A stretch of DNA of 64,000 nucleotides, taken from positions 13,451 through 77,450 of the forward strand of contig DATNJB010000085.1 of the NCBI GenBank assembly GCA_035604135.1, written 5' to 3'. The stretch is from Caulobacteraceae bacterium (GTDB lineage Bacteria; Pseudomonadota; Alphaproteobacteria; Caulobacterales; Caulobacteraceae). A program made the translations under genes and the position numbers. Of the stretch, positions 1 through 64,000 are shown piece after piece. A model generated the notes under the pieces. The model did no database searches and was not told the DNA's origin. It saw only the letters and a program-made list of their open reading frames with translations. How positions within the stretch are numbered: position 1 is the first letter of the stretch; the number at the start of each line of letters is the position of its first letter.

Positions 1-2
1 GC

Positions 3-1037
3 GCCTACCAGGCGGCGATGTTCCACCTCTTCACGCACGCCTTCTTCAAGGCGCTGCTGTTCCTCGCCGCCGGCAGTGTCATCACCGCCATGCACCACGA
101 GCAGGATATGCGGGCGATGGGCGGGCTCTGGCGCAAGCTGCCGCTCACCTACGCGGTGATCCTGATCGGCACGCTGGCCATCACCGGCTTCGGCCTGCCG
201 GGTGTCGATATCGGCTTTGCCGGCTTCTATTCGAAGGACGCGATCATCAACGCGGCGTACGCGGCGATGCGCTCGGGCTCCGGCGTCGGCGCGTTCGGCT
301 TCCTGATCGGCGTGCTCGCCGCGGGCCTGACGTCCTTTTACTCGTGGCGGCTGATCTTCATGACGTTCCACGGGACCCCGCATTGGGGTGCCCACGTCCA
401 GGCCGAACACGGCGAGACCCACGACGAGCCGCTCGAGCACGACGCTCATGGGCTGGGCGCCCACGACCTCGATCCGCACGAACCCAGCTGGTCGATCCGT
501 TTCCCGCTCGTGATCCTGGCCATCGGCGCGGCGGCCGCCGGTTACCTGTTCGTGGAGCAGTTCATCGGCGAGCGCCGGAGCGACTTCTGGCGCGGCGCGA
601 TCTTCGTCGGTCCGACGAACCACGTGCTCGATCAGATCCATACGCTGCCGGCCTGGGTGGTCTGGGCGCCGCTGACCGTGACCGCCGCGGGCTTCCTGGT
701 CGCCGCCTACATGTACATCCTGAACGAGGGCATGGCCGCGCGGCTGGCCGCCCGTCGCGGGCCGCTCTACGTCTTCATCTACAACAAGTGGTTCTTCGAC
801 GAGCTCTATGACCTGGTCTTCGTCCGCGGCGCGAAGGCGCTCGGAGACCTGCTCTGGAAGGGCGGCGACCAGCGGATCATCGACGGGCTCGGGCCTGACG
901 GCGTCGCCTGGCTCTCCAACCGGCTGGGCATCCGCGTCGGCCGCTTCCAGAGCGGCTACGTCTACCACTATGCGTTCGTGATGCTGCTCGGCGTCGCCGG
1001 CCTGCTCTCGTTCGCCCTCTACGCCTGGTCGCGGTGA
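3..1037 (+). CDS. nuoL: NADH-quinone oxidoreductase subunit L (5' truncated by window edge)
   Basis: Motif [32 protein letters not shown]; directly upstream of nuoM/nuoN. Confidence 0.97.
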
Positions 1038-1044
1038 GGACGAG

Positions 1045-2535
1045 ATGAGCGGCATCCTCAGCCTCACCACCTTCTCGCCGCTGATCGGCGTCGCCGCGAT
1101 CCTGCTCATTCGGCTGTTCGGCCGTGAGGGCCAGGAGGAGGCGGCCGCGCGCGCCGCGCGCTGGATCGCGCTGGTCACCACGCTGGCGACCTTCGCGCTC
1201 TCGATTGTGGTCGTCGCCAGCTTCGACGCCCACCAGGCCGGCTTCCAGATGGTGGAGAACCAGCCCTGGTTTGCCGGCTTCCGTTATCGCATGGGCGTCG
1301 ACGGCCTTTCGGTGCTCTTCGTGCTGTTGACCGCGTTTTTGCTCCCGCTCTGCATCGCGGCCAGCTGGACGTCGATCAAGGAGCGCGTGCTCGAGTACAT
1401 GATCGCGTTCCTGGTGCTCGAGACCCTGATGATCGGGGTCTTCTGCGCCCTCGACCTGATCGTCTTCTATCTGTTCTTCGAGGGTCAGCTGATGCCGATG
1501 TTCCTGATCATCGGGGTCTGGGGCGGCCAGCGCCGGGTCTACGCCGCCTACAAGTTCTTCCTCTACACGCTCTTGGGCTCGGTCCTGATGCTGGCGGCGA
1601 TCCTGGCCATGATCGGGATCACGCACACGAGCTCGATCCCGGATCTTTTGACCTACCACTTCGATCCGAAGCTGCAGGTCGTCCTCTGGCTCGCCTTCCT
1701 TGCCTCGTTCGCGGTCAAGCTGCCGATGTGGCCGGTGCACACATGGCTCCCGGATGCGCACGTGGAGGCGCCGACGGCGGGCTCGGTCATCCTGGCCGGC
1801 ATCCTTCTGAAGATGGGCGGCTACGGCTTCCTGCGCTTCTCGGTGCCGATGTTCCCGAACGCGTCGCACACCTTCGCGCCCTTGATGTTCGCGCTTTCGG
1901 TGGTGGCGATCGTCTACACCTCGCTGGTCGCGTTCCGGCAGACCGACGTGAAGAAGCTGATTGCCTATTCGTCCGTCGCCCACATGGGCTTCGTGACCAT
2001 GGGCATCTTCTCGGGGACCCTGCAGGGCGAACAGGGCGCCATATTCCAGATGCTCAGCCACGGGCTGATCAGTGGCGCGCTCTTCCTTTGCGTCGGCGTC
2101 GTCTACGACCGGATGCACACGCGCGAGATCGCCTTCTATGGCGGCCTGACGGCAAGGATGCCGTGGTACGCCGCGGTCTTCATGCTGTTCTCGCTCGGCA
2201 ACGTCGGATTGCCCGGCACGTCGGGGTTCGTTGGCGAGATCCTGAGCCTTGTGGGCGTCTATCGCGCCTCGACCTGGACGGCGATCTTCGCCGCAACCGG
2301 TGTCATCCTCTCGGCCACCTACGCGCTCACCCTCTATCGGCGGATGATGTTCGACCCGCTGACCAATCCGAAGCTCGAGACGATCACCGACCTCGAGCCG
2401 CGCGAGACGGCGATCTTCACCCCACTGATCATTGGCACGGTCGCGCTCGGCCTTGCGCCCTGGCTCGTGCTGAATCTGACCATGGCCTCGGCCGCGAAGT
2501 ACGTCGCCCTCTACCAGCTGTTCGGCGGCGGGTGA
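1045..2535 (+). CDS. nuoM: NADH-quinone oxidoreductase subunit M
   Basis: [38 protein letters not shown] motif. Confidence 0.98.
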
Positions 2536-2542
2536 TCAGGCG

Positions 2543-3973
2543 ATGAACCTCGCAAACGCCATGATGCTTGCGCTGCCGGAGCTCTTCCTGGCCATCAGCG
2601 CGCTCGCGCTCCTGCTCGTGGGCGCGATGCTGCGCCCAAGCGCCGTCGCGGTCTGGGTCGCGTCGGGAGCTGCGCTCATCGTCGCCGCCGTGCTCGCCGC
2701 CATCGGCCCGCTCGGAACCGCGTTCGCCGGCGGCTTCGTCGCCGACCAGGCCGCGGCGTTCGCCAAGGTGGCGATCTATCTGGCGACGGCGGTTGCGCTG
2801 TTCCTAGGCTCCGGCTGGCTCGGGCGGCTCAAGGCGCGGCAGTTCGAGTATCCGATCCTGATCCTGCTCTCGGCGCTCGGCATGGGGATCATGGCCTCAT
2901 CCGGCGACCTGATCTCGCTCTACGTCGGCGTCGAGCTCCAGTCGCTCGCCGCTTACGTGCTCGCCGCCTTCCGCCGCGATGACGCCAAGGCCTCGGAGGC
3001 GGCGCTGAAGTACTTCGTGCTCGGCGCGCTTTCGTCGGGGCTTTTGCTCTACGGCGCCTCGCTGATCTACGGCTTTGCTGGCTCGGTGAAGTTCGCCGAT
3101 ATCGCCGTCGCGGCCCACGCGGGCGCGGCGAACGGGGTGCTCTTCGGCCTCGTCTTCCTGATCTGCGGGCTGGCGTTCAAGGTCTCGGCCGCGCCGTTCC
3201 ATATGTGGATCCCCGACGTCTACGAGGGCGCGCCGACGCCGGTCGTGGCCTTCTTCGCCGCGGCGCCCAAGCTCGCGGCCATGGTCCTGTTCGCGCGCGC
3301 GCTCGCCGACGCCTTCCCGGGCGCCGCCGATCAATGGCGGCAGGTGCTGATCGTTATCGCCGTCATCTCCATGCTGCTGGGCGCGTTCGCGGGCCTCGTG
3401 CAGAAGAACCTCAAGCGTCTCTGGGCCTATTCCTCGATCGCCAACATCGGCTACGCGCTCGTCGGCCTCTCGGCCGGCACCCAGGAAGGCGTGCAGGCCA
3501 TGCTCGTCTTCATGGTCCTCTACATGATCGACGTGACCGGTTTCTTCGCCTGCCTCATGGCGCTGAACCGCGACGGCAAGCCGATGGAGACCATGGACGA
3601 CATGGCCGGCCTGATGCGTGAGCGGCCGGGCATGGCGCTGGCCATGACTGCGTTCGCCGTCTCGGCCATCGGCTTTCCGCCGTTCTCCGGCTTCTGGGCC
3701 AAGGTCTATGTGTTCAAGGCGATCATCGACGCCGGTTACGGCTGGGTCGCCGTGGTCGGCCTGGTCTCCAGCGTGGTCGCGGCCTTCTACTACCTGCGCC
3801 TGGTCAAGGTGATGTGGTTCGATCCGCCGGGCGGCGCGGTCGACGCAGGCCCCGCCGACGCCCGCGGGGTCGCCTTTGCGGCGGCGCTCTTCTCCTTCCC
3901 GGTCGTGCTCGTCGCGCTGATCGGTCTTGATCCATTGGCGAAGTCGGCTGCATCCGCCTTCGGGCTGGGCTAA
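2543..3973 (+). CDS. nuoN: NADH-quinone oxidoreductase subunit N
   Basis: EAALKYFVLGALSSG and FKVSAAPFHMWIPDVYEGAP motifs. Confidence 0.98.
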   Translation: MNLANAMMLALPELFLAISALALLLVGAMLRPSAVAVWVASGAALIVAAVLAAIGPLGTAFAGGFVADQAAAFAKVAIYLATAVALFLGSGWLGRLKARQFEYPILILLSALGMGIMASSGDLISLYVGVELQSLAAYVLAAFRRDDAKASEAALKYFVLGALSSGLLLYGASLIYGFAGSVKFADIAVAAHAGAANGVLFGLVFLICGLAFKVSAAPFHMWIPDVYEGAPTPVVAFFAAAPKLAAMVLFARALADAFPGAADQWRQVLIVIAVISMLLGAFAGLVQKNLKRLWAYSSIANIGYALVGLSAGTQEGVQAMLVFMVLYMIDVTGFFACLMALNRDGKPMETMDDMAGLMRERPGMALAMTAFAVSAIGFPPFSGFWAKVYVFKAIIDAGYGWVAVVGLVSSVVAAFYYLRLVKVMWFDPPGGAVDAGPADARGVAFAAALFSFPVVLVALIGLDPLAKSAASAFGLG

Positions 3974-3983
3974 GCTCAATCCC

Positions 3984-4733
3984 ATGACGTCGATCCGCAC
4001 CGCGCCGCGCATACTGGCGTTCGACGTCGTCGATTCCACCAACGCGGAGGCGCGCCGGCGCGCCGAAGCCGGCGAGGCGGGTCCCGTCTGGATCACCGCG
4101 ACCCGGCAGACGGCCGGCCGCGGCCGGCGCGGGCGGAGCTGGGAGACCGGGGCCGGCAACCTGGCGGCGACCCTGCTTATGGTCACCGACCGCCCTGCGG
4201 CCGAGGCCGCGCAGGTCTCCTTCGTCGCCGCCCTCGCCGTCGCCGACCTGGCCAGCGCCTACCTGCCGGCCGAGCGGGTGAAGCTGAAATGGCCGAACGA
4301 CGTGATGGTCTCGGGCCGCAAGCTTGCCGGCATCCTGGTGGAGTCCGGCGCGCGGGAGGAGGGCGGCCTCTGGCTCGCCATCGGCATCGGCGTCAATCTG
4401 GCCAGCGCCCCGGCAGCCGCCGACCGGCCTGCCACCACCGTGGCGCATGAAGCCCAGACGCCGCCGCCGGAGCCGCTCGCCGCCCTGGAGGGCCTGGCCG
4501 CGGCGTTCTCCGAGTGGCTATTGCGCTGGGACGCGCGTGGCTTTCCGCCCATCGCCGAAGCCTGGACCGAGCGCGCCTACGGGCTTGGCGAGACCTGCAC
4601 CGCCCGGCTGCCCGGCGAGGAAATCGAGGGCGTCGCCGAGGGCCTGGACGGCGACGGCGCGCTTCGCCTTCGCCTGCGCGACGGACGCCTTCGCCGCATC
4701 ACCGCCGGCGACGTCTTCTTCGGGGCGGCCTGA
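3984..4733 (+). CDS. birA: Biotin--[acetyl-CoA-carboxylase] ligase (no N-terminal HTH)
   Basis: DSTN, QTAGRGRRGRSW, KWPND, KLAGILVE motifs; start set at ATG 3984 after the nuoN stop. Confidence 0.96.
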   Translation: MTSIRTAPRILAFDVVDSTNAEARRRAEAGEAGPVWITATRQTAGRGRRGRSWETGAGNLAATLLMVTDRPAAEAAQVSFVAALAVADLASAYLPAERVKLKWPNDVMVSGRKLAGILVESGAREEGGLWLAIGIGVNLASAPAAADRPATTVAHEAQTPPPEPLAALEGLAAAFSEWLLRWDARGFPPIAEAWTERAYGLGETCTARLPGEEIEGVAEGLDGDGALRLRLRDGRLRRITAGDVFFGAA

Positions 4734-4736
4734 GCC

Positions 4737-5522
4737 ATGCTGCTCGCCATCGAGCAGGGCAACACCAACACGCTCTTCGCCGTGCACGACGGCGACGAGT
4801 GGACCGCCCAGTGGCGCGCGGCGACAGAATCCACCCGCACCGCGGACGAATACGCCGTCTGGCTCGCCCAGCTCCTCGCCATGCGCGACCTGTCGATGAA
4901 GGACCTCGACGCCTGCATCGTCTCCAGCGTCGTGCCGCAGTCGGTGTTCAACCTCAGGAACCTCGCGCGGCGCTACCTGCACACCGAGCCGCTGGTCGTC
5001 GGCGAGAACGTCGATCTCGGTATCCAGGTGCGCATCGACAAGCCGTCGGAGGCCGGCGCCGACCGGCTGGTGAACGCCATCGGCGCCCATGTCGCCTACC
5101 CGGGCGACCTGATTGTGGTCGACTCCGGCACGGCGACCACCTTCGACGTCGTCGCCGCCGACGGCGGCTTCGAGGGCGGCGTGATAGCGCCGGGGATCAA
5201 TCTCTCCATGCAGGCGTTGCACGATGCGGCGGCCAAGCTGCCGCGCGTGGCGATCCGCCGCCCGGAGAGCAACCACGTGGTGGGCCACGACACGGTCGAG
5301 GCCATGCAGTCCGGCGTCTTTTGGGGCTACATCTCGATGATCGAGGGGCTCGTGCGGCGGATCAGGGAGGAGCGGGGCAAACCGCTCACCGTCGTCGGCA
5401 CCGGCGGCATCGCCTCGCTGTTCGAGGGCGACACCGACGCCATCGACGTCTTCGACCACGACGTCACCATCCGCGGCCTTCTGGAGATCTACCGGCGCAA
5501 CAAGGGCCGGCCGGCCGCATGA
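4737..5522 (+). CDS. coaX: Type III pantothenate kinase
   Basis: [36 protein letters not shown] motifs. Confidence 0.95.
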
Positions 5523-7198
5523 CGGCCAATGCCAACGACGAGCTCGTCTTTCTGCCCCTGGGCGGGTCGAACGAGATCGGGATGAACTTCAACTGCTACG
5601 GTTACGGGCCTGCCCATGACCGCAAGTGGATCATCGTCGACGTTGGCGTGACCTTTGGCGACGACACCACCCCGGGCGTCGAGATCATCATGCCGGATCC
5701 CGCCTTCATCGAGGAATGCGCCGACGACATCCTTGGCGTGGTGCTCACCCACGCGCACGAGGACCACATCGGGGCCATGGGCTGGCTCTGGCCGAGGCTC
5801 GGCGCGCCAATCTACGCCACCCCGTTCACCGCCTTTTTGCTGCGCGAGAAGATGCGCGAGCGCGGCGTGCTCGACAAAGCGAAGATCACCGAGGTGCCGC
5901 TGAACGGGTCGATCAAGCTCGGCCCGTTCGACCTCACGCTGATCACGCTTACCCACTCCATCCCCGAGCCGAACGGGCTGGCGATCCGCACCCCGCTCGG
6001 CGTCGTGCTGCACACCGGCGACTGGAAGATCGACCCCGATCCGCTGCTGGGCGGCGTGACCGACGAGGACGCCATCCGTCGCCTGGGCGACGAAGGCGTG
6101 CTGGCCATGGTCTGCGATTCCACCAACGTCTTCGTCGACGGGACCGCGGGATCCGAGGCCGACGTGCGCGAAACGCTGAACCGGCTGATCGGCTCCCTGC
6201 ACGGCAAGATCGCCGTCGCCTGCTTCGCCTCCAACGTCGCGCGCATGGACTCCACCATCCGCGCCGGCCTGGCGAACGGCCGCCGCGCCTGCCTGGTCGG
6301 ACGCTCGATGCTGCGCATGGCGGCCGCCGCCCAATCGGTCGGGCTCCTGAAGGGCCTGCCGCCGTTCCTCAGCGATAACGAGGCCGGCCGCTTCGGCGAC
6401 GAGGACATCCTCTACCTCTGCACCGGCAGCCAGGGCGAGCCGCGCGCGGCGCTCTCGCGCATCGCCGACGGTACGCACCCGCACGTCAAGCTGGGCGCCG
6501 GCGACCACTGCATCTTCTCCTCGCGCATCATCCCGGGGAACGAGGTTCCCATCCGCAATCTGCAGAACAAGCTCGCCGATCGTGGGATTCGTCTGTACAC
6601 GGAGCGTGATCACCCGGGAATCCACGTTTCCGGCCACCCGTGCCGCGACGACCTGACCGAGATGTACAGCTGGGCCAGGCCGCAGATCGCCATCCCCACC
6701 CACGGGGAGCGGCGGCATCTGCTCGAGCACGCCGCGCTCGCCCATGACCTGCAGGTGCCGCAGACCGTGGCGCCCCGGAACGGCGAGATGGTGCGCCTCG
6801 CGCCCGGCCGCGCGGAGATCATCGATGAGGTCCCCTCGGGCCGCCTCTACGTCGACGGCGGCGTGCTCACGGTCGAGAACGGCGAGGCGTTGCGCGAGCG
6901 CCGGCACGCGTCCCACTCCGGCGTGCTGACCGTCGCCGTCGTCCTCGACGATGACGGCCGCATTGCCTCGGGCCCGCAGGTGAACGCGATCGGCCTGCCC
7001 GGCGACGAGGCGACGCCCCTCGACCAAGCGCTCGACGACCTGGCCGACGCCGCCGAACAGGCAATCCGCGGCTTGAACGACTACGAACGTGAGGACGACC
7101 ACCTGGTCGAACAGGCCCTGATGCGCACCCTCAAGCGCACCGCCTTCCGCATCTGGGAGCGCCGCCCCATCGTCACCGCGACGGTGATGCGGGTGTAG
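5519..7198 (+). CDS. rnj: Ribonuclease J
   Basis: [35 protein letters not shown] motifs; ATG 5519 overlaps the coaX stop (ATGA). Confidence 0.96.
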
Positions 7199-7287
7199 GC
7201 GCCACGCGCTTGCGGCGGCGGACCTTCCTATGAAAGGAATTGCGGGCCGCGCGCCTTGGCGGTCGCAGGGATTTCAGGACCTCTTTT

Positions 7288-8769
7288 ATGGACGGACCGA
7301 TTTCGATTGGCGCGCGGCTTTCGGAGCTCGCGCGGGAGCGGCCGGAGCGGCCGGCGATCACCGATGAGCATCGCACCGTCACCTGGGCCGAGCTCGACCG
7401 GCGCACCAACCGGATTGCGCGGGCGCTCGAGAGCCTCGGCGTCAAGCAGGGCGACCTGGTCACGGTCGGCCTGCAAAACAGCGTCGACTATTTCGAGGCG
7501 GTCTATGGAATCTGGAAGGTCGGGGCGACGCCGCAGCCGATCTCCTGGCGCCTGCCCGCCCACGAGGCGGAAGCGGTCATGGCGCTCGCCGAAACGCCGA
7601 TCCTGATCGCCGGCGAGACCATCGAGAGCAGCCGCCCGCGCTACGACGTCGACGCGCTGCTTGCCCTGTCGGGCGACGACAGCCGGGTCGAGGACCGCGT
7701 CCCGCCCATCTTCAAGGCCCCGACCTCCGGCGGCTCGACCGGCCGGCCGAAGCTGATCCTGGCCGGCCAGCCCGGAGTTGTCCTGCGCAGTCCCGCGGGC
7801 GCGACAGGCGGCTATCGGCTGACGAGTGAGGACGTGATGGTCATGCCAGGCCCGCTCTATCACAACGGCCCCTTCACCTGCGCGGTCACGGGCCTGAACC
7901 TCGGCGCCCATCTCGTCATCCTGCCTCGCTTCGACGCCGAGAAGACGCTGACCGCCGTCCAGCAGCACCGCGCGAGCTGGCTCTACGTCGTGCCCACGAT
8001 GATGAGCCGCATCTGGCGGCTCCCCGAGGGGGTGCGCGAAGGCTACGACGTCACCTCGCTCCAGACCGTCTGGCACATGGCTGCGCCGTGCCCGCCGTGG
8101 CTGAAGGAGTCCTGGATCGATTGGCTCGGCCCGGACGTGATCATGGAGCTCTACGCCGGCACCGAGGCGCAGGCCGCGACCATCATCACCGGCGCCGAGT
8201 GGCTCGAGCATCGCGGCTCGGTCGGCAAGGTGGCGTTCGGCGAAATGGCCGCCTTCGACGCTGACGGAAACCGGCTGCCGCCCGGCGAGATCGGCGAGGT
8301 CTACCTGCGCCGCCCGCCCGAGTTCCCGCCCTCCTACCAGTATCGGGGCGCCGAGGCGCGCACCTTGCCAGACGGCTGGGAGAGCCTGGGCGACATCGGC
8401 TCGTTCGATGCGGACGGCTATCTCTACCTCGCCGACCGGCGCACCGACATGATCCTGGTCGGCGGCTCCAACATCTATCCGGCCGAGATCGAAGCGGCGC
8501 TGGACGAGCATCCGCTGGTGCAGTCGAGCGCGGTCGTCGGCCTGCCCGACGAGGAGATGGGCGCGACCTTGCACGCCATCGTCCAGCCGCGCGAGGGCCT
8601 GACCGAGGCGGCGCTGCGCGAGCACCTGCGCGACATGCTGGTCACCTACAAGCAGCCCCGCACCTACGAGTTCGTGCCTGAGAACATCCGCGACGACGCT
8701 GGCAAGGTCCGCCGCACCCAACTCCGCGACGAACGCATTGCGCGCATGAAGACGACGGCGACCGCCTGA
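7288..8769 (+). CDS. Acyl-CoA synthetase / AMP-binding protein (bile acid CoA ligase-like)
   Basis: TSGGSTGRPK P-loop, GPLYHNGP, YAGTE, SLGDIG, DRRTDMILVGGSNIYPAEIE, GKVRR. Confidence 0.88.
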   Translation: MDGPISIGARLSELARERPERPAITDEHRTVTWAELDRRTNRIARALESLGVKQGDLVTVGLQNSVDYFEAVYGIWKVGATPQPISWRLPAHEAEAVMALAETPILIAGETIESSRPRYDVDALLALSGDDSRVEDRVPPIFKAPTSGGSTGRPKLILAGQPGVVLRSPAGATGGYRLTSEDVMVMPGPLYHNGPFTCAVTGLNLGAHLVILPRFDAEKTLTAVQQHRASWLYVVPTMMSRIWRLPEGVREGYDVTSLQTVWHMAAPCPPWLKESWIDWLGPDVIMELYAGTEAQAATIITGAEWLEHRGSVGKVAFGEMAAFDADGNRLPPGEIGEVYLRRPPEFPPSYQYRGAEARTLPDGWESLGDIGSFDADGYLYLADRRTDMILVGGSNIYPAEIEAALDEHPLVQSSAVVGLPDEEMGATLHAIVQPREGLTEAALREHLRDMLVTYKQPRTYEFVPENIRDDAGKVRRTQLRDERIARMKTTATA

Positions 8770-8771
8770 CC

Positions 8772-8862
8772 AACCACCAAGCACACCAAGCACACCAAGC
8801 ACACCAAGGGTTCTGAGAGGGTGCAGCCGCGGTTAGTCAGAACCCTTGGTGTGCTTGGTGGT
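8772..8862. repeat. Palindromic element A of the 9-nt periodic family
   Basis: Left arm accaccaag-(cacaccaag)x3-ggttctga; right arm tcagaacc-cttggtgtg-cttggtggt is the exact reverse complement minus two units. Confidence 0.9.
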
Positions 8863-8867
8863 CGAAA

Positions 8868-8898
8868 TCGACCATGCCGCTTCGCGGCGTCGGTCGAT
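8868..8898. terminator. GC hairpin between convergent genes, possible terminator
   Basis: atcgacc-atgccgc-ttc-gcggcgt-cggtcgat inverted repeat; no clear U-tract. Confidence 0.5.
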
Positions 8899-10052
8899 CA
8901 AGCGGCCAACATGACCCGCGCGCCGGAGTAGTGCCGCCAGAGGATCCAGGCTGAAGCGGCGACGGCGGGGAGGGCCAGGAGGATCGGGATGGCCAGCGAG
9001 CCGCCGGCGGCGACGATGGCGGCGGCCGAGAGGCAGGCGAAGAAGCAGCCCACGTCCCAGCCGCCCTCGGTCGTCATGTGGAAGCGGAAGCTGCAGGGCG
9101 AGGCCTTGGCCAGGTTGTAGGTCACGGTCCCCAGCGTCGGCGACAGCAGCGGGATGAGCAGCGCGCCAAGCGCGTTCGCCCCGACGGCGAGCCACGGCAA
9201 CCCGATGCTGGCCGCGCGCGAGACGACGATGAGCGTTGCGAGGCCGTAGGTCGCGGCCACCGCCCGGCGTCCGCCGCCGAGGTCGATGTGGCGTCCGAAC
9301 ACCAGCGCGCAGACCGCGCCAACCGCGCCCGCCAGCGCCATCGCCCCGCCATAGGCCGCAAAGCTCTGGTGCAGGGTCACGAAGAGCGCGATCTGCCAGA
9401 TGAAGACGTAGCTCGCGTCGAACCAGCCATCGGCGGCCAGTAGCGCGCCGGCCACCCGCGCCGCGCGGTAGGCGCCCGGCGCCTCCGGCGCAACCGCGAC
9501 ATTCGGCGCGCCGATCAGCGGCAGCACCGCCAGGAGCTGCACGATGCCGACAGCGCCGAACGCCCAGCGCGGGCCGAACGTGATCAGGGCCGCCGCGCCC
9601 ATCAGCGGCGCGACGATGCCGATCGCCGCCGTCAACGCCTCGCGCACGCCGATCTGGCTGCCGCGATGCTCGGCGTCCCCGATCTGCGCGAAATAGGCGT
9701 TGTAGGCGACCCAGTAGACCATGTCGGAGATGGCCGAGACGACACAGAGCACGGCCAGCATCGGGCCCACGCCCTGCACCTCGGCCAGCACCGGGTATTC
9801 GACGGCAAGGCCGATCGTACCGACGATCAGCATCGGCCTGACGCCGAACCGCCTCGCCGGCCAGATCAGCAGCGGGCGCACGCAAAAGCGGCCGCCGACG
9901 ATCGCCGCCTCGGCGAGCAGCGTCATCGGGACTGAGACGCCGGCGCGCAACAGGAAGGCGAAGAAGAAGACGCCCCCGGCGCCGACCGCGAGCGCGCGGA
10001 CGCCGGAGTGCAGATTGACGCGATTGACCGCGTCATTGGTGAAGAACGGCAT
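8898..10052 (-). CDS. Major facilitator superfamily transporter
   Basis: About 12 hydrophobic segments; ARRFGVRPML loop resembling MFS motif A. Confidence 0.75.
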   Translation of the reverse strand: MPFFTNDAVNRVNLHSGVRALAVGAGGVFFFAFLLRAGVSVPMTLLAEAAIVGGRFCVRPLLIWPARRFGVRPMLIVGTIGLAVEYPVLAEVQGVGPMLAVLCVVSAISDMVYWVAYNAYFAQIGDAEHRGSQIGVREALTAAIGIVAPLMGAAALITFGPRWAFGAVGIVQLLAVLPLIGAPNVAVAPEAPGAYRAARVAGALLAADGWFDASYVFIWQIALFVTLHQSFAAYGGAMALAGAVGAVCALVFGRHIDLGGGRRAVAATYGLATLIVVSRAASIGLPWLAVGANALGALLIPLLSPTLGTVTYNLAKASPCSFRFHMTTEGGWDVGCFFACLSAAAIVAAGGSLAIPILLALPAVAASAWILWRHYSGARVMLAA

Positions 10053-10262
10053 GGGATAACCGAGGAGCGACGTTGTGGGGCGAGTCGGGCGAACCGGCTC
10101 GGGCGTCGCTAGGCGCTACGAATTCGGTCCCACACGGCAAAGCCGCTCCTCGGACGGTGCAGCGAGTTTGCATCGCCAGTCGCCGCCTCGCAAGGCGGAA
10201 CAAGCCCGCCCCATTGTCCTGCTGCGTCCGAAAACCGCGAGACGACCCGCTCGCAAGGCCGC

Positions 10263-10285
10263 ACAAGCTTGTCGGACAAGCCTGT
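10263..10285. promoter_or_regulatory. Palindromic operator candidate (TTGTC-N-GACAA, GntR-like)
   Basis: acaagcttgtcggacaagcctgt: perfect 15-bp core palindrome just upstream of the decarboxylase RBS. Confidence 0.5.
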
Positions 10286-10301
10286 TTGCCTGGAGTTGAG
10301 C

Positions 10302-11696
10302 GTGAGCGCAGAGACTGACGCCCTTGAGCGGGCCTACCACCATGCCCTGACCTATCTCGCCGGGCTCGACGCACAGTCGGTCAGCGCAACGACATCGGCT
10401 GCAACGTTGCGCACCCGCCTGGCCGCGCCGCTTCCCGAGACCGGAACGCCGGCGGCAAGGGTGATCGACGACCTCGTCGCGGCGACCGAAGGCGGTCACG
10501 TCGGCTCGGCCGGCGGCCGCTTCTTCGGCTGGGTCATCGGCGGCGCGCTGCCGTCGGCGCTCGGCGCCGACTGGCTGACGTCGACCTGGGACGAGAACAC
10601 GACGATCGCCGCCAGCGGGCCAGCCGGCGCGGCCGTCGAGGAGGTCGCCGGCGCCTGGATCAAGGAGGTGCTCGACCTGCCGCGCGAGGCGTCGTTCGCG
10701 TTCACGACCGGCTGCCAGATGGCGCATGTCACTGGCCTCGCGGCGGCCCGCCACGCGTTGCTCGCCCGCGAAGGCTGGGACGTCGAGGAGCAGGGGCTGT
10801 TCGGTGCGCCGCCGATCCGGGTGCTGGCGAACGACCAGCGCCACGGCTCGGCCGTCAGGGCGCTGCGGTTTCTCGGTTTGGGCGCGGGGTCCTTGCGGTC
10901 GCTTCCGACGCGGGACGGGCGGCTCGGCCGCTCGACGCTAGAGCAGGCTCTGGCGGACGGCGGCGGGCCGACGATCGTGCTATTGAACGCCGGCGATTTG
11001 AATCTCGGCGCCTTCGACGACTTCACGCGGCTCATCCCCATCGCTAGGGCCGCCGGGACTTGGGTGCATGTCGACGGCGCCTTCGGGCTCTGGGCGCGAG
11101 CGAGCCGGGAGCACCGCGCGCTGACCGAGGGCGTCGACCTGGCTGACTCCTGGGCCACCGATGCGCACAAGTGGCTGAACACCCCGAAGGACATCGGCGT
11201 CGCCATCGTACGCGACGCTGTGGCGCACCGGGCCGCGATGACCCAGAGCGCGAGCTACATCGACACCAGCGGCGAGCTGCGCGACGCCATCGATTGGACG
11301 CCTGACTGGACCCGCCGCGCCCGCGGCCACGCTGTCTATGCCGCGCTCCGCGAACTCGGCCGGAAAGGGGTCGCCGACATGATCGACCGCTGCTGCCGGC
11401 AAGCGGCGACGATGGCGGAAGGGATCGCGGCCCTGCCGGGCGCAGAGCTGGTCGCGCCCGCGATCCTGAACCAGGCGATGGTTCGCTTTCCAGATCCGCG
11501 CGCCAGCGACGACGACGCTCACGATCGCCAAACGCTGGCGGTGATCGATGCGGTGAACGCGAGCGGCGAAGCCTACTTCAGCGGGACAGTCTGGCAGGGC
11601 CGTCGCGCCATGCGCATCAGCGTCTGCAACTGGCGCACGACCGACCGCGACGTCGAACGCGCGGTCGCGGCGGTCGCGGCTGCGCTTAGGGGCTGA
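10302..11696 (+). CDS. Group II PLP-dependent amino acid decarboxylase
   Basis: FFGWVIGG, WVHVDGAFG, DSWATDAHKWLN (PLP lysine); GGAG RBS before GTG 10302. Confidence 0.88.
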   Translation: MSAETDALERAYHHALTYLAGLDAQSVSATTSAATLRTRLAAPLPETGTPAARVIDDLVAATEGGHVGSAGGRFFGWVIGGALPSALGADWLTSTWDENTTIAASGPAGAAVEEVAGAWIKEVLDLPREASFAFTTGCQMAHVTGLAAARHALLAREGWDVEEQGLFGAPPIRVLANDQRHGSAVRALRFLGLGAGSLRSLPTRDGRLGRSTLEQALADGGGPTIVLLNAGDLNLGAFDDFTRLIPIARAAGTWVHVDGAFGLWARASREHRALTEGVDLADSWATDAHKWLNTPKDIGVAIVRDAVAHRAAMTQSASYIDTSGELRDAIDWTPDWTRRARGHAVYAALRELGRKGVADMIDRCCRQAATMAEGIAALPGAELVAPAILNQAMVRFPDPRASDDDAHDRQTLAVIDAVNASGEAYFSGTVWQGRRAMRISVCNWRTTDRDVERAVAAVAAALRG

Positions 11697-11745
11697 ATCG
11701 CCGCCCGCCTTCATTCGGCGGCCCGGCGGTGCTACCCACGCGCCC

Positions 11746-12168
11746 ATGATCGGCAAACTGAATCACGTCGGCGTCGCCACCCCCTCCATCGAAGACTCGT
11801 GGAAGCTCTATCGCGAGGTGTTCGGGGTCACCGACATCACCGAAAAGCGCGCCCTGCCTGAGCAGGGGGTGTGGGTGAGCTTCGTCAACCTGCCCAACGC
11901 CCAGATCGAGCTCATCGAGCCGTACGGCGACAACTCGCCAATCACGCAGTTCCTCGAGCGCAATCCGCGCGGCGGCCAGCACCATGTCTGCTTCGAGGTG
12001 CCCGACATCGTCGCGGCGCGCGACGAGATGCGTGCGAAGGGCGCGACCGTGCTCGGAACCGGCGAGCCGCGCATCGGCGCCCACGGCGTGCCGGTGATCT
12101 TCGTGCACCCGAAGGACATGGGCGGGGTGCTGGTCGAGCTGATGCAGGAGCCGACCGCGGCGCACTGA
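11746..12168 (+). CDS. mce: Methylmalonyl-CoA epimerase
   Basis: LNHVGVATP, IELIEP, GGQHHVCFEVPDI, GAHGVPVIFVHPKD. Confidence 0.95.
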   Translation: MIGKLNHVGVATPSIEDSWKLYREVFGVTDITEKRALPEQGVWVSFVNLPNAQIELIEPYGDNSPITQFLERNPRGGQHHVCFEVPDIVAARDEMRAKGATVLGTGEPRIGAHGVPVIFVHPKDMGGVLVELMQEPTAAH

Positions 12169-12440
12169 TGGGTCCGGGCCTCACCTTCGTCGTCTATCTC
12201 ACCCTCTGGTGGATCGTCTTTCTGGCCATCTTGCCGATGGGCACGGTCAGCCATTCCGAGGCCGGCATCGATCACGGCGACGGCGGCGATCCTGGTGCGC
12301 CGCTCGAGCCCAAGATCTGGCGCAAAGCGCGGACCGCGACCTGGGTCGCGGTAATCCCGCTGGTCGTCATCTGGCTCACCGTCTTCTTCCACTTGATCAC
12401 CCTGCCCAGCCTGACCGGCGGCGGACCGGGCATCGGATGA
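12168..12440 (+). CDS. DUF1467 family small membrane protein
   Basis: WWIVFLAILP...G.DPGAP..P pattern; usual position after mce. Confidence 0.85.
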   Translation: MGPGLTFVVYLTLWWIVFLAILPMGTVSHSEAGIDHGDGGDPGAPLEPKIWRKARTATWVAVIPLVVIWLTVFFHLITLPSLTGGGPGIG

Positions 12441-13720
12441 CCGCCGAGGCAAAGCCCGCCGGGCCGTTCAGCTTCTGGGAGCGCTCCGTCGCTCTCCGCT
12501 ACTTGCGCGCCCGGCGAAAGGACGGCGGGGTGGCGCTGATCTCCACCATCTCCTTCATCCTCATCATGCTGGCGGTGGCGATCCTGATCATCGTCATGTC
12601 GGTGATGAACGGGTTCAGGAGCGAGCTCTTGGACCGCATCCTCGGCTTCAACGGGCATATGCACGTGACCGGCATGGTGACAGCCGAGCCCGAGCTCGAT
12701 CTGGCGCTCGCGCGCATCCGCGCCGTCCCCGGCGTCGTGGAGGCCGCGCCGATCATCGATGCGCAGGCGCTGGTGCAGGGGCGCGGCCAGTCATCCGGCG
12801 CAATCGTGCGCGGGATGACGCCTCAGGACGTGCGCGCGACCCCGTTCATCGCTGGCAACATCAAGTCCGGCTCGCTGCAGGGGTTCGGCCGGGGCGACGA
12901 CGGCGGCGATCTCATCTTGGTCGGCGACCGGCTGGCGGCGGCGATGGGGGTGGAGCCGGGCGACACGCTGGTTCTGACCTCGCCGTCGGCGGGCGCGACC
13001 GTGCTGGGCTCGGCGCCGGTCAGCAAGGCCTACACCGTCGCCGGGACCTTCAGCGTCGGCATGAGCCAGTACGACGAGTCCTTCATCTATATGCCGCTCG
13101 CCCAGGCGCAGCTCTTCTTCGGGCGTGGCAACGCGGTGGATTCGATCCAGATCATGGTCGACGACCCCGACCGCACCGAGGACATGCGGCCGACCATCCA
13201 GCGCGCGGCCGGGCCTGACGGCGTGGTCAGCGACTGGCGCGACCAGGAACAGGCCTATTTCAACGCGCTGGAGGTCGAGCGCACGACCATGACCCTGATC
13301 ATGGGCCTTCTCGTGCTGATCGCCGCGGCCAACATCATCTCGTGCCTGATCATGCTGGTGAAGAACAAGGGGCGCGATATCGCGGTGCTGCGGACGCTGG
13401 GAGCGGGGCAGGGGGCGATCCTGCGCATCTTTTTCCTGGCCGGCGCGATGATCGGCGGGCTCGGCACCGCCGCGGGCCTGCTGCTCGGCCTGCTGTTCTG
13501 CGCCAACATCCAGACCATCCAGGCAGTCGTGGAGTGGGCCACGGGCACGCAGGTGTTCAATGCCGAGATCTACTTCCTCTCCCACATCCCGGCGAAGATC
13601 GACTGGGTGGAGGTGGCCGGCGTCGCGGCGTTCTCGCTCGGCGCCTCCTTCCTCGCCACCCTGCCGCCGGCCTTCCAGGCGGCCCGGCTCGACCCGGTCG
13701 AGGCGTTGCGCTTTGAGTGA
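12437..13720 (+). CDS. lolE: Lipoprotein-releasing ABC transporter permease LolC/E
   Basis: [51 protein letters not shown]. Confidence 0.93.
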   Translation: MTAEAKPAGPFSFWERSVALRYLRARRKDGGVALISTISFILIMLAVAILIIVMSVMNGFRSELLDRILGFNGHMHVTGMVTAEPELDLALARIRAVPGVVEAAPIIDAQALVQGRGQSSGAIVRGMTPQDVRATPFIAGNIKSGSLQGFGRGDDGGDLILVGDRLAAAMGVEPGDTLVLTSPSAGATVLGSAPVSKAYTVAGTFSVGMSQYDESFIYMPLAQAQLFFGRGNAVDSIQIMVDDPDRTEDMRPTIQRAAGPDGVVSDWRDQEQAYFNALEVERTTMTLIMGLLVLIAAANIISCLIMLVKNKGRDIAVLRTLGAGQGAILRIFFLAGAMIGGLGTAAGLLLGLLFCANIQTIQAVVEWATGTQVFNAEIYFLSHIPAKIDWVEVAGVAAFSLGASFLATLPPAFQAARLDPVEALRFE

Positions 13721-14393
13721 GCCGATCCTGAGGCTCAAGGGGGTCACGCGCGACTATCCCTCCGGCGACAAGGTGCTGCACGTGCTGCGTGGCGTCGACC
13801 TCGACGTCCATCCCGGCGAGGTCGTAGGCCTGATCGGGCCGTCGGGCTCAGGCAAGTCCAGCCTGCTGCACGCAGCAGGCCTCCTCGAGCGGCCGACGTC
13901 GGGGCAGATCGTCATCGACGGGCGCGACTGCTCAAAGCTCGCCGACGCCGCGCGCAGCCGCGTGCGGCTGGGCCTGATCGGCTTCATCTACCAATTCCAC
14001 CACCTGGCGCCGGAGTTCAGCGCCCTCGACAACGTCGCGCTTCCGCAGATGATCGCCGGCCGCTCGCGCCCGAACGCACGCCGGCGCGCCGAGGCGCTTC
14101 TGACCCACCTTGGCTTAGGCGAGCGGCTGGGCCACCAGCCCGGCCAGCTTTCCGGCGGCGAGCAGCAGCGGGTGGCGATCGCCCGTGCGCTGGCCAACGA
14201 GCCCCGGCTGGTGTTGGCCGACGAGCCCACCGGCAACCTCGATCCCGAGACCTCCGGCGCGGTGTTCCAGAACCTCTACGAGCTTGCCACCGCGACCGGC
14301 GTCGCCGTCCTCATCGCCACCCACAACATGGACCTCGCCTCCCACATGCAGCGTGTCCTCGCGATCCGAGAGGGGCGGCTAGAGCCGCGGTAG
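13713..14393 (+). CDS. lolD: Lipoprotein-releasing ABC transporter ATPase
   Basis: [42 protein letters not shown]; TTG start overlapping lolE end. Confidence 0.93.
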
Positions 14394-14404
14394 ATCCGCC
14401 TTCT

Positions 14405-14422
14405 GCGCCGCGACTGCGGCGC
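14405..14422 (+). terminator. Hairpin after lolD
   Basis: gcgccgc-gact-gcggcgc followed by ggtccttt. Confidence 0.45.
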
Positions 14423-14428
14423 GGTCCT

Positions 14429-14541
14429 TTCACCACAAAGGGCGCCAAGGACACGAAGAGCGCGAAGGCGCCCCGCCTGTCGCCGTTTCGCGGTCACCCC
14501 CTTCGTGTTCCTTCGTGTTCTTCGTGATCTTCGTGGTTCAA
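14429..14541. repeat. Palindromic element B of the 9-nt periodic family
   Basis: Left accacaaag-ggcgccaag-gacacgaag-agcgcgaag; right cttcgtgttc-cttcgtgtt-cttcgtgat-cttcgtggt-tcaa. Confidence 0.85.
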
Positions 14542-14585
14542 TCGGGCATCTAAGCGCCCGAGTCGCATCCGGAGGAGCACGATCC

Positions 14586-16337
14586 ATGAGTGAAGCCGCC
14601 GAGCAGCCCAAACCCGCCTGGCCGGCGATGTCGATCGCCCAGGCGCATGCGCTGCTGACCGCGCCGGGCATGCCTTTCGAGATGGAGACGCTCGATATCC
14701 GGGGCGTGCAGACCCGCGCCTGGAAGAACGCGCCGCCGACGCTCCGCAGCGTGCTCGAAGCCGGCCGCGGCCACGGCGACAAGATCTTCCTGGTCTACGA
14801 GGACGAGCGCGCGAGCTTCGAGGCTTTCTTTCGCGCGACCTCGGCGCTGGCGCACGAGCTTCGCGCTCAGGGCGTCGAGAAGGGCGATCGCGTCGCCATC
14901 GCCATGCGCAACCTGCCGGAGTGGCCGGTCGCCTTCTACGCCGCCCAGGCGCTGGGCGCGATCGTGACTCCCCTGAACGCCTGGTGGACCGGGCCTGAGC
15001 TGGAGTACGGCCTGACCGATTCCGGAACCAAGGTCGCCATCGTCGATGCCGAGCGGCTCGAGCGCCTGGCCGAGCACCTGCACAACTGTCCGGACCTGAA
15101 GCGCATCTACGTCAGCCGCGAGGCCGAAGAGGTGGCCGATCCGAGGGTGATCAAGCTCGAGTCGGTGCTCGGCGCGACCGCCGACTGGGCCAGCCTGCCC
15201 GATTGGGCGCTGCCCGACGTCGAGATCGGCCCCGAGGACTATGCGACCATCTTCTACACCTCAGGCACGACCGGGCGGCCGAAAGGTGCGCTCGCGTCGA
15301 ACCGCAACGTCAATTCCAACATCCTGACCGGCGCGATCGGCGGCCCGCGCACGTTCCTGCGCCGCGGCGAGCGGCCGCCGGCGCCGGATCCGAACGCCCC
15401 GCAGATGACGAGCTTGCTCTCGGTGCCGTTCTTCCATGCCACCGGCTGCTTCGCGATCCTGAACCCGATGCTCATTGGCGGCGCGAAGATCGTGATGATG
15501 CACCGCTGGGATGTCGTCCGCGCCTTCGAGCTGATCGAGCGCGAGAAGGTGACGATGGCCGGCGGCGTCCCCACGATCGCCTGGCAGTTGATCGAGCATC
15601 CGCTGCGCGAAAACTACGACCTCTCCTCGCTGCAGTCGGTGGCCTACGGCGGCGCGCCGTCCGCGCCCGAGCTCGTCCGCAAGATCAAGGAAACCTTCCC
15701 GAAGTCGTCGGCCGGGCAGGGATGGGGCATGACCGAGACGTCGGCTGGCGTCACCGGCAACTCGGCGGAGGACTATGAGGCCAAGCCGGATTCCTGCGGC
15801 GTACCCGTGCCCGTCAGCGACCTCAAGATCGTGACCGTCGAAGGGGATCGCGAGCTGGCGGTCGGCGAGGTGGGCGAGCTGTGGTGCCGCGGGCCGCAGG
15901 TCGTGCGCGAATACTGGAACAAGCCGGAAGCCACGGCCGAGACCTTCGTCGACGGCTGGGTGAAGACCGGCGACCTCGCGCGCCTCGACGAGGAGGGGTT
16001 CTGCTACATCATCGACCGCGCCAAGGACATGCTGATCCGCGGCGGCGAGAACATCTACTGCATCGAGGTCGAGAACGCGCTCTACGACCACCCGGCGGTG
16101 ATGGACGCAGCCCTCGTTGGCATCCCGCACAAGCAGCTCGGCGAGGAGCCGGGAGCGGTCGTGACGCTGAAACCCGGCGCTGACGCCACCGAACAGGAGC
16201 TAAGAAGCTTCGTGGCTGAGCGTTTGGCCGCCTTCAAAGTTCCCGTCAAGATACTGTTCTGGCACGAAACTCTTCCCCGCAACCCCCAGGGTAAGATCCT
16301 CAAGAACGAGTTGAAAAAGCTGTTCGTGGAAGAGTGA
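14586..16337 (+). CDS. Long-chain fatty acid--CoA ligase (class I adenylate-forming)
   Basis: FYTSGTTGRPKG, VPFFHATG, QGWGMTET, KTGDLARLD, IRGGENIYCIEVE; GGAGGAG RBS. Confidence 0.92.
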   Translation: MSEAAEQPKPAWPAMSIAQAHALLTAPGMPFEMETLDIRGVQTRAWKNAPPTLRSVLEAGRGHGDKIFLVYEDERASFEAFFRATSALAHELRAQGVEKGDRVAIAMRNLPEWPVAFYAAQALGAIVTPLNAWWTGPELEYGLTDSGTKVAIVDAERLERLAEHLHNCPDLKRIYVSREAEEVADPRVIKLESVLGATADWASLPDWALPDVEIGPEDYATIFYTSGTTGRPKGALASNRNVNSNILTGAIGGPRTFLRRGERPPAPDPNAPQMTSLLSVPFFHATGCFAILNPMLIGGAKIVMMHRWDVVRAFELIEREKVTMAGGVPTIAWQLIEHPLRENYDLSSLQSVAYGGAPSAPELVRKIKETFPKSSAGQGWGMTETSAGVTGNSAEDYEAKPDSCGVPVPVSDLKIVTVEGDRELAVGEVGELWCRGPQVVREYWNKPEATAETFVDGWVKTGDLARLDEEGFCYIIDRAKDMLIRGGENIYCIEVENALYDHPAVMDAALVGIPHKQLGEEPGAVVTLKPGADATEQELRSFVAERLAAFKVPVKILFWHETLPRNPQGKILKNELKKLFVEE

Positions 16338-16370
16338 GATCCGCTGAACCCGGCGGGGCCCGCGGGTCAG

Positions 16371-16430
16371 CGCGCAGAGAGCGCGGAGGCTCTGCGTTCT
16401 CTGCGCATCCTCTGCGCCCTCTGCGGTTAA
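16371..16430. repeat. Palindromic element C of the 9-nt periodic family (almost no spacer)
   Basis: cgcgcagag-agcgcggag-g then ctctgcgtt-ctctgcgcatc-ctctgcgcc-ctctgcggt-taa. Confidence 0.8.
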
Positions 16431-16470
16431 GAGCTGAGGACCCGCTTGCGCGGGCTGTGCGGAGGATTCG

Positions 16471-17727
16471 GTGCCGCTAGAGCACTCACCGGAGGTCGTT
16501 CGCGAGCTCTTGATCGAGCGTGTCGGCGCTCGCGGCGATGGGGTCGCGGCCGGGCCTGTTTATGCGCCGCTGACGCTGCCGGGCGAGCGGCTGCGGGCGA
16601 GCGTTGCCGGCGACCGGGCTGAGTTCACGGAGATTCTGCAGCCGAGCGCCGAGCGGGTGACGCCGCCGTGCCCGCATTTCGGCGATTGCGGAGGCTGCGC
16701 GCTGCAGCAATGGGCGCTTGCGCCCTATCTCGTTTGGAAGGCGGAGCAGGTGAGGGCGGCGCTCGCATCGGTTCGTATAGAGACGGAGATCCTGCCGCCG
16801 TTCGCGTCGCCGCCGCACTCCAGGCGAAGGCTTGCCCTGCATGCGCGCAAGCTTGGCGGCCGCATCGCGGTCGGGTTCAAGGCGCGGCGATCGTGGCGTC
16901 TGGTGGAGATCGGCGTGTGCCCGATCGCCGATCCGCAGCTCGAGGGCGCGCTGCCGGCGCTCGCCGATCTCGCCGCGCCGTTTTTCGAGCACCCGAAGTC
17001 GGCCCCGACATTGCACGTCACCCTGACGGAAACTGGGCTCGACATCGACGTGACCGGCGTCGAGCGGCGCGCGGGCGGGCTCTCGGCAGATGCGCGCATG
17101 ACCGTCGCCGAGCGCGCCGCCGCGCTCGACTTCGCCCGCGTCACCCTCGCCGGCGAGGTCCTCTACCAAGCGCGGCAACCGATCGTGCGGCTCGGGAAGG
17201 CCATGGTCGCGCTGCCGCCGGGCGCCTTCCTGCAGGCCGTGCCGGCTGCGGAAGCCGCGATGGCGGCGTTCGTCGCCGAGGCGGTCGGCGCCGCATCCCA
17301 GGTCGCCGACCTCTACTGCGGCGTCGGCACGCTGACGTTCACGCTGGCCGAGACCGCCGCAGTCAGGGCGATCGACCAGTCTGCCGCGGCGGTGAAGGCG
17401 CTGGCAGCCGCCAGCGGCTCGGTGTCCGGCCTCAAGCCGATCACGACCGAAGCGCGCGACCTCGTTCGTCGCCCACTGCTGGCGGCCGACATGAAGCGGC
17501 TGGACGCCGTCGTCTTCGACCCGCCGCGGGCAGGGGCTGCCGAACAGGCGCGCGAGATCGCCCGCGCGGCCGTGGCGCTCGCCATCGGCGTCTCCTGCAA
17601 CCCGGCCACCTTCGCCCGCGACGCCCGCACGCTCGTCGACGGCGGCTTCGTCCTCAGAAAGGTGTTGCCAGTCGACCAGTTTCTCTGGTCGCCGCACGTG
17701 GAGCTCGTCGGCGTGTTCAGCCGCTGA
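16471..17727 (+). CDS. rlmD: 23S rRNA (uracil-C5)-methyltransferase RlmD/RumA-like
   Basis: CPHFGDCGGC Fe-S motif, DLYCGVG, FDPPRAG, VSCNPATFARD. Confidence 0.9.
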   Translation: MPLEHSPEVVRELLIERVGARGDGVAAGPVYAPLTLPGERLRASVAGDRAEFTEILQPSAERVTPPCPHFGDCGGCALQQWALAPYLVWKAEQVRAALASVRIETEILPPFASPPHSRRRLALHARKLGGRIAVGFKARRSWRLVEIGVCPIADPQLEGALPALADLAAPFFEHPKSAPTLHVTLTETGLDIDVTGVERRAGGLSADARMTVAERAAALDFARVTLAGEVLYQARQPIVRLGKAMVALPPGAFLQAVPAAEAAMAAFVAEAVGAASQVADLYCGVGTLTFTLAETAAVRAIDQSAAAVKALAAASGSVSGLKPITTEARDLVRRPLLAADMKRLDAVVFDPPRAGAAEQAREIARAAVALAIGVSCNPATFARDARTLVDGGFVLRKVLPVDQFLWSPHVELVGVFSR

Positions 17728-18175
17728 CCGACCGTTCGCGCCATGCGGCGATGAATGGCGTGAAATCGCTCGGCTGCGCGTCGTAGCTCAGCATGTCGGC
17801 CTGCACCGCCCAGGGCTGGCCGCTCGAGACCCAGATCTGCGCCACCGGACGAAGGTCGCCTGCGTCGTCGAGCGCCCCGCCGCGCACGTTGACGACTGCG
17901 GCGCCGGTTCGCCGCGTCCAGAGGCGGCTGTCGCAAGCCCCGCAGAGGGAGGAGACGCTCCTGAGCCCGCCGCCCAGGTCACGCGCGAGTTCGAAGGGCG
18001 CTTCGGCTGTGACCTCGAGCCCATCGCCCGGGAAGACCACGTTCATCGCAAACGGGCTGCCGGTGCGCTTCTGACAGAGGTGGCAGTGGCAGAGATAGGC
18101 GGTCAGCGGCGGCTTGCTGATGCGAAACCGCACCGCGCCGCAGTTGCAGCCGCCTTCGCGGATCTCATCGGCCAT
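17717..18175 (-). CDS. GFA (CENP-V) family protein
   Basis: GGCNCGAVRF, CHCHLCQKRTG, CGACDSRLW. Confidence 0.88.
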   Translation of the reverse strand: MADEIREGGCNCGAVRFRISKPPLTAYLCHCHLCQKRTGSPFAMNVVFPGDGLEVTAEAPFELARDLGGGLRSVSSLCGACDSRLWTRRTGAAVVNVRGGALDDAGDLRPVAQIWVSSGQPWAVQADMLSYDAQPSDFTPFIAAWRERSVSG

Positions 18176-18298
18176 GGGCGGGACTCTGCCGCCAATCGAA
18201 GCCATCGACAATGCAAACGAGCCCCACCGGCGACTCCGCGCCCATCGCTAAGCGGTTTGCTGAGCGGGTCTCGGGGTGTGGCTTAATGCCTCTCAGTA

Positions 18299-18412
18299 CC
18301 GCGCGCGTTCGATTGAGAAGTTCCCAGTTCGGCGGGCCCTGCGCTCGTCAAAAGCAGACCAACACCACCACCACCATTTCCGAGCTGGGACCTTCTCCAT
18401 CGAACGCCGCGG
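18299..18412. repeat. 28-bp inverted repeat (3 mismatches) enclosing a 47-nt loop with a (CAC)n tract
   Basis: 18305-18332 gcgttcgattgagaagttcccagttcgg vs reverse complement of 18380-18407 gcgttcgatggagaaggtcccagctcgg. Confidence 0.8.
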
Positions 18413-18446
18413 CGCTTGCCTCGGGCGGCGCTCTCGCTCGCCCGTT

Positions 18447-19072
18447 CTAGCCGCTTGTCTGCAAGAGCCTCTCGCGGATGGCGGGCAGGTGCTCCTTGCC
18501 CCAGAAGAGCTCGCCATCGATGACGAAGCTGGGCACGCCGAAGATGCCGAAATCCTCGGCCGCTGCTCTGATGGCGTCGTGTTCGGCGCGGCCGGCGCCG
18601 ACGAGGAAAGCGGTGAAGCCCGCCACGTCCGCGCCCGCTTCCGCCAGCAGCCCTGCACGACCGCCGGGTCTTCGATATTCAGCTCGCGCCGCCAGAAGCG
18701 CTCGAACGTGCGGTCGGTGTAGCCGCGCAGAACCGCATCGCCCTGGCGCTTGGCCCAGAGCAGGCCGATCGCGGCAATCGAGGAGTCCCAGATCTTCTGC
18801 GTGCCGCGCAGCACGAGCCCGCGTTTGTTCGCCTCGCGCCGGCAGTCCATGTAGGCGTAACGCACCTGCCGCCACTGGTGCGGCGTGCGGTTCTCCCAGA
18901 TGACCTTGCCGGCGTCATCCACCTCGGCGGCGCCGCGATAGCTCGGGATGTCGAGCGTATAGGGCAGCCAGTCGAGAGTCGCGCCCGTCGCCTTCGCCAT
19001 CTCGTAGATCAGGTCCTTGGCGATGAAGGCGTAAGGGCTCTTGTAGTCGATGTTGACGCTAACCGTTGGCAT
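18447..19072 (-). pseudogene. DsbA-family / 2-hydroxychromene-2-carboxylate isomerase with a 1-bp frameshift near 18650
   Basis: N-part IDYKSPYAF...YAYMDCRREA..RG in one frame; C-part GIFGVPSFVIDGELFWGKEHL in another; adding one base restores VVQG-LLAEAG. Confidence 0.82.
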
Positions 19073-19126
19073 GGAACCCTCGAGATCGAGCTTGACGGTC
19101 GCCCCTCCCGGCTGGAAGGGCAAGCG

Positions 19127-19756
19127 ATGCAGAACTTCCCAGACGACATCTTCACCGAGCCCGGGGACGTTGATCCCGACACACTGGCCAACCTGGGTCC
19201 GCTCGCGCCGATGGCCGGGGTCTGGGAGGGAACCAAGGGCCTCGACATCAACCCTGGCCCCGGGCCCCAGCGCCAGGTCTTCATCGAGCACATGGCGCTG
19301 CAGCCGATCGACCCGCAGACGAACGGGCCACAGCTCCTTTACGGGCTTCACTACGTCACCCGCATCGTCAAGCCGGACGCGCCAGAGACCTATCACCACC
19401 AGACCGGCTATTGGCTGTGGGACGCAGCGAACGAGACGGTCTTCCAGACGCTCGCCATCCCTCGTGTGCAGGCGGTGCTGGCGTCCGGCCATGCGACGAA
19501 GGACGCAAAGCAGTTCGAGCTTATGGCGACGCGCGGCTCGACCGAGGCCGGCATCGTCTCGGGCCCCTTCCTCGAATACGCCTTCCGCACCGACTCCTAC
19601 CGGATCACGGTCACCGTCCACGACGACGGCCGCTGGTCCTACGACGAGGAGACGGTGCTGACCATCAAGGGCCAGGCGGCGCCCTTCCTGCACAAGGACT
19701 CCAACACCCTGACCCGCACCGCCCCACCCACCCCGAACCCGCTATTGCGAGCCTAG
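19127..19756 (+). CDS. FABP/nitrobindin-like beta-barrel protein (DUF1794-type)
   Basis: LGPLAPMAGVWEG, YHHQTGYWLWD, GIVSGPFLEYAF, FLHKDSNTLTR. Confidence 0.78.
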   Translation: MQNFPDDIFTEPGDVDPDTLANLGPLAPMAGVWEGTKGLDINPGPGPQRQVFIEHMALQPIDPQTNGPQLLYGLHYVTRIVKPDAPETYHHQTGYWLWDAANETVFQTLAIPRVQAVLASGHATKDAKQFELMATRGSTEAGIVSGPFLEYAFRTDSYRITVTVHDDGRWSYDEETVLTIKGQAAPFLHKDSNTLTRTAPPTPNPLLRA

Positions 19757-19781
19757 GCCGCCGACGGCGCTGCGATGCTCG

Positions 19782-19880
19782 GTTTAACCGCCAAGGACGC
19801 TAAGGACGCGAAGTGTTGATCCGCAAACGTCTGGGCGAGCGCGGCCCCCTTGGCGAACTTCGCGTCCTTAGCGGTTAAAC
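19782..19880. repeat. Palindromic element D of the 9-nt periodic family
   Basis: Perfect termini gtttaaccgc...gcggttaaac; left accgccaag-gacgctaag-gacgcgaag; right cttggcgaa-cttcgcgtc-cttagcggt. Confidence 0.9.
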
Positions 19881-19885
19881 GACTT

Positions 19886-21958
19886 CTACCCCGCCGCTTG
19901 GCCCCCGTCGGGGCGCCAGTCGAAGAGCGCTTGCAATGTGCGGACGGCCCGGCCGCGGGGGCTGGTGAGGTCGGGGTCGCGGCTCAGCAGCAGGCGTGCG
20001 TCGTCGGCGGCGACGGCGATAAGGTCGCGGTGGGCGGCGGGGTCGGCGAGCCGATAGGCGGGAAAGCCGCTCTGCTTCAGGCCCAGCGGATCGCCGCCGC
20101 CGCGCAGCTCGAGGTCCTTCTCCGCGATCAGGAAGCCGTCGTCGGTGCGCCTGAGGATATCCAGCCTGGACTGTGCAAGCGCGCTGAGCGGCGGGTCGTA
20201 GAGCAGGACGCAGGCGCTCTCTGCCTGCCCGCGCCCGACCCGCCCGCGCAGCTGGTGCAGCTGGGCGAGGCCAAAGCGCTCGGCCTGCTCGATGACCATG
20301 ATCGAGGCGGCCGGCACGTCGACGCCGACCTCGACCACGGTGGTGGCGACCAGGAGCTTGATGCGGCCCTCGGCGAAGGCGGCCATGACCGCGTCCTTCT
20401 CGGCCGGCTTCAGCTGGCCGTGCACCAGCCCGACCTCTGGACCCAGCACTCGGCGCAGCGCCGCGGCGCGCGCTTCGGCCGCCGCCAGGTCGCTGTCCTC
20501 GGACTCGGCGACCAGCGGGCAGATCCAGAAGGCCTGCGCCCCCTGAGCGATCACCGCGCGCAGCCGCTCGACGACCTCGCCGATCCGCGTCTTCGGCGCG
20601 GCGCGCGTCGCCACCGGCTTGCGGCCAGGCGGCTTCTCCTCCAGCCGTGAGATGTCGAGGTCGCCGTAGACCGTCAGCTCCAGCGTGCGTGGGATCGGCG
20701 TCGCCGACATGGCCAGCACGTGGGCGCCGGCGCCCTTGTCGGTCAGCCGTTTGCGCTCGGAGACGCCGAAGCGGTGCTGCTCGTCGATCACGGTCAGCGC
20801 CAACGACCGGAAGGCGACGTCGTCCTGGAAGAGCGCGTGGGTGCCGACCGCGACGGCCGCCTGGCCGGAGGCGAGGTGCGCGAGCTTCTCGGACCGCGGC
20901 GCGCCGCGGTCGCGGCCGGTCAGGAGCACGGTCTTGATCCCTTGCGCCGCCAGGGGCTCGGCGATGGTCTCGAAGTGCTGGCGGGCGAGGATCTCGGTCG
21001 GCGCCATCAGCGCCGATTGCAGTCCGGCTTGCGCGGCGTCGGCCATGGCCAGCATGGCCACCATCGTCTTGCCGGCGCCCACATCGCCCTGCAGCAGGCG
21101 CGACATGCGCTGGCCGGACGCGAGGTCGGCGCGAACCTCGCCCAGGCTCCGCACCTGCGCGCCGGTGAGGCGGAAGGGCAGGGCGCGTTCCACCGCCTCG
21201 GCCAGCCTGCCCGAGCGGATGCTGGGCGCCGCCGCCGCCTTCTGTCCCGCTTTGCGTTGCGCCAGCGCGAGTTGGTGGGCGAAGAGCTCGTCGTAGGCCA
21301 GCCTGCGTCTGGCAGGCGCGCTGGGGGCCAGATCGGCGTCGGTCGAAGGCGCGTGCATGGCCGCCAGCGCCGCGCGCCAGCCCGGCCAGCGCTGGCGGGC
21401 TATCCAGGCCGCGTCCTGCCACTCGGGCAGCTCCGGGGCGCGGGCAAGGGCCTCCAACGCCAGCTTGCGCACCGTGCGCGCGTGCAGGTCGCCGCTGGCC
21501 GGGTAGATGGCTTCGAAGCTCGGGATCTCGTCGACCTGCTCGGCGGGCAGGAAGTAGTCGGGATGGGCGATCGTGATCTCGTCGCGGAACCGCTCCACCT
21601 TGCCGCTGACCGCGCGCCGCGCGCCGGGCGGATGCCGCAGGGCCAGGTGCTCGCCGGCGCCGCGGAACCAGACCAGGAACAGGAACCCCGCCTCGTCGAG
21701 CGTGCGGATGCGATACGGCAGGTCGCGGCGTCCGGGCGGGAAATGCTTGTCGATGGCGACGACGAAGGTCTGCGCTTCGCCCTCGCGCGCCTCGGCCGTT
21801 GTCGCCCGCGAGCGGTGCACGATGCTGTGCGGGCTCACGAACAGCACGTCGCGCACATACGGTCCCGCCAACCGCTCCAGCGTGGGCGCGAGCTTCGGCC
21901 CGACGCCCTTCAGCGAGGCTGACGGCGCGAACAGCGGGAAGAGAATCTCCGGACGCAT
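19886..21958 (-). CDS. recG: ATP-dependent DNA helicase RecG
   Basis: RLLQGDVGAGKT, VIDEQHRFG, MSATPIPRTL, ERFGLAQLHQLRGRVGRG. Confidence 0.97.
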   Translation of the reverse strand: MRPEILFPLFAPSASLKGVGPKLAPTLERLAGPYVRDVLFVSPHSIVHRSRATTAEAREGEAQTFVVAIDKHFPPGRRDLPYRIRTLDEAGFLFLVWFRGAGEHLALRHPPGARRAVSGKVERFRDEITIAHPDYFLPAEQVDEIPSFEAIYPASGDLHARTVRKLALEALARAPELPEWQDAAWIARQRWPGWRAALAAMHAPSTDADLAPSAPARRRLAYDELFAHQLALAQRKAGQKAAAAPSIRSGRLAEAVERALPFRLTGAQVRSLGEVRADLASGQRMSRLLQGDVGAGKTMVAMLAMADAAQAGLQSALMAPTEILARQHFETIAEPLAAQGIKTVLLTGRDRGAPRSEKLAHLASGQAAVAVGTHALFQDDVAFRSLALTVIDEQHRFGVSERKRLTDKGAGAHVLAMSATPIPRTLELTVYGDLDISRLEEKPPGRKPVATRAAPKTRIGEVVERLRAVIAQGAQAFWICPLVAESEDSDLAAAEARAAALRRVLGPEVGLVHGQLKPAEKDAVMAAFAEGRIKLLVATTVVEVGVDVPAASIMVIEQAERFGLAQLHQLRGRVGRGQAESACVLLYDPPLSALAQSRLDILRRTDDGFLIAEKDLELRGGGDPLGLKQSGFPAYRLADPAAHRDLIAVAADDARLLLSRDPDLTSPRGRAVRTLQALFDWRPDGGQAAG

Positions 21959-22020
21959 GCCTTGCGCAGCATATAGTGCAGGTGGCGGCGGTTGCGCGGG
22001 CGTTCTATATGCGCCTTCCC

Positions 22021-22287
22021 ATGCCTGACGCCCGCCTCGACAAACTGCGCTATCGCGCCTGGCGGCGAGGGTTTCGCGAGGCCGACCTCATCCTTGGCAG
22101 CTTTGCCGACGCGCGGCTCGCCGGCCTCGACCCCGCCGCGGTCGACGCCTTCGAACACCTGCTCGACCAGCCGGACCAGGACGTGTGGGATTGGGTGGTG
22201 CTCAACGTTCCTGCGCCGCCGTCCATCGACAGCGGCCTCATCGCGCAGATCCGCGCCTTCGACGTCAGCGGGGCGCTCCGCCGATGA
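22021..22287 (+). CDS. sdhE: Succinate dehydrogenase flavinylation factor SdhE
   Basis: LRYRAWRRGFREADLILG motif; usual position between recG and mfd. Confidence 0.9.
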   Translation: MPDARLDKLRYRAWRRGFREADLILGSFADARLAGLDPAAVDAFEHLLDQPDQDVWDWVVLNVPAPPSIDSGLIAQIRAFDVSGALRR

Positions 22288-25200
22288 GCCTGATCGAGCG
22301 CGAGCGCGCGGACCTGAGCAGCGTGGCGTTCGCGCCAGGCGCGCTCGAGCTTACCGGCGCCCCGGAGGGGTTCGATGCGCTGGCGGTCGCCGACATGACC
22401 CGCGCGCGGGGCGGCCTGACGGTCTTCGTCGCCCGCGACGGCGCGCGCGCTCAGGCCTTCGCCGACGCTTTCGACTTCTTCGCTCCGGATACCGAGCTGA
22501 TCGCCTTCCCTGCCTGGGATTGCCTGCCCTACGACCGCATGAGCCCGTCATCGGGCATCGCCGCGCGCCGGGTGGCTGCGCTGGCGCGGCTGGCCAAGGG
22601 CGACGGCGAGGGACCGCGCGTCCTTGTCACGCCGGCCCACGCCTTGATGCAGCGCGTGCCGCCTCGCGCGATCCTGGGCGAGGCCGGGTATGCCGCCCGG
22701 GCCGGGCAGGAGGTCGATCTTGCCGGCCTCGAACGCTACCTCGCCGTCAACGGCTACCAGCGCGCCTCGACCGTCAGCGAGCGCGGCGAGTTCGCCATCC
22801 GTGGCGGCGTGATCGACGTCTTTCCACCGGGTGCGGACGAGCCGGTCCGCCTCGACTTGTTCGGCGATGTGCTCGAGACCATCCGCACCTTCGACCCGGT
22901 GTCGCAGCGCTCGACCGGCCGGCTCAATTCGATCGAGCTCATGCCGGTGTCGGAGGTGCTGCTCGACAACGACTCAATCGCCCGCTTCCGCCATGCTTAC
23001 GGCTCGGCGTTCGGCGCCACGAGCGAGGACCCGCTGTTCGCGACGGTCAGCGAGGGCGGCCGGCGCGGCGGCATGGAGCACTTCCTGCCGCTGTTCTACC
23101 CCAAGCTCGAGACGCTGTTCGACTACCTGCCCGCCGATGCCTTGATCGCCCTCGACCATCTCGCCGATGCAGCACGCGACGAACGCCTGGCGATGATCGC
23201 GGACGCGTTCGAGGCGCGGATCGATGCCGACAAGGCGCGCGGGGCCCATCATCCGCTGCCGCCCGACGCGCTCTATCTCACCCCAGTCGAGTGGGACGCG
23301 CGGCTCGCCGTCCATCCGTCGCGCCGGTTCACGCCATTCGAGCACGAGGGCGCCGCCGACAAGGTCGACCTGGGCGCCAAGCTCGGCCGCACCTTCGCCG
23401 CCGAACGGGCCGCCGAGACGACCAACCTGTTCGAAGCGACCGTCGACCATGCGCGGCGGCTCACCGCCGCCGGCAAGCGCGTGCTCTTCGCCTCCTGGTC
23501 CGACGGCTCGTCCGAGCGGCTGGGGACCATGCTGGCCGACCATGGCCTGAAGGACATAGCGCTGGCGCGCGATTGGCCGTCTGTGCAGGGCAGGGACGCC
23601 CGTCAGCCGCTCCGGGTCGTCCTGCCGCTCGACGCCGGGTTCGAGACGCCGGACCTGGCCGTCATCTCCGAGACCGACATCCTCGGCGACCGCCTGGCCC
23701 GCTCTGGCCGGCGGCGGCGAGCGCAGAACTTCATCACCGAGGCCACCTCGCTCGCCCCGGGCGATCTCGTCGTGCACATCGACCACGGCATCGGCCGCTA
23801 CACCGGCCTGCAGACGCTGACGGTGCAGGATGCGCCGCACGACTGCCTGGCCATCGACTACGCGGAGGAGTCGAAGCTCTACCTGCCGGTCGAGAACATC
23901 GACCTCCTCAGTCGCTACGGCTCGGACGCCGAGGGCGTGCAGCTCGACCGGCTGGGTGGCGCGGCCTGGCAGGCGCGGAAAGCGCGGGCCAAGGAACGCC
24001 TGCGCGAGATGGCCGAGAGCCTGATCGCCATCGCCGCCGCCCGGCAGCTGAAGGCCATCCCCGAGATCGATCCGCCGGCGGGGCTGTTCGACGAGTTCTG
24101 CGCCCGCTTCCCCTACGAGGAGACCGACGACCAGCTGTCGACGATCGGCGACGTGCTGACCGATCTGGCGTCCGGCCATCCCATGGACCGACTGGTCTGC
24201 GGCGACGTGGGCTTCGGCAAGACCGAGGTCGCGCTCCGCGCCGCCTTCGTGGTGGCGATGAGCGGCCGGCAGGTCGCGGTTGTCTGCCCGACCACGCTGC
24301 TCGCGCGCCAGCACTTCACGACCTTCACCGAGCGCTTCCACGGCTGGCCGGTGCGGGTGAGCCGCCTCTCGCGCCTCGTTCCGGCCGCCGAAGCGGCCAA
24401 GACCCGCGAGGGTCTGAAGAAGGGCGAGATCGAGATTGTGATCGGCACCCACGCGGTGCTGTCGAAACAGGTGCAGTTCCACGACCTCGGCCTCGTGGTC
24501 GTCGACGAGGAGCAGCACTTCGGGGTCAAGCACAAGGAGGCGCTGAAGACACTGCGCGCCGAAGTGCATGTGCTGACGCTCTCGGCCACGCCCATCCCGC
24601 GAACCCTGCAGATGGCGCTTTCCGGAATCCGCGAGATGTCGATCATCGCCACCCCGCCGGTCGATCGCCTGGCCGTGCGCACCCACATCACCCCGCTCGA
24701 CCCGATCGTCATCCGCGAGGCGCTGCTGCGCGAGAAGTACCGCGGCGGGCAGGCCTATGTGGTCGCGCCGCGCATCCGCGACCTGCCGGAGATCCAGAAG
24801 TTCCTGCGCGAGCAGGTGCCGGAAGTGAAGTTCGTGACCGGCCATGGCCAGATGGCGCCGACCCAGCTCGAGGACGTGATGAGCGCCTTCTACGACGGCC
24901 GCTACGACGTCTTGCTCTCGACCTCGATCGTGGAGTCCGGCCTCGACATCCCGACCGCCAACACACTCGTGGTCTATCGCGCGGATATGTTCGGCTTGGC
25001 CCAGCTCTACCAGCTGCGCGGCCGGGTCGGACGGGCCAAGGCGCGCGCCTACGCCTACCTGACGACGCCGGAGCACCGGGCGCTGACCGCCTCGGCCGAA
25101 AAGCGCCTGCGCGTCATGCAGTCGCTGGACAGCCTGGGCGCTGGCTTCCAGCTTGCCAGCCATGATCTCGACATCCGCGGCGGCGGCAATCTGCTTGGCG

Positions 25201-25775
25201 AGGAGCAGTCCGGCCACATCCGCGAGATCGGCGTTGAACTCTACCAGCAGATGCTGGAGGACGCGGTCGCCGAGCTGCGCGCCAAGGCCGGCGCTGGCGA
25301 GATCGTGCTCGACCGCGGCTGGTCGCCGCAGATCAACGCCGGTGCGGCCGTCCTCATCCCCGACCACTATGTGCCTGACCTGAACGTCAGGCTGGCGCTC
25401 TACCGTCGTCTCTCCGACGCCGAGAGGCCCGAGGACCGAGAGGCGCTGGCGGCCGAAATGATCGACCGCTTCGGTCCGCTGCCGCCCGAGACCGGCCAGC
25501 TCCTCAAGGTCGTCGCCATCAAGGGCCTCTGCCGGCAGGCGAACGTTGCGAAGATCGACGTGGGTCCAAAGGGCGCCGCCATCAGTTTCCGCGACAACCA
25601 CTTCGCCCACCCGACCGCGCTCGTCGCCTACATTCAGAAGAACGCCAGCACCTGGCGCATCCGCCCCGACCAGACGGTGCTCGTCCGCGGGGAATGGGAG
25701 ACCTCCGACCAGCGCCTGGGCGCCGCTGAACGCATCCTGAGCGAGCTCGCCCGGATGGCGGGCGCGGAGGGGTAG
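22284..25775 (+). CDS. mfd: Transcription-repair coupling factor
   Basis: GDLVVHIDHGIGRY, DRLVCGDVGFGKTEVA, DEEQHFGVKHKE, GGGNLLGEEQSGHI. Confidence 0.98.
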   Translation: MSLIERERADLSSVAFAPGALELTGAPEGFDALAVADMTRARGGLTVFVARDGARAQAFADAFDFFAPDTELIAFPAWDCLPYDRMSPSSGIAARRVAALARLAKGDGEGPRVLVTPAHALMQRVPPRAILGEAGYAARAGQEVDLAGLERYLAVNGYQRASTVSERGEFAIRGGVIDVFPPGADEPVRLDLFGDVLETIRTFDPVSQRSTGRLNSIELMPVSEVLLDNDSIARFRHAYGSAFGATSEDPLFATVSEGGRRGGMEHFLPLFYPKLETLFDYLPADALIALDHLADAARDERLAMIADAFEARIDADKARGAHHPLPPDALYLTPVEWDARLAVHPSRRFTPFEHEGAADKVDLGAKLGRTFAAERAAETTNLFEATVDHARRLTAAGKRVLFASWSDGSSERLGTMLADHGLKDIALARDWPSVQGRDARQPLRVVLPLDAGFETPDLAVISETDILGDRLARSGRRRRAQNFITEATSLAPGDLVVHIDHGIGRYTGLQTLTVQDAPHDCLAIDYAEESKLYLPVENIDLLSRYGSDAEGVQLDRLGGAAWQARKARAKERLREMAESLIAIAAARQLKAIPEIDPPAGLFDEFCARFPYEETDDQLSTIGDVLTDLASGHPMDRLVCGDVGFGKTEVALRAAFVVAMSGRQVAVVCPTTLLARQHFTTFTERFHGWPVRVSRLSRLVPAAEAAKTREGLKKGEIEIVIGTHAVLSKQVQFHDLGLVVVDEEQHFGVKHKEALKTLRAEVHVLTLSATPIPRTLQMALSGIREMSIIATPPVDRLAVRTHITPLDPIVIREALLREKYRGGQAYVVAPRIRDLPEIQKFLREQVPEVKFVTGHGQMAPTQLEDVMSAFYDGRYDVLLSTSIVESGLDIPTANTLVVYRADMFGLAQLYQLRGRVGRAKARAYAYLTTPEHRALTASAEKRLRVMQSLDSLGAGFQLASHDLDIRGGGNLLGEEQSGHIREIGVELYQQMLEDAVAELRAKAGAGEIVLDRGWSPQINAGAAVLIPDHYVPDLNVRLALYRRLSDAERPEDREALAAEMIDRFGPLPPETGQLLKVVAIKGLCRQANVAKIDVGPKGAAISFRDNHFAHPTALVAYIQKNASTWRIRPDQTVLVRGEWETSDQRLGAAERILSELARMAGAEG

Positions 25776-25855
25776 GCCGCCTCAAGGCCAACTGGCGCGC
25801 GGCTGCGACCACGCCCAGCGACCTCGCCCGACCTGATCGCGAAGGCCCTGAGCGC

Positions 25856-26413
25856 CTAACTGATGATCGTGGGCATCGGCGGCGGGGCCGGCGGCTGGGC
25901 GCCGGCCTTGGCGGCGATCGCTTCGGCGAGCAGGCGCCGCGCACGCAGCCACATCTCCAGCCCCTGGACCACCATCATCCCAACCGCCAGGAGAACGAAC
26001 GCGTCGGCGATGGCGATGATCGACAGATGCGCGACCGAAGCGCTCTCGAGCGCTGCGCCGCGGAGCGCGTAGCGGACAACGAGCAACCCGAAGATGAACA
26101 CCAGACCGAGTGGTGAAGCGCGCGCGCTGAGCTCGTGGGTCTCCGGATGGACGTGGATGTGCATGGACTTGCCGCGCAGCCAACCCAGGCCGCCGCCGAT
26201 GGCGAGCGCGACGACCAGCAGCGCGATGTTCGGGAAGTCGAGCGGCGGCGCCGAAGCGGTGAGCGCCAGCGCCATCATCGCTATGAAGATCGCCGGCCGG
26301 ATCCACAGCCGCTCGATCCTGAGCGGCCGCGGCCGCGAATTTCTGAGGATCAGGATCGGGATGACGATCGCCAACGGCACGAGCAGGCCGATCAGCTGCG
26401 GACTCAAGCTCAT
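25856..26413 (-). CDS. CcdC/DUF1453 family membrane protein
   Basis: R.RPLRIERLWIRP, GGGLGWLRG, VRYALR pattern; hydrophobic segments. Confidence 0.7.
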   Translation of the reverse strand: MSLSPQLIGLLVPLAIVIPILILRNSRPRPLRIERLWIRPAIFIAMMALALTASAPPLDFPNIALLVVALAIGGGLGWLRGKSMHIHVHPETHELSARASPLGLVFIFGLLVVRYALRGAALESASVAHLSIIAIADAFVLLAVGMMVVQGLEMWLRARRLLAEAIAAKAGAQPPAPPPMPTIIS

Positions 26414-26421
26414 GCGTGCGT

Positions 26422-27747
26422 CTATCCGGCCTTGAGCTGCAGCGCCGTCGCCGCCGCGCGTTCAAGCGCGCGGGCGGCGTTCTCGCCGGCCTCGACCTCG
26501 GCGACCCCGATGTCGAACTCGACCACGAACGGCGCGCGGTTCTCGCCGGCGTCGAAGGCGGTGCAGGCGATGACGGCGCAGATGCGCTCGCCGGCGGCCT
26601 GCGCGGCCGCCTGGCCGGTCGCCGGCAGCGCCAGGGCGAACACCTCTGGTCCGAGCCTGGCGGCGGTGTCCTCGACGCGGATCAGCCGGCCGATCATCGA
26701 GCCGATTTGCGGCGTCGCCCGGTCCAGCCAGCCGCCCTTGCGGGCCAGCGTCAGCTCCGGCCGGTCGGCGACGCGCAGCACGCAGAGCGACAACGGCCGC
26801 CGCCGCTGGCGGCTCGCTTGCACGAGCCGCGCGAGGTGGGCGGCGAACAGGTCGCGCGTGAAAAGGCCGGTCGCCGCGTCCATCAGGCCGGAGCTTCGCG
26901 CCTTCTCCAAGGCCTGGCGGATGGCGATCTGCCGCCGATAGGCGGCGGCGAGCTCGATCACCCGCTTGGCGGTCTCCAGCGCCGGCGTGTCCGGGGTCGC
27001 CAGGTCGGAGATGCCTCGGTGATAGGCCTCGGCCACGCCGATCTGGGCCGGGCTCTGCAGGTAGAGGAGGGCGGGGATGTGGTAGAGCCGGGTATTGCGC
27101 CGCATGCCGGTGGCGATCGAGAGCGCCTCCGACTGGTTCTCGCCGGCCCAGAGCGCGACCGCATCGAACGTGCGCTCGTGCAGGTAGTCGAAGGCGGTGT
27201 AGGCGGTGAACGCGCCCACCACCTCAGCGCCGGTGCGGGCGAGGGCGTTCGACAGCGCCAGGAACTCGGGCGCCGGCTCGCCGACCGCCAGGATGCGCAA
27301 CGGGCTCGCCGCCTCGGTCGGCACTTCGAGCCGGCGTCCGCGTTCGGCGAAGGTTTCCCGCCGGAGCTCGAACTCCTCTTCGGCGATCGCCATGCGCACG
27401 AGAGATTCGAGCCGGAGCGCGGCTTGCGCCGGATGCAGCGGCGGCGCCAGCGTCAGATCGAGGTTGTCGGTCGGCGCCCCGGGTTCTGGCTCGCCGATGG
27501 CGATCACCGGCAGGCGGCGCGGTGCGTAGGCCGCCTTCAGCCGCCGCGCCAGCGTCGGCGCATCCTGCGGCCCCGTGGTGGCGTCCACGATCGCGGCTTC
27601 GATCTCCATGTCGGCCAGGGCGGCCAGGGCGGCGTAGGGACCTCTCGCCGTGAGCGTGCGCCAGCCCAGCCGGTCGAGCCCTTCGGCCAGCGGCCCCGCA
27701 AGGGCGTCATCGCGGGCGACGATCAGAACGCGCGCTCGGACCGACAA
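26422..27747 (-). CDS. popA: PopA-like c-di-GMP effector (two REC-like domains plus degenerate GGDEF)
   Basis: 441 aa; RVED I-site followed by degenerate GPEVF in place of GGDEF; PleD-like architecture. Confidence 0.85.
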   Translation of the reverse strand: MSVRARVLIVARDDALAGPLAEGLDRLGWRTLTARGPYAALAALADMEIEAAIVDATTGPQDAPTLARRLKAAYAPRRLPVIAIGEPEPGAPTDNLDLTLAPPLHPAQAALRLESLVRMAIAEEEFELRRETFAERGRRLEVPTEAASPLRILAVGEPAPEFLALSNALARTGAEVVGAFTAYTAFDYLHERTFDAVALWAGENQSEALSIATGMRRNTRLYHIPALLYLQSPAQIGVAEAYHRGISDLATPDTPALETAKRVIELAAAYRRQIAIRQALEKARSSGLMDAATGLFTRDLFAAHLARLVQASRQRRRPLSLCVLRVADRPELTLARKGGWLDRATPQIGSMIGRLIRVEDTAARLGPEVFALALPATGQAAAQAAGERICAVIACTAFDAGENRAPFVVEFDIGVAEVEAGENAARALERAAATALQLKAG

Positions 27748-27893
27748 CAGCTTCCCTTCCGTCTTGACGCCGCGGCGCCGTTTTCGCCGTCGCGCAACTG
27801 GACTAGCGTGGACTCAGGGCCCGCCGCCACCATAGCAGAGGCGCCGCAAGGCGGTAGCGATTCGGCGGCCCTCACCAAGGTGGGAGCGCCAGC

Positions 27894-29021
27894 ATGGGCC
27901 AGGGGCCTTTATCGGGATTGAAGATCGTCGAATTCGCCGGCATCGGGCCGGGTCCGTTCTGCGGCATGCTTTTGTCGGACCTCGGCGCGGACGTGGTTCG
28001 CATCGACCGCAAGGGCTCGGGCCGGGGGTCAAAGTTCGACGTGACCAGCCGCGGACGGCGTTCGGTCGCACTCGACCTGAAGACCCCGCAGGCCGTCGAA
28101 GCCTGCCTGACGCTCATGCAGCGCGCCGACGCGGTGTTCGAGGGCTTCAGGCCCGGCGTGATGGAGCGTCTAGGCCTCGGTCCCGAGATCGCGCTCAAGC
28201 GCAACCCGAGGCTCGTCTACGGCCGCATGACGGGCTGGGGGCAGACCGGCCCGCTCTCGCAAGCCGCCGGGCATGACATCAACTACATCGCGCTCACCGG
28301 CGCGCTGGCGGCGATCGGCACGGCGGAAAAACCCGTCCCGCCGCTCAACCTGGTCGGCGATTTCGGCGGTGGGGCGCTCTATCTCGCCTTCGGCCTTTTG
28401 GCCGGGATCATCCACGCGCGGGCGACCGGCGTGGGGCAGGTGGTCGACTGCGCCATGACCGACGGGTCGGCCTCGCTGATGGCCATGTTCTACGGGATGA
28501 CCGCCTCCGGTATGTGGCGCACTGGGCGCAGCGCCAACATGCTGGATGGCGGCGCGCAGTTCTACGACGTCTATCAGTGCAAGGACGATAAGTGGATCGC
28601 ACTCGGATCAATTGAGCCTCAATTTTACGCACTACTACTTGAGAAGACGGGGATAAACGATCCACAGTTCAAGGCGCAGATGAACCGCGAAGACTGGCCC
28701 GAGCTGAAGCGCAAACTGGCCACGGTGATCAGGACCCGCACCCGCGACGAGTGGGAGGAGATCATGGGCGGCTCCGACGTCTGTTTCGCGCCGGTTTTGG
28801 GCATCGACGAGGCGCCCAGTCACCCGCACAACGCCGCCCGGCAGACTTTCGTGACCGTCGAGGGGGTGGTGCAGCCGGCGCCGGCCCCGCGGTTCTCGGC
28901 TTCACCCTCCGGCCCACCGGCGCCGCCGCCCGCGATCGGGGCGCACAACCGTGAGGCCCTGGCCGACTGGGGCTTCGACGCCGAGACGATAACGGCGTTG
29001 GAGTCGGTTGCGGCGCTCTGA
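27894..29021 (+). CDS. CaiB/BaiF family III CoA-transferase (alpha-methylacyl-CoA racemase-like)
   Basis: [46 protein letters not shown]. Confidence 0.92.
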
Positions 29022-29079
29022 CGCAGAAAAAAATGCGCCGTCTTCAAGCTCGATTCAGCATGCCCCGCGCATAGTGGCG

Positions 29080-29198
29080 GCATCGTCGGCCGTGGTTCCT
29101 CCCTGTCCCTCCGGCAGCGGCCGACCTTGAGCGAAGGACGTTCCCCTGCGTCCCGGCGGCGGCGCGCTGTCCCTAGTGGCGGTGCGCCGCTTCTTTTT
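29080..29198 (+). ncRNA. Candidate small RNA: three hairpins with C-rich loops and an intrinsic terminator
   Basis: Stems gtcggccg/cggccgac (loop contains ttcctccctgtccctcc), ggacg/cgtcc (loop ttcccctg), gcggcgcgc/gtgcgccgc (tccc) followed by ttcttttt; 5' end is an estimate. Confidence 0.65.
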
Positions 29199-29236
29199 CG
29201 CGTCGACAAAGCGATGCGGGCGGCTATGTCGGGGGC

Positions 29237-30151
29237 GTGGACCAGCCCGCCGTTCAGGGGGCCGCGCAAGGCGTAGGCCATTGGGGGATCAGGCTTTTGA
29301 GCCTGCTCTGGCGGACGCTGGTCCGGATGTGGGGCCGCGACGTCATGCTTTACGTCGGCGGCGTTTCTTTCTTCGCCATGCTGGCGGTGTTCCCGGCGCT
29401 GGCCATCGTGCTCGGCGTCTACTCTGTTCTGCTCACGCCAGAGCAGGCTTTGGCGCAGGCCAGTGCGTTTGCGCAGATCCTGCCGCCCGCCGCGCTGACC
29501 CTCTTCCAGTCCGAGCTCCTGCGCCTCTCGCAGGCTCCAATCCGCGCCATCTCGCTGCAAAGCCTGCTGGCGCTCGTGATTGGCGTCTACGCAGCCCATC
29601 GCAGCTTCAAGGCGCTCTTCGCCGGGCTCTCCTTCATCCACGACGAGGAGACGCCGCGGGGCTTCTTGAGCTTCAACCTCCTGGCCCTGTTCGCGCTCCT
29701 GGCCGCGTTCGTGCTTCTGACCCTGGTCTCCGGCCTCTTCCTCGCGCTCCGCTTCGCCCGCACGGAGCTACACCTGCCCTTGCACCTGGGTTTGTTCTTG
29801 AACGAGTGGACCTGGGCATCCGTGGGCATCAGCATCGGGCTCACGCTGATCTATCGCTACGCCATGTCGAGCGAGCCGGTCTCATGGTGCCTGGCGGCGG
29901 TGGGCGGCGTCGCGGCGGCCGGCCTCTCCCTCGCGGCGTCGTGGGCCAGCGCCGTCTACGTCACGCAGATCGCCAACTTCGGCGCAACCTACGGCTCGAT
30001 CGCCGCGGTCATCGTGCTGCTGATCTGGCTCTCCTGGAACGTGAACGCGATCTTCTTCGGCGCCTCGCTTACAACAGAGATCGAGCTCCTGACCCATCCG
30101 GCGGGACGAAAGCGGCTCAACCACCTGGTCCGCCCGCGGCGGCCTTCCTGA
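29237..30151 (+). CDS. YihY/BrkB family membrane protein
   Basis: SFFAMLAVFP, YVTQIANFGATYGSIAAVIVLLIWL..FFGA. Confidence 0.88.
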   Translation: MDQPAVQGAAQGVGHWGIRLLSLLWRTLVRMWGRDVMLYVGGVSFFAMLAVFPALAIVLGVYSVLLTPEQALAQASAFAQILPPAALTLFQSELLRLSQAPIRAISLQSLLALVIGVYAAHRSFKALFAGLSFIHDEETPRGFLSFNLLALFALLAAFVLLTLVSGLFLALRFARTELHLPLHLGLFLNEWTWASVGISIGLTLIYRYAMSSEPVSWCLAAVGGVAAAGLSLAASWASAVYVTQIANFGATYGSIAAVIVLLIWLSWNVNAIFFGASLTTEIELLTHPAGRKRLNHLVRPRRPS

Positions 30152-30374
30152 CCACGAAAATCAGCGTGCCGGCGTCCTCGGTCGCTTCGATAAGCTCATG
30201 ACCCGCTTCGCGCACGAAGTGGGGAGCATCGATCCGGGCGATCGGATCGTCGGCGATGAGCCGCACCACGTCGCCGGCGCGCATGGCTTCGAGCGCTCGA
30301 CGCAGACGCAGTGTCGGAACGGGACAGCGATGGCCGCGCGCATCGACGGTGAGGGTGGCGGACGAAGCGGCCAT
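30117..30374 (-). CDS. TusA/SirA family sulfur carrier
   Basis: VDARGHRCPVP, IADDP...DAP.F motifs. Confidence 0.88.
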   Translation of the reverse strand: MAASSATLTVDARGHRCPVPTLRLRRALEAMRAGDVVRLIADDPIARIDAPHFVREAGHELIEATEDAGTLIFVVRKAAAGGPGG

Positions 30375-30435
30375 TGGGCGCCTTCCTTTGGCGTGGGCGT
30401 TATTGCCCTCAAGCTCGGCTGGGTCACTCGCAGGC

Positions 30436-31872
30436 ATGGTCAACGAAGACATCATAGAGACGAACGCGCCGGCCAGGCTCGATCGCTTGCCTTGGAGTCG
30501 TTTCCATTGGCTGGTGATCACCGCGCTGGGCGTGGCTTGGATCCTCGACGGGCTCGAGGTGACGCTCGTCGGGGCGCTCTCGGCCGTGCTGGGCGACCAT
30601 CGCGCGCTGGGCTTGAGCGAGAGCCAGGTCGGCCTGACCGCGAGCGCCTACCTGATGGGCGCCATTCTGGGCGCGGTGGTGTTCGGACGGCTGTCCGACG
30701 CGTTCGGGCGACGGCGACTCTTCTTCGTCACGGTCGGCCTCTATCTCGCCGCGACGGTCGCCAGCGGACTCTCCTGGAACTTCGCCACTTTCGCAGCCTG
30801 CCGCTTCCTCACCGGCGCTGGCATCGGGGGCGAGTACGCGGCGATCAATTCGGCGGTACAGGAGTTGATCCCGGCCCGGCGGCGGGGCGTGACCGACCTT
30901 ACGATCAACGGTAGCTATTGGATCGGGGCGGCGCTGGGCGCGCTGGGCTCTCTTGTCGTGCTGAACCCGCGCCTCTTCCCCGTCGCCATTGGCTGGCGCG
31001 TGGCTTTTCTGATCGGCGCCGCGCTCGGCGTCGTCATCGTCGCCATCCGCCGCCTCATCCCCGAGAGCCCCCGCTGGTTGATGACGCACGGCCGGTCGGC
31101 CGAGGCGCGGGCCGTGGTCGACGGGATCGAAGCGCAACTCACCGCCGCCGGCCATCGGCTCGAGCCGCCGGACAGCGCGCCGACGCTCCGCCTGACCGCG
31201 GCCGTTCGAGGCGGCTGGCTCGACATCGCCCGCACGTTGGTCGTGACCTATCCGCGCCGCACGTTCGTCGGCTTGAGCCTGATGGCGAGCCAAGCCTTCT
31301 GCTACAACGCCGTCTTCTTCACCTACGCGTTGATCCTGACCAAGTTCTACGGCGTGCCGGCAGCCGGCGTCGGTTGGTACCTCTTGCCCTTCGCGGTCGG
31401 CAATTTCTTCGGCCCGCTGTTGCTCGGTCACTTCTTCGACAGCCTCGGCCGGCGGCTGATGATCGCAGGGACCTACGCGCTTTCCGGCGTCTTGCTTGCG
31501 GTCACCGGCTGGCTCTTTGCGCACGGCCTGCTCAGCGCCGTCGAGCAGACGGCGGCATGGACGGTGATCTTCTTCTTCGCCTCGGCGGCGGCGAGCGCCG
31601 GCTACCTGACCGTGGGCGAGTCCTTCCCGATCGAGATCCGGGCCGTCGCCATCGCTTTGTTCTACGCGGTCGGCACCGGCATCGGCGGCGTGGCCGCCCC
31701 GGCGGTGTTCGGGCGGCTGATCGAGAACGGCTCGAGGCCTCAGCTCTTCGTGGGTTACCTGGTCGGGGCGGGCGCCATGCTGGCGGCCGCGGCGATCGAG
31801 GGCGCGCTCGGCCTCGATGCCGAGCGCAAGCCGCTTGAAGAGGTCGCCAGGCCGCTTTCGTTGGCGGACTAA
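30436..31872 (+). CDS. MFS transporter (sugar porter-like)
   Basis: RLDRLPWS..H, WILDGLEV, GRLSDAFGRRR, GIGGEYAAIN, PESPRWL. Confidence 0.9.
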   Translation: MVNEDIIETNAPARLDRLPWSRFHWLVITALGVAWILDGLEVTLVGALSAVLGDHRALGLSESQVGLTASAYLMGAILGAVVFGRLSDAFGRRRLFFVTVGLYLAATVASGLSWNFATFAACRFLTGAGIGGEYAAINSAVQELIPARRRGVTDLTINGSYWIGAALGALGSLVVLNPRLFPVAIGWRVAFLIGAALGVVIVAIRRLIPESPRWLMTHGRSAEARAVVDGIEAQLTAAGHRLEPPDSAPTLRLTAAVRGGWLDIARTLVVTYPRRTFVGLSLMASQAFCYNAVFFTYALILTKFYGVPAAGVGWYLLPFAVGNFFGPLLLGHFFDSLGRRLMIAGTYALSGVLLAVTGWLFAHGLLSAVEQTAAWTVIFFFASAAASAGYLTVGESFPIEIRAVAIALFYAVGTGIGGVAAPAVFGRLIENGSRPQLFVGYLVGAGAMLAAAAIEGALGLDAERKPLEEVARPLSLAD

Positions 31873-32594
31873 GCGAAGACGCTGGCCACCTCGGAGGCGA
31901 TCCCGTCCTTCGCGCGCCGAAGGGTCACGTAGACCACCGCCGAACCGACCGCGCCAATTCCGTAGACGATGCTGGAAATGAAGACGCCGACCAGGGTCGA
32001 CGCGACGAGCTGCAGGCCAGCGGCTCCCTGCGTCAGGCCGACCACGAGCGCCAGGAGGCTGAAGAGCAGGACCGCTCCGGCCACGTATAGGGCTAGCAGA
32101 CCACCGAGCAGCCAGCGGTGTCCTTGTGTCAGCCGCCACGCACGGCCCAGCGACGCGGTGACGCCGAATTGTTCGGCGACCACGACCGCGGTCAACGGCA
32201 TCCAGGCGGTCATCAGGAAGAGACCAGGCAGGATAAGGGCGATCAATCCGCCCAGCACCGCCAGCCCGCTCAGGATGTTCGCGCCAAACAGGACGCCGAA
32301 ACGGCCCGCGGCCGCCGAAAACGCCGCCTGGGCTCCGATCGGTGCTTCGCCGGCCAGCTCGTAGTAGACGATCAGAGCGACGCTGCCGAAGTAGAAGGCG
32401 CTCAGCACGCTCGACGCGATGTTCAATCCCGAATTCAGCGACGCGGGCAGTAAGGCGATAACAAGATCTGGCGCGCAGACCAGGAGCAGCGTCAGGACGC
32501 CGATGCCGGCAAAGCGCCGGCCGATGATCGCGAACGTCCGCGAGACGATCCAGCCAAGGTTCGGCGTCGCTGCGACGCCGCCTGCAATGCTCAT
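31869..32594 (-). CDS. Integral membrane protein of unknown function (YciC-like)
   Basis: Several TM segments; LILPGL...E..G...SLGRAW.LT.G pattern. Confidence 0.6.
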   Translation of the reverse strand: MSIAGGVAATPNLGWIVSRTFAIIGRRFAGIGVLTLLLVCAPDLVIALLPASLNSGLNIASSVLSAFYFGSVALIVYYELAGEAPIGAQAAFSAAAGRFGVLFGANILSGLAVLGGLIALILPGLFLMTAWMPLTAVVVAEQFGVTASLGRAWRLTQGHRWLLGGLLALYVAGAVLLFSLLALVVGLTQGAAGLQLVASTLVGVFISSIVYGIGAVGSAVVYVTLRRAKDGIASEVASVFA

Positions 32595-32610
32595 GTCTTG
32601 GTCCAAACCA

Positions 32611-33936
32611 TCAGCCCGGATCTTCCAGGTTGAACTGGTCCACGTCCTCGTGGAAGGCGAACACCTCGGCGTAGCGGCCCCAGGTGATCACCGCGTCGAG
32701 CGTCTCCTCGGCGTAGGTCTCGCTCATGAAGTCCTCGAGCTCGTCGCGGAAGCGCCGGGCCGGTGCCTGGTGCGAGGCGCGGTCGTCGAGCACGCGGCGA
32801 ATGTGGGCGGCGAGCGGCACGTAGGTCAGTAGATGCTGGGCGAACAGCTGCTTGCGCTCGTCGACGTCGGCGTTGGCGTAACGCCGCCCGGCGGGGCTCA
32901 GCCGGATCGTGCGTCCGTCGATCTCCGCAAAGCGCATCAGCTGCAGCGTTTCGGCGATCGGCAACAGCTCGTCGGCCTCTAGCTGCAGATCGTTGGCCAG
33001 ATCCGGCAGCTCGGCCTTGCCGTTGTTCGGCGGCGCGAACACCGACTCGATCATGCCGTTCAGCGTGTTGGTCGATATATGGGTCAACGCCATGCCGATG
33101 CCGGTGCCGGCAAAGCCGGTGACGGCATGGACCGCCGCCGTGGTCGGACGCGCGGTCATGCGCGCGTAGATGTCGTCGACCAGTGCGCGAAAGGCGGGAT
33201 CGAGGCGCTTCCTGGGCTGCGGCAGGTCGACCTTGATCTCGGCGATGATGTGGCCCGGATTGGAAGCGAACACGCAAATGCGGTCGCACATCAAGACCGC
33301 CTCCTCGATGTTGTGCGTCACCATCAGGATCGAGCGGATCGGCATGCGGCCCTCGCACCAGAGGTCCAGAAGGTCGGTGCGCAGCGTCTCCGCCGTCAGC
33401 ACGTCGAGCGCCGAGAAGGGTTCGTCCATCAGCAAGACCGAGGGCTGTACGACCAGCGCGCGGGCAAGGCCTACCCGCTGACGCATGCCGCCGGAGAGCT
33501 CCTTCGGATAGGCGCTCTCGAAGCCGTCGAGGCCGATCAGGTCGATGGCGGCAATGGCGCGCTTGCGCCGCTCATCCGGTGCGATGCCTTGCGCCTCCAG
33601 TCCAAGCTCGACGTTCTGCAGCACCGTCAGCCAGGGAAACAGGGCGAAGCTCTGGAACACCATGGCCACGCCGTGGGCGGCGTCGTCGCCGGGGATGTCC
33701 CGCACCATGACCGTGCCCTCGGTCGGCCGGATCAAGCCGGAGATGGCGCGCAGCAAAGTCGATTTGCCTGACCCGGAGCGGCCCAGCAGGCCCACGATCT
33801 CGTTCGGCTTCAGCGTCAAGTCGACGTGGTCGAGCACGAGCAGGTTGGCGCCGGCGCCCTTGCCATAGACGTGGCGCAGGTCGCGGACCTCGACCAGGTT
33901 CACGTCGTCGCGGGCGGGCGCCTCGAGCACGGTCAT
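32611..33936 (-). CDS. NitT/TauT family ABC ATPase with C-terminal extension
   Basis: GRSGSGKS, ELSGGMRQRVG, MDEPFSALD; long C-terminal domain ending WGRYAE.F.F. Confidence 0.9.
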   Translation of the reverse strand: MTVLEAPARDDVNLVEVRDLRHVYGKGAGANLLVLDHVDLTLKPNEIVGLLGRSGSGKSTLLRAISGLIRPTEGTVMVRDIPGDDAAHGVAMVFQSFALFPWLTVLQNVELGLEAQGIAPDERRKRAIAAIDLIGLDGFESAYPKELSGGMRQRVGLARALVVQPSVLLMDEPFSALDVLTAETLRTDLLDLWCEGRMPIRSILMVTHNIEEAVLMCDRICVFASNPGHIIAEIKVDLPQPRKRLDPAFRALVDDIYARMTARPTTAAVHAVTGFAGTGIGMALTHISTNTLNGMIESVFAPPNNGKAELPDLANDLQLEADELLPIAETLQLMRFAEIDGRTIRLSPAGRRYANADVDERKQLFAQHLLTYVPLAAHIRRVLDDRASHQAPARRFRDELEDFMSETYAEETLDAVITWGRYAEVFAFHEDVDQFNLEDPG

Positions 33937-33949
33937 GGCGGGCTTTCCT

Positions 33950-35698
33950 CTAGTCCAGGCGAAGGCGCCGCGCGGCGAAACCGTAGAGCGGCCGCCAGAG
34001 CGTGCGGTTGATGATGATGACGAACACCGACATTGCCGCGATGCCGAGGGCGACGCGCGGATAGTCGCCGGCCGTCGTCGCGTCGGCAATATAGGAACCG
34101 AGGCCGGCCGCTTCGATCTTTGTGTGGTTCCAGGTGACCACCTCGGCGACCACACTCGCGTTCCAGGAACCCCCCGAGGCGGTCAGGGCGCCGGTAACGT
34201 AATAGGGGAAGATGCCGGGCAGGGCGACCTGGCGCCACCACTGCCAGCGGCGCACGTGGAAGATCGAGGCCGCTTCCTTCAGGTCGGTTGGCAGGACGCT
34301 GGCGCCGGCGATGACGTTGAACAGGATGTACCACTGGGTGCCGAGGATCATCAGCGGCGAGAGCCAGATGTTGGGCACAAGGTGCAGCGCCACGATGAGG
34401 CCGACGGCGATCGGGAAGAGCACGTTGGCGGGGAAGGCGGCGAGGAACTGGGCGATCGGCTGCACCCGCTCAGTCCAGGCGGGACGAAGGCCGATCCATA
34501 CCCCGATGGGAACCCAGATCAGGCTGGCGATGGCGATCAGCACCAGCACGCGGGTGAGCGTGATCAGGCCCAAGCCGAACGCGACGACGGCGTCATGCAG
34601 CGTCAGCGTCTCGCTGACATAGCGATAAACCAGCCAGGCGCCGGCAAGCGCGGCGACGATGACTACAGCGAACCAGATCCAGTCGAGCGCACGGGAGACG
34701 CGGGGGTCGAACGGCGGCGGTGGCTGAATCCTGATCCCGGGGAGGGGTGGCAGGTTTGTCAGCGTGCGGGACACGGGGCGAAAGAGACGCGGGATGAGCC
34801 GCATCCGCTTCAAGAGCTCGAAGAACCAGGACCTCGGCGGATCCTGTGAGGCGGTCTGCTCGACGCGGAACTTGTCGGCCCAGGCGACGATCGGGCGAAA
34901 CAGCAGCTGGTCGTAGAGGAAGATCACAACCGCCATGGTCGCCACCGCCCAGACGACGGCGCGGGTGTCGCCGCGCTCGCCCGCCAGCGCCAGCCATGAC
35001 CCGATGCCGGGCAAGGTGACGGTGGTGTTGCCGACCGTGATCGCCTCGGACAACACGACGAAGAACCATGCGCCGGACATCGACATCATCGTGTTCCACA
35101 CGAGCGCCGGCGTCGCGAACGGCAGCTCGAGCCGCCAGAAGCGACCCCAGGGCGAGAGCCCAAACCCGCGCGCGGCCTCGTCCAGGTCGGCGGGGAGGGT
35201 CTTCAGCGACTGGTAGAAGCTGAACGCCATGTTCCACGCCTGGGCGGTGAAGACGGCGAAGATGGCGGCGGCCTCCGCCCCCAGCTCGTTGCCGGGGAAC
35301 AGGTTCATGAAAAAGGTCACCGTGAAGGTCAGGAAACCGAAGACCGGTATCGACTGCAGGATGTCGAGCGCCGGAATGATCACCAGTTCGGCTTTGCGGC
35401 TTTTCGCTGCCAGCGTCGCGACCACGAAGGTGAAAAGCAGCGAGCCCGCCAGCGCCGCGAACATGCGCAGGACCGTGAGCAGGGCATAGCCAGGCAGCCG
35501 AGTCGGATCGAGCGTGACCGGCGCGATCTGCAGGGCGGTCAGAGGGCGGCCCATCTGCTGCGCGCCGTGCACCACCAGCACCGCGATGCCTGCGATCATG
35601 AAGATGGTGACGAGGTCGCCGCGGGTCGGTGTGAACTGCCGCCGCGCGAAGCGGGCGAGCAGCGCCGGGCTCATGCGCTCGGGGAACTGAAAAGACAT
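33950..35698 (-). CDS. NitT/TauT family ABC permease (duplicated transmembrane domains)
   Basis: DILQSIPV, WNMAFSFYQSL, QFLAAFPAN, QWYILFNVIAGA. Confidence 0.88.
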   Translation of the reverse strand: MSFQFPERMSPALLARFARRQFTPTRGDLVTIFMIAGIAVLVVHGAQQMGRPLTALQIAPVTLDPTRLPGYALLTVLRMFAALAGSLLFTFVVATLAAKSRKAELVIIPALDILQSIPVFGFLTFTVTFFMNLFPGNELGAEAAAIFAVFTAQAWNMAFSFYQSLKTLPADLDEAARGFGLSPWGRFWRLELPFATPALVWNTMMSMSGAWFFVVLSEAITVGNTTVTLPGIGSWLALAGERGDTRAVVWAVATMAVVIFLYDQLLFRPIVAWADKFRVEQTASQDPPRSWFFELLKRMRLIPRLFRPVSRTLTNLPPLPGIRIQPPPPFDPRVSRALDWIWFAVVIVAALAGAWLVYRYVSETLTLHDAVVAFGLGLITLTRVLVLIAIASLIWVPIGVWIGLRPAWTERVQPIAQFLAAFPANVLFPIAVGLIVALHLVPNIWLSPLMILGTQWYILFNVIAGASVLPTDLKEAASIFHVRRWQWWRQVALPGIFPYYVTGALTASGGSWNASVVAEVVTWNHTKIEAAGLGSYIADATTAGDYPRVALGIAAMSVFVIIINRTLWRPLYGFAARRLRLD

Positions 35699-35807
35699 GA
35701 GCCGGCCCTCGCGTCGCAGGTGCTGGTAAGCACCGCCACGCACATTTGTCCATCACGCCGCCGTGACAGCGCCTAAAGGCGCGTTTGGATCAGTCAGATC
35801 CGGGCTT

Positions 35808-36764
35808 TCACGCCGTCGCGGCCTGATGCTCGAGGAACCAGCGATAGGCGTCGGCCAGGCCCTCGGCCAGCGGGATGCGCCGCCGCCACCCCAGCGCCTC
35901 GAGTTTGCCGCAGTCCAGCCGCTTGCGCGGCGTGCCGTCCGGCTTGGTCAGGTCGTGCACGATCTCGGCATCGAGGCCCACCGCCGCGCCGATCATATTG
36001 GCGAGCTCGAGGATCGAGACCTCGTCGCCCGTGCCGACGTTCACGTGGCCCTCGCCCGAATAGCGCGTCATCAGGAAGACGAGCGCGTCGGCGCAATCAT
36101 CGGCGTGCAGGAACTCGCGCAAGGGCGCGCCGGTGCCCCAGACGGTCAGCGTCCGCTCGCCCTTGGCCTTGGCCTCGTGCGCCTTGCGCAAGAGCGCCGC
36201 CAGCGCGTGCGAGGAGGCCAGATCGTAGTTGTCGCCCGGCCCGTAGAGGTTGGTCGGCATCGCGGCGATGAAGTCGCAGCCATATTGGCGTCGGTAGGCC
36301 TGCGCCATCTTCAGGCCAGCGATCTTGGCGATCGCGTACCATTCGTTGGTGGGCTCGAGCGGCCCGGTGAGCAGCGCTTCCTCGGCGATCGGCTGTGGAG
36401 CAAACTTCGGGTAGATGCAGCTCGAGCCCAGGAACAGCAGCTTGGCGACGCCGGCCAGACGCGCGCCTTCGATTACATTGGTCTGGATGGCCAGATTGTC
36501 GTGCAGGAACTCCGCCGGATAGTTTTCGTTCGCCAGGATGCCGCCCACCTTGGCGGCGGCAAGGAAGATCGCGTCCGGGCGGGCGTCGGCCATCCAGGCC
36601 TGCGTCGACGCTTGCCGCCTCAGGTCGAGGTCGGCGCGACTTACGGTCAAAATCTCGCAGTCCTCGCGCGCCAGCCGCCGCACCAGCGCCTGGCCTACCA
36701 TGCCGCCGTGGCCGGCCACCCACACGCGCTTGCCCTTGAGCGGGAACACCGCCTCAGTCGGCAT
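35808..36764 (-). CDS. fcl: GDP-L-fucose synthase
   Basis: [43 protein letters not shown]. Confidence 0.96.
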
Positions 36765-37830
36765 TGCGCCGCTCTTCCTTCGGCACCACGACCATATCCT
36801 CTGCGACCATCTCCTCGCAGAGCGCGCGCCAGTTGGTCTCGTACTGCCAGCCGAGCTTGGCCTTCGCCTTCGAGGCGTCGCCGATCAGCAAATCGACCTC
36901 GGTCGGGCGGAAGTAGCGCGGATCGACCTCCACCAGCACCCGGCCGCTCCTGGCGTCCAGCCCCTGTTCCTCGACCCCTCGACCTCGCCATTCGATGGCG
37001 ATGTCGGTCTGGGCGAAGGCGTGGGCGACGAAATCGCGCACCAGCGTGGTCTCGCCGGTCGCCAGCACGTAGTCGTCAGGCTCGTCCTGCTGCAGCATCA
37101 GCCACATGCCGCGCACGTACTCCCGCGCATGGCCCCAGTCGCGCTTGGCGTCGAGGTTGCCCAGGTAGAGCTTGTCCTGCAGCCCGTGGTGGATGGCGGC
37201 GACCGCGCGGGTGATCTTGCGCGTCACGAAGGTTTCGCCGCGCAGCGGACTCTCGTGGTTGAACAGGATCCCGTTCGACGCGTGCAGCCCGTACGCCTCG
37301 CGGTAGTTCACGACGATCCAGTAGGCATAGAGCTTTGCCGCGCCGTAGGGGCTGCGCGGGTAGAAGGGCGTGGTCTCGTTCTGCGGCGAGGCCTGCACTT
37401 TGCCGTACAACTCCGACGTCGAGGCCTGGTAGAAGCGCGTCTTGCGCTCAAGCCCGAGGATGCGGATCGACTCGAGCAGCCTGAGCGTGCCGACCGCGTC
37501 GGCGTTGGCCGTATATTCCGGCGTCTCGAAGCTCACCTGCACATGGCTCTGGGCGGCCAGATTGTAGATCTCGTCGGGTTGGACCTGCTGGACGATCCGG
37601 ATGAGGTTCGTCGAGTCGGTCATGTCGCCGTAGTGCAGGATGAAGCGCTGATTGCGCTCGTGCGGGTCCTGGTAGAGGTGCTCGATCCGTCCGGTGTTGA
37701 ACGAGGACGAGCGGCGCTTGATGCCGTGGACGATGTAGCCTTTGTCCAACAACAGCTGCGACAGGTAGGCGCCGTCCTGGCCGGTGACCCCGGTGACGAG
37801 CGCAATTTTGCCGTTGCCGTCATTTTGCAT
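36754..37830 (-). CDS. gmd: GDP-mannose 4,6-dehydratase
   Basis: [43 protein letters not shown]. Confidence 0.97.
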
Positions 37831-37869
37831 GTCGGCAAGCTATCGCGTCGCTGGAAGCCGGAGCAAGCG

Positions 37870-38211
37870 ATGACCCGAGACGACATCCGCCGCCTGGCGC
37901 TCATGCTTCCGGAAGCGGAGGAGGCCGGCCACCATGGCATTCCCTCGTTCCGCGTGGGGGGGAAGATCTTCTCGACCATCCACATCGAGCATCCGCGGAT
38001 GATGGTGAAGCTCGCGCCCGAGGATCAGCACAATCTGAGCGCGGCGCATCCAGGGGTGGTCGAGCCGGTCCCGGGGTATTGGGGCCGCAAGGGCTCGACG
38101 TTCATTTTCTTCGAGTCGGCCGACGAGGCGCTGGCTAGGCTCGCGCTCGACCTGGCATGGCCGACCGTGGTCCCGAGCCGCTTGCTGCGCAGGGTCGAGG
38201 CCACTAGTTGA
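37870..38211 (+). CDS. MmcQ/YjbR family protein
   Basis: ALMLPEAEE..HHGIPSFRVGGKIF, YWGRKGST. Confidence 0.85.
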   Translation: MTRDDIRRLALMLPEAEEAGHHGIPSFRVGGKIFSTIHIEHPRMMVKLAPEDQHNLSAAHPGVVEPVPGYWGRKGSTFIFFESADEALARLALDLAWPTVVPSRLLRRVEATS

Positions 38212-38413
38212 CGGCGCAGAAATCCTTGTCGGGAAGGCAGCGCTTTCCGCACTGGAAGTAGCCCTTGGGGCAGGGCGGCGGGAGCTGACACACCTTGTCC
38301 CGCGCGATGCACTTGTTCCCGCAAGGCTTGCTGTTCAAGCAGCTGATCGCTGCGGCTGGCGAGGCGGACAGAACGAGTCCGAGCGCAGCGATCATGACGA
38401 ACGTATGCCGCAC
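38204..38413 (-). CDS. Small secreted cysteine-rich peptide (signal peptide plus two 4-Cys modules)
   Basis: MRHTFVMIAALGLVLSASPAAA then ISCLNSKPCGNKCIARDKVC-QLPPP-CPKGYFQCGKRCLPDKDFCAVN; GGAGG RBS before GTG 38413. Confidence 0.75.
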   Translation of the reverse strand: MRHTFVMIAALGLVLSASPAAAISCLNSKPCGNKCIARDKVCQLPPPCPKGYFQCGKRCLPDKDFCAVN

Positions 38414-38600
38414 TGCGGTTCCTCCGCGTCTCTCTGTCGCCCGCACCTTCATCCCGGCCCGCCGAACTGGCAACAGCTCAGCGACATCGCCAAGTACTGC
38501 GCTTCCTTGAATCGGCAGGCGGTTTCGGGCATAGACGCCGGCTCACGCGAGCGACCCTGGTCGCCTGCCCCCCCTTCAAGTCGACCAAGAAGCGCAATCC

Positions 38601-40107
<1,507 letters not shown>

Positions 40108-40114
40108 GGCCGCA

Positions 40115-40129
40115 TCAACCCTTCATTAA
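40115..40129. promoter_or_regulatory. CtrA box candidate upstream of ftsB
   Basis: TCAA-cccttca-TTAA, one mismatch to TTAA-N7-TTAA. Confidence 0.55.
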
Positions 40130-40155
40130 GCACGCGGCTGCAGCCTAACGCCGCC

Positions 40156-40452
40156 ATGCGCCGGACGCTCAGATCCTACATCCCGACCGCCGTTCTGGCG
40201 GGGCTCATCTTCTATTTTGGCTTCCAGGCCTTCACCGGCGACCGAGGCCTGCTCGAGCGCGCCGAGCGCAACGCTATCCTCGCCGAGAAGACCCAGGAGC
40301 TCGCGAAGCTGGACGCCCAGCGGCAGGATCTGGAGCGCGAGGCGCGCCTCCTGCGCGACGACAGCCTCTCGGCCGACCTTCTCGACGAGCGCGCCCGTTC
40401 CCTCCTAGGCTTGGCCGACCCCAGGGACTATGTGATCCGCACCGACCGCTGA
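40156..40452 (+). CDS. ftsB: Septum formation initiator FtsB/DivIC
   Basis: TM then GDRGL, coiled coil, DLLDERAR..LGL..P.DYVI; follows eno. Confidence 0.85.
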   Translation: MRRTLRSYIPTAVLAGLIFYFGFQAFTGDRGLLERAERNAILAEKTQELAKLDAQRQDLEREARLLRDDSLSADLLDERARSLLGLADPRDYVIRTDR

Positions 40453-40491
40453 GCGTTTGCGACTCGGATGGTGGCTGAATCTGGGACGACA

Positions 40492-41517
40492 ATGGCGCGC
40501 GCGGCGGCTGCCAAGACGAAGACCAAAGCGAAGCCGGCGCCGGGCACGTCCGACAAGGACGAGATGCTTGCCTTCCATCGCCAAATGCTGCTGATCCGCC
40601 GCTTCGAGGAGCGGGCGGGCCAGCTCTATGGCATGGGCCTGATTGGCGGCTTCTGCCACCTTTACATCGGCCAAGAAGCGATCGCCGTCGGCATGCAGGT
40701 GGTGAAGCAGCCAGGCGACCAGATCATCACCGCCTATCGCGCGCACGGCCACATGCTGGCCTGCAGCGTCGATCCGAAGGCGGTGATGTCCGAGCTCACC
40801 GGCCGCGAGCCGGGGGCGTCGAAGGGCAAGGGCGGCTCGATGCACATGTTCGCGCCGAAGAACGACTTCTATGGCGGCCACGGCATTGTCGGCGCGCAGG
40901 TGTCGCTCGGCACCGGCCTTGGCTTTTCCAACCGCTACCGCAAGAACGGCAAGGTCGCCTTTGTCTATTTCGGCGACGGCGCGGCGAACCAGGGCCAGGT
41001 CTATGAGAGCTTCAACATGGCCGAACTCTGGCGGCTGCCGATCGTCTACGTGATCGAGAACAACCAGTACGCCATGGGCACCAGCGTCGAACGCTCGTCG
41101 TCGGAAACGCACCTCTATAGGCGCGGCGCGAGCTTCAACATCCCGGGCGCCGAGGTCGACGGGATGGACGTGACCGCCGTGCGCGACGCCGGCGCCAAGG
41201 CTGCCGAGCATGCCCGCTCCGGCGCCGGACCCTTCATCCTGGAGATGAAGACCTATCGCTACCGCGGCCATTCGATGAGCGATCCGGGCAAGTACCGCAC
41301 GCGCGAGGAGATCGAAGAGGTGCGCCACACCCGCGACCCGATCGACCACCTGCAGGAGCGCCTGATCGCCGCAGGTTACGCCGACGAAGCGGAGCTGAAG
41401 GCGGTCGACGCCGAGATCCGCCGCCGCGTCGCCGACGCCGCCGAGTTCGCCCGCACCGCCCCCGAACCCGACCCAAGCGAGCTCTACACCGACGTTTATG
41501 CGGAGAACGTCGCTTGA
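40492..41517 (+). CDS. pdhA: Pyruvate dehydrogenase E1 alpha
   Basis: [39 protein letters not shown]; alternative start at 40468. Confidence 0.97.
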
Positions 41518-42941
41518 CCGACGTGCTCATGCCGGCGCTGTCGCCCACGATGGAGGAGGGCACCCTCGCCAAGTGGTTCGTGAAGGCTGGCGATCATGTC
41601 CGGTCGGGCGACGTCATCGCGGAGATCGAGACCGACAAGGCGACCATGGAGGTCGAAGCCGTCGACGAAGGCGAGGTCGCCGAAATCCTGGTCCCTGAGG
41701 GAACTGAAGAGGTCAAGGTCAATACACCGATCGCCCGGCTGAAGGCGGATGGAGAAGCGGCCGCTCCGCGGCAATCCAAGCCGCAGGACGATCTCCAGGA
41801 GCCCCTTCCCCCTCGCGGGCAAGGGGTTGGGGATGGGGGCGCCCGCGCGGACTCGCCAACTCAGGGCTACACCCCTACCCCCAGCCCCTCCCCGCAAGGG
41901 GCAGGGGAAGCGCCAAGACCGTCGGTCGCCGCCGATCCCGACGTCCCCGCCGGGACCAAGCTCGTCCGGCTCTCCGTCCGCGACGCGCTGCGCGACGCGA
42001 TGGCCGAGGAGATGCGGCGGGATCCGAGCGTCTTCCTGATGGGCGAGGAGGTCGCCGAGTATCAGGGCGCCTACAAGGTCAGTCGCGACCTCCTGCGGGA
42101 GTTCGGCCCCGACCGAGTGGTCGACACCCCGATCACCGAGCACGGGTTCACGGGCCTGGGCGTCGGCGCAGCGTTTGCGGGCCTCAGGCCCATTGTCGAG
42201 TTCATGACCTTCAACTTCGCCATGCAGGCCATCGACCAGCTGATCAATTCGGCGGCGAAGACGCGCTACATGTCGGGCGGATTGATGGAGTGCGCGATCG
42301 TCTTCCGCGGCCCGAATGGCGCCGCCGCTCGGGTGGCCGCCCAGCACAGCCAGGACTATTCCAGCTGGTACGCCCACGTGCCGGGGCTGAAGGTTGTGGC
42401 GCCCTACGATTCCGCCGACGCCAAGGGCCTCCTGAAGGCGGCGATCCGCGACCCCAATCCGGTCATTTTCCTCGAAAATGAAATGCTTTACGGCCACGAG
42501 TTCGACGTACCGGACGTCGAGGATTGGATCGTCCCCATTGGCCGCGCGAAGGTGCGCAGGACCGGCGCGGACGTCACGCTGACCGCCCACTCGCGCTTGG
42601 TCGGGTTCGCGCTGGAAGCCGCCGAGGCGCTCGCCAACGAGGGCATCGAGGCGGAGGTGATCGACCTGCGCACGCTTCGTCCGCTCGACGATGCGACGAT
42701 CATCGAGAGCGTGAAGAAGACCAACCGCCTGGTTTCCTGCGAGGAGGGCTGGGGACCGATGGGCGTCGGCGCCGAGGTCGTGGCGCGTGTGATCGAGCAG
42801 GCGTTCGACTGGCTGGATGCGCCGCCGGCGCGGGTGCATCAGGAGGACGCGCCCTTGCCCTACGCCGCCAATCTGGAGGCGCTGTCGCTGCCTTCGGTCG
42901 AGAAGATCGTGCGCGCGGCCAAGGCGGTCTCATACCGATGA
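41514..42941 (+). CDS. pdhB: Pyruvate dehydrogenase E1 beta with N-terminal lipoyl domain
   Basis: [10 protein letters not shown] lipoyl motif; [24 protein letters not shown]. Confidence 0.97.
41803..41910. repeat. CIR-like palindromic repeat inserted in frame in the pdhB linker
   Basis: Left cccttccccctcgcgggcaaggggttggggatgggg; right cccctacccccagcccctccccgcaaggggcaggggaag; central GACTC at 41850. Confidence 0.75.
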
Positions 42942-43342
42942 GCGGCGATGTCTGGCGGAGCGGCGGGTGCCACTGCGGGGCGGTGCGCTTCGAGGTCTCG
43001 TTGCCCGACGCCGTCGTGGCGCAGAGCTGCAACTGCTCGATCTGCGAACGCACCGGCTTCGTCCACATCATCACGCCCGAGAGCCGCTTTCGGCTGATGA
43101 AGGGCGCCGAGGCGCTGAGCAGCTACCGGTTCAACACGGGCGTCGCCGATCATCTGTTCTGTTCGATCTGCGGCATCAAGAGCTTCTACCGCCCGCGCTC
43201 GAACCCCGACGGCTGGTCGGTGAACGCCCGCTGCCTTGACGACGCCGACGCGCTCGACATCCAGATCGAGCCGTTCGACGGGCGGAACTGGGAGGCGCAT
43301 GCGGCCTCGCTCGCGCACCTCAGCCGAGACGAACCCTCATGA
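42938..43342 (+). CDS. GFA family protein
   Basis: [34 protein letters not shown]. Confidence 0.9.
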
Positions 43343-43752
43343 CCGCCTACGAGGGCCGCTGCCACTGCGGCGCGGTCAGCGCCCGCTTCGAGACGCAGAT
43401 CGCGCCCGAAGCGATCGACGTCCGCGCCGATCAATGCAGCTTCTGCCGCCGCAACGGGGCCAAGACGGTCAGCGACCCGGCCGGCACGCTCATGCTCAGC
43501 TTCCGTGAGAGGGGCGTCGAGCGCTATCGCTTCGGGACGCGCAGCTCCGATTTTATCATTTGCCGCCGGTGCGGGAGCTTCATGGCCGCGATCATCGACG
43601 GCTATGGCGTGCTGAATGTCGTTGGCGCCGGCATCGGCGCCCTGGCCGAGCGCCCGGCGCGCCCGGTGGACTACGACGGCGAGACGCCCGAAAGCCGCGC
43701 CGAACGGCGGCGCCAGCGCTGGACGCCCCTGGTCCTCGAGGTGGCCGCATGA
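43339..43752 (+). CDS. GFA family protein (divergent second copy)
   Basis: [27 protein letters not shown]. Confidence 0.85.
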
Positions 43753-45101
43753 CCGAGGTGCTCATGCCGGCGCTATCGCCGACGATGGAGGAGGGGACCC
43801 TCGCCAAGTGGTTCATCAAACCCGGCGACACGGTCCGCTCAGGCGACGTCATCGCCGAGATCGAGACCGACAAGGCAACCATGGAGGTCGAAGCCGTCGA
43901 CGAGGGCGAAGTCGCCGAGATCCTGGTCCCGGAGGGCACGGAAGAGGTCAAGGTCAACACCCCCATCGCGCGATTGAAGGGGGAGGGGGACGCGGTGGCC
44001 CCGGCGGCGCCGACAAAGGCACAAGGTGAACCGGCTTCAGAGAGCTCTTCTGCCGATGCCGGAGAAGCCAACCCCGGTAGCGGGCCGGATGGCGGGCCGC
44101 TCAGAGACGTCGGGTCGGCGGCCGCCAATCAAGCGCTCGAAGCGAGCGCGACCCCGCATCCGTCGGCGTTGCCGCCACCTTCTCTCGCAAGGGGAGAAGC
44201 GACCCGTGTGTTTGCGTCGCCGTTGGCCCGTCGGTTAGCGCAGCAGGCCGGCGTCGATCTGGCGCGCATCCAAGGGTCCGGTCCGCATGGGCGGATCATC
44301 AAGCGTGACGTGGAAGAACTGGCGGTCCGGCCCGCACTGGCGGGGACGGCGGCCGAGGCGAAAGCGCCCCATCGCCAGGTCCTCTCGCTCGAACAGATGG
44401 GCATACCGGCGGGCTCCTACGGCCTTGTCCCGCTAAACGGGATGAAGAAGACGATCGCGCGGCGGATGACCGAGAGCTTCCGCGATGTCCCGCACTTTCC
44501 CTTGAGCATCGACCTCGAAATCGACCGTCTGCTCGAGGCGAGAACGCGCATCAACGCCATGCTTGAGGGCGAAGGCGTCAAGGTCAGCGTCAACGACCTC
44601 GTCATCAAGGCAGCGGCGCTGGCGCTGAAGCGCGTGCCGGAGGCGAACGCCTCCTACACGCCGGATGGCATCGCCTTCCACCACCACGCCGACGTCGCCA
44701 TGGCGGTCGCTGTCGAGGGTGGGTTGATCACCCCTATCATCCGCGCCGCCGAGACCAAAGGCTTGACCGCGATCGCCAAGGAAACCAAGGACCTGGCGGA
44801 GCGTGCTCGCACGCGCAAGCTGAAGCCGGAAGAGTTTCTGGGCGGCACCTTCTCGGTCTCAAACCTCGGCATGTTCGGCATCAAGAGCTTCGCTTCGATC
44901 ATCAACGAGCCGCAAGGCGCGATCCTGAGCGTCGGCGCTGGCGAAAAGCGCCCAGTCGCGCGCGGCGATCAGCTCGCCGTCGCAACCGTTATGAGCGTCA
45001 CGCTGACCTGCGACCACCGGGTCGTCGACGGCGCGATCGGCGCGCGCTTCCTTGCCGCCTTCAAGGCGATGATCGAGGAACCCGTCACTATGATCGTCTA
45101 G
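43749..45101 (+). CDS. pdhC: Dihydrolipoamide acetyltransferase E2
   Basis: Lipoyl [42 protein letters not shown]. Confidence 0.97.
44047..44199. repeat. CIR-like palindromic repeat (decayed left arm) inserted in frame in the pdhC linker
   Basis: Right arm ccccgcatccgtcggcgttgccgccaccttctctcgcaaggggagaag; degenerate left arm cttctgccgatgccggagaag...ccggatggcggg. Confidence 0.65.
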
Positions 45102-45108
45102 GGGACTC

Positions 45109-45585
45109 ATGAGCGTCTATGACTTCGAAGCCGAAACGCTGGACGGGAAGCCGGCGCCGTTGGCCAAGCACCGCGGCGAGGTCCTTCTCATCGTCAATAC
45201 CGCCAGCAAGTGCGGGTTCACGCCGCAGTACGAGGGACTGGAGGCGCTCTATCGCCGCTTCAAGGATCGCGGCTTCACGATCCTGGGCTTCCCCTGCAAC
45301 CAGTTCGGCGCCCAGGAGCCAGGCGATGCGGCGCAGATCGCCAACTTGTGCTCGCTGACCTACGACGTTAGCTTCCCGCTGCTGGCCAAGATCGACGTCA
45401 ACGGCGCGCGGGCGCACCCGCTCTACGCCTATCTGAAGAAGCAACAGAAGGGCGTGCTCGGCTCAGAAGGGATCAAATGGCACTTCACCAAGTTCCTCAT
45501 CGACAGAGAGGGGCGGGTCGTGCGCCGGTTCGCCCCTGTTGACACGCCCGAGAAGATCGCAGGGGCGGTTGAAGCCCTGCTCTAA
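45109..45585 (+). CDS. Glutathione peroxidase family protein
   Basis: VNTASKCGFTPQY, GFPCNQFG.QEPG, KWHFTKFL. Confidence 0.93.
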   Translation: MSVYDFEAETLDGKPAPLAKHRGEVLLIVNTASKCGFTPQYEGLEALYRRFKDRGFTILGFPCNQFGAQEPGDAAQIANLCSLTYDVSFPLLAKIDVNGARAHPLYAYLKKQQKGVLGSEGIKWHFTKFLIDREGRVVRRFAPVDTPEKIAGAVEALL

Positions 45586-46991
45586 TGGCCGATCCCTTCG
45601 ACTTGGTGGTGATCGGCTCCGGGCCGGGCGGTTACGTCGCGGCGATCCGGGCAAGCCAGCTCGGCATGAAGACGGCGATCGTCGAGCGTGAGGCGCTGGG
45701 CGGGGTGTGCCTGAACTGGGGCTGCATCCCGACCAAGGCGCTGCTCAAATCCGGCGAGCTCTACGAGACTCTCGGCCATCTGGGGGACTACGGCCTTTCG
45801 GCCAAGGACCGCGGCTATGACTTCGCCTCGGTCATCGAACGCTCGCGCAAGGTCGCCAAGCAGCTCTCCGCCGGCGTCGCGTTCTTGATGCGCAAGCACA
45901 AGATCGAGGTCGTCGACGGGGCCGCGCGGCTGGAGAAAGGTGGCGCGGTCCCCAAAGTCGTTGTCGCGCTCAAGGACGGCAAGTCGAGGGTGCTCGAGGC
46001 CAAGGCGGTGATCCTCGCCACCGGGGCGCGGGCGCGCACCATCCCGGCGCTCGGCCTTGAGCCCGACGGGGAGCGCATCTGGACCTACCGCGAGGCGATG
46101 GTCCCGAAAGCCGCGCCAAAGTCCCTGGTGGTGATCGGCTCCGGCGCCATCGGAATCGAATTCGCCAGTTTTTACAGGGCGCTGGGCGCTGATGTTACCG
46201 TTGTGGAGGCGCTCGACCGCATCCTGCCGGTCGAGGACGAGGAGGTGTCTACAGCCGCCCGCAAGGCATTCGAGCGGCGCGGGCTCAAATTCCACGTCGC
46301 GGCGAGCGTCTCCAAGCTAGCGAAGACAAGGACCGGCGTCTCCGTTGCTTTCGAGGTAGGCGGCAAGGCGCAGACGATCGACGCCGACGCCGCGATCGTC
46401 GCCGTCGGCATCGCCGGCAATGTCGAGGATCTGGGGCTCGAAACGCTGGGCGTGACGGTCCAGCGCGGCCACGTTGTCGTCGACGCGGACGGTGCGACAA
46501 ACGTCGCTGGCCTCTATGCGATCGGCGACGTGGTCGGCCCGCCCTGGCTGGCGCACAAGGCGAGCCACGAGGGCGTGTACTGCGTGGAGCACATCGCCGG
46601 CCTCGCCCCGGACAACCTTGCCGCGCCGATCCCCGGCTGCACCTATTCCGACCCGCAGATCGCCTCGGTTGGCCTGACCGAAGCCCAGGCGGCGGCGGGC
46701 GGGCGCGACGTCAAGGTTGGCCGTTTCCCGTTCCGCGCCAACGGCAAGTCCATCGCCGCCGGCGAGACAGAGGGGTTCGTCAAGGCTGTGTTCGACGCCA
46801 AGACCGGGGCTCTGATTGGCGCGCACATGATCGGCGCCGAGGTCACCGAGATGATCCAGGGGTTTGCGCTCGCGATGACGCTGGAAGCCACCGAAGCGGA
46901 GCTGATCGCCACCGTCTTCCCGCATCCGACCATGAGCGAAGCCATGCATGAGGCGGCGCTGGACGCCTTCGGGCGCGTCCTGCACATCTGA
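45585..46991 (+). CDS. lpdA: Dihydrolipoamide dehydrogenase
   Basis: GSGPGGY, GGVCLNWGCIPTKALL, FPHPTMSE. Confidence 0.97.
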   Translation: MADPFDLVVIGSGPGGYVAAIRASQLGMKTAIVEREALGGVCLNWGCIPTKALLKSGELYETLGHLGDYGLSAKDRGYDFASVIERSRKVAKQLSAGVAFLMRKHKIEVVDGAARLEKGGAVPKVVVALKDGKSRVLEAKAVILATGARARTIPALGLEPDGERIWTYREAMVPKAAPKSLVVIGSGAIGIEFASFYRALGADVTVVEALDRILPVEDEEVSTAARKAFERRGLKFHVAASVSKLAKTRTGVSVAFEVGGKAQTIDADAAIVAVGIAGNVEDLGLETLGVTVQRGHVVVDADGATNVAGLYAIGDVVGPPWLAHKASHEGVYCVEHIAGLAPDNLAAPIPGCTYSDPQIASVGLTEAQAAAGGRDVKVGRFPFRANGKSIAAGETEGFVKAVFDAKTGALIGAHMIGAEVTEMIQGFALAMTLEATEAELIATVFPHPTMSEAMHEAALDAFGRVLHI

Positions 46992-46998
46992 CGCCGCG

Positions 46999-47541
46999 AT
47001 GGCCCGGCTGATCCTGATCCGTCACTGCGAATCCAGCGGGCAGGCGCCGGACGCGCCGTTGACCGATGCGGGAAGCCGCGCCGCGCAGGTCCTCGCCGAT
47101 CGGCTGACCTTGCTCGCCCCGGACGCCGTCTATTCGAGCCCCTACCGGCGCGCGCGAAGCACTGTTGCGCCGTTCGCCGAGCGGGCGGGGCTCCCCATCG
47201 TGGAGGACTCTCGCCTGCATGAGCGGATCTTGGCCGCCACGCCGCTGGACGACTGGTTGGAGCACATCCGCCGCTCCTACGCGGACGTCGACCATCGCGC
47301 CGGCGCGGGCGGGGAGACGCTACGCGAGGTCGAGGCTCGCGGCAGCGCGGCCCTGGCCGTCATCGCCGCCGCCGGGCACGCCCTGCCGCTCGCCGTCAGC
47401 CACGGCAACCTTATCTCCGCCATCCTGCGCGCCGCTGATCCATCCTTTGGGTTCGAAGGCTGGCGTGCGCTGAGGAACCCCGATCTGTTCGAGATCACCA
47501 TGCGCGATGGGCGGCCGGTCTCGTTCGTGCGGATTGAGTAG
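46999..47541 (+). CDS. Histidine phosphatase family protein
   Basis: LIRHCES, SSPYRRA..T, RLHE, VSHG motifs. Confidence 0.85.
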   Translation: MARLILIRHCESSGQAPDAPLTDAGSRAAQVLADRLTLLAPDAVYSSPYRRARSTVAPFAERAGLPIVEDSRLHERILAATPLDDWLEHIRRSYADVDHRAGAGGETLREVEARGSAALAVIAAAGHALPLAVSHGNLISAILRAADPSFGFEGWRALRNPDLFEITMRDGRPVSFVRIE

Positions 47542-47547
47542 GCGCAG

Positions 47548-48468
47548 TCAGAAGGCGCGGCTCAGCACCACCTTGAGCAGCTCACGCGCGATGAGCTGGT
47601 CGCCGTTGTTGTGGATGTAGAGCGGGAACTCGACGTCGCCGTACAGTTTCCAAGCTCCCCTCGTCACCTGAACGCCGGGCGAGAGTAGAATTCGGTTGTA
47701 GCCGCTATTGCCGGTGTTGGCGTTGACGCCGCTGTCCCGGTTGCGCGTCGAGGCGACCACCTGCAACAGCGGCGCGATGACGGTCTTGCCGTCGTCGACA
47801 GACAAGCCGTTGTAGGTGACGCCCGCCGCGCCATCGAGCTCCTGGCCAGGCCGATACCCGCCCTGCGCCGCGACCGGAACATCCCAGAGCACATGGGCGA
47901 AGTAGCCCCAGTCGCCAGCTCTCCCGATCGTTCCGGTATGATAGCCGCCGATGAGCAAATTCGTGCTGCCCGTGCCGATCGACGTGTCGCGGTCGAAGTT
48001 GGGGTAGCGCCAATCGCCGGTCGGCAGCTTCACGCCGAAGATCAAGCCGGTGGACATGTCCTTCGACAGGCCGGTGTAGACCCCCATCAGCCGGATATCG
48101 CCGAGCGCGGCGTGGTTGAAGGTGTCGACCGCGGTTCCCGCGTCGTTCTCAGTGCGGAACGTGCGGTCCCAGACCGGAACCTGCACGATCACGCCCCAGT
48201 TGGCGTTGAACGTGTAGGTCACGCCTGCGGTGAAGAAGTTGGTCCTGATCTCCTTGTCGGAGTTGGCGGAAGCCGGCGCTGCCTTGGTGCTCGCCCAGTT
48301 CTGGTTCTGGTCCATGTAGTTGTATTCGAAGAAGACCTCGCCGCCGCCCATCGGCGGCAGCATCTGGTCGCCGCCGACGTCGAAGACGTCGCAGCCGCAG
48401 GCGCAGGCGAGCGCGCTCGCCGGCAGCAAAAGGGCCGCCGCAAAGGCGGTTGTGAGTAAGACTTTCAT
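47548..48468 (-). CDS. Outer-membrane beta-barrel protein with N-terminal CACGC motif
   Basis: Signal peptide ending ALA, then CACGC; alternating beta-strand pattern, LGDIRL, GVKLPTGD, C-terminal Phe. Confidence 0.7.
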   Translation of the reverse strand: MKVLLTTAFAAALLLPASALACACGCDVFDVGGDQMLPPMGGGEVFFEYNYMDQNQNWASTKAAPASANSDKEIRTNFFTAGVTYTFNANWGVIVQVPVWDRTFRTENDAGTAVDTFNHAALGDIRLMGVYTGLSKDMSTGLIFGVKLPTGDWRYPNFDRDTSIGTGSTNLLIGGYHTGTIGRAGDWGYFAHVLWDVPVAAQGGYRPGQELDGAAGVTYNGLSVDDGKTVIAPLLQVVASTRNRDSGVNANTGNSGYNRILLSPGVQVTRGAWKLYGDVEFPLYIHNNGDQLIARELLKVVLSRAF

Positions 48469-48540
48469 ACTTCGTCCGTTGATTCGAGGTCGCGCGCATG
48501 GGCGCGGGCGGGCGCGAGCGCGCGGGCGCTCAGCGAAGGG

Positions 48541-48936
48541 TCAGATGAGGTGGGTCGGCGGCGCCTGGGACGGCGGCGGCGGCGCGGCGAGGCCGTGGCC
48601 GGGGGTGACGGCGGAGAACCTCGCCGCCGGCGCGGCGAAGCTTTCGAAGCGGACGGGCGCGACGCCGAGCGGTGCTGAGGCAACCGGCGTCGCGCCATGG
48701 CCGGCGAACGGGCACATCGGCGCGGGCTTGCCTTTCGGCGCCGGGGCCGGCGCGCCGCGCGGATCGACTTGCGCCAGAAACGGCCCGTGGCCAGTGCAGA
48801 TGACGATCGCTGGCCCGGCCGCCGCCGACGCGACCATGAAGCCGGGGGGAACCGCGAGCTGGAAGATCAGGGCGATGAGGGCGAGCGCGCTCAGCGCAGC
48901 TCTTCCTTCGCCATGCCTGGAGCCAGCCCGCGCCAT
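48541..48936 (-). CDS. DUF2946 family protein (candidate regulatory uORF)
   Basis: N-terminal TM, VICTGHG, MCPFAGH, C-terminal PPPPSQAPP; GAGGAGG RBS. Confidence 0.75.
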   Translation of the reverse strand: MARAGSRHGEGRAALSALALIALIFQLAVPPGFMVASAAAGPAIVICTGHGPFLAQVDPRGAPAPAPKGKPAPMCPFAGHGATPVASAPLGVAPVRFESFAAPAARFSAVTPGHGLAAPPPPSQAPPTHLI

Positions 48937-48998
48937 TTGCGCCTCCTCTACCAGGAGTCGACGAACGGAGCGCCCGATTTGTTCCCGGTGACGCGCGT

Positions 48999-50552
48999 TC
49001 AGGCCGCCTTGGCTTCGCTCTCGGCGATGCGCTGGATGGCGACGTAGTCGGTCTTGCCCGTGCCCAGCACGGGCACCTCGGGCGCGCGGACGATGCGACT
49101 CGGAACCAGCAGCTCGGGGGCGCCGATCTCGCGCGCGTGGGCGATCAGCGTCGTCATCTGCGCATCGAGGCGGTCAGTGACCAGCACGAGCTTTTCGCCC
49201 TTGCGCGCGTCCGGCACGGCGATGACGGCGTGGCGCGCGCCGGGCCAGGTGCCGGACGCCAGGTTCTCGGCCGCGGTCAGCGACACCATTTCGCCGGCGA
49301 TCTTGGCGAAGCGTTTGACCCGTCCATGGATGCGGATCCAACCGTCCTCGTCGATGGTGACGATGTCGCCGGTGTCGTGCCAGCCGTCCTTCGGCGGCAT
49401 CAGCGCGCCGTGCTCGTCGAGGTAGCCCGACATGACGTTCGGTCCGCGAACGAACAGCTGGCCGCCCTCGGCGATGCCCTCGACGGGGTCGATCCGCGTT
49501 TCCATGCCCGGCACGAGGTCGCCGACGGTGCCCCGCCGGTTGTCCTCAGGCCGGTTGACGGCGATTACCGGCGCAGCCTCGGTCGCGCCATAGCCCTCCA
49601 CCAGCGGCACACCCCCGAAGCGGCTCGCGATCAGGTCGTGGGTCTCCTCGCGCACCCGCTCCGCGCCGCAGACGACGAACTTGAGCCCTGACAAGTCGCC
49701 GGGCTCGGCCTGCCGCGCGTACTGGTTCACGAAGGTGTCGGTGGCGAGAAGGATCGAAGCCTTGGTGTCGCGCACCAGCGGCGGGATCTGCTTCACATGC
49801 AGCGGCGAAGGGTATTGGAACGCCCTCATGCCGGTCAGGATCGGCAGCAGCACGCCGCCGGTCAGGCCGAAGCAGTGGAAGATAGGCAGCGGGTTGAACA
49901 TCACCCAGTCCGGGTCGAGTGCGATGTGAGCGGCGATCTGCTCGACGTTGGCGACCAGGTTGCCCTGGCTCAGCACCACCCCCTTCGGCGCGCCGAAACT
50001 ACCGGAGGTGAAAAGGATGACGCCCGGGTCTGACGGGCTCGCCGGGGCGCGGAAGGTGCGCGGCATGGCGCCCGCCAAAGCGGCGAACGCGCGGTCGACC
50101 AGGCCGACCGTTGCGCGCACGTCCTCGAGATAGGTGATCGCGTGGTCGGCGGAGAGCGCGTCGATCACGTCGTCGAGCTTGGCCTGGTCGACGAAGCGAT
50201 GGGCGGTGAGGATGCGCTTGACCCCGGCGGCGGCGCAGGCCGCCTTCAGATTGCGGATGCCGGCCGTGAAGTTGAGCATCACCGGGATGCGCCCGAAGGC
50301 ATAGAGAGCAAAGAGCGTGACCACGCCGGCCGAGCTCGACGGCAGCATGACGCCCACCCGCTCGCCCTTGTCGGTCATGGCCGCGATCTTGCGCCCAAGC
50401 GCGAAAGCGGCGCGGATCAGGTCGGTGTAGGTGAGGGGATTGCGCTCCTGGTCCTCAAGGATCGGCTTCTTGCGGCCATGGGCGTCGCGCGCATCGACAA
50501 GCGCGTCGAACACCGCCCGGTTTCCGGCCTTGGGGTCGTAGGCGCGCGGCAT
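48999..50552 (-). CDS. Stand-alone Aas-type acyl-ACP synthetase (AMP-binding) domain
   Basis: FTSGSFGAPKGV, LPIFHCFGLT, EGYGATE, WHDTGD, RFAKIAGEMVSL, GTGKTDY. Confidence 0.88.
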   Translation of the reverse strand: MPRAYDPKAGNRAVFDALVDARDAHGRKKPILEDQERNPLTYTDLIRAAFALGRKIAAMTDKGERVGVMLPSSSAGVVTLFALYAFGRIPVMLNFTAGIRNLKAACAAAGVKRILTAHRFVDQAKLDDVIDALSADHAITYLEDVRATVGLVDRAFAALAGAMPRTFRAPASPSDPGVILFTSGSFGAPKGVVLSQGNLVANVEQIAAHIALDPDWVMFNPLPIFHCFGLTGGVLLPILTGMRAFQYPSPLHVKQIPPLVRDTKASILLATDTFVNQYARQAEPGDLSGLKFVVCGAERVREETHDLIASRFGGVPLVEGYGATEAAPVIAVNRPEDNRRGTVGDLVPGMETRIDPVEGIAEGGQLFVRGPNVMSGYLDEHGALMPPKDGWHDTGDIVTIDEDGWIRIHGRVKRFAKIAGEMVSLTAAENLASGTWPGARHAVIAVPDARKGEKLVLVTDRLDAQMTTLIAHAREIGAPELLVPSRIVRAPEVPVLGTGKTDYVAIQRIAESEAKAA

Positions 50553-50687
50553 AATGCTTCCTCCACCAGCCTCTTTGCGGGCTTTCCGTTGGTTTAGAAG
50601 GCTATAGTTCACGCCGGCAATAGGGAAGGGACCTCGCCCGCGAGGCGGGAACGCGTCGGACTTCATTCGGTGGCAGAAAACCGCAGC

Positions 50688-51206
50688 ATGCCGTTCGTTG
50701 TCCGCCCGGGGCGTCATGGCGATGCCGAAGCGTTGCCGGATATCGAGCGCGACGCGGGTCGGCGCTTCGCCGCCATCCCTGATCTAGCCTGGATCGCAGG
50801 CGACGCTGTCATGTCAGCCGAGGCGCACGCGGCCGCCGTCATGGCCGGCGCGCTCTGGGTGGCCGAGGACGATCGCGGCGCGCTGGTCGGCTTCCTGGCG
50901 GCCGAAGGGGTCCCGGACGCCCTGCACATCTGGGAAATGGCGGTCAGGATCGACGCGCAGGGACAGGGCGTCGGCGGCCGCCTGCTCGCAGCCGCCGCCG
51001 ATCACGCTGGCCGGCTGGGCCTCCCCGCCGTGACGCTCACGACCTTTCGCGACGCGCCCTGGAACGCGCCCTTCTATGCCCGACACGGCTTCCGAATCCT
51101 CGAAGCCGACGAGCTCGGCCATCGCCTCGAGGCGGTGCTCAGCCAAGAAGCCGCGGCCGGCCTACCAGCCGATCGCCGTTGCGCAATGGCCATGCCTGTT
51201 CGCTAA
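50688..51206 (+). CDS. GNAT family N-acetyltransferase
   Basis: LHIWEMAV...QGQGVGGRLL, TLTTFRDAPWNAPFYAR.GF. Confidence 0.9.
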   Translation: MPFVVRPGRHGDAEALPDIERDAGRRFAAIPDLAWIAGDAVMSAEAHAAAVMAGALWVAEDDRGALVGFLAAEGVPDALHIWEMAVRIDAQGQGVGGRLLAAAADHAGRLGLPAVTLTTFRDAPWNAPFYARHGFRILEADELGHRLEAVLSQEAAAGLPADRRCAMAMPVR

Positions 51207-51243
51207 ACCAAACAGTTGACCATTCGGCCGGCGCTAGGCTATG

Positions 51244-51261
51244 CTCAACTCAATGGTTGAG
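51244..51261. promoter_or_regulatory. ArsR autoregulatory operator overlapping the start codon
   Basis: Perfect ctcaac-N6-gttgag palindrome spanning ATG 51253. Confidence 0.7.
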
Positions 51262-51615
51262 TTATCGCCGCCCGCCCTCGACTCCGTGTTTCACGCCCTG
51301 GCCGATCCCACGCGGCGGGCCATGCTCCGCAGTTTGGCGGCAGGGGAGCGCAATATCGGTGAGCTTGCGGCGCCGCATGCGATGTCGCTCGCAGCGGCGT
51401 CGAAGCACGTCAAGGTGCTGGAGCGCGCTGGACTGGTCCGCCGGCGGATCATGGGACGGAGCCACCTCTGCCGCATCGAGACGCGACCACTGGCAGCCGC
51501 CGACGACTGGCTGCGATTCTACCAACGGCTCTGGAGCCGGAGCTTCGACGCCCTCGACGACATCCTCTGCGAAGAACCGGCGCCAAGCGCCCGATCCGAC
51601 GGAGAAAGCTCATGA
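51253..51615 (+). CDS. ArsR/SmtB family transcriptional regulator
   Basis: VFHALADPTRRAML, SLAAASKHVKVLERAGLV.R..GR. Confidence 0.92.
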   Translation: MVELSPPALDSVFHALADPTRRAMLRSLAAGERNIGELAAPHAMSLAAASKHVKVLERAGLVRRRIMGRSHLCRIETRPLAAADDWLRFYQRLWSRSFDALDDILCEEPAPSARSDGESS

Positions 51616-52049
51616 CGGACGTTGTGCTTGAGACCTTGCGCCTCACGCGTCGCTTCGACTCCCCGCCGGAGCGAGTGTTCGACGCCTGGCTCAATCCGGA
51701 GGTGGCCGCACGCTGGCTATTCACCACGCCCGGCAGCGAACGCCACACCACCGCGCTCGACGTCCGCGTCGGAGGCGCCTGGAAGATGACCGACCGTCGC
51801 GACGGCGTCGACTACACCGCGCTCGGCGAGTACCGCGTCATCGACCGGCCGCGGCGGCTCGTCTTCTCGTTCGGCATGCCCCAGTTCTCGCCCGAGTTCG
51901 CCGAAGTCACAGTGGAGTTCGCGCCGGACGGGGACGGCTGCCTGATGACGCTGTCGCAAGACCGCGTGCATACGGACAGCATCGGGCCTCTTACGGCGGG
52001 CTGGGCGGCAATGTTCGACGCGCTCGCGGGCCTTGTTGCGGCGGCGTAA
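51612..52049 (+). CDS. SRPBCC/AHSA1 domain protein
   Basis: TRRFDSPPERVFDAW, DVRVGG, G.Y..IDRP.RLVFS, GWAAMFD. Confidence 0.88.
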   Translation: MTDVVLETLRLTRRFDSPPERVFDAWLNPEVAARWLFTTPGSERHTTALDVRVGGAWKMTDRRDGVDYTALGEYRVIDRPRRLVFSFGMPQFSPEFAEVTVEFAPDGDGCLMTLSQDRVHTDSIGPLTAGWAAMFDALAGLVAAA

Positions 52050-52086
52050 CGCGGTCGCGGTTGATCTGGACGGCGCAAGTCCTAAA

Positions 52087-52114
52087 GCTTGCCCCCGTCG
52101 CGCCGGGGGCAAGC
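52087..52114. terminator. Perfect 11-bp hairpin between the SRPBCC and TIR genes
   Basis: gcttgcccccg-tcgcgc-cgggggcaagc, ending just before ATG 52116. Confidence 0.5.
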
Positions 52115-52115
52115 G

Positions 52116-53135
52116 ATGCAGCACGTTCTGGTCTCATACAAACGCGAGGACGAGCCCAGGGTCGCGCGCCTGATCCGGGCGCTGCAACACCACGGCCTGA
52201 CCATCTGGTGGGATCAGGGGTTGCCGGGCGGCGAGGAGTGGCGCGCCAACATCGAAAAAGCCCTGACCGAGGCGGGGTGCGTGGTGGTGGTCTGGAGCCA
52301 TGGCTCGGTCGGGCCGGAGGGTGAGTTCGTCCGCGACGAGGCGGCGCGCGCCAAGGGCAGGGGGATACTGGTCCCGGTTCGGCTCGACAAAGTGATGCCG
52401 CCGCTGGGATTCGGCGAGATCCAGGCGGTCGATCTGTCCGGGTGGCGCGGCAACCCGAACGACCCCTCCGTGCGCGACCTGGTCGAGGCTGTGAAGGCCA
52501 AGCTGGAAGGCCGCGCCGCCCCGCCGGCCAAGGCGCCGGGCCGCCGCCTGCTTCGCCGCGCCGCGATCGGAACCAGTTCGACGGCGCTCCTGATGAGCGC
52601 GCTGGCCTTCGCCGGCAACATGTTCGCCACCCAGGATCGGTTCTGCACCATTCCGATCGCCCAGCCGGGGTTGTCGGACGCGTGCGGGGCCGTCCACGTC
52701 GGCGGGCGGCCGAGTTATGCCGAGCGCATCGCGTGGGCCAAGCGGCGGCCGGGCAGCTGCGGCGACCTGCAGGCGATCATCAAGGACTTCCCCGACGGGG
52801 CCTATCGTTCCAAGGCCGCCGATCTCTTGCAAGCGGCCGCGGTGAGCAGCGCCTCGCCGTTCGCGTCCGACCCGCGCACGACACGCGGCTACGTCCGCCA
52901 GTCGATGACCGGGTTCGCCAGCGCGGCCGCCGCTCAGGCCGACGCCAAGACCCGCGCCGTAGAGGACGCCAAGCAGACCACCTGCGCGCCGGTCGACGCC
53001 AACGAGCGCTTGGACGGCGTCGAGATCACGAGCACGACCTTCGACTGCCGGCCCTCGCCGCTGGGCGGAACCGTCTGCGCGGCCGACTATGTGGCCACCT
53101 GCCAGCTCGAGGCGCGCCAGGCGGTCTGCGGCTGA
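52116..53135 (+). CDS. TIR-domain protein with a TM segment and Cys-rich C-terminal domain
   Basis: VSYKRED, WWDQ.LPGG..W, VVVVWS..SV, FVRDEA, LVPVRLD; hydrophobic stretch then 8 Cys. Confidence 0.85.
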   Translation: MQHVLVSYKREDEPRVARLIRALQHHGLTIWWDQGLPGGEEWRANIEKALTEAGCVVVVWSHGSVGPEGEFVRDEAARAKGRGILVPVRLDKVMPPLGFGEIQAVDLSGWRGNPNDPSVRDLVEAVKAKLEGRAAPPAKAPGRRLLRRAAIGTSSTALLMSALAFAGNMFATQDRFCTIPIAQPGLSDACGAVHVGGRPSYAERIAWAKRRPGSCGDLQAIIKDFPDGAYRSKAADLLQAAAVSSASPFASDPRTTRGYVRQSMTGFASAAAAQADAKTRAVEDAKQTTCAPVDANERLDGVEITSTTFDCRPSPLGGTVCAADYVATCQLEARQAVCG

Positions 53136-53174
53136 TCGCTTGATCGCGTGAACGCGAAGGCCGATCTAACGCCC

Positions 53175-54125
53175 ATGACCACGGTCATCGATTCACGCGC
53201 GCTCAGGCATCCCGAGAAGCGCGAGCGGCCGGAGACGCCATTGTTGCGCAAGCCGCCGTGGCTGCGCGTGCGGGCGCCCGGCTCTGCCGGCTACATCGCC
53301 ACCCGCGCGATCGTTAAGGCGAATGGGCTGGCGACCGTCTGCGAGGAGGCGGCCTGCCCGAACATCGGCGAGTGCTGGTCTGTCGGCCACGCCACGATGA
53401 TGATCATGGGCGAGGTTTGCACGCGGGCCTGCGCCTTCTGCAACGTGGCGACGGGTCTGCCCGGACCGCTCGATCCGACCGAGCCCGAGCGTGTGGGCCG
53501 CGCCGTCGCGCAGATGGGCTTGAGCCACGTCGTCATCACCTCGGTCGATCGCGACGACATCGACGACGGCGGGGCCGAGCACTTTGCGGCGGTGGTCCGG
53601 GCCATCCGCGCGGCGGCGCCGGCGGCGACCATCGAGGTCCTTACCCCCGACTTCCTGCGCAAGGGCGACGCCGGCGACCGGGTGATCGACGCCAGGCCCG
53701 ACGTGTTCAACCACAACCTCGAAACCGTGCCGCGGCTCTACCTCCCGATCCGCCCAGGCGCGCGCTACTACGCCTCGTTACGGCTGCTCGAGCGGGTCAA
53801 GACCCGGGATCCGGCCATGTTCACGAAGTCCGGGCTGATGGTGGGTCTCGGCGAGGCGAAGAGCGAGGTGATTCAGGTCATGGACGACATGCGCGTCGCC
53901 GGCGTCGATTTCCTCACCATCGGCCAGTACCTGCAGCCGACGCGCCGCCACGCCGCGATCGAGCGGTTCGTCACGCCGGAGGAGTTCGCCGGCTATGCGG
54001 CGATCGCGCGCGCGAAGGGCTTCCTGATGGTCTCGGCGAGCCCGCTGACGCGCTCCTCGCACCACGCCGGCGAGGACTTCGCCAAGCTGAGGGCCGCTCG
54101 CGCGGCTCAAGGGCCAGGGCGCTAG
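53175..54125 (+). CDS. lipA: Lipoyl synthase
   Basis: [34 protein letters not shown]; alternative GTG start at 53148. Confidence 0.97.
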
Positions 54126-54130
54126 CGCCG

Positions 54131-54583
54131 TTGCGCCACCGCCTGACGCGGGTCCTTCCTTACGCGCCCGAGCAGCTGTTCCAGCTGGTGGGCGAGGTCG
54201 AACGGTATCCTGAGTTCGTGCCCTGGATCACCCGTATGCGCCTCTTCAACCCGCGCGAGGTCGCGCCCGGCGTCGACGAACTGGACGCCGAAGCTTCGGT
54301 GAGCTTCGCCTTTCTGACCGAGCGGTTTTCGACGCGGGTGCGCAGAGACGCCCCCGCCGCTGAGATCGGCGTCGGCCTGATCCGTGGGCCGTTCCGCAAG
54401 CTAAAAAACCGCTGGCGGTTTACGCCGCAAGGCGCTGGAACACTGGTCGAATTCGAGATCGACTTCGAGTTCAGCTCGCGCCTGCTCGATGCGTTGCTGC
54501 GCGCAAATGTCGGTTACGCCATGAACCGCCTGATCGGCTGTTTCGAAGAGCGGGCGCGGGCCCTCTACGGATCCTCGACCTAG
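54131..54583 (+). CDS. ratA: RatA/Coq10-like START-domain protein
   Basis: LPYAPEQLF.LV.EVERYPEFVPW, GPFRKL.N.W.F, FEERA; follows lipA. Confidence 0.85.
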   Translation: MRHRLTRVLPYAPEQLFQLVGEVERYPEFVPWITRMRLFNPREVAPGVDELDAEASVSFAFLTERFSTRVRRDAPAAEIGVGLIRGPFRKLKNRWRFTPQGAGTLVEFEIDFEFSSRLLDALLRANVGYAMNRLIGCFEERARALYGSST

Positions 54584-55071
54584 CGCATCCGGTCGCGGAG
54601 CATTTCCAGCGCGATCTCGACGGCGGCGAGCTGGATTTCGTTGCGGCCGATGTCGCCGAACCGCTCGACGCGGTGCATGATCGACTGGTTCGCCCGGGCC
54701 GTGGCGAAGTGGACCAGGCCAACGGGCTTCAGCGCGGTGCCGCCGTCGGGGCCGGCCACGCCGGTGATGGCGATCGCGACGTGGGCGTTCGAGTTCTCGA
54801 GCGCGCCTTCCGCCATCATGCGGACCACCGGCTCGGAGACCGCGCCTACGTCGGCGATCATGTCGCCGGGGATGCTGAGCAGGTCCTGTTTCGCGCGGTT
54901 CGAATAGGTGACCAGGCCTCGATCGAAGACGGCCGACGAGCCGGGAATGGCCGTGATAGCAGCCGATAGCAACCCGCCGGTGCAGCTCTCCGCCGCCACG
55001 ATCCGAAGGTTCCGCTCGCGCGCCTCATCGATCAAGAGGCGCGCGTTGGTCTCGATCTCCAGTGAAAACAT
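54580..55071 (-). CDS. CinA C-terminal family (NMN deamidase PncC-like)
   Basis: AESCTGGLL, TYSNRAK, GAVSE, TGVAGPDGG. Confidence 0.92.
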   Translation of the reverse strand: MFSLEIETNARLLIDEARERNLRIVAAESCTGGLLSAAITAIPGSSAVFDRGLVTYSNRAKQDLLSIPGDMIADVGAVSEPVVRMMAEGALENSNAHVAIAITGVAGPDGGTALKPVGLVHFATARANQSIMHRVERFGDIGRNEIQLAAVEIALEMLRDRMR

Positions 55072-55128
55072 TCGCGCGTCCCTTCCGCTCGATCGCCGCC
55101 CTCGAAGGCCAACATTCGCGCCAGGCCG

Positions 55129-56283
55129 TCAAGCCGGCAGTTGGACGACCGCGAGCGCTTGCGCCGCCAGGCCCTCGCGACGACCGGTGAAGCCCATCTG
55201 CTCGGTCGTCGTCGCCTTCACGCTGACTGCATCCAGCGGCAGGTCGAGCAGCGCGGACAGCCGCTCGCGCATCGCCTGGCGGTAGGGCGAGAGTCGGGGC
55301 TGCTCGCAGATCAGCGTCACGTCGACGTTCACCACCGCTCCGCCGCGGGCCTGCACCCTCGCCATCGCATCGGCAAGGAAGACGGCCGAGTCGGCGTCGC
55401 GCCAGCGAGAGTCCGAGGCCGGGAAATGCTCGCCGATGTCGCCGTCCCCGATGGCGCCGAGCAGCGCGTCGGTCAGCGCATGCAGGCCGGCGTCCGCATC
55501 GGAGTGGCCGATCAGCGCCTGGCCGTGCGGGATGCGCACGCCGCAAAGGGTGACGTGGTCGCCCGGGCCGAACCGGTGGGCATCGAACCCATGGCCGACG
55601 CGCGTGACCGAGGCCGAGCGGGCGAGCGCTTCGGCCATGGTGAAGTCCTCCGGGTAGGTCAGTTTCATCAGCATCGGGTCGCCGGGCGCGAGCACGACGC
55701 TGCCGCCGGCCCGCTCGACCACCTGCGCGTCGTCGGTCGGTTCGCCGTCGCCCGGTTCCCAGGCGGCGTAGGCGTCACGGAGCGCGCCCAACCGGAACGC
55801 CTGCGGCGTCTGCGCCCGATTGAGGCCCTCCCGCGCGGCTGTGCTCGTCTCGCCCGTGGCGTTTGCGCGCTTCAGCGTGTCGGAGACCGGCAGCGCCGGC
55901 ACGGCGCCATCCGCGTGCTCGAGCGCATCGAGCAGCGCTCGGACATGCCGCTCGGCCACGAACGGCCGCGCCGCGTCGTGCACGAGCACTGCACTGGCGG
56001 CCGGCGCGTCCGACAGCGCCGCCAACCCCGCGCGGACCGACTGCGCGCGGGTGGCGCCGCCGATCACGACGGCGCAGGTCTCGGGCGAGCCGGCGACCTC
56101 GGCGGCGAGGGCCTCGTCCTCAGGCGCGACCACCAGCACGACCCGGCCCGCGCCGGCGGCGCTGAGCGCGTCGAGCGACCAGCGCGCCACCGCGCGGCCG
56201 CCTAGGCGGCGCCATGGCTTACGCGGGCCAGCTCCGGCGCGCGAGCTCGCGCCCGCCGCCACGATCACGGCGCTCCATTCCAT
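55129..56283 (-). CDS. ispDF: Bifunctional IspD/IspF
   Basis: IVAAGASSR, LVHDAARP, AQTPQAF; GHGFDAHR, GHSDAD, SVKATTTE.MGFTGR.EG. Confidence 0.95.
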   Translation of the reverse strand: MEWSAVIVAAGASSRAGAGPRKPWRRLGGRAVARWSLDALSAAGAGRVVLVVAPEDEALAAEVAGSPETCAVVIGGATRAQSVRAGLAALSDAPAASAVLVHDAARPFVAERHVRALLDALEHADGAVPALPVSDTLKRANATGETSTAAREGLNRAQTPQAFRLGALRDAYAAWEPGDGEPTDDAQVVERAGGSVVLAPGDPMLMKLTYPEDFTMAEALARSASVTRVGHGFDAHRFGPGDHVTLCGVRIPHGQALIGHSDADAGLHALTDALLGAIGDGDIGEHFPASDSRWRDADSAVFLADAMARVQARGGAVVNVDVTLICEQPRLSPYRQAMRERLSALLDLPLDAVSVKATTTEQMGFTGRREGLAAQALAVVQLPA

Positions 56284-56341
56284 CAGCCTCTCTCTCGGCG
56301 CAGGGCGCCCCGATGTCCAGACTGGACGAGGGCCTCGTTCT

Positions 56342-56382
56342 TGCCTAAAAGTTGGTCGAACGGAGTGTCTAAAATTTGTGCA
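56342..56382. promoter_or_regulatory. Tandem NtrC-like boxes upstream of ntrB
   Basis: tgcctaaaagttggtcg (56342) and tgtctaaaatttgtgca (56366): 17-bp AT-centred sites resembling TGCNY-N7-RNGCA. Confidence 0.55.
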
Positions 56383-56385
56383 ACG

Positions 56386-57519
56386 ATGACAGTAGCGCGA
56401 CGGCCGGCCGCGAACTCGATAGTCGCTGACGGCGGCTCAGCGATGGAGTCGCTTCGGGCGGCGGCGTTCGAGCTCGGGCCTGATCCCGCCTTCATCCTGG
56501 AGCCGGACGGTGGCCTCGGCGCCGCCAACGCAGCGGCGGAGCGGCTCTTCGGCCAGAGCCTTTCAGTGCTCAACAGCGCACGCTTCCGCGACCTTCTGCC
56601 GGTCGGCTCGCCGCTCGATGCGCTCCTGGCCCGCGCGGCGGAGGAACAGGCCCAGGTGCGCGAGCACGACCTGGTGATCTCGCTGTTCGGAATGCCGCCG
56701 TTCGAGGCGGACGGGGCGGCCGCCCCGTTGGAAGGCGGCGCGATGCTGCTGACCCTGCAGGTGCGCGGCGCCGGCTTGGGCGCCGAGCGCGGCGTCGACG
56801 GGCCGGGGTTGCGCTCGGTGATCGGGCTCGGCCGCATGCTCGCGCACGAGATCAAGAATCCGCTCGCGGGCATAAGGGGCGCCGCGCAACTCCTGAAGTC
56901 TGGCCTGAAGGCCGAGGACGCGTCGCTGGCGCAGCTGATCGTCGATGAGACCGAGCGGATCCGCCGGCTCGTCGACCGCATGGAGGCCTTCTCGGACGAA
57001 GTGAGCCCGGTGCGCGCGCCGGTGAACATCCATCAGGTGCTCGACCGGGTGCGGGCGTTGGCGGCCAACGGCGTCGCCGAGGGACTCGAGCTGCGCGAGG
57101 CGTACGACCCCTCGCTGCCCGCCGCGCTCGGGGACGAAGACATGCTGATCCAGGTCTTCCTCAACCTGGTGAAGAACGCCGCCGAAGCAGCCCACGCGCG
57201 CGGGGACGGGCGCGGCGAGGTGGTCATTTCCACCGCCTACCGCCACGGCGTGAGGGTGCGCGTGGGGGAGGGCATGGGTTGGCGCGCAACGCCACTCGAG
57301 GTGCGTGTGCAGGACAATGGGCCTGGCGTGCCCGCGCGGCTGCGCGAACATCTCTTCGAGCCCTTTGTCACCTCGAAAAGCTTCGGTGCGGGGCTCGGGT
57401 TGGCGCTTGTCTCAAAACTGGTCGCCGCCCAGGGCGGGTTGATCGATTTCGAGTCAGAGCCGGGGCGAACCGTCTTCAGGGTCCTGCTGCCGATCGAAAC
57501 CACCGCGGCCAACGGATAA
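56386..57519 (+). CDS. ntrB: Nitrogen regulation sensor kinase NtrB
   Basis: PAS-like N-terminus, LAHEIKNPLAGIRGAAQLL, VFLNLVKNAAEA, DNGPG, G.GLGL. Confidence 0.93.
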   Translation: MTVARRPAANSIVADGGSAMESLRAAAFELGPDPAFILEPDGGLGAANAAAERLFGQSLSVLNSARFRDLLPVGSPLDALLARAAEEQAQVREHDLVISLFGMPPFEADGAAAPLEGGAMLLTLQVRGAGLGAERGVDGPGLRSVIGLGRMLAHEIKNPLAGIRGAAQLLKSGLKAEDASLAQLIVDETERIRRLVDRMEAFSDEVSPVRAPVNIHQVLDRVRALAANGVAEGLELREAYDPSLPAALGDEDMLIQVFLNLVKNAAEAAHARGDGRGEVVISTAYRHGVRVRVGEGMGWRATPLEVRVQDNGPGVPARLREHLFEPFVTSKSFGAGLGLALVSKLVAAQGGLIDFESEPGRTVFRVLLPIETTAANG

Positions 57520-57531
57520 GGGCGACTGAGC

Positions 57532-58950
57532 ATGACGGTTCAACACAAGATCCTCATTGCAGACGACGACGCCTCGATCCGGCTCGTCCTGAGCCAGGCC
57601 TTCGGCCGGCTGGGCTACCAAGTCCGCGCCACCGGCAACGCGGCGACCCTGCTGAAGTGGGTTTCGGAAGGCGAAGGCGACTTGGTGATCACCGACGTCG
57701 TCATGCCGGACGAGAACGTGTTCGAAGTCCTTCCGCGCATCCGCAAGCAACGCCCGAAGCTGCCGGTGATCGTGATGAGCGCTCAAAACACCCTGCTCAC
57801 CGCCGTCAACGCCGCCGAGATCGGCGCGTTCGAGTACGTGCCCAAGCCGTTCGACCTCGACGACATGACCGCCGCCGCCAAACGCGCGCTGGCGCGGCCG
57901 GTCGACGCCGAGGCGAACAAGGCGCAAGCGCGGGCCATGCGCGACGAGCGGCTGCCGCTGATCGGCCGCTCCGCCCCGATGCAGGAGGTTTACCGCACGA
58001 TCGCGCGCCTGGTGGGCGCGGACCTGACCGTCCTGATCCTGGGCGAGTCCGGTACGGGCAAGGAGCTGGTGGCTCGCGCGCTGCACGATCTCGGGCCGAG
58101 GCGGGACGGCCGCTTCGCCGTCGTGAACCTCGCCGCCGTCCCGCGCGAGCGGGTCGAGGCCGAGTTGTTCGGCAAGGGCGAGGGGGACGTCGGCAAGCTG
58201 GTCGAAGCCGATGGCGGCACGCTCTTCCTCGACGAGGTCGGCGACATGCCCCTCGACGCCCAGACGCGGCTGTCGCGCATCATCGACGGCTCGGAAGCGG
58301 CGACCAATCCGCGCACGGGCCGCCGGCCAAACGTGCGGATCATCGCCGCCACCAACCGCGATCTCCGCGCCCTCATCCGCGAGGGCCTGTTCCGCGAAGA
58401 CCTGTTCTTCCGCCTGAACGTGGCGCGCATTCGCCTGCCGCCGCTGCGCGATCGCACCGAGGACATCCCGGATCTGGCCCGCGCGTTCTTGCTCCGCGCG
58501 AACCGCGAGGGGCTGCCGGCCAAGGCGATCGACGCTGCCGCCCTCGAGCGGCTGAAGGCGTACGAGTGGCCCGGCAACGTGCGCGAGCTGGAGAACCTCA
58601 TCCGCCGCATCTGCGCCCTCTACGCCGAGGATCTGATCACGGCGCGCATCGTCGAGCGCGAGCTGCAGGATCAGAGCACCGCGCCCACCGAGCCCGGCGG
58701 CCCCATCACCCTGTCGGGGCTGGTCGAGCGCCACCTTGCGCAGAGCTTCGCCGACCAGCCCGACGGCGTGCCGCCAGCCGGCCTCTACGATCGCGTGCTG
58801 CATGAGGTGGAACGGCCGCTGATCAGCCTCACGCTTGCGGCCACCCGTGGCAATCAGGTTCGGGCGGCCGAGATCCTCGGCCTCAACCGCAACACGTTAC
58901 GCAAGAAGATCCAGGACCTGGGGTTGGAGGTCAGCCGCGGCCGGCGGTGA
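57532..58950 (+). CDS. ntrC: Nitrogen regulation protein NtrC (lacks GAFTGA)
   Basis: REC domain, [48 protein letters not shown]. Confidence 0.95.
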
Positions 58951-59005
58951 TGAATCCGCAACAACCCTGTTGAAATTGGGGCACAGTCCCTCGTAGCTTC
59001 CGGCC

Positions 59006-61249
59006 ATGGCCGTCGACGCGTCGCGTTCAGAGGACGATTCGAGTCCAACCCTTCCCCGCGTGGCCGGCGCGTGGCGAGCCCGCCTGCCCGCGGGATCGGC
59101 CCTAGGCGCGGGCTATGCGCTGGCGGCGGCGCTGATCGGCATCGCGGTCTGGATGGCCTCCTCCGCGCCGGTGACCGGCCCGGTCGGGCCGCCAAGCCGG
59201 GCTATCCTGATCGTTCTGGGCTTGAACCTCGTGCTGATCGGCGGGCTCGCCTTCGTGGCCGGCGGCCGCGTCTTTCGCCTGGTCGTCGCTCAGCGGCGCG
59301 ATGCTGGTGCGCGGCTGCACCTGCGCTTTGTGGCCGTCTTTGCAACGGCGGCTGTGGCGCCGGCGATCGTGGTGGCCATCGTCTTCGGGGTCCTGGTCAA
59401 CCAGAGCGTCGACAGCTGGTTCAGCCATCGCGTCGCTACCGTGGTGGAGAACTCGGCGACGGTGGCCCGGTCCTACGTCCGCTCGCAGATGGACTTCATC
59501 CGCGACAACGTCTCCTTGATGGCCGAGGACCTGAACCACGCCGCGCCGGAGCTGAAGCAGAATCCGATCCGCTTCAGCCAGTTCCTCGCGGTGCAGGCGT
59601 CGCTGCGCGGGTTTCCCGCCGTCTATGTGCTCGACCGGGACGGCCGTGTGTTGGCGCGCGCCGAGGTCGACGCGCCGCCCGAGTTCCTCGCTCCGCCGCC
59701 GGCCGCATTCGCCGCCGCCGACTCGGGCGTGATCGACGCCGAGCGCTTCGACTCCACCGACATGATCCGCGCGCTCTACAAGCTGAAGGGCTTCGACGAC
59801 GCCTATCTCTACGTCGCCCGGCCGGTCGAGCGGGGCATCCTGACCCACCTGAGCGAAACCAACGACTCGCTCGCCGCCTATCGAGATACCGCCGCCAACC
59901 GCGACCGCATCGAGGCGGCGCTGGAGCTCTCCTACATTGAGACCGTGCTGCTTGTGCTGGTCGGCGCGGTCTGGATCGGCATGGCCGCTGCGAGCGGCAT
60001 ATCCGGGCCGGTCGCCCGCCTGATCCAGGCGGCCGACCGCATCGCCGCCGGCGATCTCGCCGCCCGCGTCAACGTTGGCCCCGGCTCACAGGAGATGAGC
60101 GATCTTGCGAGGTCGTTCAATCGGATGACCGGGGACCTTCAGGAGCAACAGGCGGCCTTGCGCGCCGCCGGCGAGGAGGCGGAGTCGCGACGCCAGTTCA
60201 TCGAGACGGTGCTCTCGGGCGTGAGCGCCGGCGTGATCAGCGTCGACGGCGAGGGCCGCATCCTCACCCTAAACCGCCAGGCTGCGGTCCTGCTGGGTCT
60301 GCCGGCGAGCGCGGCGCATGGCAAACGCCTGGACGAAGCCGCGCCGGAGTTCGCCGACGTGGTCGCCGAGGCGCAGGAGTACGGCGGCGACGCCGAGGCC
60401 GAAATCGACCTTGTCCGCGAGCGGGAGACCCGGCGGCTTCGTGTGCGCGCCAGCGGCCATGCGGACGGCGGATTGGTGCTGACCTTCGACGACATCACCC
60501 GCCTGGTCACCGCCCAGCGCAACGCCGCCTGGAAGGACGTGGCCCGCCGCATCGCCCACGAGATCAAGAACCCACTGACGCCGATCCAGCTCTCCGCCGA
60601 GCGGCTGAAGCGAAAGTTCCGCAAGGATATCGTTGGCGACCTCGAGACCTTCGACCGCTGCACGGAGACGATCATCCGCCAGGTCGGCGACGTGAGCCGA
60701 ATGGTCGACGAGTTTTCCGCCTTTGCCCGCATGCCGGCGCCGAAGTTCGAGCGAGCTGACGCCGCCGAGCTGTTGCGCCAAGCGGTCTTCGCCCAGCGCG
60801 TTGCCCACCCGGAGACCGAGGTCGAGCTCGCCGAGCCGATGGAGCCCGCGCCCGCGCTCTGCGACGAGCGGATGATCGGTCAGGCGCTGGCGAATGTGCT
60901 GAAGAACGCCGGCGAGGCGATCGCCGCGCGCAAGCGGACGGAGCCGGGGCTGAAGGGACGGATACGGGCGAGGCTCGTCGTCGAGGGCGACGATCTCGCC
61001 TTCGAGATCGAAGACAACGGCAAGGGTCTGCCCGCCAAGGATCGTGACCGGTTGACCGAGCCCTACGTGACGACGCGCGAGAAAGGCACGGGCCTCGGAC
61101 TCGCGATCGTGAAGCGAATCATGGAGGACCACGGCGGCGCTTTGGTGCTCCTGGACGCGGCCGAGCGCCCAGGCGCGAAAGCGGTGTTGCGGCTGCCGCG
61201 GATGAAGACACTCGATGTGCGGGCCGAGACGGATACGGAAGCGGCGTGA
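59006..61249 (+). CDS. ntrY: Sensor histidine kinase NtrY
   Basis: WFS periplasmic motif, HAMP, PAS, AWKDVARRIAHEIKNPLTPIQLSAERL, PYVTTREKGTGLGL. Confidence 0.94.
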   Translation: MAVDASRSEDDSSPTLPRVAGAWRARLPAGSALGAGYALAAALIGIAVWMASSAPVTGPVGPPSRAILIVLGLNLVLIGGLAFVAGGRVFRLVVAQRRDAGARLHLRFVAVFATAAVAPAIVVAIVFGVLVNQSVDSWFSHRVATVVENSATVARSYVRSQMDFIRDNVSLMAEDLNHAAPELKQNPIRFSQFLAVQASLRGFPAVYVLDRDGRVLARAEVDAPPEFLAPPPAAFAAADSGVIDAERFDSTDMIRALYKLKGFDDAYLYVARPVERGILTHLSETNDSLAAYRDTAANRDRIEAALELSYIETVLLVLVGAVWIGMAAASGISGPVARLIQAADRIAAGDLAARVNVGPGSQEMSDLARSFNRMTGDLQEQQAALRAAGEEAESRRQFIETVLSGVSAGVISVDGEGRILTLNRQAAVLLGLPASAAHGKRLDEAAPEFADVVAEAQEYGGDAEAEIDLVRERETRRLRVRASGHADGGLVLTFDDITRLVTAQRNAAWKDVARRIAHEIKNPLTPIQLSAERLKRKFRKDIVGDLETFDRCTETIIRQVGDVSRMVDEFSAFARMPAPKFERADAAELLRQAVFAQRVAHPETEVELAEPMEPAPALCDERMIGQALANVLKNAGEAIAARKRTEPGLKGRIRARLVVEGDDLAFEIEDNGKGLPAKDRDRLTEPYVTTREKGTGLGLAIVKRIMEDHGGALVLLDAAERPGAKAVLRLPRMKTLDVRAETDTEAA

Positions 61250-61257
61250 GAGGTTCC

Positions 61258-62649
61258 ATGGCGACCGACATCCTCGTGGTCGACGACGAAGCCGACATCC
61301 GCGACCAGGTCGCGGGCATCCTGTCGGATGAAGGCTACGCGGTGCGCACCGCGCAGGACTCGGAGTCGGCGCTCGCCTCGATCGGCGCGCGGAAGCCGGC
61401 GCTGCTCGTGCTCGACATCTGGATGAACGGCGGCGGCATGGACGGGCTCGAGCTGCTCGACCTGGTCAAGTCGCTCGACGGCGACCTGCCGGTGATCATG
61501 ATCTCTGGGCACGGCAACATCGAAACGGCCGTCAGCGCCATCAAGCGGGGCGCCTACGACTTCCTGGAAAAGCCATTCAAATCCGACCGTCTGCTGCTGG
61601 TCGTCGAGCGGGCGCTCGAACAGGCCCAGCTCAAGCGCGAGAACCGCAGGCTGCGGACGCAGGCGTTCTCGCCCGATACCTTCATCGGCAAGTCGACGGC
61701 CGCCCAACAGCTCAGGCAGCTGATCGCCAAGCTCGGCCCGGCCAACAGCCGGCTCCTCGTCTCCGGACCGCCGGGCGCCGGCAAGGAGCTGGTGGCGCGG
61801 CTGATCCATTCCGCCGGTCCGCGCGCGAAGGGCGAGTTCATCGCCATCGGCGCGGCCGGCATGACGCCCGACCGGATGGACCTGGAGCTGTTCGGCGAGG
61901 AAGGCGAGGGCGGCCGCCCGCGCAAAATCGGCGTCTTCGAACGCGCCCACGGCGGCGCGCTCTACCTGCACGAAGTCGCCGACATGCCGCGGGAGACCCA
62001 GGGGCGCATCTTGCGGGTCCTGGTCGAACAGCGCTTCCGCCGCGTGGGTGGCGACCAGGAGGTGCAGGTCGACGTCCGTGTGATCTCATCGACGTCGCGC
62101 GACCTGCGCGATGAGATCGTCGCCGGCCGCTTCCGCGAAGATCTCTACCACCGCCTGAACGTGGTGCCTGTGCATGTGCCAGGCCTCACCGAGCGGCGCG
62201 AGGACATCGCCCAGCTGGTCGAGTACTTCATCGACCGCATCTCCGAGGCGACGGGCCTGCCGCGCCGCCGGCTAAGCGACGACGCCATCGCCACGCTGCA
62301 GGTCCACGATTGGCCCGGCAACGTCCAGCAGCTCAGGAACAACGTCGAGCGCATGCTGATCCTGGCCGCTGGAGACCCCAACGAGCCGATCACAGCGGAC
62401 ATGCTGCCGGCCGAGGTCGCCGCGGCCGGCCAGGTAGGGCAAATCGGGTCAGAGCGCATCCTCGCCCGGCCCCTGCGGGACGCCCGTGAGGTGTTCGAGC
62501 GCGAATATCTGAACGCCCAGATCGTTCGGTTCGGCGGCAACATCTCTCGCACCGCCAACTTCATCGGCATGGAGCGTTCGGCCCTGCACCGAAAGCTGAA
62601 GTCGCTGGGTGTAGCCCCCGCCCGGGTCGACGAGGACGAAGACGCCTGA
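61258..62649 (+). CDS. ntrX: Response regulator NtrX
   Basis: LDIWM, ISGHGNIETAV, ELFGEEG (no GAFTGA), TANFIGMERSALHRKLK. Confidence 0.95.
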   Translation: MATDILVVDDEADIRDQVAGILSDEGYAVRTAQDSESALASIGARKPALLVLDIWMNGGGMDGLELLDLVKSLDGDLPVIMISGHGNIETAVSAIKRGAYDFLEKPFKSDRLLLVVERALEQAQLKRENRRLRTQAFSPDTFIGKSTAAQQLRQLIAKLGPANSRLLVSGPPGAGKELVARLIHSAGPRAKGEFIAIGAAGMTPDRMDLELFGEEGEGGRPRKIGVFERAHGGALYLHEVADMPRETQGRILRVLVEQRFRRVGGDQEVQVDVRVISSTSRDLRDEIVAGRFREDLYHRLNVVPVHVPGLTERREDIAQLVEYFIDRISEATGLPRRRLSDDAIATLQVHDWPGNVQQLRNNVERMLILAAGDPNEPITADMLPAEVAAAGQVGQIGSERILARPLRDAREVFEREYLNAQIVRFGGNISRTANFIGMERSALHRKLKSLGVAPARVDEDEDA

Positions 62650-63512
62650 TGGGGCGCATCGCCTACGTGAACGGCCGCTACGTGCCGCACGGCGACGCCG
62701 TGGTGCATGTCGAGGACCGCGGGTTCCAGTTCGCCGACGGCGTCTACGAGTATTTCGCCGTCTTCTCGGGCCGGCTGGCCGACGCCGAAGGGCATCTCGA
62801 GCGATTGTGGCGCAGTCTGTCCGAGCTCAGCATCCGGCGGCCGATGAGCGAGGCGGCGCTCGTGGTCGTCTTGCACGAAACGGTCAGGCGCAACCGGATC
62901 AAGGACGGCGCAGCCTACGTGCAGATCACCCGCGGCACGGCCCGCCGCGACCACGCCTTCCCGCACCCATCGACGCCACCCAGCGTGGTGGTGACCGCCA
63001 AGACGGTGAACTACGCCGCCGAGCAGGCGAAGGCCGCCAAGGGGGTCGCGGTGCTCACGCAGCCCGACAACCGCTGGGGCCGCTGCGACATCAAGACGGT
63101 GGGCCTCCTGCCCAACGCGCTGGCCAAGCAGGCGGCGCGCGCGGCTGGCGCCTACGAGGCCTGGCTCGTCGACGAGCTGGGCTTCATCACCGAAGGCGCC
63201 TCGACCAACGCCTGGATCGTCGACGCCGACGGAACCGTCCGCACCCGCGACACCAACGCCAACATCCTGCGCGGAATCACGCGTAGAAGCCTCATCGAAC
63301 TGGCCGCGGATGCCGGGCTCAACGTCTCGCAGCGGCCGTTCACCGTCGAGGACGTGAAACACGCCAGGGAGGCCTTCATGACCGCGGCCTCGGCGCTGGT
63401 GCTGCCGGTCGTCGCCATCGACGGAGCGACCATCGGCGACGGTAAGCCAGGGCCTGTCGGGATGAAGCTGCGCGCCTTATATGAGCAGAACGCGCGCGCG
63501 ACCGCGCGCTGA
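62649..63512 (+). CDS. dat: D-amino acid aminotransferase (class IV)
   Basis: [38 protein letters not shown]. Confidence 0.9.
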
Positions 63513-63610
63513 GGCTCGCGCCATTGCGGGCGCCCGCCGGGCCGGCCTACATCAAGGACGTGTGTGTGAAAGCGTTGGCTTTCGAACAAAAAAGGAGCGC
63601 GAGAGGCGCC

Positions 63611-63868
63611 ATGTCAACAACGATCGAAAAGAAGCAGAATCTGCAGGACACCTTCCTCAATTCGGTCCGCAAATCGAAGACGCCCCTGACGATCTTCCTG
63701 GTCAATGGGGTCAAGCTTCAGGGGGTGGTCTCCTGGTTCGACAATTTCTGCGTGCTGCTCCGCCGCGATGGGCAATCGCAGCTCGTCTACAAGCACGCCA
63801 TCTCGACCATCATGCCGGCACAGCCCGTACAGCTCTATGAGCCCGGCCCCGACCAGGACAACGATTGA
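63611..63868 (+). CDS. hfq: RNA chaperone Hfq
   Basis: [33 protein letters not shown]. Confidence 0.98.
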
Positions 63869-64000
63869 GCAAGCGTCCGATCGACCATAGGCCGCCCGTC
63901 GAGACGGCCCTCGTTCTCCACCCCGTCAGACCCGGCGTCGACGGCGCACGCGACCCAGCAGCCCGGCTCGCCGAAGCGCGTGGCCTGGCCGAGGCCCTAG
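63865..64000 (+). CDS. hflX: GTPase HflX, 5' fragment (truncated by window edge)
   Basis: TTG start overlapping the hfq stop; ALVLHP...[12 protein letters not shown] resembles the HflX N-terminus; conserved hfq-hflX order. Confidence 0.75.

Follow-up and report, generated by a model that had tools for sequence, protein, structure and literature searches.

A diverged ortholog of the Caulobacter small RNA CC1840 upstream of yihY, with a predicted FeuP-type promoter

Introduction

Does the 215-bp gap between a CoA-transferase gene and yihY in a member of the Caulobacteraceae hold an RNA gene of its own and, if it does, to which family does this RNA belong, on what might it act and which regulator might control it? 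The gap lies in a stretch of 64,000 nucleotides, analyzed as a whole and referred to here as the window, whose host is an uncultured Caulobacteraceae MAG genus. It is bounded on the left by a family-III CoA-transferase gene (27894..29021, + strand; Pfam PF02515, E = 9e-85) and on the right by a gene for a YihY/BrkB-family membrane protein (29237..30151, + strand; Pfam PF03631, E = 4e-40), and extends from the stop codon of the former (29021) to the start codon of the latter (29237). A preliminary description, made from the letters alone, had placed here an sRNA with three C-rich, anti-Shine-Dalgarno-like loops, acting in trans or, alternatively, forming a terminating leader of yihY. The letters that it gave, the three hairpins, the C-rich loops, the length of the gap and the 38 nt that separate the end of the U-run from the yihY start were all found in place.

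The element is delimited as an RNA of ~117 nt at 29082..29198 on the + strand by its alignment to the Rfam family RF01521, by the covariance model R1 introduced below, by synteny and by covariation; that it is expressed in the window's organism, with this 5' end and this size, is predicted from the sequence. The explanation favored here, with a probability of roughly three in four, is that the element is a stand-alone, trans-acting ortholog of the Caulobacter sRNA CC1840, about 117 nt long, with an FeuP-type promoter of its own and with a first loop that pairs with mRNAs.

Membership in the CC1840 family

The Rfam search proposed in the preliminary description had a twofold outcome. At the gathering thresholds no match was obtained anywhere in the window, and the element was rightly called unannotated. 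Under permissive settings RF01521, the Caulobacter sRNA CC1840, aligned at 29082-29188 over the full length of its model (1-95), with 22.7 bits and E = 0.6, a score below the gathering cut-off of 50 bits; this cut-off is an operational limit and no biological feature, and the model behind it derives from Caulobacter sequences. When the region 28950-29350 was compared with all 4227 Rfam families at E <= 10, only CC1840 and a weak Xoo2 terminator match were returned; neither at this level nor at the gathering level was any riboswitch or leader family found. Membership in SuhB/alpha-r8 or cuckoo/alpha-r14, two families that had been invoked for the element, has to be given up, since neither matches even at E <= 10, whereas RF01521 does.

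A search with RF01521 in 40 related genomes placed two genomes from other genera of the same family above the cut-off (66-69 bits), and in both of them the RNA is flanked, as in the window, by a CoA_transf_3 gene and a BrkB gene. Full-length matches of 35-47 bits were obtained in seven genomes of the window's own genus, and the nearest relative has a weak match at the position homologous to the element. The covariance model R1 was built from 12 sequences, 10 from the own genus plus the two above-cut-off members, and was applied to 80 named Caulobacteraceae loci retrieved via the YihY protein, among them Caulobacter vibrioides, C. segnis, C. hibisci, Phenylobacterium aquaticum and many MAGs. 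Exactly one + strand copy directly upstream of yihY was found in 76 of these 80 loci, and another in the window (79.6 bits, E = 1e-17), making 77 + strand sequences collected at E <= 1e-5. The R1 matches coincide with RF01521 matches of 55.6-93.5 bits in Caulobacter and Phenylobacterium; at the R1 coordinates of the sampled loci, the RF01521 score falls from 93.5 bits in C. vibrioides T5M6 through 69-91 bits in other Caulobacter and 56-59 bits in Phenylobacterium to 46 bits in the own genus. Across 301 genomes of the order, R1 found a copy in 33, one per genome and nearly all in this family. One small-genome genus was mostly without the sRNA in the same search.

Both consensus helices of RF01521, the 5' stem-loop with its large loop and the terminator stem-loop, align in the window's element together with the loop core. 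The graded intermediates (46-93 bits), the identical synteny and the R1 covariance matches identify the element, by sequence comparison, as a positional ortholog of CC1840, the Caulobacter sRNA, that has diverged beyond the reach of the present Rfam model. It is a previously missed member of an already known sRNA family and no new kind of RNA. With CC1840 of C. crescentus it shares the position between the CoA-transferase gene and yihY, the three-hairpin plan, the loop core GUCCCUC, the promoter box TTCA-N7-TTCA and the single copy per genome. It differs by the drift of its sequence (22.7 bits against the 50-bit cut-off), by two mismatched pairs and an inner mini-helix in hairpin 1, by an extra anti-Shine-Dalgarno stretch, UUCCUCCC, in the loop, by a longer hairpin 2 with a C-rich loop, and by a weaker upstream half of the box.

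Landt et al. 2008 are reported to have been the first to detect CC1840, in a tiling-array survey. The Caulobacter sRNA literature searched yielded neither its NA1000 name nor a paper that assigns it a function, a regulator or a target. GsrN and ChvR, which were considered as its identity, are ruled out by position and promoter; upstream of recF, the position of ChvR, no sRNA was found in the window's genome or in Caulobacter sp. UC70_42. As it stands, the Rfam model of CC1840 is too narrow, since family members in at least one entire genus of the Caulobacteraceae escape it, and the 77-sequence alignment would broaden RF01521.

Structure and covariation

The + strand folds as three hairpins with -62.8 kcal/mol. 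Stem-loop 1 (29085..29125) carries the large C-rich loop, stem-loop 2 (29136..29153) has the loop UCCCCU, and stem-loop 3 together with the U-run (29158..29198) forms an intrinsic terminator with the C-rich loop UCCCUAGU. The terminator scan called this third hairpin on the + strand only, with 14 pairs, 10 of them G-C; the hairpin proper occupies 29158-29191 and is followed by UCUUUUU at 29192-29198. The folding z-score is -1.57 for the + strand and +0.37 for the - strand, and the former, taken alone, is unremarkable for G+C-rich DNA and not significant. That the structure exceeds chance is concluded from the comparison of homologs, through pairing, covariation and shuffles, without reliance on folding energy.

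The comparison used the 77-sequence alignment, which contains 75 distinct rows. Standard pairing occurs in 96.2% of the stem cells, and compensatory changes on both sides were found at 24 of 25 stem pairs, in an alignment that was model-fitted and thereby biased toward structure. None of 500 shuffles attained any of five measures, and sliding the partners reduced pairing to 32-65%. Double changes affect all 12 pairs of stem 1 across the family and 12 of the 13 pairs of stem 3, in which 98.5% of the cells pair. An independent MAFFT/RNAalifold analysis of 12 sequences recovered the same two helices with 11 covarying pairs. In the middle segment a hairpin of -3 kcal/mol or better is present in 57 of 65 distinct sequences, and its sequence is not conserved. 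A lack of structural conservation in relatives, which the preliminary description had named as grounds for dropping the candidate, is thus not what was observed.

Loops, targets and mode of action

The loop region of hairpin 1 reads UUCCUCCCUGUCCCUCC (29096-29112). Its core, CUGUCCCUC, corresponds to the near-invariant CCGUCCCUC of the family (65 distinct sequences; C fraction 0.50, G fraction 0.14) and is the predicted pairing site; the complement of the single-stranded CCGUCCCUC is GAGGGACGG, G-rich and Shine-Dalgarno-like. Loop 3 is C-rich in most relatives, with a mean C fraction of 0.51. The C-rich loop 2 and the extra stretch in loop 1 are specific to the small clade of the window. All three C-rich, anti-Shine-Dalgarno-like loops that had been described are therefore present in the window, but only loop 1 is conserved in sequence, and loop 2 belongs to the clade. 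Anti-Shine-Dalgarno-like loops of the CCUCC type are displayed by the cuckoo/alpha-r14 (CcsR) and SuhB/alpha-r8 RNAs, the latter known in Caulobacter as SisA-D. These are alphaproteobacterial sRNAs like the RNA of the window; they are multi-copy siblings, whereas the latter is single-copy and syntenic.

How such a loop may work is suggested by two other sRNAs of Caulobacter. The C-rich loops of AbnZ pair with a G-rich stretch in the 5' UTR of tamAB, independently of Hfq (PMC11724286), and the second and third stem-loops of ChvR pair with the chvT mRNA, likewise independently of Hfq (PMC6237742). By analogy with this stem-loop pairing, pairing near ribosome-binding sites and translational repression are proposed for the RNA of the window; both the mode of pairing and the sign of regulation are conjectural. 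Dependence on Hfq, considered probable in the preliminary description, is doubtful, because ChvR and AbnZ do without Hfq and because the U-tail of the family is short in Caulobacter, where members have only UCUUUG; the U-tail of the window's RNA is good.

The target prediction that had been recommended was run on start regions, on GAGGGAC sites and in relatives, and returned no conserved target. In a duplex scan of all start regions of the window's genome the best hit was a 12-nt perfect match, which covers the ribosome-binding site of a NAD-dependent epimerase/dehydratase gene on contig C79. This gene was rejected as a target: among seven relatives only the ribosome-binding site proved conserved. 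The mRNA of an RcnB-like protein was rejected as well, for it has a match of 8-10 bp in its 5' UTR in two Caulobacter genomes and none in the window's genome. Genes with GAGGGAC sites near their start codons in the window's genome have no common theme.

The preliminary description had also raised the possibility of a sponge. In such a role, that of a decoy, the C-rich loops would sequester a G-rich sRNA or an RNA-binding protein. Each molecule exposes two to three such loops, sponging is known in Caulobacter from CrfA, which acts on the SisA-D sRNAs (PMC12559287), and no conserved mRNA target was found in the window's genome and its relatives. However, only one of the loops is conserved in sequence, as would suit one seed better than a decoy with several sites; neither an RNA nor a protein was identified as a partner; and it is mRNAs on which AbnZ, through its C-rich loops, and ChvR, through its stem-loops, exert their action (PMC11724286, PMC6237742). 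A decoy is for these reasons improbable, and pairing of loop 1 with mRNAs is preferred.

Relation to yihY

The sRNA always lies directly upstream of yihY on the same strand, 23-130 nt away in most loci, and this adjacency is kept across the whole family. Such an arrangement would suit a cis-acting leader, in which transcripts of yihY begin at the promoter of the sRNA, the terminator stops most of them and conditional read-through, as in an attenuator or riboswitch, admits the remainder to yihY. The sequence that follows the terminator speaks against it. The genus conserves GCGTCGACAAAG ... GGCTATGT between terminator and yihY, then 7 nt and the start codon, mostly ATG but GTG in the clade of the window. 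In Caulobacter a pair TTGAC ... CCATGGT stands directly after the sRNA terminator or overlaps it, with the ATG 6-8 nt later. In the window itself, a yihY promoter is predicted at 29203..29230 on the + strand, with -35 TCGACA at 29203-29208 and -10 TATGTC at 29225-29230. No Shine-Dalgarno sequence at a proper distance was found before yihY in the genus or in Caulobacter.

It is thus probable, judging from these motifs, that yihY has a separate promoter and a leaderless mRNA, and therefore that the sRNA is not its leader. The conserved -35/-10 pair, with the start codon ~7 nt past the -10 and no Shine-Dalgarno sequence, is joined by further evidence in the same direction: the terminator is very strong, with its 14 pairs and U-run; no conserved alternative anti-terminator pairing was found, and the covariation in the two main stems is that of simple hairpins; the Caulobacter member is entered in Rfam as an sRNA gene, and no riboswitch or leader family matches. 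The alternative of a terminating leader, offered in the preliminary description, is very unlikely on this evidence, and an RNA that ends before yihY is retained.

Promoter and conserved box

Upstream of the orthologs stands a direct repeat, GTTCAG-N5-GTTCAG, with the core TTCA-N7-TTCA unchanged in 76 of 77 loci. It is followed after 10-11 nt by a -10 element of the CTAnnnT type, kept in 76 loci, and the distance from the box to stem 1 is 24-29 nt. In the window the box is cTTCAaGCTCGaTTCAG (29042..29058, + strand), a predicted response-regulator site that overlaps the -35 region; its core reads TTCA AGCTCGA TTCA at 29043-29057, and its upstream half, cTTCAa in the window's clade, is weaker than the family consensus GTTCAG. 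With a matrix derived from the family, it is nevertheless the fourth best match in the whole 3.6-Mb genome. The predicted -10 of the sRNA promoter is CATAGT at 29070..29075 (+ strand). Transcription would start near A29082, as suggested by the position of the -10 and by the Rfam and R1 alignments, which begin there. This predicted start is 24-25 nt past the box, in keeping with the spacing of FeuP-type sites, in which TTCA-N7-TTCA ends ~23-25 nt before the start. Two repeats that lie one helical turn apart and replace a -35 element represent the geometry of OmpR/PhoB-type activators.

The location and the left neighbor leave another origin to be considered: the RNA might be the 3' UTR of the CoA-transferase mRNA, perhaps processed to a stable fragment, and have no promoter of its own. 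The sRNA begins 60 nt past the CoA-transferase stop on the same strand, the neighbor is also conserved, and the terminator scan gave the CoA-transferase gene no terminator of its own before the sRNA. Yet the box and the -10 are conserved far better than the surrounding spacer, and the same box precedes unrelated genes elsewhere, which makes a 3'-UTR origin highly improbable. The view of the preliminary description that this is a gene in its own right is strengthened by the conserved box and -10 of a predicted promoter, by the terminator and by the covarying structure; the element is probably, as far as can be judged from these features, an independent, trans-acting sRNA gene. A further reading, for which the z-score of only -1.57 might be adduced, takes the hairpins for chance structures of intergenic DNA rich in G+C, next to an ordinary terminator; it is refuted by the covariation test, since 24 of 25 pairs covary and the loop sequence, position and promoter are kept in 76 loci.

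Several regulators were examined and rejected as owners of the box. SOS control by LexA was considered, as the family box formally fits GTTC-N7-GTTC; the SOS-type boxes of the genome, AT-rich TGTTCTT-N4-TTGTTCT, differ from it, the window itself reads CTTC-N7-ATTC in place of a LexA operator, and the list of MMC-induced Caulobacter sRNAs does not include CC1840 (PMC6237742). The motifs of ChvI (GCC-N8-GCC, repeats 11 nt apart; bioRxiv 10.1101/2021.04.17.440287), CenR (TGA-N8-TGA, half-sites TGAC/GTGAC; PMC9275681) and UzcR (CATTAC-N6-TTAA; PMC8963506) all fit worse than TTCA-N7-TTCA, and none of the ChvI, CenR and UzcR genes carries the box. Weak overlap with the box was noticed for the CenR motif TGA-N8-TGA, on the other strand, and for the ChvI motif GCC-N8-GCC.

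The box regulon and FeuP as candidate regulator

Three Caulobacter genomes have 3-5 exact matches each to the 17-mer pattern of the box, compared with 0-1 matches to a reversed control pattern. In these genomes, all sites other than those of the sRNA precede genes for small envelope proteins. The box genes of Caulobacter that could be named by Pfam encode an RcnB-like protein, a YnbE-like lipoprotein with DUF1318/YdbL, and a secreted protein of beta/gamma-crystallin fold. Those without a Pfam match have a predicted signal or membrane segment; two contain a glycine-rich hydrophobic stretch and one encodes a small membrane protein. The best sites in the window's genome stand before genes for a DUF6491 protein, an RcnB-like protein and a protein that matches the glycine zipper weakly, below the cut-off; the RcnB-like gene has the box both there and in Caulobacter.

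Among the 14 OmpR-family regulator genes of the window's genome, the box is present upstream of only one, that of an operon encoding a PepSY protein, a response regulator and a histidine kinase. The box of this operon, tATTCAG-N5-ATTCAG, scores 14.0 with the matrix (~0.02 such matches are expected by chance in the scanned sequence) and precedes the first gene; it is followed in order by genes for an exported PepSY protein of 161 aa, a regulator of 227 aa and a kinase of 463 aa. The ATG of the PepSY gene lies ~7 nt past a -10. In 27 of 29 genomes of the order, other families among them, the box precedes the PepSY gene at the corresponding position; regulator and kinase come after this gene everywhere. 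Identity of the regulator amounts to 85-99% within the family and to about 75% across families. It is closest to PmrA/BasR/QseB. Members of this group bind 6-5-6 direct repeats.

The FeuPQ system is said, after Griffitts 2008, to be osmosensing. In Sinorhizobium meliloti, Schlueter et al. located Motif 3, with the same form TTCA-N7-TTCA, in front of genes that depend on FeuP and in front of feuN, with which the feuNPQ operon begins, and proposed it as the FeuP site, a motif prediction in a distant alphaproteobacterium (PMC3616915). The entries considered from Table S17 of that study include TTCAGGCTCCGTTCAG, TTCATCCGGCGTTCAG, TTCATTTGCCATTCAG (feuN) and TTCAGAAGCCATTCAT (ndvA), and most of these entries end 23-25 nt before mapped starts (PMC3616915). 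The FeuN-FeuP-FeuQ regulon and the feuNPQ operon are summarized in the same paper, which cites Griffitts et al. 2008 and a separate study of FeuN (PMC3616915).

The PepSY-regulator-kinase operon is proposed as the counterpart of feuNPQ, an equation made by gene order and box only. From the co-occurrence of the box with this operon, together with the match to S. meliloti Motif 3, it is predicted that the sRNA is activated by FeuP; the box would be an FeuP-type site and the sRNA a member of the regulon. The promoter of the sRNA thus suggests activation by the envelope/osmotic sensor FeuP-FeuQ. In the literature searched, no Caulobacter sRNA is tied to FeuNPQ and no FeuP regulon of Caulobacter was found.

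Proposed role and relation to known systems

According to the mechanism proposed here, the phosphorylated OmpR-family regulator of the PepSY-regulator-kinase operon would most likely bind TTCA-N7-TTCA, which would replace a -35 element, and the box-bearing operon would regulate itself as well as the sRNA. Transcription of the sRNA would proceed from its own promoter and end at the terminator 38 nt before yihY. The working part would be the large loop of hairpin 1, with the core (C)CGUCCCUC that is kept throughout the family. It would pair with G-rich, GAGGGAC-like stretches, typically ribosome-binding sites, and lower the translation of its targets. The sRNA would then constitute a post-transcriptional arm of an envelope/osmotic two-component system, beside the small exported proteins that this system may activate.

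Extended to the family, this proposal holds that CC1840 RNAs are an unrecognized post-transcriptional arm of FeuN-FeuP-FeuQ within a small GTTCAG-N5-GTTCAG regulon, and that the invariant GUCCCUC loop tunes the envelope, a view with slightly better than even odds. The FeuP regulon proposed as part of it, and carrying the same modest confidence, would consist of the feuNPQ operon, small exported proteins (RcnB-like, YnbE-YdbL, glycine-zipper and crystallin-fold) and one sRNA. The conserved box gives CC1840, an RNA without an assigned function, a candidate regulator that is testable in C. crescentus, FeuP-like and presumably responsive to envelope or osmotic stress, and a compact regulon is outlined for a two-component system with very high conservation among alphaproteobacteria. 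What is added here is the predicted FeuP-type control of a CC1840-type sRNA. If true, this would be the third envelope-linked sRNA of Caulobacter beside ChvR and AbnZ.

With AbnZ and ChvR the RNA of the window shares a G+C-rich sequence and three hairpins, and both of them have envelope-linked functions, ChvR being driven by the envelope two-component system ChvGI. No relationship in sequence to either and no Rfam match connects them with the window's RNA. AbnZ is cut from a 3' UTR, whereas the RNA of the window has a predicted promoter of its own, and ChvR depends on ChvI and UzcR, whereas the latter carries a different box.

The resemblance to FeuNPQ of S. meliloti extends to the distance of ~23-25 nt between the end of the box and the start, which is predicted in the window, to a box-bearing operon in which a small gene (feuN; here that of the exported PepSY protein) comes first and is followed by regulator and kinase, and to a regulon made up mostly of small exported proteins of unknown function. 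Among the motif-bearing promoters of S. meliloti, the portions of Tables S16 and S17 considered here contain no sRNA (PMC3616915). The box of the Caulobacteraceae, GTTCAG-N5-GTTCAG, is longer than the S. meliloti motif.

Predicted Regulon and Operon Associated with the Direct Repeat

The direct repeat upstream of the sRNA, a candidate FeuP site, has the family form GTTCAG-N5-GTTCAG and is predicted from sequence to mark a small regulon. Both in the window's own genome (G000, a MAG of 3.6 Mb) and in the Caulobacter loci L104-L115, it precedes genes for small exported proteins of unknown function. In G000, sites of this type are found on contigs C35 (~8516, minus strand), C38 (~24496, minus strand), C74 (8668, plus strand), and C44 (~54081, minus strand). 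Across G000 and Caulobacter, the proteins include DUF6491, glycine-zipper (a weak match), and RcnB-like proteins, a YnbE-like lipoprotein together with DUF1318/YdbL, and a secreted protein of the beta/gamma-crystallin fold. The RcnB-like gene carries the box in Caulobacter and in the window's genus alike.

Outside the window, on the minus strand of G000 contig C63 (~33700-36110), a TTCAG-N6-TTCAG box is followed by three genes in a row, encoding an exported, apparently leaderless PepSY protein of 161 aa, a PmrA/QseB-like response regulator of 227 aa, and a histidine kinase of 463 aa. Box and gene order are common to 27 of the 29 genomes in the order-wide sample. The regulator is unusually conserved, with 85-99% identity within the family and ~75% across families. 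The operon is probably the counterpart of FeuNPQ (FeuN-FeuP-FeuQ) of Sinorhizobium meliloti, and its box predicts that it would be autoregulated.

SOS-Type Repeats

AT-rich direct repeats, TGTTCTT-N4-TTGTTCT, form a clear class in G000, with examples on C4 (17682, minus), C12 (46783, plus), C21 (29095, plus), C25 (59046, plus), C38 (484, minus), and C85 (78654, plus). They agree with the alphaproteobacterial LexA operator GTTC-N7-GTTC and, as putative LexA operators, would delimit the SOS regulon of this MAG.

Other Features

The yihY mRNA appears to be leaderless and transcribed from its own promoter (promoter and start region, window 29203-29239). GTG is an unusual start codon in leaderless translation; it is used here in the window's clade, whereas other members have ATG. 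On the minus strand, an open frame of 273 codons (window 28820-29641) covers the entire sRNA and the ends of both flanking genes, and is most likely the usual spurious frame of G+C-rich DNA.

The duplex scan of all G000 start regions also surfaced a ~65-nt element, CCCACACCTCTCCCA(G/T)AGGGAGAGGGAGGGGCCCCGAGCGAAGCGA..GGGGAGGGTGAGGGGTTAC, which looks like a dispersed intergenic repeat. Nearly identical copies lie on at least four contigs, including C29 (minus), C14 (minus), C28 (plus), and C79 (minus), and the element holds the inverted repeat CTCTCCC ... GGGAGAG.

Follow-up and report, generated by a model that had tools for sequence, protein, structure and literature searches.

A divergent CruR-type leader and a CACGC-tipped outer-membrane barrel form a candidate copper-acquisition module in Caulobacteraceae

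Among described systems, the locus studied here is closest to that of Bordetella pertussis CruR (Bp2923), a DUF2946-family uORF responsive to copper that opens its operon and encodes an exported peptide of about 130-145 aa (PMC9426467). Its CXXC motif mediates copper control and the CXXC-45-RAPP spacing is functionally important, while the signal region is dispensable for regulation (PMC9426467). In vitro, CruR was found to arrest at RAPP (PMC12992588). Its mRNA is C-rich towards the 3' end, and a long, structured stretch of 162 nt lies between CruR and its target, the outer-membrane copper importer CrtA/BfrG, a 22-stranded transporter that is followed by a PepSY_TM gene. CutF, the leader of Rhodobacter capsulatus cutFOG, acts only in cis on the next gene, a periplasmic multicopper oxidase that serves detoxification. 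Its PPP stall is EF-P-dependent and induced by copper, and this stalling unmasks a ribosome-binding site held in a stem-loop. Neither the CruR nor the CutF protein is detectable in vivo.

The arrest peptides ApdA, ApdP and ApcA (RAPP/RGPP) and SecM (RAGP) are also exported small proteins encoded upstream of a regulated gene, and they carry an xAPP core near their C-terminus, within a few residues of the stop. Their Arg inserts into a pocket of the peptidyl-transferase centre. In ApcA, ApdA and ApdP all 19 substitutions of this Arg abolish arrest, and the Arg of SecM is irreplaceable too (PMC12992588).

We analysed a stretch of 64,000 nucleotides from a Caulobacteraceae bacterium (hereafter the window), in which an earlier note had described an exported DUF2946-like protein ending PPPPSQAPP-THLI, 72 nt before a CACGC-tipped barrel. 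All of these details were confirmed. Both ORFs lie on the minus strand, the leader at 48541-48936 and the barrel at 47548-48468, separated by exactly 72 nt. The evidence presented below consists of the homology of the leader, its register, the conservation of both proteins, the recurrent pairing of the two genes, the barrel fold and the copper-related neighbourhood. We propose, with a probability of about 0.58, that the pair is a two-gene copper-acquisition module in which copper-relieved pausing would control Rho-dependent read-through into a copper uptake channel.

The leader and its CruR register

The leader comprises the following features.

48942-48948, minus strand: Shine-Dalgarno sequence GAGGAGG of the leader ORF, 6 nt 5' of the ATG (direct sequence reading)
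48541-48936, minus strand: leader ORF of 131 aa with its ATG at 48936, a divergent DUF2946/CruR-like exported peptide (homologue searches)
48850-48900, minus strand: hydrophobic export signal or signal anchor, residues 13-29, AALSALALIALIFQLAV (sequence reading)
48784-48801, minus strand: ICTGHG, residues 46-51, with the first candidate metal-ligand pair Cys47/His50 (conservation)
48697-48714, minus strand: CPFAGH, residues 75-80, at the position of CruR's CXXC (spacing register and Ralstonia comparison)
48568-48702, minus strand: 45-residue linker, residues 79-123, from the Cys motif to xAPP (spacing counts and alignment)
48556-48582, minus strand: PPPPSQAPP, residues 119-127, a putative ribosome-pausing module followed by THLI and TGA (conservation)

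Homologue searches returned 268 relatives of the leader, many of them with precomputed matches to Pfam DUF2946 (PF11162). The window leader aligns with this family end to end at 16.2 bits (E 0.019), below the cut-off of 23.7, and two of its barrel-linked relatives score 30.7 and 19.3 bits. Read from the sequence, the N-terminus presents the basic residues R3, R7 and R12, then the 17-residue hydrophobic stretch and then PxGxM, an arrangement that is kept in the alignment of 34 uORF homologues (39-79 % identity) with P30, G32 and M34 invariant.

The same alignment shows C47, T48, G49, H50 and G51 to be invariant, and CTGH is kept in nearly all of 120 homologues. Within CPFAGH, C75 and F77 are invariant while A78 and H80 are conserved at 90 % or above. 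CXXC is not present in the window leader. Where CruR has its CXXC, the window has CPFA, the second Cys being Ala as in at least 90 % of the leader subfamily, with a His at +5. Between the Cys motif and xAPP lie 45 residues in the window, as in 97 of 114 homologues (46 residues in 14 others), and the linker is near-constant in length and mostly variable in sequence, with its last eight residues (116-123) conserved. A canonical Ralstonia DUF2946 protein (36.9 bits) reads CLFC-45-RAPP. This reading and the 45-residue spacing together fix the register of CPFA on the CXXC of CruR.

The window leader also shares with CruR its exported size, its position as first gene, a semi-conserved Cys upstream of the Cys motif and an xAPP placed 3-4 residues from the stop. 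It resembles CutF, a member of the DUF2946 superfamily with a Sec signal and a Cys-based copper site, in its export signal and its candidate Cys-based metal site, although CutF carries CxxxC and two further Cys, unlike the leader here. Judged by these alignments, the leader is a divergent CruR/CutF-type (DUF2946) leader in the same register as CruR, in agreement with the original reading of the small ORF. That reading had also set a replacement of CxxC by C..GH beside the QAPP variant. The loss of the second Cys holds, but its tie to the Q variant does not, since CxxA is common to all three leader clusters seen before CACGC barrels, including those with canonical RAPP. In three small metatranscriptome runs of a related sample from the same study we found no RNA contigs for the locus.

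The barrel family and its copper-related neighbourhood

Downstream of the leader lie three features of the barrel gene.

47548-48468, minus strand: outer-membrane barrel gene, 306 aa, 12 strands, C-terminal Phe (AF2, Foldseek and homologues)
48406-48468, minus strand: barrel signal peptide, 21 aa, with the AxA cleavage site ASALA/C (sequence and homologues)
48391-48405, minus strand: CACGC, the mature N-terminus and a candidate Cu(I)-binding plug tip (conservation)

The mature barrel begins CACGCDVFDVGG. CACGC is found in 119 of 120 barrel homologues, and C22, A23, C24, G25 and C26 are invariant in alignment; conservation of this degree, here and in the leader, goes well past anything expected by chance. 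The homologues amount to at least 1900 clusters at 90 % identity. The cleavage site across these homologues has Ala at -3, Ala or Gly at -1 and a variable -2. A lipoprotein reading of LA/C was ruled out by this AxA/C site with its variable -2, which is not a lipobox.

Structure prediction, which the earlier note had proposed together with a neighbourhood survey, returned a 12-stranded barrel. The AF2 model (pLDDT 79.6) has about 12 strands, the first at residues 42-60. Residues 1-28 fall below a pLDDT of 50, and the placement of the N-terminus relative to the lumen is not fixed by the model. The best PDB matches in Foldseek are the COG4313 channel 4rl8 (TM 0.72-0.73, E 2e-8) and FapF, and as modelled the barrel has a 12-stranded COG4313/FapF-like fold. 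The COG4313/PF13557 channels (Pput2725, PDB 4rl8; SphA; TcpY) provide the best structural match, and in a COG4313 channel an N-terminal segment occludes the lumen. These channels and FapF lack the invariant Cys cluster that the window barrel has at its mature N-terminus, and their context is the catabolism of hydrophobic compounds or amyloid secretion, whereas that of the barrel is copper handling.

Profile searches did not place the barrel in a named family. It has no Pfam match at E values up to 1, the barrel profile had no match among PDB sequences, and the one NCBIfam match (NOVBLXIJ, 23 residues of the signal peptide, E 0.016) is spurious. PF13557 is carried by only 2 of 120 barrel homologues, and a distant Ralstonia relative reaches 33.8 bits against it, above threshold. 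The texts and supplements of the CruR and CutF papers (the CutF supplementary neighbour table excluded) hold no earlier description of the barrel or of QAPP leaders, and we found neither in the literature on CxCxC, COG4313 or PF13557 together with copper.

Leader and barrel occur together repeatedly. An [RQH][AG]PP leader, mostly the canonical R[AG]PP, stands upstream in 44 of 81 barrel loci, and about a third of barrel loci have no recognisable leader. Conversely, the window's leader subfamily is followed by a barrel in 44 of 72 informative loci and in most others by a TonB-dependent receptor, the classical CruR target. The subfamily is also found before PCuAC; it is not found before oxidases or RND pumps. 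The proposal of a small, uncharacterised, non-TonB barrel linked to metal therefore describes a real family whose pairing with such leaders recurs.

The neighbourhood survey found copper-related genes next to the barrels. PCuAC (PF04314, 105 bits) is an immediate neighbour in about 9 loci. In about 30 loci the gene directly 3' of the barrel encodes an AhpC-TSA/redoxin with the motif WCxPC, and at one locus the upstream protein is a putative cupredoxin by motif reading only. In Ralstonia solanacearum a DUF2946 gene is followed by a barrel with the start CATCGC and this in turn by a redoxin. At the window locus there is neither a PCuAC nor a thioredoxin neighbour. Cultured carriers are Phenylobacterium montanum (CP073078.1), in which the synteny is the same, and, for the CxxCGC sister type, Ralstonia solanacearum.

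The presence of PCuAC, TlpA-like redoxins, the putative cupredoxin and TonB-dependent receptors as neighbours points to copper, not nickel, as the metal. Of the two metals first suggested, copper is thus supported and nickel is not. Nickel or cobalt was rejected on a comparison with histidine-only CutF-like clusters, which adjoin HupE/UreJ, whereas this leader is built on Cys and has genes for copper proteins around it.

The barrel occupies the same operon slot behind a CruR-like leader as CrtA/BfrG, OprC and the Bradyrhizobium japonicum pcuABCDE system, which occur in association with PCuAC and presumably help to supply heme-copper oxidases with copper. CrtA/BfrG and OprC are energised 22-stranded transporters with plug domains; here the slot is filled by a small 12-stranded barrel with neither a TonB box nor other TonB features, and no PepSY_TM gene follows. 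We take the barrel to be a probable TonB-independent channel for copper uptake. The barrel family is a new and uncharacterised target class for CruR-type leaders.

The polyproline tail, the junction and a possible mechanism

The tail of the leader is strongly conserved. L116, A117, A118, P120-P122 and P126-P127 are invariant in the 34 aligned homologues, PPPPS is present in 100 of 118, and the PPP core is invariant and usually extended to PPPP. After PPPPSQAPP comes a four-residue hydrophobic tail, THLI, and then the stop, the motif being fixed 3-4 residues from the stop throughout the subfamily. Across 57 DNA versions every synonymous codon is used at the Pro, Ala and Gly positions of the tail, which argues that the tail is selected as peptide, not as RNA.

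The Arg of RAPP or R-[AG]-P-P is not present in the window, where its position is Gln124 (codon CAG, 48565-48567, minus strand). Within the Caulobacterales-type subfamily this position is Q in 91 of 118 homologues (77 %), R in 13 and H in 12; L, I and T also occur, Phenylobacterium montanum having Leu, and the closest relative of the leader (L001) carries RAPP. The rare codon CAA is favoured there, in 31 of 42 cases compared to 20 % elsewhere. CruR thus has RAPP where the window has QAPP, preceded at a distance of one residue by an invariant PPP core that in most homologues is PPPP, and a Gln, His, Leu or more rarely Arg stands where RAPP/RGPP peptides and SecM have the Arg of the pocket. Since this Arg is irreplaceable in every tested RAPP/RAGP peptide (ApcA, ApdA, ApdP and SecM), any pause in the Q variant must rely on PPPP. 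We consider QAPP unlikely to be a RAPP-type arrest motif, as it had been read before, and the conserved PPPP (residues 119-122), which recalls the EF-P-sensitive C-terminal PPP pause of CutF, more likely to be the pause site. Pauses at polyproline are normally resolved by EF-P, and one at this site would be weaker.

At the RNA level the junction of the two genes contains two features.

48481-48610, minus strand: C-rich, G-poor mRNA stretch over the leader 3' end and spacer, a candidate Rho-utilisation region (C/G ratio)
48469-48540, minus strand: 72-nt spacer with a GC-rich hairpin CGCGCGC...GCGCGCG, without a U-tract (folding)

The C/G ratio over 48481-48610 is 2.05-2.32, which exceeds the 99th percentile, 1.83, for all 78-nt windows across the 64 kb, and the stretch resembles the C>G rut region of cruR. 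Pro and Ala codons partly force the C-richness at the leader 3' end. In 38 related loci the leader is always the first gene and lies 45-189 nt from its target, a range that includes the 72 nt found here against 162 nt in CruR; the homologous spacers have a mean folding z-score of -1.64 and no U-tracts. Stop-proximal and pre-start segments pair at -11.4 kcal/mol within a locus compared to -10.1 between loci (permutation p 0.0014). At the locus itself, the 161-nt junction folded with a z-score of only -0.34. The test of whether a stalled ribosome would free the ribosome-binding site came out essentially negative, and masking as known from CutF is not clearly predicted here. An Rfam scan of 47300-49300 returned nothing credible and no riboswitch, and a scan for sigma-70 promoters found none. 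Terminator-like matches were no commoner than in shuffled sequence and lay inside the barrel coding region; they were rejected.

From these observations we infer pausing, a copper response and its direction, the involvement of Rho and copper transport, arranged as follows. The leader would be a CruR-type nascent-peptide sensor, efficiently translated and targeted for export, on which the ribosome would pause at PPPPSQAPP, close to the C-terminus, with only a few codons left to translate. The paused ribosome would mask the C-rich end of the leader mRNA and block Rho loading, and with Rho blocked the RNA polymerase would read through the 72-nt structured spacer into the barrel gene. When copper is sufficient, it would be bound by the ligands Cys47/His50 and Cys75/His80. 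These are at least 45 residues back along the chain from the pause site and would therefore already be out of the ribosome. Binding may alter the folding of the chain or the pulling force on it and so release the pause. The ribosome would then terminate, the C-rich RNA would be exposed and transcription would stop before the barrel. On the barrel, the CACGC segment may bind Cu(I) at or inside the lumen and pass it to PCuAC-type periplasmic chaperones, with the thiols presumably kept reduced, in many genomes, by the co-encoded TlpA-like thioredoxin. Weighing against this arrangement are the Gln in place of Arg (Leu in Phenylobacterium montanum), the lost second Cys of CXXC, the sub-threshold Pfam score, the barrel loci that have no leader, the window locus having neither PCuAC nor thioredoxin beside it, and a C-richness that the Pro and Ala codons explain in part.

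One alternative is a logic like that of CutF, in which periplasmic copper would induce a PPPP stall during co-translational export and the stalled ribosome would melt the spacer and turn barrel translation on. In that case the barrel would be a sink for copper or a means of its detoxification or efflux. The subfamily resembles CutF in its invariant PPP core (mostly PPPP) and the frequent loss of Arg, its leader has an export signal, its spacers are structured, and stop-proximal and pre-start segments pair slightly better within than between loci. However, these leaders precede uptake and biogenesis genes (TonB-dependent receptors, PCuAC) rather than oxidases or RND pumps, and they keep the 45-residue spacing of CruR. 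We regard this alternative as unlikely.

It is also conceivable, but quite improbable in our view, that the leader is no regulator but a stable partner of the barrel, such as a periplasmic copper chaperone anchored in the membrane, whose proline-rich C-terminus would be a linker or a tag for degradation or anchoring. Such a role would agree with the invariant Cys/His motifs, with fitness data for Pseudomonas DUF2946 that were taken to point to copper uptake or homeostasis, and with the strong conservation of the export signal and PxGxM, although the signal region is dispensable in CruR. Against it, the linker is fixed in length and mostly free in sequence, which suits a tunnel-spanning spacer and not a folded domain; the motif keeps its distance of 3-4 residues to the stop; the leader is always the first gene and is followed by a structured spacer of 60-140 nt; and the CruR and CutF proteins are undetectable in vivo.

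That the Q variant is a decayed motif, with a leader that no longer stalls and a barrel constitutively attenuated or otherwise controlled, e.g. by a transcription factor, would fit the irreplaceable Arg of tested RAPP peptides and the occurrence of Q, H, R, L, I and T at its site, but is very doubtful given the strong purifying selection on GLAAPPPPS..PP, spacing and tail length at 39-79 % identity, the 77 % preference for Q and the favoured CAA codon.

Meaning for copper uptake and nascent-peptide sensing

The passage of copper across the outer membrane under limitation is poorly understood. The only known copper-specific outer-membrane importers are TonB-dependent, and diffusion through porins is probably insufficient when copper is scarce (2026 study, PMC12914433). 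A widespread CACGC barrel in the operon slot of TonB-dependent receptors offers a specific candidate, open to experiment, for copper entry that bypasses TonB. The leaders in turn keep the architecture of CruR but have exchanged its Arg for Gln, His or Leu beside a mostly invariant PPPP. Such Arg-less leaders amount to a natural experiment on the tuning of arrest strength and EF-P dependence.

More tentatively, and at somewhat less than even odds, the CACGC barrels may be an unrecognised family of passive copper-specific uptake channels and the Caulobacterales-type leaders Arg-less polyproline arrest modules. The family spans many Gram-negative phyla and is abundant in peat and soil, and on this reading it would be a functional alternative to the TonB-dependent copper receptors. 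Its N-terminal tri-cysteine plug would capture Cu(I), need a dedicated periplasmic thioredoxin and deliver to PCuAC for oxidase assembly, and its leaders would show how RAPP-type sensors can be rebuilt.

The leader and the barrel gene

The window, from a peat metagenome, has a G+C content of 68.7 %. An earlier note, made from the sequence alone, proposed that a small ORF (the leader) and the outer-membrane barrel gene behind it form a metal-sensing translational switch. We re-read the leader motifs, the spacer and the barrel start, and the description of both ORFs was right in every detail:

48936 to 48541, - strand: leader ORF, 131 aa
6 nt 5' of the leader ATG, - strand: ribosome-binding site GAGGAGG
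Leader N-terminus: basic residues, then a 17-residue hydrophobic segment
Leader residues 46-51: ICTGHG
Leader residues 75-80: CPFAGH
Leader residues 115-127: tail GLAAPPPPSQAPP, then THLI and the stop codon TGA
Leader to barrel, - strand: spacer of exactly 72 nt
48468 (start) to 47548 (end), - strand: barrel ORF, 306 aa

As read from the sequence, the barrel signal peptide ends in ASALA and the mature protein starts with CACGCDVFDVGG. An AMP-binding ligase gene upstream ends 62 nt before the leader, and a convergent histidine-phosphatase gene has its stop 6 nt from the end of the barrel ORF. Elsewhere in the window, a 348-aa protein (52089-53135, +) carries a TIR_2 domain (PF13676, 72.6 bits) at its N-terminus; its C-terminal half contains Cys and is uncharacterised, and it may serve in signalling or defence. 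Of two adjoining, overlapping ORFs of 124 and 145 aa (51241-52049, +), judged from their sequence alone, the first resembles an ArsR-type regulator and the second an SRPBCC/AHSA1-like protein.

A CruR-like leader and its tail motif

The window leader itself matches Pfam DUF2946 end-to-end only at a sub-threshold 16.2 bits, but three further lines of sequence comparison establish it as a member of the CruR/CutF superfamily. Many of its 268 homologues carry PF11162, one barrel-linked relative reaching 30.7 bits. Exactly 45 residues separate the Cys motif from the RAPP/QAPP-type motif (xAPP) in the window leader and in 97 of 114 homologues; Roy et al. (PMC9426467) found CXXC-45-RAPP spacing conserved across DUF2946 to within 1-2 residues, and adding five residues to it markedly weakened control by copper. 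Finally, a canonical DUF2946 leader of Ralstonia solanacearum (36.9 bits), with CLFC, 45 residues and RAPP-LA, lies upstream of a related barrel.

Across 34 aligned leaders (39-79 % identity), P30, G32, M34, C47, T48, G49, H50, G51, C75 and F77 are invariant, as are L116, A117, A118, P120-122 and P126-127 in the tail. Residues 81-112, most of the stretch between the two motifs, vary freely in sequence, with the distance between Cys motif and xAPP constant in length. In 57 distinct DNA versions of the tail, no Pro, Ala or Gly position lacks any of its synonymous codons, so selection acts on the peptide rather than on an RNA element. C75 lines up with the first Cys of the CruR CXXC, and A78 stands in for the second. 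Since CP[FY]A is common to all three leader clusters found upstream of CACGC barrels, this loss is a clade trait, independent of the Q variant. The proposal of a CruR-like leader with an altered Cys motif is supported, the leader being in the CruR register; the alteration is clade-wide.

At the Arg position of xAPP, the 118 members of the leader subfamily carry mainly Gln (91), less often Arg (13) or His (12); 100 members have PPPPS ahead of xAPP, and 100 have four residues after it. RAPP is found in the nearest relative (L001), whose barrel is 91 % identical. In systematic mutagenesis of ApcA, ApdA and ApdP, arrest was lost with every one of the 19 substitutions at this Arg; the Arg is equally irreplaceable in SecM, and structural data place it in a 23S rRNA pocket (PMC12992588). 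QAPP should thus not act as a RAPP-type motif. The invariant PPP core (usually PPPP) beside QAPP is the likely pause site. CutF stalls at PPP in an EF-P-sensitive manner, so the module would be mechanistically nearer to CutF in its PPP core while keeping the architecture of CruR.

Of 42 unique DNA versions (loci L002-L153), 31 encode the Gln that replaces the Arg with the rare codon CAA, against 130 of 654 Gln codons (20 %) in adjacent genes of these high-GC genomes (Fisher p = 7e-13, kinship ignored); the window leader has CAG (48565-48567). The cultured Phenylobacterium montanum (CP073078.1, L162:2500-2886) has the tail PPPPALGPPAAI, with Leu at the Arg position, and matches the window in synteny (AMP-ligase, leader, barrel, then convergent Lpd and PDH-E2), making it a ready experimental host for the module.

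The barrel family and its genomic context

The barrel has homologues in more than 1900 clusters, nearly all unnamed; among clusters at 50 % identity, the family profile matches 1486 representatives, 219 of them at E up to 1e-30. CACGC directly follows the AxA cleavage site in 119 of the best 120 homologues, and in an alignment of 25 sequences 58 columns are invariant, among them C22, A23, C24, G25, C26 and many acidic residues. The AlphaFold2 model has 12 strands (mean pLDDT 79.6, pTM 0.78), its best PDB matches being FapF and the COG4313 channel Pput2725 (4rl8, TM 0.72-0.73), whose lumen is occluded by an N-terminal segment ahead of strand 1. Solely by analogy with this channel, the CACGC segment may lie in or at the pore; it falls in a region (residues 1-28) where the model is not confident. 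We found no sequence-level match in Pfam, NCBIfam or PDB, in agreement with the claim of an uncharacterised barrel.

The dominant N-terminal types are CACGC and C[AS]xCGC[ST]L. The latter occurs on the R. solanacearum megaplasmid CP052083.1 (L081:4458-6516), in a unit of three genes that carry the annotations DUF2946 protein, 'transporter' and redoxin. Its leader has the canonical CLFC-45-RAPP-LA. Its barrel, a PF13557 protein sharing 27 % identity with that of the window, matures to CATCGCSLSTD and stands for a sister type whose tip is CxxCGC. In all 129 matching Ralstonia records, this type lies on megaplasmid records. In the window, one contig joint of the source-metagenome run omits 370 bases inside the barrel gene (48006-48377; 45-nt match, 5 mismatches); this is probably cross-matching by a paralogous barrel, or by one of a related strain, rather than a true deletion.

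We scanned one genome per species and obtained 80 barrel loci (81 with the window) from Alpha- and Gammaproteobacteria, Armatimonadota, Acidobacteriota, Omnitrophota, Binatota, Planctomycetota and others. An upstream ORF ending in [RQH][AG]PP plus 2-5 residues, mostly canonical R[AG]PP, is present in 44 of the 81. Conversely, the leader CTGHG motif retrieved 80 metagenome loci, 72 of them informative. A Cys-tipped barrel lies downstream in 44 of the 72; the remainder have mostly TonB-dependent receptors and, in one case, PCuAC. The barrel therefore fills the slot of the classical CruR target, CrtA/BfrG, which brings in copper for heme-copper oxidases (PMC12914433). The CruR paper (PMC9426467) noted AhpC_TSA genes in cruR operons and mentions no barrel, which fits the lack of a Pfam model for the family. 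An AhpC-TSA/redoxin with a WCxPC motif lies directly downstream in about 30 barrel loci, a PCuAC chaperone adjoins the barrel in about 9, and a putative cupredoxin, read by motif, lies upstream in one. With PCuAC, redoxins and TonB-dependent receptors as neighbours, no data point to nickel, the other metal the note had suggested.

At several other loci, labelled Armatimonadota (including Capsulimonadaceae), Thermoanaerobaculia and Omnitrophota, small exported ORFs of a different kind, rich in Cys, lie upstream of the barrel (L026:5398-5847, L037:5438-5863, L039 ending at 5772, L053:5517-5882, L060:5587-5934, L067:5478-5873, L080 ending at 5917). Examples read CCCRPGHCHMAMC and CALACARAG..CCPMGHG, with tails EQPPRAV, YPPPRFA, DKVPLRPC and EYVPKI. 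Additional kinds of leader peptide, as yet undescribed, may be represented here.

A proposed copper switch

Homology, register, pairing, fold and context are shown for the leader-barrel module; its best-supported reading is a CruR-like switch turned off by copper. We infer that a ribosome pausing at PPPPSQAPP would shield C-rich RNA from Rho, allowing transcription of the barrel gene. The pause would be released once Cys/His ligands in the nascent chain bind copper, and transcription would then terminate in or past the spacer. The barrel would be a Cu(I) uptake channel, working without TonB, that supplies PCuAC-type chaperones. The mRNA of the leader 3' end and spacer (48610-48481) has a C/G ratio of 2.05-2.32, above the 99th percentile of the window, and is similar to the rut region (C>G) that was mapped for B. 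pertussis cruR.

The PPP core is also consistent with a CutF-like switch turned on by copper. Compared with shuffled controls, the spacers of 38 leader-barrel loci (45-189 nt) show more structure (mean z -1.64, 26 of 38 below -1), U-tracts are generally absent, and a CutF-type unmasking switch at the spacer is not supported. The stop-codon region has a weak propensity to pair with the segment just 5' of the barrel start (p = 0.0014, within-locus above between-locus pairs); in the window spacer this pairing does not stand out, and no Rfam family matched at the locus. Alternatively, the small protein, with its invariant Cys and His, may be a stable chaperone. A third rival, a decayed, non-functional motif, would have to be squared with selection on the tail peptide.

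At loci L007, L009, L015, L023, L029, L033 and others, the leader stop and following bases (for example UGAUCG, UGAUGA, UGAGUCCAACUC) can pair with bases a short way upstream of the barrel ribosome-binding site, which would enclose the entire spacer in a single domain. In the window, 20-45 nt into the barrel signal-peptide coding sequence (48435-48449, -), lie a short hairpin and, behind it, a T-rich run (CCGCCTTTGCGGCGG CCCTTTTGCT), which could be an attenuator termination or pause point, though such hits in this region are no commoner than in shuffled sequence.

The module couples a known kind of regulation to a new, undescribed class of target, and is worth experimental study in P. montanum or Ralstonia.
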